A stretch of DNA of 63,226 nt, counting the filler, from Reclinomonas americana ATCC 50394 (Eukaryota): the NCBI GenBank assembly GCA_048213135.1. It is 5 parts of 2 records of this genome, joined end to end, with 100 filler letters (N's around TTAATTAATTAA, not from the genome) between each part and the next. Parts side by side here need not be neighbours in the genome. Positions count along the whole stretch, not along the records: positions 1 to 12,254 come from PS015629.1; 4 more parts are not named here. One strand, written 5' to 3'. Shown here piece after piece: positions 1-63,226 of the stretch (positions are counted from its first letter, which is position 1; each line of letters starts with the position of its first letter). The notes beneath the pieces were generated by a model. That model had not been told where the DNA came from, did no database searches, and worked only from the letters and a program-made list of their open reading frames with translations. The position numbers and the translations under genes were made by a program.

Positions 1-18
1 TCCTCTACGCTCTACTCT

Positions 19-70
<52 letters not shown>

Positions 71-140
71 TGTTCGCTTCCTGGTCCTTCCATGCTCTCT
101 CTGCTTCTTCGCTCTCCCTTCGTGTCTCTCTCCAGCTCAC

Positions 141-1769
141 CATCACCAAACCCTCCAGCGGCGTGAGACCCATGGAGTTCTCGTAGCCCTCGCCACGCAG
201 GATGGCTGCCACACTGCAGCCGTTCCCCTGACAAGCAGAAACTGAGCGAAGCACGACTCAAAGAAAGACGACATCACTTGGATCACAAGAACAGAGCAGG
301 AGACAGGAGATGCAGGGAGCACACAAAAGAGCAAACATGACTGGCACTCACCAAGTGCAGCGTGACCAGGTTCACTTCGTGCGTCATCTTACCGAGGTAG
401 GAAGCTGCCGTCTTGGCGAGATACGAGTGCGATGTTCTGTAGTATAACGCAAATGAGCACACCTTCCCACGGGAAGAAAGGAAGAGAGAAAGAGAGCGAG
501 GATTGTCGGATGTTTTGCGGCTCCTCTATCACTTACTCATACTCTAGATAGAGAGAAAGCACAAAACAATCACCGCCACACAAAAACATGTGACAGCGAG
601 AAGAAAGAGACAGCGCACACCAATGGAGAACGAAGGGGAACATGCATCGAAGGTCTTCGGAAAGGCAGTGATTCACGAGCTCAGAGGGGAAGTAGAACAG
701 GCAAGTGGGTACCCATCAGAGAGAATCGTGGTCACACAAGAACACGTGAAAGACAGAGACAGAGAAAGAGAGCAAGAAAGCAACCGCTGTCACAAAAGAT
801 CCCAAGAAAGAAAGAATGAGAAAGAGAGAGTGAGAAAAAGACCACACACGCAACTGTAGAAAGAAAGAGAGAAAGAGGAAGAAGACACGCTGCCGTCGTC
901 GCCACACACTTGCCCGTGAAAGAAAGAGAGAGCTATCAAGCCATCATCACATACCCATGAAACCCATACTTCTTGATCGACAGTCGATCGCACAGCGGCT
1001 TCGGCAGCGCATACGTGTGCGCCACCGCCGGTGAGCCAGCAAAGTACGCCGTGTCAAACACTGCACGAGAAAATAGGCACACTCTCTCAGTGTAGAACAT
1101 GAGAGACAACTCCCGATCCTTTCGGGCTCACCAGCAAAGAGCGGCTTGGCCGGGAACAAGCGCAAGCACTCCGCCAAACACAGTGCATTCGACGGATTAT
1201 GCAGAGGCGCCAGTGTGGAGAGCGCACGGATACGCTCCACGACCTCTCCATCGACGCGCGTCGGCTGTGTAAACTCGTGTCCGCCGTGCACCACTCGACA
1301 TGCAATCACATCGACCGGATGCTCATCGTCGTCACTCGCCGCTCGTTGATGGTCTTCCACGTCCATCTCGCTCAGACAGCGCATGATCGACTGCAACGCA
1401 TCGGCGTGTGAGTGGATGGAGGATTCATCGGAGGCGCGTCGAGCCTCTCCTCCACTGTGAGTGAATGAGTGGTGCGCGACACTGTGAGAGGCATCGTCGC
1501 GTTGATGCTCGCCGATCTGTGCTGCTGTGAGTGAGAGGGGAGAGAGGGGAGAGAGTGGAGAGTGGAGGGAGAGTTCGTGCCTTTTCCACGAGGCCATCGG
1601 TGACGATTACGAAAGATGCGCTGTTGACATCGAGAACGCGGTACTTTATGGAGGAGCTGTGTTTGTTTTTTCACAGTGAGTGAGAGGGTAATGGGTGAGA
1701 GAGAGGGTGTGAGTGACAAAGAGAGAGAGAGAGAGACCTGCCAGCGTTGAGCACGAGAACGCGGTGCAT
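141..1769 (-). CDS. ackA: Acetate kinase (3' end runs off the window start)
   Basis: Spliced exons give MHRVLVLNAGSSSIKY, GLVEK|IGE, CRVVHGG, LAPLHNP, VFDTAYF, KKYGFHGTSHSY, LVTLHL|GNGCSVAAI and NSMGLTPLEGLVM. These are the acetokinase-family signatures in the correct order. ATG at 1769. Confidence 0.95.
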
Positions 1770-2147
1770 TTTGCGTCGCGAGATTGGTGGGAAGGGAATC
1801 TTGACAATGAAACAGGACAGATCGTCGCACTCATTGTATGTGTGCTCTACATGTGCTTGTGCGCTTGCGAACCATTGCACAAGAAGGGGGAGTCACGCGA
1901 CAACGTCGACCGCATCTGTTCGACTGTGCGAATAGGTCGCGCGCGACCGCTGCCAGGGACGTCGACGGACATTGGACAAAGCTGATCACTTGACCCTTGA
2001 CCTTCCTCTACCCTTGACCCATGACCCGTTACCCGTTGTGGCACGGCCGATCGCATCAGCGCCGCGCGTTTCGACAGGTTTCGTCTTGTCATGACAGCCG
2101 CATTTTTAGAATCCGCCAGCTCGCTGCTTTTCTTTCGGTTTTACGCG

Positions 2148-2273
2148 ATGAAGAGAAGCTCGGCGGCGGCTGATCTTCCTGACGATGGAGATGGGTCGGC
2201 GCCGCCTCCACAGCGAGCGAAAAGTAACGCGGTGTGTGCATGCATGCATGCATGTGTGTGTTTGTGTGCGTGT

Positions 2274-2308
<35 letters not shown>

Positions 2309-2370
2309 GTTGTGAGCTTGCGTGTTTGCGTGAGTGTGTTTGTTTGTTTGTGCTCTTAGTGTGGCCACAG

Positions 2371-2402
<32 letters not shown>

Positions 2403-5400
2403 ATGTGTGTGTGTGCATTCCCAACTCTCTCTCATGTGTCTGTTGCACTCTTTTGTGTCCTTTGTGGGTCCATAGCTCTGCATTCTCCCTTCCTCCCCCG
2501 ATGTGTGTGTGCATGTGTGTTTGCGTGTCCGTTCAGTGCTCTCATTCTTCTCTCTTCCCCTGATCTCTCACTCCCCACCTGCCACAGAACTCACTGACCG
2601 TGGAAACGTGCATCGACTTCCACCCGGTCACTGTGGTGGACGTGCCTGTGTTCCGCAAGGACACTGTGAGCGCGCTGGCCCAACGCATTGCCACCAAGTT
2701 GCAAGAGGGGCTGGGCGATGGGCGGTCGGTGCGACTGCTCTCCATGGACCGGCCGGTGTCGGCGCTGCAGCCATACACTGATGGTCGCCGAGTGGCGTCG
2801 CTGTTGAAGGGTGAGAGTGATCGCCGTCAGCGCGTCACTGTCGTCACTGGGAGGGTCAGCGCTGTGGCGCCGCTGGCGGAGATGATGGAGGCTGACGTGC
2901 CGCTTCCCCCGCCAGCCGCCGAAGCTGATGCTCCACCGCCTCTGTCATTAGCAGCAGCCATTTCTGCTCCTGCGTCCCACTCACCATCTGCGTCATTCGC
3001 CGCCGCCGCCGCTGCGGCTGCGGCTGATGGCGATGAGGAAGCTTCACCTCTCCTGCGTTTGTCAGCCGCTGCTGCTCCCGCGTCGCACTCGCCTCTCGCA
3101 TCGGCGTCAGTAGCTGCACCTATTGCCGGGGTTGTGGCTGCCGCCGCTGATGATGATGTTGCCGACGACGACGATGATTATGATGATGATGATGATGACG
3201 AGGAAGAGGAAGAGGATGACGAACAAGTCGATTGTGCTGCCGTCGTTGAAATTGCACCGTCCGCGTCTCCATCGGCCGCTGCGTCGCATTTTCCACCTNN
3301 NNNNNNNNNNNNNNNNNNNNNNNNNNNNNNNNNNNNNNNNNNNNNNNNNNNNNNNNNNNNNNNNNNNNNNNNNNNNNNNNNNNNNNNNNNNNNNNNNNNN
3401 NNNNNNNNNNNNNNNNNNNNNNNNNNNNNNNNNNNNNNNNNNNNNNNNNNNNNNNNNNNNNNNNNNNNNNNNNNNNNNNNNNNNNNNNNNNNNNNNNNNN
3501 NNNNNNNNNNNNNNNNNNNNNNNNNNNNNNNNNNNNNNNNNNNNNNNNNCAAGAAGCCTAGTTTTCCCGAGGGACTATGCTTGCCAGACGCAACGCCGGA
3601 GGTGAGTATCCAGTCAAACTCTCTGCATTTGCTTTTTCCTCACCGTATGTCTGGAGTTAGGAATCTGCGGCGAAGGCGATCAAGAATATCCGCAACGCTC
3701 TGTCACACACCCCTGAGACTGTTCAAGATCGCAAGGACGCGGAAGACAAAATTCGCTCGCCGCTGTATCCGTACATGGGCAATGTCGACAAAATGCTTGC
3801 AAGAGAAGGACATCTGCCTGTGTTCAACCAGCTCCTCGGCGAGCCCGGTGGCCGTGTCAATGGAATTCTGCACCGGCTTCTGCACGATCTATCAGTCGGT
3901 GAAGAGGAGGCCGAGTTGCTGGAGAAGCTCTCTTCTTGCCGAGAAGGTTTGCCTCGCTGAGTCACCCCATGGTTCTTCTCTTCGTTAGCCACCTTATTTT
4001 GCTGTCGTACCCCCACAGAACCTGTCGCCCCACCGCGGCCGGCACCACCGACTCCACTGACGCCCAACAATATCTCGCCGATTGACGCGAGTCCATTCGC
4101 CACTCGACTGCAGCACGTGAAGGAGCTTGTGTCACCGAGCGGTCGACTGGTTCGCGCGCTTTCACGTGACAGCGGAGTACAGCCGTCGCCCGTCATCATG
4201 GTGTTGACTGGAGAATCTGGCTGCGGCAAAACCTTCCTTGCCAGCTTGATTGTCAGAGAGCTGGATCGTGCTTTGCCCACGGCGCTGCAAGTAGAGCTCA
4301 AGGGGAATATTGCGGACAGCCGCATGCATGTCACAGTTGCGCAGCTGCAGTCTGCTTTTTTGTGAGAGGTCTAGTTCTCCCCTTATAACCTCGATTATTT
4401 GCGCAGCCCGTGGATGCTCTGGAAGTCTGCGTGAAATTATTCGGAGCTGCGCAAAGGCCGACCACTCAAGATGACGCGTGCCGCCTTGTGACGGAAGCCA
4501 ATACGGAGCTGAGCAAATACCGCACCGGCGAGGAGGGAAACAAATCGCTCGATGGCTTGCGCCGGAGTGTGCAGTCGTTGATGATCGCCTCAGCTGGCGT
4601 GCTGTTACTCGACAATGCTGCAACAGCAGATCAAGTTCTCAACACTGTTGTGTGCAAGGGTACGTTATCGACTCATTTCGTTCCGTGTAGATACTGGTTG
4701 TGTGTAATCATCATGCTGTCACTTGCTCCTAGATGGTTCGCTTATTGCACCGGTGGTCATCGTGACGACGCGGTGTGACCATGTTGCCTGTGGCATACGG
4801 ACTTTACTACTTCGTCTTCAATCGCGAGTGGAAGTGTTGAGCGAAGCTGTCGGCGATGTGCACCAACAGGACATTGATGAAGTGGTTGACGCTGCCGCGC
4901 CGTATCTAGCGCAATCGGCTGATCCCGACATGCTGGCCAAGACACTGCGAAAAATTCGCAAGGTGCTCCAGAAAATGGAAAGACACGCGGTCCTCATCGG
5001 TGCATGCTACCAGTGCGTGCGGTGATATGCAATCGATGCCTGTACTGCTGTTTATTTTGCTTCTTACTCCTCTCGTCTCCATGCGGTGCAGATGGCTTCA
5101 AAACGTGGATGTGGACATTGTTCTTTCAGCTGACGGAATCAAGTCGAGGATGATTGACCACAGCAAGATGGCCTACGGAGAGTTCTTGGCGCTAAACATT
5201 AGTTCACAAACACTCGAAACTAAGAGTCTCTTGGCACTGCTGGTGGCTTGCCGTGAGATGGGAATGCCAGCGACTGCCTCGTTTCTCAACGTGGCACGGT
5301 GCGTACTTGATGTGCCGCTCGACATTGACACCACTGGCGACCGTGGCGACGTGGTGATGCTTGATCGAGCAGATGTTAGCGAACGACTTGTCGAACTGGC

Positions 5401-6284
5401 TGCTTGCTTGCGCCGCCTTGCGCTGCACGAGCTGGCGACAGAGCGTCGCCGGAAGCTTCAGCTTCCTGACATCCAGCAGCCACGCGTTGAGGAGATGAGC
5501 GAGGAGGAGCTGGCGGCTTGCAATGCACGGGTGGAGCAACTTTCACGACAGCGTCAGTGGTCCAATGGTACGAAGGCCATGCTTGGCGCTGGATTAGTGA
5601 AAGTGTCGGTGCCCGCAGACGGAGAGGTTGGCATGGACTGTGTCGCGCAACTATTGTTCCGTGACAAGCTACCAGAAGGACATTTGATGCTCCGTGTTCA
5701 TCATGATCGGACTGCTCAGTGGGTTGTGGAAACAGCCGGCGCGTCAGTGCAGGCTGCCAAGAGACTGATCGTTCGACTGTTGTGCTGTGCGCTGGTCAGT
5801 GTTGACATGCAATTGGACGCGGGTCGACGGCGGATGATTTCGCACCGCATGTGCATGCTCATGATGGTGAGAGTCTTGTGGCGGCAACTCACCAAGGACG
5901 CATCTCTGTGGGACGGTGCCGATGTTTTCAGTCTGCAGTTACAGTGGCACGCCGTGGAGTGGATTGCTCGGCAGATGACTGTCAGGCACATTACGACAAC
6001 CGGCTTTGAAGGCGTGGTCGCGGTGCAGAGGGTTGCGGCGTATAATCTGCTGTGCAAGATTTGCGCAGATACGAAAGTGTCGCCTCACCCGGCGGTCGAA
6101 CTGTGTCGTCTTCGGTGCCGCGCTCGTGTTCACGAGTTATTACTGTGTCACGACGAAAGTCATCGCGACTGGGAGGCTGTTTGCGGTATGCAACAATCAC
6201 TGCACGACATCAGTCGCGATGCAGACGTATTGGCAACTGTTGACTGCCTGAGGAGTCACACGGAGTTTCTGTACTGGTCGTCAG
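2148..6284 (+). CDS. NLR-like STAND (NB-ARC) NTPase with N-terminal ubiquitin-like domain, acidic linker, candidate HEPN motif and C-terminal helical/TPR-like region; 3' end in N-gap
   Basis: Walker A GESGCGKT at 4210-4233, preceded by [12 protein letters not shown]. Then LQVELKG..PVDALE, Walker [15 protein letters not shown] (~4599-4619), sensor VVIVTTR, LGAGLV and MHD-like LRVHHD (~5699-5707). Beta-grasp pattern in the exon starting at 2588 ([25 protein letters not shown]). RNALSH at 3691-3708. Inferred introns include 2232-2587, 3602-3660, 4336-4406 and 4660-4732, all frame-preserving. Confidence 0.85.
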
Positions 6285-7002
6285 NNNNNNNNNNNNNNNN
6301 NNNNNNNNNNNNNNNNNNNNNNNNNNNNNNNNNNNNNNNNNNNNNNNNNNNNNNNNNNNNNNNNNNNNNNNNNNNNNNNNNNNNNNNNNNNNNNNNNNNN
6401 NNNNNNNNNNNNNNNNNNNNNNNNNNNNNNNNNNNNNNNNNNNNNNNNNNNNNNNNNNNNNNNNNNNNNNNNNNNNNNNNNNNNNNNNNNNNNNNNNNNN
6501 NNNNNNNNNNNNNNNNNNNNNNNNNNNNNNNNNNNNNNNNNNNNNNNNNNNNNNNNNNNNNNNNNNNNNNNNNNNNNNNNNNNNNNNNNNNNNNNNNNNN
6601 NNNNNNNNNNNNNNNNNNNNNNNNNNNNNNNNNNNNNNNNNNNNNNNNNNNNNNNNNNNNNNNNNNNNNNNNNNNNNNNNNNNNNNNNNNNNNNNNNNNN
6701 NNNNNNNNNNNNNNNNNNNNNNNNNNNNNNNNNNNNNNNNNNNNNNNNNNNNNNNNNNNNNNNNNNNNNNNNNNNNNNNNNNNCTTCATTTTGCATTTAT
6801 TTGCACCTCAAATTGGGCAACCTGTCACCTGATCCTGTCATAACATCATGACAGCCTGTATCCGGCACAACTCCGTCAAAAATGGCTGCGTTAAAGTTGG
6901 CGGCGGGAATTGCTGTCCACAGCAATCCCTTGCTTTTCACTCGGGGACACCTCCGAGACAAGGCAACGGTGAAATTAAACCTGTCAGTCCGAAACCCAAA
7001 AT

Positions 7003-7032
7003 TATAAATAGTCCGATCGTCAGAAATCAGTC
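7003..7032 (+). promoter_or_regulatory. Candidate TATA box plus initiator
   Basis: TATAAAT at 7003-7009 and TCAGTC at 7027-7032, with the A 26 nt after the TATA start. Lies about 100 nt upstream of the ATG at 7136. Confidence 0.55.
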
Positions 7033-7135
7033 ACACCACAGTTTTCTTCTGCAATTTGTGAGCGCTGAACAGGCCACATCACACACTCTTTCTCTCTCCC
7101 TTCCCCCCCTCCCCCCTAATCACCTAATCAACCTA

Positions 7136-8365
7136 ATGTCTTCGCGCGACCGCAACCTCTCGTCGCCACCCATGGCCGCCGTGGAACAGTGGAAGCAGAC
7201 GTACCTGCAGCCGTTCCTGCAAAAACGTTTCATCCCTGAAGAAATGACCCACGACAAGCTGCAAGAGGCCATGGAGTGGTACGATGGCCTCCACAAGCTG
7301 GAGCGGAGACCGCTGTTTGCCACGGTGAGAGAGAGAGTGTGTGTGCGCGCGCGCGTTCCAATGTGTATTTTTGCTCATGCATGCATGCAGGGTGGCAAGC
7401 GCGTAAAGAAGGGCACCAAGGTCAAGATGCCGCGTAACCTGCTGCGCCCCTACATCAACCTCCTGCTCAACGACGAGGAGGTCGGCATCCCCAGGCCGTC
7501 GGGTGTGGAGGCGTGGCAGCTGCCGGCGTCCATCTGGGACGAGCTGGTGCATGTGCTGAACTACTCTGACTGCCAGCGCTTCTACGACTGTGTGGAGGTG
7601 AGTCGCGCGAGAGTGTCTTGTGTATGTCGCCCACCCGCAGTGTCTCACGCCGCTTCCCTGCTTGGTGTTCTGCAGTGCGTCGAGATTGAAATGTTTGCGC
7701 GCAATCACCCGCTGAATGCCGGCCTGAAGCTGCGAGAACGGAGACCGCCGCAGCGCACGACCAAGCGCGGTGGTTGCCGACAGCAGCAGCGACAGGCGCA
7801 GCAGCAGCAGCCACAGCCGGCACAGCAGCACTATGTCGCCGACATGACGGGCGCGTACAGTGTGCAGCCGGCGGTCATGTTCCCGCTGCCGTACCTGCCA
7901 CCGCTGTCGTCGTTCCTGCCCATGGCCGCCGTCAAGTCGCTGCCGGTGCTGCCGATGGTGGAGCAGAGCAGCGCGTGCGCGGCCGAGGCGCCGATGATGA
8001 TAATGATGCCCGAGGTCAAGCAAGACTCGCCTCCGCCGATCGTGACGCCTGCTGCCGCTGCCTTCCCGTACCCCGTCTCGGCGGCGCCGTTTGTGAATAC
8101 CACGTCTGTGCACGAGTACCCGTCGTCGCCGGCGGGTGTGTGCATGTCGTTTGGCGACGCGCCCGTCGTGCACAGCTCGTTTGACATTCCCGCGCACGAC
8201 TCGGAAGACGAATCGCTCGACTTTGTCGGTGGTGGCGATTTTGACGAGCCTATGACGGTCGGCTTCCCCGGCTACTACGCGAGCTCTGGTCTGGAGGCGG
8301 CTCCGATGTGGGGCCATGTACAGCAACAACAACAGCAGTCTTCCTTTATGTTTTGGGAGCAATAG
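7136..8365 (+). CDS. Hypothetical transcription-factor-like protein (unrecognised N-terminal domain; Q/P-rich and acidic tail)
   Basis: GC3-rich ORF with two in-frame GT-AG introns (after PLFAT and after YDCVE). Basic patches KRVKKGTKVK and RERRPPQRTTKR, poly-Q, and an acidic/aromatic C-terminus. TAG at 8363-8365. Confidence 0.7.
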   Translation: MSSRDRNLSSPPMAAVEQWKQTYLQPFLQKRFIPEEMTHDKLQEAMEWYDGLHKLERRPLFATVRERVCVRARVPMCIFAHACMQGGKRVKKGTKVKMPRNLLRPYINLLLNDEEVGIPRPSGVEAWQLPASIWDELVHVLNYSDCQRFYDCVEVSRARVSCVCRPPAVSHAASLLGVLQCVEIEMFARNHPLNAGLKLRERRPPQRTTKRGGCRQQQRQAQQQQPQPAQQHYVADMTGAYSVQPAVMFPLPYLPPLSSFLPMAAVKSLPVLPMVEQSSACAAEAPMMIMMPEVKQDSPPPIVTPAAAAFPYPVSAAPFVNTTSVHEYPSSPAGVCMSFGDAPVVHSSFDIPAHDSEDESLDFVGGGDFDEPMTVGFPGYYASSGLEAAPMWGHVQQQQQQSSFMFWEQ

Positions 8366-8582
8366 CCGAAAACGAAGCGAGCACGGCTAGTGTGCTTCGC
8401 TGACAACCCTAGTCGAGAGTGGCAGCTAAAGCCCTCTCTGTCTCCTTTCTCTCTCTCTTCTCTCTCTATACATTCTCCTGTAACGAACAACAACTAGGCT
8501 TAACCTGTTTATCCAACCCTAATGAATTCTTGATCACACTAATGATAACAATGATGATGACAAGCATGCAGATAGATGATGA

Positions 8583-10072
8583 TTACACTTTTGCAGACAC
8601 AGACTGCGGAAGGCTATCGTCGGAGGGCGTCCGACGCTCCACACGCCTCCTCCACTCCTCGACTTCGGCGGTCGACAGGCGACCCGCTCTGTGTGGTGGT
8701 GTGGGTGAGGACAGGGGGAAGCAAAGAGAAGCAGTAAGAGAGAAGAGAAAAAGCAAGCGGAGAAGACGCGAGACGGGAACACGAGTCAACAAGAGAGACA
8801 AGATAGAGAAGGCGCACGACGTAGGGGGGCGGAGGGAGAAACAGCGGAGAGAGCGCGGAGAGTGACAACCCAGGACGGCCCCGACCTCCGTGGCTGCTGG
8901 CGGCTCAGCTGACTGGTGGTGCCATCTCCGGAGCAGTTAGAGAGAAGAGAAAGAGCGAATGGGAACACACGAGTGACAGTGAGAAACAGAGAGACAAGAT
9001 AGAGAAGGCGCACGACGTAGGGGGAGGGAGGGAGAAAGAGAGAAAGCGAAGTCAAAGAGAAGCGAAAGAGCAAGCAGAGAAGACGCGCGAGAGAGAAACA
9101 GAAAAGACAAGATAGAGCAGGCGCATGGCGCGACGAAACTCGTTGCCAGTGGCCTTGGAGCGCACACGCAGTGCAATCTCGTCGCCGTCGCCAGCCACCA
9201 GTGGCCTCGTGCTTGGCGGGGTCGATGCATCGGCCCATCTGCGGCGAGCACGGAGTGAGGGGGAGAGGAGAACACAAAGGGTGGGTGTGAAGGACGCAAC
9301 TCGCTCCGACGCAGCAACGACGGGTGATGCATCTGTGCGTGACGCATGTGGCTCTCCTGGCGGTGATTCATGTGCAGCTTGTGCAGCATTTCGCGGCACT
9401 CGCGGCGCTCGTCGTCGGAGCGGAAGAAGGAGCCGTCCATCGGGCAGCCGACCACGGCGGCCACCACGCACAAGTGGAAGTAGTCGCCCTCTTCTTCGCA
9501 GGCGCGCATCACCGAGTCGTAGGAGGGGAGGTGCTGTGGGGGGAAAAGGGGGGGGGGGGGGAGGGAGGAGGGGGAAAGGAGAAGGGGAAGGGGAGGGGAG
9601 GGAAGGAGAGATGATAGAGGAGAGGGAGAATGAAGGGAAGAGACAGGAGGACAGAGAAGGAAGCGAGAGAAGAGAAGGAAGAAAGACAAGAAATTGAAGT
9701 AGCGTGAGAAGCGTGAGAGGAAGAAGGAGAAAAAGTGGAGGTGGGAAGCAACGCAGGAAGGGGGGAAAGGAGAAAGGAAAGAACGCATGATAAAGAGAAG
9801 GATGGAAGAGAAAGAAGAAGAAAGGCGAGATCAGGAAAAATTGAGATGAGAACGAGGAACGATGAAAAATAGGAGACGAAATGAAAAGGAAGCAGGACAA
9901 CGAGAACAACGAAGAGAACGACCAACGATGGGAAAGAACAGGGCAACTGAGGAAGGATGAGAAAGAAGAAAAAATGAGGAGAACGAAGGGACCAGAAGAA
10001 ACAAGAGGGAAATAAGAAACCAAGATGAAGATCGCCAAGGAACTGAAAATCAGGATGAAGAGAAGAGATTAA

Positions 10073-10108
<36 letters not shown>

Positions 10109-12001
10109 CAATGAATACTCACCGCCACCATGTGCTGATCGAGATGACAAGCGGAACTCGCCACCGCAATTCGTGCATTGCGTCGATCCTTGTCGACGCC
10201 GCGAATTTCCTGTGCGGTACGCAGTGAGCGTAACGTGGAGAAACAAACACTCTGCTTCAGAGAGCAAACCTTGCCAGTCAGTGTCCGGGCGAACTTGGCG
10301 CGGCGACGCATGAACGGATAGCAGTAGATAATAGGCAACTGTGGGCAAGAAGTTGTCAGGTTGGACGAGCACGAAGAAACCTGAGATGCAGGCAGCGCAA
10401 CTGACTCGGCTCCCTCTCGGCACGTCAGCTGCGCGGACAAATGAGCAGGTGCAAACAAAAAGGGCACACAGAGCAATCGGTACTCAACGCTGACACTTCG
10501 TCGGCACGTGTGCAGTTTCAGCAGCTGCAGACACGAAACATCGCTCGTGAGCTTCTTTCACGACTCAGGAAGAGACATTGCTTGCCACCAACGCACTGCG
10601 TCCACCCGCTTCGTCTTATCGCTCGCGTTGATGAAATCCTGCAACGAGTCGTGGCACATGCGCAGATCGTGGGCGTGACCTTTCAGCGTCTCCAGCTGCA
10701 CAGACATGCACAATTAGGAAAACAGGCGAAGGTGGGGAGCAACGGAAGCATTGAGAATAACCTCGCGGTGCTGCGCCTCGAGACACGCCTGTCGCTGCTT
10801 CAAGAAACGCTTTTGACGATCGCCGACGAGATCCAAGTCCGACTGCGGCACCGACTCGCAATCTTCTGGGCTTGGGATTGAGTAGAATTCTTCCGGAACG
10901 CCTGGGTCGCTGCTGAAGAAGGCCCCGTCTGCGAAAGGTAGAGGAATTAGGCAAAGAGAGGGCAAGTACGGCAAGCTAGAAACGCTCTCTCTCACAAACT
11001 CTGTGGACAACTGCATCTCAAACCCACCAGGAGAATGCCTTTGATTCTTCTCACACGGAAGTGCGACGTACAGCGCACAGCTGAGTCCTTCTGTCTCTCC
11101 GATCAATGCCTCTCTGAAACATCTTCTGTATAGCACTGAAGACTGCGTCGCAGCGTGACAGGGACGATCTCTGCTTCTCTCTCTTCGAATAAAGAAGCAA
11201 ACTGTAGTGCGATTCTGACACTCTGCACTTGCAACGCAACACGGGCGACCTCTTTCTTCTTCCCGATCAGATAGCAAGGAAGCCGTAACGCGCTCACATG
11301 CGCAACGCAACGAAACACGAACGACCTCTCTCTCTCTTCCCGAACAGAATGCAAGGAAGCTGTAACGCGCTCTGCGTTCACGCCTCACACTGGCAAGTGC
11401 AGTGCAACGAAACACGGACGATCTCCTTCTCCCTGTCTTCCGAACAGAATGCAAGGAAACTGGGGGCGATTCTGACACTCTGCGCTTGTGTCTCACCCTG
11501 GCAAGTGCAGTGCAACGCAACACGAAGATTTTCTCTATCTTCGGATTACATGCCAGCTGTGGTGCGATTCTGACCTCTCCCTGTCGACACACTCAGACAG
11601 CGCTCATCATGTGCAGCGCAACTCAGCTTCTGTCTCGCCGATCACACTTCAACGCAAGCTGTGGAGTGACTCTGACGCACTCTCCATCGAGAACAGACAG
11701 CATACTCACTCTGGCAAACAAGGATACTCTCGTTTCTCCCTCTCCCTCTCACAAGAGCATAAAAGTCTGCATTCAGCAGCAAGCCTCCCGGAAGTGTTGA
11801 ACTTCTCGCCTCCTCTCCCCTCTCTATCTATCTCTCTCCTTTGCAGACTGTACAACGCGACTCCTCTACTTTCCTCCCTCCCTGTTCTCCTCTGCCTCCA
11901 CTCACCCAAATCAATCTCGAAATCCGGATGATTAGGCGGCGCCATTCTGTTCACCACATCAATGACATCCTGCGGATTGCCTTCCCACAGTTGATACTCC
12001 A
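8583..12001 (-). CDS. Hypothetical multi-exon protein (5' end probably in the gap at 12255-12354)
   Basis: Phase-compatible exons: EYQLWEGNPQDV..FEIDL | DFYALVRG..VCQ | NGAFFSSDPGVPEEF..EAQHRE | LETLKGHAHDL.. and HLPSYDSVMRACEEEGDYF... No family recognised; the 3' exon structure is uncertain. Confidence 0.5.
8760..9140. repeat. Degenerate direct repeat of about 200 nt in an intron
   Basis: GAGAGACAAGATAGAGAAGGCGCACGACGTAGGGGG occurs near 8793 and near 8989, with a partial third copy near 9105. Confidence 0.7.
11205..11680. repeat. Degenerate intronic tandem repeat
   Basis: Recurring blocks GCGATTCTGACACTCTGC, CTGGCAAGTGCAGTGCAACG and CCGAACAGAATGCAAGGAA. Confidence 0.65.
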
Positions 12002-12115
12002 CTGCGCACAAACACAAACACACAAAAAGTCAGTCACTCTTTCTCGTTCACTCAGTCTCTCTCACCACTCAGTCACTCTCAATACTCAGTCTCTCTCTCT
12101 CTCTCTGTATGTCGT

Positions 12116-12120
<5 letters not shown>

Positions 12121-12208
<88 letters not shown>
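12121..12208. repeat. (TG)n microsatellite, representative of many (TG)n, (AG)n and (TC)n tracts
   Basis: Pure TG run. Similar tracts at 21791-21871, 36501-36566, 39379-39457, 39690-39769 and 42681-42798. Confidence 0.95.
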
Positions 12209-12210
<2 letters not shown>

Positions 12211-12254
12211 TCTCTCGTCTACTACTACTCTCCTCTCCTCTCTCTCTCTCTTCT

Positions 12255-12354
12255 NNNNNNNNNNNNNNNNNNNNNNNNNNNNNNNNNNNNNNNNNNNNTT
12301 AATTAATTAANNNNNNNNNNNNNNNNNNNNNNNNNNNNNNNNNNNNNNNNNNNN
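12255..12354. other. 100-nt gap spacer containing a six-frame stop linker; identical spacers at 21872-21971, 28301-28400 and 53255-53354
   Basis: 44 N + TTAATTAATTAA + 44 N, the same at all four sites. Genes (GAR protein, ankyrin, TMEM260) appear to continue across them. Confidence 0.9.
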
Positions 12355-15300
12355 TCCACGATTTCCACCACGTCTCCATCGCTTTCGCCGTCATCGCGCG
12401 GTCGCTTGCCTCCGACACTGACAACCACCTCCGCCTCCTGCTGCTGCTGCCGGGCCACCTCTTCCGTCTCCTCCACCAACTGCTGCGCATCGTCAACAGT
12501 CATCGATTGCACCACATCGCCACCACCGTCGTCATCGTCATCGTCATCGTCATCGTCGTCCACCATCGTCGCCGCCTCCTCACCGACCGTCGACTCCGCT
12601 TGCGCCTTGGCCTTGGCCTCGCTGTCGAACGCACGCTGCAAGTCGTCCAACTCCTTGCGAGTGGCGCGCTCGACACTGCGCAAAACAGCGCGCGCCTTTT
12701 CAATAGTGGCCGGCGGTGGCGCTGCGTTTTTCGTCAGTCACAACTACAAACACCACACTGTGTGCGATCACGAACCCAACAACTCCTGCGCGTACTCCAG
12801 GAGCGATTCCTGCACCGCGGCATCCAGCGTGGTCATGTCGACGTCCAGTGCGCGCATGCTGATCTCCAGCAGCGCGACCATTGCAGTCGATCGTACCAGT
12901 CGCTCTTCCGAGACTGCCTCCAACGCCTGCACCTCCCGGTGTGCCTCCCGCAGCGCGCGCACCAGGCGAGCGACCAGTTCGTTCCAGACACTGGGGAACA
13001 GCAAGGCCAACTGTGCCTTCCAGTCGGACTTTTTGGATTGTAGGCGGTGGCATTCGAATGCCGCCTCCACCGCGGAGCGATCGCCGTGTGCAACCACGAA
13101 GCGAAGGCAGCGCACCGAGTGCGCGAGGAACTTGATGTAGTCGTCACTGTGGAGCGAAGCATGAGAAGGCAGCAAGCACCTAAATACAAAGAATGCGGTC
13201 GCACCTGCGAGAGTCACGCCACACATTGTGCTCGGCAGCGAGGCGCTTGTTGCGAGTGCGCTGCGAGTAGAACACAGATACCAAGAGTCGGCACACGGAT
13301 GCAGTCTGCTCCGCGGCCAGCACTTGCGACTCGACGAGGATTTCGCACAGCTGTGGCTCGCGAGACACACAGTCGTGAGCCGATAGTGGTGGCAGTCCGC
13401 CGACAAGCACAGAGAAGAAAAAAACCTTGCACACGGCAAGATGATGCCACGGATTGGCACGCAAAATGTACAGCAGCAAGTGCACGAGCGACTCCACAGT
13501 GCCATTCACATCCAGCGAGCCGTCTTCGTGGAAGCGCACGAGAGTGTGCACGGGCACCACGCGCTGCGCGGTCAATGCGGTCAGGTCGGTGAGGGAAGCC
13601 GCACGAGGGCAACTGATGCACGCGCAACTTCTTCACTCTCTCCGCCTCGCTGAGGCTCGCCGACCGACCTGCAACGACGACAAGTCAGCTCACCACATAG
13701 CAGCACGATGATGAGGATCCCCACGACGCTCACCCTGCAGCCAGCAGCTCCGGCAAGAGACCGGCACTGGCCATGGTCGGGAAAACCACGGCCGTGTACT
13801 CCTGCGCGGCTGCGTGCTCCTGCGCCTTGCCCTGCCACAAAAGAGAGAGCGCCACATGCGACTCGCAATCGACGGTGGACATGGCCGACTGTGCGCGAGC
13901 GTCAGCAGCACGCACAGCGACGTAGGCCACCATGCTGCTGCGCTCACCTGGAGCGCCGCACACAGTTGTGCATTGTGCCGACATTTCGCCACGTAGTGCC
14001 ACACAGTGGATGCCAGCATGTATGCGGCCTCGATGTAGCACTCGCGATCACGCTCGACCATCCGCAGCGCACGACAGCACTCGGGAATGCACTCCTGCGA
14101 CACAATGAGACAGGAAACAGCCGAAACAACAAGAAATTGCATGCAGTCAACGCAACAATGGCGTCGTAGTCGAGGGCACGGTGCATCTCCAGCACCTCCA
14201 GCACGTGACGCAGCGATTCGCGAGAACTTCAACCACCAGTGAGCAATCAGTTACCGAGACCTTGCAAAGGATAATGAAAAAAACGCACAGGACCGGATCT
14301 TCAGCGCGGGCGATTTGCAGCAGCGTCTCTGCCGCCTTGAGTCGGGCTCGTCGGAGGGGAGTGGGATCAAACGGCCAAGCATCTATTATTGCACGCACTT
14401 GTAAAGGGCGACATCTCGCGAGAACAAACAAGAAACACAACAGCGTATACCAGTCTTGCGAAGATTGCACACTTGCTTGGCCGTGCTGAGGATCTCCTCG
14501 TTCACAATCGCAGCACCGCCGCTGAACACGCTGGCGAGAGAGAGCAGCGAAAACGATTCCTACGCACGCACGCACACGTTCACAGTCATTGACGATCCAT
14601 TGTGCCGCTGCTCTGCGCTCAACAGATTTTCACACCTCGAAGAGTCCGAGTGACGCTCGTGTGACCGCAGCCAGAATGTCGGACTTGTGCGAGCTTGCCA
14701 CATCTACACGCACACATAAGAGAACTGCAGAGCAAAACTAATATTTACAGCAGACAAACCATCATGCGGCGCTTCCCGCGGAACCCGATGAAACAGTCGA
14801 CGCAATGCATAACTGTTGCCTTCGCTGCTGTCGCACCGAAATCTGCACAACACAGCACCCGTTCAGCCGCGCGATGACGACAGAGTGGATGCCACAAGAA
14901 AACGCACTGCAACGCCTCCAACGCCTCCAGCGGACTCTGCCGCATCTCGCGCGCCAACACGGTCATGTAATGCGCCGCAAAATAGTACGCATCAGGGCCG
15001 CGTGGCTCCAGTGTGCTCGTCACCTGGTTTTCCCACTTCTCAGTAACTTTCGCGCTGACGACATGACCAGGCGCAATCACCAAGGACCTTGCGCAAAAAG
15101 ACAACATTTTCCACGCCGGCAATCATTTCTCGAAAGGAGAGCTTGAGCAAACGTCGCCCCAGCCACTGCTCCAGCAGCAACACAGCACCCGACACGGCGA
15201 CTATCATATGGGCATGCCACACCTGCTCGCCGTCCAACTCCGTCGTGCCAACTGTGACGGCGCAAAGGGTTGAGACTAGTCACACATTCGCATGTGCCAC

Positions 15301-18300
15301 CACCACCACCACTACCACAACGCAACATGCGGACGAGTACGAGCGCAGCCACAGCGAACGCGTGCAGTCCACCATGCGATTCACGAGTTCGACGTTGACT
15401 TCGTGCAGGGGGCATTTGGTGGGCGAGGCCGGCTCGTCATCAAAGGCACACGGCGGCGAGAGCAGCTTGTCGAACTCCACTGCACTCGCGCATTCGTGAG
15501 AGCACCGTGCGGCAGTTTCACACAACTCAACAACTCACGAACCAGCAAAAGGAATGCCAAAGATGGTGAGCAGCAGCGTGAAATTGTGAATGTGCTGGCG
15601 GTGGGCAGAGCTGACGGCGCCACACACATTCGTGTCAAACTTGTCCACGAGGTCATCCATCCACGACACACGTGCATCGGAATCCTGCAATTATGAAGCA
15701 TACTTAGCAGCAACTCCACAAGCGCCTGGCCCTGGCGCACTTTTCAACACAATAGCAAACCATTGTGACAACCACAGGAACGCCGACGACATTGAGATAG
15801 CGCTGAAAGGCCCAGCGGAGGTGCCGACTTCGAAGAGTCTGCAAACGAGGATTCAACACCACTAGAACACCATTGCTTTGTCCACCTCAATTCCCCCAGC
15901 CACTCACCGCAAACATCGGTGGTATACTCTCGCCACCGCCCGCATCATCTGGTGGGATTGTAATCGGCCGTGGTACGCCGTTCTGATCGGCAGCTGCTGC
16001 ATCGAGTGCCGCGAAATAGGCTTTTCGGAGGGCGGTGATCTGTGTGCGCTCGTTTGGCATCGCGACCACCACTGCAGTCATGATGTGCCACTGCCGTCTC
16101 ACCTTGTTCATCAGCACCGTGTACGACGCCAAGCCTTCCATGTCAGTCGTTGGTTCACTCTTGACCTGTGTTGCCAAGGTTGGAAAGGAAATATACCTGA
16201 CATGCATCGAATCGATCACAAATGAATGCGCGCAACGTCGAGCACAAAGCTATACAGTCGATACAGCCACAGCGTTAGGCACTTCCACACTTCGTTGCGC
16301 CGGTGCTTCAGTCGCACTGTAAAGTACGCCGCACATGAGAATCACGCATTCTATGCGGTCCATGCAACCTCCACCAACCGAGATCGCGTGGTCTCATGGC
16401 TTGGACTTGTGACGCGGAGGCAAGTGGCTGGAAGTCATCGTCTTCGTCCTCTTCGCCGGCATCACTCGGTATTGTCGCCATTGTTGCAGCGGCAGCACCT
16501 GCATTGTCTGCTTCCTTGGCACTCCTGGCACAAAGGAGAAAAAAGTAAGAGAGGTGGAGATCAGCGGCAGCATGACCACCCATCGACTGCAACTTGAGGT
16601 TCTCATCCAAGCGCGCCAGCTGCTCAATGAGATCGTCGATTCGCTGGCGAGCGAATACACCTGCGAGCAACCCAGTCAGAATGAGTGCGCACACAGAGGA
16701 ATTACATCAACTGGCCGAGCGTGCCTTTCTCAAAGAAATCGAGGTGCGGATTCTTGAATTGCACATACGAGTGCACTCGCAGCAGGAAATCGAGTCTACA
16801 GCGCAAGCCATAAGGAGCGAGGCGGGCGTGCACATGCGCGCACACATGCACACTCAACTTGCGCGTCGAATCGCGAATACGGTCCCACAGCAGACGCAAC
16901 ACCAGGTCGATACATCGCACCCCAACTGCCGATTTTTTTGGAAGTGAGACAACTCCAACACACATCGAATGCCACTTTGACGCCACGCACCACTATCTTT
17001 GGCCTTGGCCTCGATCTTGGTCACCAGCGAGTACAAGATGGGGTCGAGCGACGAGGCCGCATCGATCAGCGCCGTTCGACTCTGGTCGCTGTCCTCCAGC
17101 AAGTCTGTCAGCTCCGTGATCAACAACATGGCCTGCACGGGAGGTTAGCCGACTGGTCAAAGAGACACACAGAACTCGAAATGGTGATTCACCAAGTCCG
17201 ATTGTTTTGGCATCGCAACCGGGAACTCGGGTCGACTGCTGCCGCGACCCAGAAGCAGAGTAGCAGGTGGAAGAATCACTCGAGCAGCTGCAGAGCAGGC
17301 GTCTCTCGTCAGGATACATAATGCACACAAGACTCGCTAACAACAGACCCTTCCAATCAGGAGTGACCACCACAACCCTCCACAAGGCCACAAGCGCATT
17401 CACTTGCTCTGCGTGGCGATTCAAGTGGCGCAGCGACTGCATTACCATTACACGTGAGCGCGTACATACATGCACACATGCACGACACTGAACGCAACAT
17501 TGTAAAAGTACGCGTGCAGCGGCCACATTTGCTCAAGCGGCTTGTCTTCTGCCTTCTTGCCCTCTTCCTCGTCCTCCGCTTGCAACTCATCAGCCTCGTC
17601 GCTTGTGCGACCACGCAGCGTCTTTTGCAGTCGCGCTACCACTTCAGCGTACTGTCGCCGCTCATACAGCTGCACGCGCCACTCTTCAGTGAAACACATC
17701 CTCGACGACAACAAGTCCATGACATTCACCTCTCTAATGTCCGAGTCGGCAAGTGGCACTGTCGGCACCTTGGTGGCATGGTGCACGACCGACTTGTCGA
17801 TGAACCCTCGAGCAGTTCTACGAAAATCACCAGTCAACACGACCATTTTGGTCTGTCTGTGCCAGTAGAATGACAAACTCACGAGTGGAGCACATTGACG
17901 CGGCCTTTGCTGCTCGGCCACAGGGTGGAATGTCGCAACAACAGTGATCGCAGCTGCTCTGCGTCTTCGTCAACTGCAATCAACAAGAGAACTGTCAGTC
18001 GTCACAAGGTGGAACGCTCCGATCGGCACCCTGCACGCACCATCTGGAGCCTGACGGCCGACCATGGCGTGGGCGAGCCGAGAAACATTGTACCGCAGCC
18101 AGTGACACCTGCAGACACGCAAATACACATCAATGACTGGAGAAAGAGGTAATAAGAATGGACAGGCACACGTACCGAATCAGCAACTCCATCTCGACCT
18201 GCCCGACTGTGCCACATTCGATTTGTGGTGCCAACTGGTCGAGCACAGACATGATTCACAAAGCCGCAACGGACATACAATATAGGAACGCAATGCATAC

Positions 18301-19063
18301 CGTACTGCGCAAATCGTAAATGTCCGATGCTCGACGAAGAATAGTGGCTGCGCACCAGTCCACCTCGCGCTCACTTCGGCGATCAAATGCTGTCGCACGT
18401 GCATAAAGATGGTGAGCTTCCCTTCATGGCGCACACTTGCTGTGTCGAACACGCGAAACTGTGGTCACTGTCTTCCAGCTCCTTTCGCCATCGATCGACA
18501 TTGCGAATCAGCAGCTCGCAGACACGAACCCACCACAAGCGCTCATGACACTCTGGTACGCCGATAATGAGGCAACAACACGAGAATGAGAGCATGGGCA
18601 TGTACGCACCAGTGCCAAACGCGTCGAAGAGCACCCGCTCAATATCACTCTCCTCCAAGCACATTGCCACAGCAAGGACCTTGCGTGCCAGCTGGTCCGT
18701 CCACGTGAACGCCTCGCCCACTTGACAAGAGATCCACGACAGCGCAACCGACGCGACCTGCGTACATGCTTGCCTCCGTAACCCCGCATCGTCGACACGA
18801 GCGCGCACATACAACGCACCTCATTCAGCGGCAATGACTGACTGTCTTCGGTCGCCCAGCGTTGCGCGATGAACTTCATGAACTTTTGCACGCTCTCGCT
18901 CTCGTCCATGGTCACCTTTTTTGCTTTTGGCTTGCGGCTGGCGTTGTGAAGAGCGCATGTGAGAAACCGTAGAAGAGACGAACAGAATGAGTGATGCAAA
19001 CCTGGCAGGGACACTCGGGGCGGCAGCGCGCTTCTGTGTCCACAGAGATGATGATATCAGAGA

Positions 19064-19099
<36 letters not shown>

Positions 19100-19121
19100 C
19101 CGAGCGCGAGAGAAAGACAGA

Positions 19122-19153
<32 letters not shown>

Positions 19154-21132
19154 CCGAGCGCGAGAGAAAGACAGAGAGTGAGAGACACTGGACTGCAATC
19201 TGCCACTCCACCGTCATCATCGCATCGAGTGTTGCTTTCGCGTCGGCATCCATTTCCATTTCCAGCACAGAGAGTAGAGTCCGTTGCGACTGCGACGATG
19301 ACAGCACAAACTTTGAACGACCGACTTTGGCAGCACTGCTGCTGGGCGCACTTTGCAAGCGAGACGAGCGCCGCTGTCTGTCGTGCACGGATGGAAAGGA
19401 TGAGACACGATGCACAAGAGTACAAGCGAGCATGGTCGCGCAACTGCGTGCTCGACTGCTGCGTGCCCTGCGCTGATGCATCCGCTGACTCTGCGGTGGA
19501 GGCCACCACTTGCACATCATCATCCTCTCGCTCCGCCTGCGTCTGCGCAGCCATTTCGACTTCAGTCGTTTCCGGCAACTCGTCGTCTTCCTCCTCCTCC
19601 ATGGTCTCCTCGACGGGTGCCTGTCGCAGACGTTCTCACGATGAATACGGAGATGGAAACGAAGTGGAAGTAGAGGAGGGCAGAACATGCCTCTTCCACA
19701 CGATCGTCGTCGGTTGGTATCACATCTGTGGGCTCGTCTTCGGAGGGTGGCCTGGCCATCGCCGCATCGTCAACGTCTGCTTCATACGCGTCGCTGTCGA
19801 GCATGTCTGGATTCAGCACATCGGTCTCCATGTAGTCGCCAATGTTCTCCCAGGTCACAAACAAGCTGTGCCACGCGCGTGACATGATGAGACACAAACG
19901 GAGGGAAACGGCGATGGCGTGCCCTCACCTGTCTTCTTGTATGGCCTCCACCAGGACCTCAAACACCTCCGTCCACGTGCGACACGACGAACCTTGCCAC
20001 TCTCGTGGCTCTGCTTTTTCGCATGCACGGGTTCGGTGAGGCAAGAGGGAAGGAATGGGAAAGTCAATAACACGCACCGGTACGGACACGCGTGGCTGCA
20101 GAGGCAGATGCCCGCAGCATGTCTTCACGCTCACGCAGCAACGGTTGCAGTGCCGACTGCACGACTGCAACAAGAGTAAAGTGAGAACGAGACATTCACC
20201 ATTCTCCTTTCTGCCTCTCTCGACCGACAAACCACCCGACTGCAAGTATTCGAGAGCGGCGAGTGCGATGCGGTGTTGTGGATTCATCGCCAGCACATGA
20301 TCCACGAGCTTGGACAGCATGTCGTCGTTGTTTTGAATGAACAGAATCTGCGTGTGTGTGCGTGGGCCGGGTCAGCGACACTTGGAGTCGAAATGGTATC
20401 GATATGTTGCGTGCAACCCACCTCGAGATACATCGAGTAGCAGACGACGTTGTTCGGCGACAGAGCAAACGCACGCTCCAGCAAATGCCGACACAGCAGC
20501 ACACGTCGCAGCTCCCGCGCCAATCGCGCCGCCGTCAGCAACACGGGCGGACTATTGACCGGATCCAAGTCACACGCCTCGACCAGCGCCTTCAGCGCCA
20601 GCTGCGGTCGCTTACACCGCTGCAGACATACTCCATAGTTCTTCAACACCGCATACTTGAGCTGCGCCAGCGGCGTAAAGTGCACTCCAGCCTCCGCTCC
20701 CAACTAGACAACTCGATCAGGATGAGAACACACACACACAGCAGTGCAGGGCCGACTGACCTCGGCCAGCACCCTCTTCTGCAACAGCGCACGATACACG
20801 CGCCGCGCCTCGTCGAACTTCTCCTCCGCCTGCATCCCCAGCGCCATCAAGTACACATCACGAACAATCTGCTCCTGCGCCTCTTGCGTCACAACCTGCT
20901 CATCCTCCTCCTCCTCTGACGAAGACGAGTCACTGTCATCGTCTGCAGACTCCTCTGCAGCAGAGGACGAGCCTTCTTCTTCTTCTTCTTCTTCCTCTTC
21001 CTCCTCGTCTTCCTCAGAAGAGTACGCAGAGGATGAAGAGTCCTCTTTCAGTGATAGTCTCGGCAATGAGAACTGCACGCGGCACAATGAGCAGCAAAGC
21101 AACAGTGAAGCAAGGCCGCTCAAACTCACCAT
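12355..21132 (-). CDS. CABIN1: CABIN1/HIR3 homologue (TPR subunit of the HIRA histone-chaperone complex); stop codon in gap
   Basis: N-terminus M|FSLPRL, then VTQEAQEQIVRDVYLMALGMQAEEKFDEARRVYRALL, LKYAVLKNYG and RHLLERAFALSPNNVVC. This matches the Cabin1 pattern TKEAQE..Y..AL.LQ, LKYSTYKNL and ARHAFEEGL..NP. About 8.8 kb of helical exons follow and end in an acidic tail. The downstream exons are assigned to this gene by continuity. Confidence 0.8.
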
Positions 21133-21310
21133 CGACGACGATCAAAGCAAACTGGGACAGATCGACTTGGGCGAGCGCGACTGTCTTCTGTCCTCGTGTG
21201 TGTGCGTGTTGAGGGATGAGTGCGCGCTCACTGCAGCAGTCGCCACCATCCTCTGCCCCGACGGGTGCTGCAGCAGTGGCGGGAGCAGCTGCGGGTGGAA
21301 TGTTGAGTGT

Positions 21311-21787
21311 ATGAGCGCGCGCAAGACACACACTGATGCAGCGCGCGCGTGCATGTATGTGAGAGAGAGAGAAAGAGGAGAGGGAGTGAGCAGGAGAGAT
21401 GCACAGCGAGCGACAGAAGAGAGAGCGAGAGAGGCAAGCGAGAGTGACATGTCCTCACTGTGCGCGCTCTCTCTCTCTCTTTGTGTTTAGTGATGTGAGT
21501 GTGTTGGGGTCTACGGTGCTGGGAGCGACGCTGGGAGGTGAGATTCGGCATTTGGCGGCGCTGTTGGATAATGCGTCGCGTGAGTTGCAAGACAAGTGCG
21601 CGTTGTTGGAGGAGGAGCGCGCGGCACGCGCGGAGGCGCAGGTGTGTGGGGGTAGAAGGGGAGGAAGGGGAAAGAAAGGGGGAAGGGGGGGGGAGGAAGG
21701 CAAGTGCGAGAGAGAGAGAGGGATGGTGAAGAGAGAGAGATGAGGAATGCAACTAAGAGAAGAGAGCAACGGAACGAAAGTGTGTGT

Positions 21788-21871
<84 letters not shown>

Positions 21872-24206
21872 NNNNNNNNNNNNNNNNNNNNNNNNNNNNN
21901 NNNNNNNNNNNNNNNTTAATTAATTAANNNNNNNNNNNNNNNNNNNNNNNNNNNNNNNNNNNNNNNNNNNNGTTAGCCTGTGTTGGCGAGAGAAATGGGC
22001 GCGGCCTACTTCACAGGTAGGCAGAGAATAGAGCATAAGACTGAGGAACTGAGTGCGTGAGAGAGATGGAACGCAATTGTGGAGAAGGTATAAGAGGCAG
22101 GAGAACGAAGAGAGAGGGAGAGAGAGAAGCAAGTGACTGTGTTCTCTGTACGCGAGTGAGCAAGAGAGTTAACAGACTGCATGAGGAATGATGAGCAGCA
22201 TGCCTTGAGAAGAGAAGCAGCTGATGAGTTGATTGTGACGGCCGTCAAGCGGCTGTCATGAGGTGCGGAGCGACAGATACAGGTGAAGAGTTGTGAAGAG
22301 GAACGGACAGCATGAGATGCAGTTGATGAGTTGATTGTGACGGCCGCGAAGCGGCTGTCATGAAGCACGGAGCGACAGATACAGGTGAAGAGTTGTGAAG
22401 AGGAACGGACAGCATGAGATGCAGTTGATGAGTTGAAAGTGACAGCGGCTGTCACGTAGCATAAAGCGACATCCTGCACTGATGGGCAGAGGAAGGAGAA
22501 CGAGACTGAGGAATGCAACTGTGGTGAAGGATAAAATGAAGGAGAATGAGAGACTGAGAGATAAGAAGGAATGCAACTGTGGAGAATGGAGAGAGACAAG
22601 AGGGCAGGAAAGGGGGTGTGTTTTGCTGTGAGCGAGAGAGAGAGAGAGAGATAGAGAAGAAAGAGAGAGAGAGAGAGCTGCATGCGAGAGATGAGAGGAG
22701 ATGTCTCGTGAGTGACGAGGAAGAGCGCAATTATGATCGATCCCAGTCGTGCCTCAGTCTCGTAGTGTTTCTTCTCACGCTCCCCTCGCCACTTCTTTGC
22801 TGATGCGGATGGCGTCCTCCATATCTTCTCCTTATTCTCCTCCTCCTCGCCTGTCGTTCACCCATGCTTCATCTCACAGCGCGTCGCTCGCGAGTGGTCC
22901 GATCGCGCACACCAGCTGTCGAGTGTGGTCGAGGCCGAGACGCAGGTGTGGAAATCAGTTTCATCTTCCTTGCCTCGTCTGCCGTCACCAATCATCCTCC
23001 TTTCGCCGTGCAGGCCGCTCTCGCAGCACAGATGCAAGCCAAGGACCTGCTACGGCGGTGTGAGGAACTGGAGCGCGAAAACTCGCGATTGCGTGCCGAG
23101 CGCGACATGTTCAAGCACGAAACCGGGCAAATGTCGCTGACGTTGGATACGCTGCGGGTGATTCCAGGCAGACACCTACCCACCCACTTGCTTCCCCCAT
23201 GTCTCACTATTGGTGGACACAGGATGAATTCGCTCGCGGTCGCGACACATCGGGCATCACGAGGAAAGAGGTGGAGGAGGTGCGCTCGCACGCAGAAGAA
23301 TTGCAACGCAGAGTGCGCGAGCTGCAAAAGAAGAACCAGACACTGTCATTGGAGAACACGCTGGCGGTGGAGCAGTTGGCTCACATGAGACTGGCGGTGC
23401 GTTCGTGTGTTTTGTCTGTGATGGGAGAGGTGGTGTGCGCGTGTCACTGACAAGAACTGGGTGCAGTTGATCAACGCTGGCATCTCGGAGCTGCCGATGG
23501 CCGGTGGTGCCAGTGTGCCACCGACGACGGCGACGTCAATGGGCCAGAATGGAGCAGTCACCGCCGACAGCGGTCGCATTGTGCGTTTGACAGCTTTTTG
23601 CAGTCGTAGTGCCTTACTCACGCTTCTCCTGTGCGTGTGCAGTCACCAACCCATGCGACAGCCGCAGCACCTCCGTCACACTCTGCCGCCGCGCCAACGG
23701 CTGTCACTCACATTGGCCTGGCGCAAACGCAGGCTGGCGTAAGGAGAGCATCGCCGGCGCGAGGAGGAGGAGGAGGACGGCCAGCGTCGGCGTCGGCTGC
23801 GCTGCCGGGCTCCGGCCTATCGGCTTCGATGCCGGCTGCCGCCTCGTCCGCCTCGTCGTCCTCGGGCCAAGTGATCACCGATCGGATACTGCGCTCGCTC
23901 ACGCGACCGAACCCGTCGAATGCTGCACGATTGGTCGACGTGCTCGTGAACGATCTGAAGGCTGTGTTTGAGGAGCGTGGCATCCAGTTGCCGATGAAGA
24001 AGACGCAGGATTTCCAGTATCAGCTGGGTGGCAAGAGGGTGCACTTGAATGTGTTGGGCGGGAAACTCGTGGGTGCGTCTGTATGCTCACTGCAGTTGTC
24101 ACCCTTGTCCTCAAGCGTGTGCTCACACAATCTATTCTCGGTGGCAGTGCGCGCTGGTGGTGGCTACCAAGATTTTCTGGAGTACTTGGACCGCGCACGT
24201 CTTTAG
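21311..24206 (+). CDS. Coiled-coil protein with C-terminal GAS2/GAR (microtubule-binding) domain; start uncertain (21311 or 21449)
   Basis: Heptad exons (LLRRCEELERENSRLRAE, AEELQRRVRELQKKNQTL), an S/A-rich linker, then YQLGGKRVHLNVLGGKLV|VRAGGGYQDFLEYLDR, which fits the GAR VRVGGGW motif. TAG at 24204-24206. Confidence 0.75.
22217..22450. repeat. 102-bp tandem repeat, about 2.3 copies, intronic
   Basis: GCAG(C/T)TGATGAGTTG starts at 22217, 22319 and 22421, with nearly identical sequence between. Confidence 0.9.
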
Positions 24207-24324
24207 GCGCGCGCTGTGCAGAGAAACGATGCGTGTGCGTGTGTGTGTGCATGCTTTCTTGTTTCTACGAGTGGATCCACAAAAAGCGTGTTGTTGACAT
24301 CATCATTATGGCTTCCGACGTTGT

Positions 24325-26724
24325 TCATGAGGGTGCCATGCCGCACTTGCGCTCGTACTCGAGCAGCAACTCTACGCACTCTAATTGTTTGGCGGACTCG
24401 GACACCGCTGCGGCGGTGTAGTCGTTCTGCGTGCAGCGACGATGCTTGAGTTGTTTGTGGGAGGGAAGACTGCTGTCGGCACATCGACGTACCCGATCAC
24501 GAATCGCAATGAGCTCTCCCAGACAACCCGCCTCCTCTGCTCGCTCGAGCAGCCAGCGCAGTGTGCGTATGCGACCACGCTTGCCGGCCAAGTGCACGAT
24601 CGTCTGACCAAAATCGTTTCTATCCAACAAATCGTCTCGGCTCTGCGCACTGAAGTCAGAAGGTGGAACCTGTGTAAGAGAGAGGAGCCGCTGCGTGTAG
24701 CTCACCCGGACCAACACTTGCACAGTGGACAGCGCGTCGTACCACACGGCACACATCAGTGGGCTGGTGTGGCTCAGGGAGCGTGCATTCACATCGGCGC
24801 CGTGATCGAGCAGACTGCCGAAGCGTACGAGTGAGTGGTGGACATGGACGGGAGAACGCAACAAGAAAGAATGCAAACCATTGCAGGCAGCGTGGATGAT
24901 TGCATCCGGCCGCTACGTGCAGCGGTGTGCGGCCGAGTGTGTCAGTTCCGTGCAGCAGGTGCGGAAACTTGGCCAGCAGCTTGTTCGCAATGTCCGCACG
25001 TGCCTCATCCATCTCGTCCGACGTGTCTTCCTCGGCCATCTACGCACGTGTGAGAAATGAAGAGACGCAAGAGAGGGTGTGGAAAGAGAGTGACCAACCG
25101 TGGCCTCGTCCTTGTCTCGTCGCAGTCCGGAGCGCACAGTCATCTCGAAGCCACCCTCACCGCGCTCCGGCTCAAACCGCTCGAGCGACTGACCGCACAG
25201 CGAATGCAGCGGATTGCATGCAGTCTCCAGGAACGAGACCTTGGGCAATAAGATATCCACCACCTCCGAGCGCACATTCGCGCAGGCCAGATGCAGTGCG
25301 GTCAGTCCCTCGGCGTCTGTCACACGACACCCAGCGATCAGACAATAGGGAGAAGGGTGGGAGGGAAAGGGGGAAAGGAGGGGGAACGAGGGAAAGAAGA
25401 AGGGGACGAGGGGAAGGAGAAGGAGACGTGAGTGAGAGAGAGCAGAAGCGCAGTCATTCTCATGTTATTTCGCACTCACTTTCTCACTCACTCACTCACT
25501 CACTCTTTCACTCATTCGCTCATTCGCTCATTCATTCAGAAAGCCAATTACTCACTTGCTTACTCACTCACCACACACATACTCTCACACGTGCACACTC
25601 ACGAATTCATTCTCTTGTCCTCTCGCATTCGCTTATCAACATTCACTCACTCTCTCACTCACCCACTTGCTACCACGCAGTCACACATTGCACTCGCTGC
25701 ACTCACTCGCCACACACTCACTAACTGCGCTCACTACACTCAAGGTCAAAGAACGAGCCGCGGCAGTTGCAGCTGCCGAGGCCCAGGCACAACGCAACGC
25801 CAGCAGACACAGCCGGGTAGTTGTTGCAGGCGAAGTGGCATGAACATATCAAGCCATCACTAACTAACCACTTACTCATTTCTGGCTCTCCCTACAGACT
25901 CTGTTTTCACGCACTCCCCTTCATTCTCTCACTCCCTTCCCTTCACTCACTCCCGCTCTCTGTGTTTCTCACACTCACCCTTCAGATCCAACAACTCGGG
26001 CGACACACCGTGCTGGAACAGCACACGAACCGTCTGCGCTGCGCCGCGATAACTGGCGTAATGCAGCGGGGTCCAGCCGTACTTGGAGGCCCACTCCAGA
26101 CTCCTGCGCAGCGGCAGAGAGAATGTGAGCAACCTGAAAACGACGCAGTTCTCATGCTGTTACTGCGAGCCACCCACCTTGATGGCACTCGTGGATGCTC
26201 CAGCAGCAACTGCAGGCACTCGGGAAAGTCGTAGGCGGCCGCATAGTGCACAGGTGTGCACCCGAAATCATCGGCCACAATCGGCGACGCTCCAAAGTTC
26301 AACAGCACGCGCAGTGCATCAGTGAACCCACGCTGACACACAATGTGCACTGCAGTCATGCCCTCCGACGTCGGCAGATCGATGGGCGTGCTAATGTGCA
26401 GTCTGCGGTCACGTAAACTGGTCAATACGTGACTTTCCACACAGACTCACGCGACTCAAAAATACCGCTCGAGAATCTCCGTGTCTGGTTTGGAGCGGCC
26501 ACAGTGCTCACACAGAGCGCGCAGCACGTCGGGGTTGCCGGTCATGGCGGCGAGGTGGATGGCGTAGCGCTTCATCTCGTCGCCTTGGTACATGTCGGCG
26601 CCTGTGTGCCGTGAAGTGAGAAAGGGGGCAAAGGAAAAGAGCAAGGCAGTGGAAACAGGAAGGCAGGAGGGTGAGAATAAGCAAGAGACAAGGAGCAACG
26701 AAGAAGTAGAAAAGAGAGACAGCA

Positions 26725-26768
<44 letters not shown>

Positions 26769-28747
26769 AATGCTAGTTTCTTGTACAACTCGCCCCGCCG
26801 GGCGGCGTATTTGCAAACAGACAAGAAAGTGAGAGTGAGTGAGTGTGTGTGTGAGAGAGAGAGAGAGAGAAGGAAAGAGAGCGAGTTGACAGTTAAGAGA
26901 GAATGAGTGTCAAGGAATGCTTGGCCGCCGTACGTTTTCGAGTTGAGCGAGGCAGTCGCAAGGTGGGGCAAGGGGGAACGTGTAGATGACGTATCATTTG
27001 CCCTGCCAGCCAGCGTATTTTGCGCGAGAGAGAGAAGGTATAGATAAGAAGAGCACGGCAGCAGAGAATGGAAGAAAGGCAGGAGTCAACGAGCCAGGTG
27101 GAAGAGGCAGAGTAACACGGACGTATGAGCAAAGGGTAAGGAAGGAGAGAGAGGAAGTCAGGAAAGAAGTGCTACGCGACAGAGAAAGAGAAACGCAGGA
27201 CAGCAAACTCAAGGTGGAGAAGAGTGGGAAAGGAGCAGCAGCAAGAGTAAGTGAGGAGACAAAGAGCTATACAAGATTGAAAGAGCCAGCCAGCAATGCA
27301 AAAGCAACAAGATGGTGTGACAATGACAACGCCCACAATCCGCATGCCAGCACACACCTGAGCGCAGCAGCATGTCCACAATCTGTGCATTGCCACAATT
27401 GCACGCCAAGTGCAATGGCGTGTCGTGCGAGTCGTTCTCCAGCGACACGGTCACCGAGTGCTTCCGATGATAACATAGCAACAGGGCAACCATACTGAAT
27501 AAACGTCAGCATCAGGAAGCAGAGCGGTGAGCACAGCTCGCGCATCGCAACTCTGCTCGTCCATAGTCGGCGGCAATGTGCAGCAGCGTGTTTCCGCGGA
27601 TACATTCGTGCACGCTGAGCAATACCTCAACCTGCACGCATGCCAACACATGTCAATGAACCTGAACTCCAACAGCCACCAACAAATTCTCGATCGAGAC
27701 GAAACCGCAGGAAAGTCGGTCGATGCTGGCGTGCCGTCCTCACCCTCTTCGCCCGACTCGAGCATGATTGGCGGGTACTTCTCGACCTCTGCGGCGCAGG
27801 TGCGAGTGAGCTACACATTGAAGAGAATGAAGGAAATGCACGACAGCGCGTGACCTTTCAGCGCAATGCCCACGGCATCCACATCGCCATTTCGGCATAG
27901 GAGATGTGCGGCAGTCATCAGCGTGTCGTCGGCAATCAGAGGATTGGCGCCGCGCATCAGCAGCAACCTGGCGTGGAGACAAAGGTGAGAGACGATGGTG
28001 TGACGCAAAAGACGTTGAGGAAGAAGATAACTTTGAAACGGTGGCATGCTCGCCTACAGCCGCCCACGTCAGTGGGGTGAGTCCATTGGCATTGCGCGAG
28101 TCGATCTTGTGTGCGCAAGTGAGATAAGTGAATAGCCTTGCATAACAGAGATACGTGACTCACCTCGGCGCCGTTGCTGAGCAGCACACGAACGTGATCC
28201 AAGGCACCCGCAAACGCCGCATAGTGCAACGGGGTCTCTCCCTCCTCCGTGCGCCTGCCGGCCCATGGTCACGGTCAGCCCTTCCTCCATATGTGCACGG
28301 NNNNNNNNNNNNNNNNNNNNNNNNNNNNNNNNNNNNNNNNNNNNTTAATTAATTAANNNNNNNNNNNNNNNNNNNNNNNNNNNNNNNNNNNNNNNNNNNN
28401 CGCTCAGTGAAGCCAGTCAACGACAGCAGTGAGACAGCTGCTAGCAAGCCTGAAAACTGTGACTGAGTGAGTGACTGAGAGAGATGAGCAATCAGTGAAT
28501 GCATTCAGTGACATGAGAGTGTGAGAACGCCACTAGCTTACGCGGAGTGCACATGCACATCATCCTCCACGAGAGACAACACACGTGCACATATGTGCGC
28601 GAGTAAACAGAGAGAGAGAGTCTCACACCTCACAGGCGCAGTGTGCAACAGCTCACGCAGCGCAGCCAGCAGTTGCGCAGCATCTCGTCTCAACAAGCAG
28701 TCCCACACAAGCTCGCCAATCGCGTCATCGCCATCGTCATCGCTCAT
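24325..28747 (-). CDS. Ankyrin-repeat protein (many repeats)
   Basis: Repeated motifs GETPLHYAAFAG, GLTPLTWAA, GNTLLHIAADYG, DTPLHLACNCG, GMTAVHIVCQRG, GCTPVHYAA, GWTPLHYASYRG, GLTALHLAC, GRTPLHVAAGCN and GQTIVHLAGKRG. First exon MSDDDGDD at 28747 lies across a spacer. Confidence 0.9.
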
Positions 28748-28849
28748 TGCAAACACAAAGATAAGAGACAATCAACAGTCGGTGTCCTCCTCCTGCGTTC
28801 TCTCTCTGTCTCGACGTTCTTCACCCTTGGTGTATGAGTGTGAGTGAGA

Positions 28850-30639
28850 ATGAGTGGCAAGGCGTCTGTGTTGAACGGGACTGTGTGTGTGGCCATTGGT
28901 CAGCGCAGTGAGCTGCTTGGTGAGGATAAAGAATGCAAGTTGTTGCTCTCTCTTCCGCGATCACTCTCGTGTGCGATGTTGGCCTCATGTGTGCACACTC
29001 TCTGCTCACGTGTGCACACTTTCCGCTCACTTGTGCACACTTTCCGCACACTTTCTGCACGCAATTCTCTCAGTCAGCATCCATTGTCACTCATGCTCAC
29101 TCATGTCGCGCTTCTGCTCTCTTGTGCTCACTCATAACCACGCAGGCACACTCCTTACACACTCTCCGCTCACTTGTGCACACTTTCCGCACACTTCCTG
29201 CACGCAATTCTCTCAGTCAGCATCAATTGTCACTCATTCTTACTCATGTCGCGCTCTTGCTCTCTTGTGCTCACTCAAGTCCACCTGTAACCATGCAAGC
29301 ACACTCTTTACACACTCTCCGCTCACTTGTGCACACTTTCCGCACACTTCCTGCACTCAATTCTCTCAGTCAGCATCCATTGTCACTCATTCTTACTCAT
29401 GTCGCGCTTTTGCTCCCTCGTGCTCACTCATAACCACTCACAACCACGCATTCACACTACTTACTCGTTTAACACTCACTTGCGCACACTTTCAGCACAC
29501 TTCACGCTCACATTCCCTCTATTCTCTCAGTCGATCATGCACTTCTTCTCACCCGCTCTTGCGCTCTTCTGGTACATTCAAAGCCGCGCAGGCACTCCTT
29601 ACCTTCCGCGCCATCTATTCTCTCCCTCCACGCCATTCCCTTTCCTCACTCGCTTCCCATGTGGCCACAGCTCGACAACTGGTGATTCCGAATCACAGTG
29701 CGGCACAGCGCGTGGAGGCCGACACACGACGCATTCTGCGATCACCAGCCGTGCAGCGCATGCCTGCCGGGTCGCGAGTGGTGGTGCGCGATCCCATGAC
29801 GGTGAGTCTGAGGTGACGCTTGTCTCTCCCCCCACAATGTTGCTCACCCCGTTGCAGGCCCTCCGCGCATTCATCCGCATGGGCGAGCATCAGATGGTGT
29901 TTGTCGTGTGGGCCGAAGAGAGCACATCGGTGAGAGCGGGTGGTCATTCTGCTGCGCGCAACAGTCGCCCAGTTGTCTCACGTGCAGCGCGCAGTTGAAT
30001 GACATGTCGGCGGTGGTGGAGGTCCTCGTGCATCACGTACACAGGGCGGTCAAGCCGGACAAGAGCGGCACGGTGTCTGCAGAGGCTGTCACCACGCACA
30101 TGGAGTCGACGATGGTTCGGGCTTCATCTTCGTTCTTCACGTGTGCTTCCGCTCCTGCTGCTGACTTGACCATGCGCACAAAGGCAAAGCTCCGCGAGGG
30201 CAAGTACCGCTCGGAGATCGCCGCCGTGCAGGAGCAGATCGACGAAGTGCGCAGTGTGCTTCTCCAGAGCATCGGTACGCGCTCTAATTCTCACTTGTCA
30301 CGCTCCTCGTGCGATTTTGTTGACTCGCTTGCGCGGCAGAGAGCGCACTGGAACGTGGCGATCGCGTCGGCCGTCTCACCGAATCCACCGCTCTCCTCAC
30401 CAACCAGGCCAACACATTCAAGAAGCAATCAGACCAAGTACGACAGACGTTCTGCTCAAGGGTCAGTCTATTGCATCTCCGCACATCGCTTTCTCGTTTC
30501 GCCACGCGCCCACTCCCTCCTTCTCTTCACGCGCACACAGCATCGCAAGCTCATAATCATCCTCTCCATCATCCTGCTCGTGCTCATTGGTGGCGGCGTC
30601 GTGCTGGCCCTCTGGCTCACCCATGTAATCAACTTTTGA
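28850..30639 (+). CDS. Longin R-SNARE, VAMP7-like (paralogue 1)
   Basis: Longin-like N-terminus MSGKASVLNGTVCVAIGQRSELL|ARQLV..RVEADTRRIL. SNARE EIAAVQEQIDEVRSVLLQSI|ESALERGDRVGRLTESTALLTNQANTF with zero-layer Arg. C-terminal TMD LIIILSIILLVLIGGGVVLALWL. Confidence 0.85.
29023..29500. repeat. Tandem repeat with 143-153 bp units in intron 1 of longin 1
   Basis: CCGCTCACTTGTGCACACTTTCCGCACACTT starts at 29023, 29166 and 29319, plus a degenerate fourth copy. Confidence 0.85.
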
Positions 30640-30688
30640 AGTGTTCTTCCGGTCGATCGTCCTGCTGTTCTCCTCCCTCACCATACGT

Positions 30689-31564
30689 ATGATCTCGGTG
30701 ATCGACTCCACTCGCACCTCTGTTGCACTGCTGGCCGTCGGATACAACGATGCCATCATCGGTGTGCTTCTCTCTCTTGCACGCAGACACACGCAGGAAA
30801 GAGTCTCACAAGGCCTCCACACACCACAGCGAAAAAGATCGTCTCCTCACACAAAGACACTGATCGCCTGCTGGCCGACGCACAACGCGCACTGAGTGTG
30901 GTCACTGATGGGCGACGCCCACGTGTCAACTATGCAGATGAGAGCACAGTTGCGCGCAATCATCTCTCTCTCAGTCACACACAGACTCCTCACATCACTC
31001 GCACGCAGGGACTGCATGTGACAGCCGTGGTCGACACTCGTGGACTGGTGTACTTTGTGTGGTACCACCCTGGTCAACACATGGAGGTGTGCCTCCATCG
31101 CACTCACAGTCTCTCACTAATCACTGATTGCAAGTCGCAGGCGCGCACTGCTCTCGACACAGTGACTCAGCTCTCCAACGAGGTGCGCGATCATGTGCCA
31201 CTGGACGCCGATGCAGGCACTCTGAGGTCGCACATTAAGCGACTGCTGAGTGCCAAGGCCAAGACACTGTTGGACTCGGAGCATGGATCGTTGTTGGCAG
31301 GAGGATCCGGATCGTCGTCACTGTCTTCGCGATCGAGTGGAGGACGCCGGCAAAAGTCGTTTCAGGAGGCCGCCAGTGACTTGCTGCGCAGTGCGGTGTG
31401 TGTATGTGTTCTTGCAAGGAGGGCAGGATGGCAAACCGCGACTCATGTGAGGTGAGCAGAAACGCCGACAGCAGTGCCGCTACACGATTGTTGTGGTCGT
31501 CTGCAGTGTGGTGGTGCTGGCCGGGCTGACGGTGCTGGCGCTGTGGCTGTTGCATGTGTTCTGA
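30689..31564 (+). CDS. Tail-anchored longin lacking most of the SNARE motif (paralogue 2)
   Basis: Exon layout and longin sequence match the neighbours (SVALLAVGYNDAII|AKKIV..RLLADAQRAL; GLHVTAVVDTRGLVYFVW). The SNARE region is replaced by GSLLAGGSGSSSLSSRSSGGRR. TMD YTIVVVVCSVVVLAGLTVLALWLL. Confidence 0.8.
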
Positions 31565-32601
31565 AAATGCGGGCGATGGAAGGAGAAGCGCTTCGTGGAG
31601 AAAGGGGAGCTCGAGCCTCGTGGCGATGATGATGATGAGGACAGGGCGACCAGAGTGCTGGCCGACACTCGCAGCGGATAATGCTGCATGCGAGGCAGTA
31701 AACGAAGGAGAAGGTTCGTACGATGCAGCGCAGAGAAGCTCGAGATGCAAGCGCTTGGAGGGAAGGGTGATTGAGAAGGAGAGGTAAGATTGCAGATGGG
31801 ACGAAGGAGAGAGAGGTGTTCGCGACAGCGCAATACGGAGGGCAAGGTCAAGGGTCACGGTCGACGATGTCACTTGTGCTGTGCAAGTGACGGATTGGAT
31901 TCGGCTCCTGACTAGAGAGCTCATGGGCTTCTTTGTGTAAGGAAGGCTGTTCGTGAACGGAAGGTCCACGTCACAGCCCTGCCCTGACGCAAGTGACGAC
32001 GTGCACGTGATCAGGGACACGACCGGGACACATGCAACGATACGGACCGAGGCAAAGGTGAGGTCTTCATTTCGTTTGCTGCAGCTGCATTTCGACGACG
32101 TCGACGCAAGTGACTACGCAATCAGCTGCGAGATGGAGGACGATCCGCAGCGCGCAGGGAGCTCGCTAATATGAACTCCTTCTGAGCCAGGGACGACGTA
32201 TCAGGTTCGTGACAACGATGAAGGAGGCAGACAGCAATGCGGACCACTGCATCAAACGTTGTGCTCGAACGTGCACGTCACAGCACTGCCCTTACGACGC
32301 GATCACGGACACATACAACGATACGGACCAGAGCCTGGAACTGCTGCTGCGTGCAAGGTGCACAAAGGGACGTGACCGGTACCCTGCAGCTGACGCAAGT
32401 GACGACGCGATCACGATCTCAATGTAGCAAAACATGCTTCGAATTCGGATCAAGAAGCTCACTAGCAGTTGTAACTACGGGCTGTAAACTACGGACTGCA
32501 AGCTGCTGTGCACTTCTCCTGTCCTTCCGCATGTCGTCGTGTTGTCCCGTTCGGATCTCAGTGTTTTTTCCGTCTTTGTGTGTTTCTGTGAAGAGTGTAA
32601 G

Positions 32602-34606
32602 ATGGCCTCTGCAGCAGCCTCCACCAATCCTCTCACCTCCATTGTGATGCTCGCCATTGGCGAGGCCGATGCGTTGCATGGCAAGTAAACACAACTCACT
32701 CACTTTCTTTATCTCTCTCACTCTCTCTCTCTCTCTTTGCGTGTGTGAACAGCAAAGAAAGTGGTCAATGGGCATGAGGCCTCTGAGCGACTGGAGGCGG
32801 AGACAGAGCGCATTCTGCATTCGTTGCCCATGCGCGCAGGAACGCGAAATGCAGCGCATGATGCTCACACAGTGCGTGTGTGTGTGTGTAAAGGGGAGAG
32901 AGNNNNNNNNNNNNNNNNNNNNNNNNNNNNNNNNNNNNNNNNNNNNNNNNNNNNNNNNNNNNNNNNNNNNNNNNNNNNNNNNNNNNNNNNNNNNNNNNNN
33001 NNNNNNNNNNNNNNNNNNNNNNNNNNNNNNNNNNNNNNNNNNNNNNNNNNNNNNNNNNNNNNNNNNNNNNNNNNNNNNNNNNNNNNNNNNNNNNNNNNNN
33101 NNNNNNNNNNNNNNNNNNNNNNNNNNNNNNNNNNNNNNNNNNNNNNNNNNNNNNNNNNNNNNNNNNNNNNNNNNNNNNNNNNNNNNNNNNNNNNNNNNNN
33201 NNNNNNNNCCTCCGCGTTCTTTCTCTGTGTCTCTGTCACTGTCTCTCTGCTTCTGTCACTCTGCCTCCTTCTCTGTCTCTGTCTCTGCCTCCTTCTCTGT
33301 CTCTGTCTCTGTCTTTTTCTGTGTGTCTCTCTCTTGCTGTCTGTGTGTATCTCACTCTCTCGTGTCACTGCCTCTGCCGCTGCCGGTTTTGGCTCTGCCT
33401 CCCTCACTGCCTCAGCTTCTGCCTCTGTCTCTGTCTCTGTCTCTCAGCCTCAGCCTCAGCCGCTGCCTTTCTCTGAGTCTGCCTCTCTGTCTCGTCTCTG
33501 CCTGCTCCTGACTCTGCCTCTAACTCTCTCCCTCTGCCTCTGCCTCTCTGCCTCTGTCTCTCTGTCTCTGTTTCTATCTCCTTGTTCCTTGGCGTCTTCT
33601 CTGACGCGAGTCGTCTGCTGTCGGCCTCTTGGTCGTCTTCCTTGTCGCCCTTTCGATGATTCTCGCTTTCCTCGTCCTCGTCTGTGTCGCTCATGCATTA
33701 CCGTGCCTCATGATGTGTGTGTGGTGTCGACTGCATTCCCGTGTTCTTGCTGCCCCATGTCCCTGTCTCTGCATTTGCTCTCCTGGCCATTGTTGTGTCC
33801 TTGGCTCGTCTGCATTGCCTTGTTCTTCCTCCTCGCTGTCTCGGCCTCACGATTCTGCTGTCGCGGTGTTCTGTGTCTCGGTATCCTGCTCCTATCTCCA
33901 CACTTTGACTCACACCTCGCCCTCCAATCCAACGCAGGGCCTCCGCGTGCTAATGGTTGTCGACGATCGCCCACTGGCATACTTTGCCTGGGTCACCGAG
34001 TCGGCCAAGGTGCGCACTCTTTTCCTGTCACCGCTTCTCTCCATCCTCGTCTCATCTTTCCCCTTCGCCCAGTTGGTGCCAACGTACGCCGTGCTGGACG
34101 CTCTGAGCAGGCGAGCACGCGCAGACGTGCCGCCCACAACCAGAGGCGGCCCGCTGGTGAAGGCCCTGAAGGCTGTACTCGCCAAAGTAATTGACGAGAC
34201 ACGAGACGGGCAGCACCGCGACGAAATCGCACATGTGGCGAACCAGGTGCAAGACGCCAAGCAGGTCATGGTCGACAATATCGGTGCGTGCACTCCCATT
34301 TGACGGGTTTCGCGACCTCCACTCACTTCTCAATCACAGACAAGCTGATTGAGCGGCAGGGAAGGCTGGAGAAGGTGAGCGAGAAGACCGAGCTGCTGGC
34401 GAACCAGGCGAGCACTTTCCGTCAGCGATCCACAGAAGTACGCAAGCATTTTTGCATGCAGGTGTGTGTTTCGAAGTTAGTACCGTGCCTTGGGGTGGAT
34501 GCTCATCTCTCTGTGCGCGCAGCACTGGAAAATGACTCTGATTGTGTCGATTATCGTGCTTGGCGGCGTGACGGTGCTCATTTTGTTCCTCGCCAAAGTC
34601 ATTTGA
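32602..34606 (+). CDS. Longin R-SNARE, VAMP7-like (paralogue 3)
   Basis: SIVMLAIGEADALH|AKKVV..RLEAETERIL; GLRVLMVVDDRPLAYFAWV; SNARE EIAHVANQVQDAKQVMVDNI|DKLIERQGRLEKVSEKTELLANQASTF; TMD HWKMTLIVSIIVLGGVTVLILFL. TGA at 34604-34606. Confidence 0.9.
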
Positions 34607-35385
34607 GGTGGGAGGTGTGCCAGCGGATGGGCACGGGGAGGGAGGTCGCCCAGTACAATTTTCCTTTATAAGATGTGGGGGAAGGGGGAGAAAGGGGAAG
34701 GGGAAGGGGGAGAAAGGGGAGAGAGGGAGGGAGGGAGGCAGGATGTGGATGGAGAGGGGATTGAGAGAAGGCAGGAAAAGATTGCCAGAGAAGCGGGCAG
34801 AAGGAGGGGAGGGAGAGGGAGGGAGAGGAAGGCGACAGCGAAAGGGGAGGTGAAGAAAGGGGAGGGAGGGAAGAGGAGAGACACTGAACGAGGATGCATG
34901 CGAGTGAGAGTAGTCAGGAAAATACAGCAGGTGGGCAGAGAGAGAGCAGCGATTTGTGTTCACGAGAAGAGCGTCGATTTCTCCTCTGTTCCGTCAACAG
35001 TTCGCGAGAAGGGGCCATGCACAGGTTGTCATGGGCTAAGGAAAGCAGGAGCAATTAGGTGGCGTAGAGGATTGATGGGGATAACAGAGTGAGTGACGAA
35101 GGGGAGGATGCGTCCATAAGGCTTTATCTGCAGGCTCCGACATTTGAGTGGTGTGCTGTTTCGTTCATTCAGCTCGTCGGCGGAGAACGAGAGGCTTCCT
35201 CTAATGCAACTTCACGACTGCCGACCACTGGCAGTCGAGGTAGCGTGTCGCCAGCGCAATGAGCAGCTGCGCGATCTTCCGCGTCTTGCAACGGGTGCCA
35301 AGAGAATTCACGGCGGATCCCGTTCGGATCCACGTGATTGTCGTTGTTGTTCTCTCCACAATCTCCATGCAGTTCCCCGAGTCGC

Positions 35386-36496
35386 TCATCGATGTCGTGC
35401 CCGGGCAAATGCCGCACCCATCTCCTGCAGGAAGAACTTCTCCATCGCATCCGCACACTGGTAGTACTCGGTCTCTCGCTCGTTAAAGTAGCGACAGTTG
35501 TCAAAGATGCGCTTGACATCGGCGCCAAACATCTCCTTGGTGCGGTAGAAGCGCGCTTTCAGCCGTTCACCCACTGTCTGGAGGTCTGTAACAGGATTCG
35601 TGTTGTGTGAGACATGATGCGCGACGACAACTGTCACATATCACTGCAGCTCACCCATGGGATCCAGAATCCAGTCCGTGTAACCCGGCACCGCTTCCGG
35701 ATCGACCGGCTCCAGAAACGGCCACGCGTGCTTGCTCTTGCGCATGCGCTCCAGCACGCCCTCCAGAATGCGTTGCAGCTTCAGGATTTCCTCACTGCGC
35801 GAAGAGTGAGACCAATGATGCGCAGCAGTGGCGCAGAAGCAGGGTAACGAAACTCGGGTGTCTCCAGTTCCGGACGCGCCATGTTGCAGTCGCCCACACC
35901 GGGAATCGACAGAATTGGCTTCGGTGACGGGTCGCTCCGAAAGTCCAACCCCGATCGGCGCAAGTGCGAGCGACTGCGCTGGCGCACCAGCCGCATAATG
36001 TACTCTCGCTGCATGCCGAGCATCTCCGGGATGTTGGTGTAGTCGACCTGCGGGAGGGTGAGAGTGAGCAAAGGGGAAGGGGGATGGGAAGGGATGAAGG
36101 GAAGAGAGCACCTTCGGGTGGATGAAACACTCCATCAACTGGCCGCCGTCGTAGTCCTTGATGTAGCCGCGCCATCGTGGGTTCGGGTCGGTGACTTTGA
36201 CGAAGCCTTGTTTCTGTGGAGGCAAAGGTGAGGGGAGAAGGAGAAGGAAGGCTGAGAGAGAGAGAGAGAGAGAACGAGAGAAAGAGAGAAGAGGGGGAGG
36301 TAAAAGCATTTACAAGCACGAAGCTGCCTACCAGCAACAGGATCGTGCAAGGGATACTGCGAATAAAAACACACGTACGATGCACGAAGAGGGACAGCGC
36401 AAAGGAGAAACAGAGAACAAGGGAACTGCGAATGAATTATGACACGAGCAGCATCCGCAAGTAAGAGCCATCAAGAGGAAGAGGCATGCGTGGGGC

Positions 36497-36569
<73 letters not shown>

Positions 36570-37664
36570 GACGACGACGACGACGACGACGTACGAGACG
36601 AGAGAGAGAGTAGTAGTAGTAAGTAACGTAACGTAACGTAACGTAACGTAACGTAACGTAACGTAACGTACGTACGACGTACGACNNNNNNNNNNNNNNN
36701 NNNNNAGAGAGAGAGAGAGAGAGAGAGAGGAAGCAGCACAAGTCAGCGACGCTGTGAATGGCAGGAAGAATCGATTCGAGAATAAGACTCAACGAAAGCA
36801 ATCGTTCAGCACGCTCACGGGCACTGGGCGAGAGAGGAAGATAATGAACACGAGAAAGAGAATTGAGAATGAATCACAAGAATGAAGCAGCGAGGGAACA
36901 GGTTTGCGTGAGAATGAGAGACAGAACAAACTGCAACCGGAAACGAAGCAAGACTAGCAAGGAGGAAGAGCATCAAAGAGAGAAAGAGAGGGTGGAGGGA
37001 CAGAGATGACTTCAAGAACTCGCAACAATAAGCAAGGCCTGTCAGCCCACCAAGCATGCATCCACTGGACGAAACTTTGAAATAATCCACAGCATGATTG
37101 TCGGCATACGTCAAGTACCGCATGATGCCGAGGCGCGCCGAGAACTTTTTCAAGTGATTCATCAGCCGCGTGCCGTAGCCGCGCACCTGCTCCTCTCCAC
37201 TGACAGCGCAAAACACAATCTCCGCGAATCCACGATCGAAGAACGGTCGAAAACAGATTCCACCAATGACGCGGTCCTGCTTGATGCCGACCACCGACTG
37301 GTGCTTGCGATCAAAGACGACGCGCGACACATACGGCAGCGGCATGTTGGGCAACTGGCGATGAAAGATGCGACGCAGATACAGCAGTGGCACCAGCACG
37401 CTCGGATCGTTGCTGTTGTTGGTGATCAGGCGGAAGGACAAGTCGCCCGAGGCCTCCTCGATTTTGGCAATGGCGTCGCGTGATCGTGCGGTGGGTGGGG
37501 GTTTCTGGAGGGGGGAGAAGGGAAAGGGAAAGGAAGGGGGGAAGGGAAGAGGGAAAGGGAGGGAGGGTGAGAGAGAGTGATGAGCACGAGAAAAAGAGAT
37601 CGATGCACATCATTATGAAGAAGGGAGCGATGTACAGCAGGCAGGAAGAGAAAGAGAGCGACGT

Positions 37665-37712
<48 letters not shown>

Positions 37713-63226: not shown

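Follow-up and report, generated by a model that had tools for sequence, protein, structure and literature searches.

Exon structure of the gene at 2148-6284

The window, by which we mean the whole 63,226-nucleotide (nt) stretch of DNA analysed here, comes from Reclinomonas americana ATCC 50394 (assembly GCA_048213135.1), and its positions 1-12,254 derive from record PS015629.1. A multi-exon gene lies on the plus strand at 2148-6284. All the motif strings quoted in a preliminary description of this locus fall inside the translated exons, where each was recovered at its coordinates. The features of the gene, with the motifs under their exons, are as follows.

2148-2231, plus strand: putative exon 1, 28 codons from an in-frame ATG (MKRSS...), with a GTGTGT donor at 2232; assignment uncertain
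2232-2587, plus strand: putative intron 1, 356 nt, with abundant (GT)n microsatellite, closed in three of three frames
2588-3298, plus strand: exon 2, from translation, open into the following gap
3299-3549: assembly gap of 251 N, inside the gene
3551-3601, plus strand: exon 3 remnant, 17 codons, with a GTGAGT donor at its end
3661-3946, plus strand: exon 4, a 95-residue all-helical module with a 10-residue motif stretch, including RNALSH at 3691-3708, as the putative HEPN catalytic helix
3670-3708, plus strand: R-x4-H region of 13 residues, exon 4
4019-4361, plus strand: exon 5, Pro-rich linker, pre-P-loop helix with FATR, and Walker A; 3′ boundary uncertain
4096-4107, plus strand: FATR, pre-P-loop helix, exon 5
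4210-4233, plus strand: GESGCGKT, Walker A, exon 5
4291-4305, plus strand: VELKG, exon 5
4407-4659, plus strand: exon 6, with Walker B
4407-4424, plus strand: PVDALE, exon 6
4602-4637, plus strand: Walker B stretch of 12 residues, exon 6
4733-5012, plus strand: exon 7, with VIVTTR, an RNBS-B/sensor-1 type motif
4756-4773, plus strand: VIVTTR, exon 7
5092-6284, plus strand: exon 8, 397 residues, mostly helical, with LGAGLV and LRVHHD, open into the following gap
5582-5599, plus strand: LGAGLV, exon 8
5690-5707, plus strand: LRVHHD, exon 8
6285-6783: assembly gap of 499 N, hiding the C terminus of the gene

Putative intron 1 apart, the introns are of the GT-AG type and 45 to 79 nt long, and putative exon 1 is joined in phase 0 to a CAG acceptor at 2587. 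Four of the five internal junctions (E3/E4, E4/E5, E6/E7, and E7/E8) are phase compatible, and the introns at these four measure 59 to 79 nt. At the E5/E6 junction, the best donor (GTGAGA at 4362) is out of frame with exon 6, and the frame stays open solely with weaker donors, at 4330 or 4336. Beyond the 6285-6783 gap, one frame is open in the first 49 bases and reaches a stop at 6830-6832, a frame that is not transferable across the gap. A bacterial contaminant was considered as the source of the sequence, and the idea was dropped because the introns are of the spliceosomal type and the exon GC content (0.576) is close to that of the window (0.561). No second copy of the gene was found within the window by tblastn of the exons or by an HMM scan of six frames. 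Neighbouring genes, namely, those for a Ras protein, a protein kinase, a GNAT protein, and an acetate kinase, give the locus a eukaryotic setting.

The gap at 3299-3549 raises the question of whether its two sides belong together, since two genes could flank it: one for a small alpha/beta protein with an acidic tail and, behind it, a STAND gene that starts within the gap. The length of this gap is nominal, so agreement of reading frames across it is meaningless, and a low-complexity stretch of about 145 residues, such as ends exon 2, is typical of protein tails. Against two genes, exon 2 is open for 237 codons up to the gap edge without a stop, the reading frame behind the gap is already open at the first base and continues to a good donor without an ATG, both parts lie on the same strand, and a promoter would find room solely inside about 250 nt. 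We consider a pair of genes rather unlikely and treat 2148-6284 as a single gene in what follows.

The N-terminal modules

Exon 2 begins with about 90 residues of alternating strand and helix pattern, which the preliminary description had termed a ubiquitin-like domain (Ubl), and its remainder consists of about 145 residues of Ala/Pro/Ser-rich and poly-Asp/Glu low complexity, with an acidic run at 3149-3223. The Pfam search returned for this exon only acidic low-complexity matches under the cut-off. As for the Ubl, no Pfam family was matched by the first 101 residues at an E value of ≤0.01 and none by exon 2 at an E value of ≤1.

Exon 4 occupies the effector position, N-terminal to the NTPase. 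It had been proposed that the helical module formed by the gap and exons 3 and 4 is a HEPN ribonuclease, two copies of which would be paired by ligand-driven oligomerisation of the STAND protein, with the result that the RNase becomes active and an infected cell is killed or arrested. The HEPN motif rule, as excerpted from PMC3710099, reads R, then N, D, or H, four to six residues, and H. RNALSH conforms to this rule, written R[NDH]x3-5H, with a four-residue spacer. Single-sequence AlphaFold2 modelling of exon 4 yielded five helices at a low mean confidence (pLDDT 54.5); in this model, R11-L14 close the helix of residues 3 to 14 and H16 lies in a loop, placing the motif at a helix end. [quoted passage not shown]

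A motif of this kind is readily produced by chance. The pattern R-x4-6-H occurs 8 times in 1,035 residues versus 5.6 times expected from shuffles. One or more R[NHD]x3-5H appeared in 49% of whole-protein shuffles; for exon 4 shuffles, the figure was 10.6%. With an extended pattern, h..hR[NDH]x3-5H, set post hoc when the query had already been seen, the frequencies were 10.8% and 1.6%, respectively, and the pattern was absent from 50,119 residues of open reading frames (≥250 residues) at bacterial STAND loci. The nearest clusters of exon 4 in the ESM Atlas are also of HEPN character: they include Csm6 HEPN (0.86 and 0.85), Cas_Csm6_HEPN (0.83), HEPN_Apea, and Ymh, within a range of 0.86 to 0.78, and 8 of the 10 best family-bearing matches belong to the family or clan of the top match. 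All of these scores are under the bar of 0.9, with 126 of 256 features shared and a recognition value of 2052 versus 2300.

Profile searches gave no HEPN match beyond the motif helix. An HMM built from six HEPN_Apea domains gave exon 4 a score of 8.1 bits, reached by none of 1,000 full shuffles; this match is confined to the motif helix, was equalled by 20 of 1,000 motif-preserving shuffles, and corresponded to 2.4% in hhalign. With an HMM of nine Csm6-HEPN sequences, exon 4 went unreported even in unfiltered mode (hhalign, 0.13%), and with one of 28 PF05168 sequences, it scored −0.6 bits, equalled by 187 of 1,000 shuffles. No HEPN family was matched by exon 4 in Pfam or NCBIfam at an E value of ≤1, and no PDB sequence at an E value of ≤10. 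A near-length search for homologues of exon 4 scored eight candidates, none of them at an E value of ≤10. When the exon 4 model was compared with the PDB by Foldseek, no match was found at an E value of ≤0.001, the best having an E value of 3.2. A HepT HEPN toxin chain stood at rank 10 in that comparison (E value, 6.2; TM, 0.31), which we do not count as evidence.

The N-terminal half of any domain to which exon 4 belongs would fall within the 3299-3549 gap, and with it helices 1 and 2 of a HEPN domain, the second of which carries the acidic residue of Ex3[KR], and a HEPN domain is not confirmable because half of its region sits there. What stood of the RNase proposal is the agreement of RNALSH with the published rule; a HEPN profile match extending beyond the motif did not emerge. 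Taking these data together with the effector position and with the HEPN-STAND fusions known in bacteria and cnidarians, we regard the HEPN identity of exon 4 as a lead only, suggested mainly by one short sequence motif. The ribonuclease model is rather unlikely, and for this module we give a non-catalytic helical adaptor or another effector no lower a probability.

The NTPase core and the C-terminal region

Exons 5 to 7 carry a pre-P-loop F-x-x-R helix, Walker A, an hhhhDN Walker B, and hhhTTR, all collinear and in the order and spacing of NB-ARC domains. The Walker A pattern G-x4-GK[ST] behind an F-x-G/x-R helix is found as GESGCGKT behind FATR. In the hhalign alignment, FATR was paired with FvGR of the NB-ARC profile and the two P-loops with each other. 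In the alignment to the NB-ARC HMM, the Walker B of exon 6 was placed on vLlvlDdvesieql and VIVTTR of exon 7 on kvLlTtR. The stretch LLLDNA...VIVTTR spans the E6/E7 splice and agrees with a Walker B of the form hhhhD[DN] followed, 15 to 40 residues on, by hhhT[TS]R, a combination present in 25 of 29 NB-ARC references and in 0 of 25 NACHT references.

The likeness to NB-ARC exceeds that expected from composition and a P-loop. An HMM built from 29 cyanobacterial NB-ARC regions gave the spliced product 10.0 bits and aligned its P-loop, Walker B, and TTR collinearly; this score was reached by none of 1,000 full shuffles and none of 1,000 P-loop-preserving shuffles (maximum, 7.3). Likewise, hhalign against the NB-ARC profile gave a probability of 78.0% and a score of 45.1, versus at most 24.2% and 34.3 for 40 P-loop-preserving shuffles. 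The NACHT profile gave 75.7% in hhalign, which is not separated from the NB-ARC value (overall range, 74 to 78%), and cyanobacterial NACHT proteins had a median of 11.4 on the NB-ARC HMM (n = 25), about the 10 bits of the query; the clade call is therefore mostly motif based. On the NACHT HMM, the query scored 1.5 bits, matched by 175 of 1,000 P-loop-preserving shuffles.

Database searches with single exons were less specific. Pfam was scored per exon rather than on the spliced product, and no exon reached any gathering score. Exon 5 had sub-threshold matches to AAA_22 (23.9 bits), AAA_16 (23.0), NPHP3_N (21.2), NB-ARC (18.0; curated threshold of PF00931, 23.5), and NACHT (16.6), with E values of 6e-5 to 7e-3, and exons 6, 7, and 8 matched no STAND family at an E value of ≤1. 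In NCBIfam, exon 5 was matched by IstB, ABC, and Orc1/Cdc6-type P-loops (E value, about 0.01), and PADLOC and NCBIfam together returned generic P-loop matches only, on the same exon. Searches of plasmids by tblastn with exons 6 and 7 found no protein of the AfsR type, to which the motifs had been likened, and gave chance matches only (E values, 2 to 9). Against PDB sequences, exon 7 yielded nothing meaningful (best E value, 0.54).

That the gene encodes no STAND protein at all, and instead a P-loop NTPase of a generic kind (AAA+/ORC-like or kinase-like) with chance Walker B and TTR strings, or that it is a decaying pseudogene, is quite improbable: AAA_22 heads the Pfam list of exon 5 (all under the cut-off), the NCBIfam matches are of the IstB, ABC, and Orc1/Cdc6 types, the best E5/E6 donor clashes in frame, and exon 8 is without relatives, yet the profile likeness goes beyond the P-loop (0 of 1,000 and 0 of 40 P-loop-preserving shuffles reached it), the four motifs keep NB-ARC order and spacing, and the exons are long and open, with splice sites that agree in phase, which speaks against advanced decay.

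Exon 8 proved to be an orphan in all the collections searched. An exhaustive phmmer search of 1,835,955,588 representative proteins with its 397 residues found no relatives at an E value of ≤0.001; word-index searches at longer and near lengths found none either, PDB sequences gave nothing meaningful (best E value, 0.23), and the ESM Atlas held no usable match. Its single-sequence AlphaFold2 model is mostly helical at low confidence (pLDDT 39.1), with a helix-strand-helix-strand-strand order at residues 158 to 213. ARC1 and ARC2 were not detected by profile. The preliminary description had read LGAGLV and LRVHHD as a winged helix that completes the STAND module; the P-loop, Walker B, and hhhTTR part of that module held, collinear and beyond chance, but hhalign placed the winged helix of the NB-ARC template elsewhere than at LRVHHD. 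Nor was the TPR-like region borne out, as no TPR family was matched in the exon-by-exon Pfam search at an E value of ≤1 and exon 8 showed no internal repeat when compared with itself by blastp and hhalign; WD40 and LRR signals were likewise absent from the C-terminal region in Pfam. Exon 8 possibly comprises an ARC/winged-helix part plus a helical sensor.

Interpretation and comparison with known systems

These results support, at the level of sequence, a STAND-type NTPase that is preceded by N-terminal modules and followed by an all-helical region. The motif set appears to be of the NB-ARC rather than the NACHT type, and we assign moderate strength to this NTPase call. As a whole, 2148-6284 is probably one spliced nuclear gene, and its product a STAND NTPase of the NB-ARC (AP-ATPase) type that is highly divergent and apparently restricted to its lineage. 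By analogy with STAND/NLR proteins, the NTPase would act as a nucleotide-dependent switch; the all-helical C-terminal region would sense a trigger and promote oligomerisation, which in turn would bring together the N-terminal modules, predicted to be a small alpha/beta domain, a long disordered Ala/Pro/acidic linker, and the all-helical module that lies partly in the gap.

Cell-autonomous immunity makes repeated use of STAND/NLR proteins with nuclease effectors. It is unlikely, somewhat more so than the HEPN assignment by itself, that the gene encodes an NLR-like receptor of a unicellular eukaryote in which a HEPN RNase, an NB-ARC-type switch, and an N-terminal Ubl are combined with a sensor unlike known proteins. 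If the HEPN call were true, a unicellular eukaryote would have the HEPN-STAND design built on an NB-ARC chassis, and if the HEPN, NB-ARC, and Ubl readings all held, that design would have appeared independently for a third time, beside bacteria and cnidarians. On present evidence, what the gapped draft assembly contains here is a fast-evolving orphan gene of NB-ARC-like character, of value for annotation and unsurprising.

The NB-ARC/AP-ATPase clade (PF00931) comprises Apaf-1/CED-4, plant R proteins, and bacterial NB-ARC-TPR/WD40 proteins. The query shares with this clade the F-x-x-R helix, Walker A, hhhhD[DN], and hhhT[TS]R about 30 residues on, a weak, non-random profile likeness, and the layout of N-terminal module, NTPase, and C-terminal helical region. 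It differs in that Walker A and Walker B are about 110 residues apart and the proposed MHD motif (VHHD) lies about 290 residues past TTR.

The preliminary description had presented the four-part architecture as unfamiliar from any described protist system, which overstated its novelty, HEPN-STAND fusions being on record in bacteria and cnidarians. The bacterial ones include HEPN-STAND ATPase-TPR(-S1) proteins, namely, Npun_F6454, MED222_16016, and Desac_1927 (Anantharaman et al. 2013, PMC3710099 Table 1, as excerpted), and HEPN effectors are also described on bacterial NACHT proteins in the available text of bioRxiv 10.1101/2022.07.19.500537. Going by these published descriptions, a HEPN domain in exon 4 would give the query the order of effector, NTPase, and helical sensor that these proteins have; unlike the bacterial HEPN-STAND-TPR proteins, the query is eukaryotic and intron bearing, its HEPN is putative, and TPRs were not detected in it. 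Vertebrate sacsin, according to the excerpted Table 1 of PMC3710099, combines a HEPN and a ubiquitin-like domain in one polypeptide; it is without a STAND NTPase, and in the query both the Ubl and the HEPN are putative.

Among eukaryotes, the excerpt of PMC8260672 describes DZIP3-like HEPN plus NACHT as the most frequent of the non-LRR combinations in several cnidarians, with 17 to 83 HEPN-NACHT proteins per anthozoan species, and part of PMC10236652 places such proteins in corals too. As far as these excerpts go, the cnidarian proteins have NACHT and a Pfam-recognisable HEPN_DZIP3, whereas the query has NB-ARC-like motifs and an exon 4 without a Pfam HEPN match; the two are alike in being eukaryotic STAND proteins with an N-terminal putative HEPN RNase.

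Gene structure and genomic setting

On the plus strand, positions 2148 to 6284 of the window (63,226 nt; GC 0.561; 6,509 N across 21 gaps) hold a series of open segments with a shifting frame, separated by short GT...AG introns. All strings quoted in the preliminary description were found at the expected places in the translated exons, which are listed below.

Exons of the gene
2148-2231, plus strand: E1, uncertain
2588-3298, plus strand: E2, open up to or into a gap of 251 N
3551-3601, plus strand: E3, 17 codons, directly 3′ of the gap
3661-3946, plus strand: E4, holding the R-x4-H motif RNALSH
4019-~4361, plus strand: E5, holding Walker A (GESGCGKT)
4407-4659, plus strand: E6, holding Walker B
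4733-5012, plus strand: E7, holding VIVTTR, an hhhTTR motif
5092-6284, plus strand: E8, open into a gap of 499 N

The E3/E4, E4/E5, E6/E7, and E7/E8 introns are 59, 72, 73, and 79 nt long and carry the donors GTGAGT, GTTTGC, GTACGT, and GTGCGT, respectively, with compatible phases at all four. At E5/E6, the strongest donor (GTGAGA at 4362) clashes with the frame of E6, and an open frame is kept only by weaker donors at 4330 or 4336. This clash points to a single-base error in the draft, the use of an unusual or weak donor (4330 or 4336), or decay or damage of the gene. E2 runs without a stop up to the first gap (3299-3549) and E3 is open from the first base past it; the flanking sequences may be one gene or two. 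The C terminus of the gene falls within the second gap (6285-6783).

ORFs nearby matched acetate kinase, a GNAT acetyltransferase, Ras, a protein kinase, and an FkbM methyltransferase, and the exons have a GC content (0.576) similar to that of the whole window. By these two observations, the gene is a resident nuclear one and contamination is ruled out as its origin.

The acetate kinase match (PF00871, E value of 1.7e-14, profile positions 49-139) is an ORF fragment at 947-1597 on the minus strand, just upstream of the gene. The downstream neighbor (6848-8365, plus strand) is an open frame of 505 codons with a Gln-rich stretch; it matched no Pfam family at an E value of ≤0.01 and probably contains introns of its own. 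Long (GT)n/(CA)n microsatellites lie at 2232-2587, inside the putative first intron, and at 42640-42820, and (GA)n runs are common across the whole window. Near-identical peptide blocks in two or three copies were seen in translated frames at 28875-29998 (plus strand) and 40131-40904 (both strands), which suggests tandem DNA repeats of roughly 150 to 200 nt. At 12255-12354, 21872-21971, 28301-28400, and 53255-53354, a pair of 44-N gaps with exactly 12 bases in between was seen, a pattern resembling a scaffolding artifact.

The probable STAND NTPase module

Pfam scoring was done exon by exon, with the NTPase domain split over four exons. Only the P-loop exon, E5, gave matches, and every score lay under the curated cutoff. 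PADLOC and NCBIfam likewise returned generic P-loop matches and nothing further.

Pfam matches of E5 (score; E value; curated cutoff)
AAA_22: 23.9 bits; 5.8e-5; 27 bits
AAA_16: 23.0 bits; 1.3e-4; 32.6 bits
NPHP3_N: 21.2 bits; 3.7e-4; 24.8 bits
NB-ARC: 18.0 bits; 1.9e-3; 23.5 bits
NACHT: 16.6 bits; 7.1e-3; 26.7 bits

Since this scoring was limited to unspliced sequence, we built our own reference profiles from 30 NB-ARC and 30 NACHT loci of cyanobacterial genomes. Each reference was trimmed to a segment around Walker A, with 45 aa on its N-terminal side and 330 aa on its C-terminal side; 29 sequences of 53 ORFs were retained in the NB-ARC set and 25, by the same filter, in the NACHT set. When the computationally spliced product was scored with all filters off, the NB-ARC hidden Markov model (HMM) gave 10.0 bits and aligned, in order, the P-loop, "vLlvlDdvesieql" (against the Walker B segment), and "kvLlTtR" (against VVIVTTR). 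This score was reached by none of 1,000 full shuffles (maximum, 5.9) and by none of 1,000 shuffles that preserved GESGCGKT (maximum, 7.3). The NACHT HMM gave 1.5 bits, which 175 of 1,000 P-loop-preserving shuffles matched. By hhalign, the product aligned with the NB-ARC set at 78.0% probability (score, 45.1; FATR paired with FvGR) and with the NACHT set at 75.7% (45.5); when the template was built beforehand, the values were 74.0% (44.5) for the actual product versus maxima of 24.2% and 34.3 for 40 P-loop-preserving shuffles.

The cyanobacterial NACHT proteins themselves scored a median of 11.4 bits on the NB-ARC HMM; therefore, the HMM score by itself indicates STAND, and it is the motifs that assign the clade. 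An hhhT[TS]R motif 15 to 40 aa after Walker B, present in our query, was found in 25/29 NB-ARC references versus 0/25 NACHT references, and hhhDN[AVLI], also present in the query, was found in 8/29 versus 0/25. The preliminary description had likened a motif of the gene to actinobacterial AfsR-type NB-ARC domains; a tblastn search of E6 and E7 against plasmids yielded no AfsR-like protein. It had also proposed a full STAND module with a winged helix at LGAGLV..LRVHHD (in our E8). Its NTPase part, with P-loop, Walker B, and TTR in order, held up beyond shuffles; the ARC/winged-helix part was not detected, and hhalign placed the winged helix of the template elsewhere than LRVHHD. We lean toward a STAND NTPase of the NB-ARC type for the gene product.

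For the flanking parts, a Ubl and a TPR-like region had been named. The first ~90 aa of E2, the putative Ubl, show an alternation of strands and helices and matched no Pfam family. The TPR label found no support, with no TPR family in the Pfam scoring and no internal repeat in E8; what the AlphaFold model of E8 offers is helices at low confidence (pLDDT, 39.1).

The candidate HEPN module

The helical module upstream of the NTPase had been read as a HEPN RNase on the strength of RNALSH. This string conforms to the published HEPN rule of R-x4-6-H, with N, D, or H usually following the R (Anantharaman et al. 2013, PMC3710099), a source that describes the domain outside the motif as poorly conserved. 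The R-x4-H motif by itself is not rare: R-x4-6-H occurs 8 times in 1,035 visible residues versus 5.6 expected from shuffles, and at least one R[NHD]x3-5H was present in 49% of whole-protein shuffles and 10.6% of E4 shuffles. The extended pattern h..hR[NDH]x3-5H, defined post hoc on the query and hence biased toward the HEPN reading, arose in 10.8% and 1.6% of these shuffles, respectively; it had no copy in the ORFs (≥250 aa; 50,119 residues in total) of 60 bacterial STAND loci.

In the ESM Atlas, Csm6-HEPN clusters ranked at the top for E4 (0.86 and 0.85), followed by Cas_Csm6_HEPN (0.83), HEPN_Apea, and Ymh, and 8 of the 10 best family-bearing matches shared the family or clan of the top match; all scores were <0.9, which the calibration grades as "lead only" (126/256 features shared; recognition, 2052). 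The AlphaFold model of E4, of low confidence (pLDDT, 54.5), has five helices with R11-L14 at the end of the first and H16 in a loop, a placement such as PMC3710099 describes for HEPN.

Profile and structure searches gave little for E4. Neither Pfam nor NCBIfam returned a HEPN family at an E value of ≤1; there was no match in a PDB sequence search at ≤10 and none by Foldseek with the E4 model at ≤0.001. E4 was unreported by a Csm6-HEPN HMM (9 loci, filters off; hhalign, 0.13%), and a PF05168 HMM built from 28/30 loci (two with internal stops left out) scored −0.6 bits, equaled by 187 of 1,000 shuffles. The HEPN_Apea HMM (6/6 loci, several with RN-x3-H as their own motif) gave 8.1 bits, equaled by 0/1,000 full shuffles but by 20/1,000 motif-preserving ones. 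Its alignment was limited to the motif helix (hhalign, 2.4%). The signal thus amounts to the motif and a short part of the helix that carries it. In any HEPN domain here, the first two helices and the acidic site would fall in the gap, and no homologue was found for checking R/H conservation. We regard the HEPN reading of this sequence as a reasonable lead, unproven and, on balance, rather unlikely.

If the module were HEPN, an oligomerized STAND scaffold would bring HEPN domains together and could induce their pairing by proximity. Such pairing agrees with what is established for HEPN enzymes.

Orphan status and published architectures

Because E8 (397 aa) had no relative at an E value of ≤0.001 among 1,835,955,588 representative proteins and none in word-index searches, and no paralogue of the gene was present within the window, the gene is considered an orphan at the sequence level. 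It looks like a real, divergent NB-ARC-like STAND gene.

No description of HEPN with NB-ARC in a protist was found in the literature searched. The four-part architecture had seemed undescribed for protists; HEPN-STAND fusions are already published for other lineages. In bacteria, HEPN is joined to a STAND ATPase, TPR, and S1 (PMC3710099, Table 1), and HEPN is one of the enzymatic effectors found on NACHT proteins (bioRxiv 10.1101/2022.07.19.500537). Metazoan TRADD-N proteins are also reported to contain HEPN, as are proteins with inactive STAND modules (PMC8195603), and vertebrate sacsin carries a Ubl alongside HEPN (PMC3710099). In several cnidarians, DZIP3-like HEPN with NACHT is the commonest non-LRR combination, with 17 to 83 proteins per anthozoan species (PMC8260672), and the DZIP3-like HEPN-NACHT fusion is likewise noted in corals (PMC10236652).
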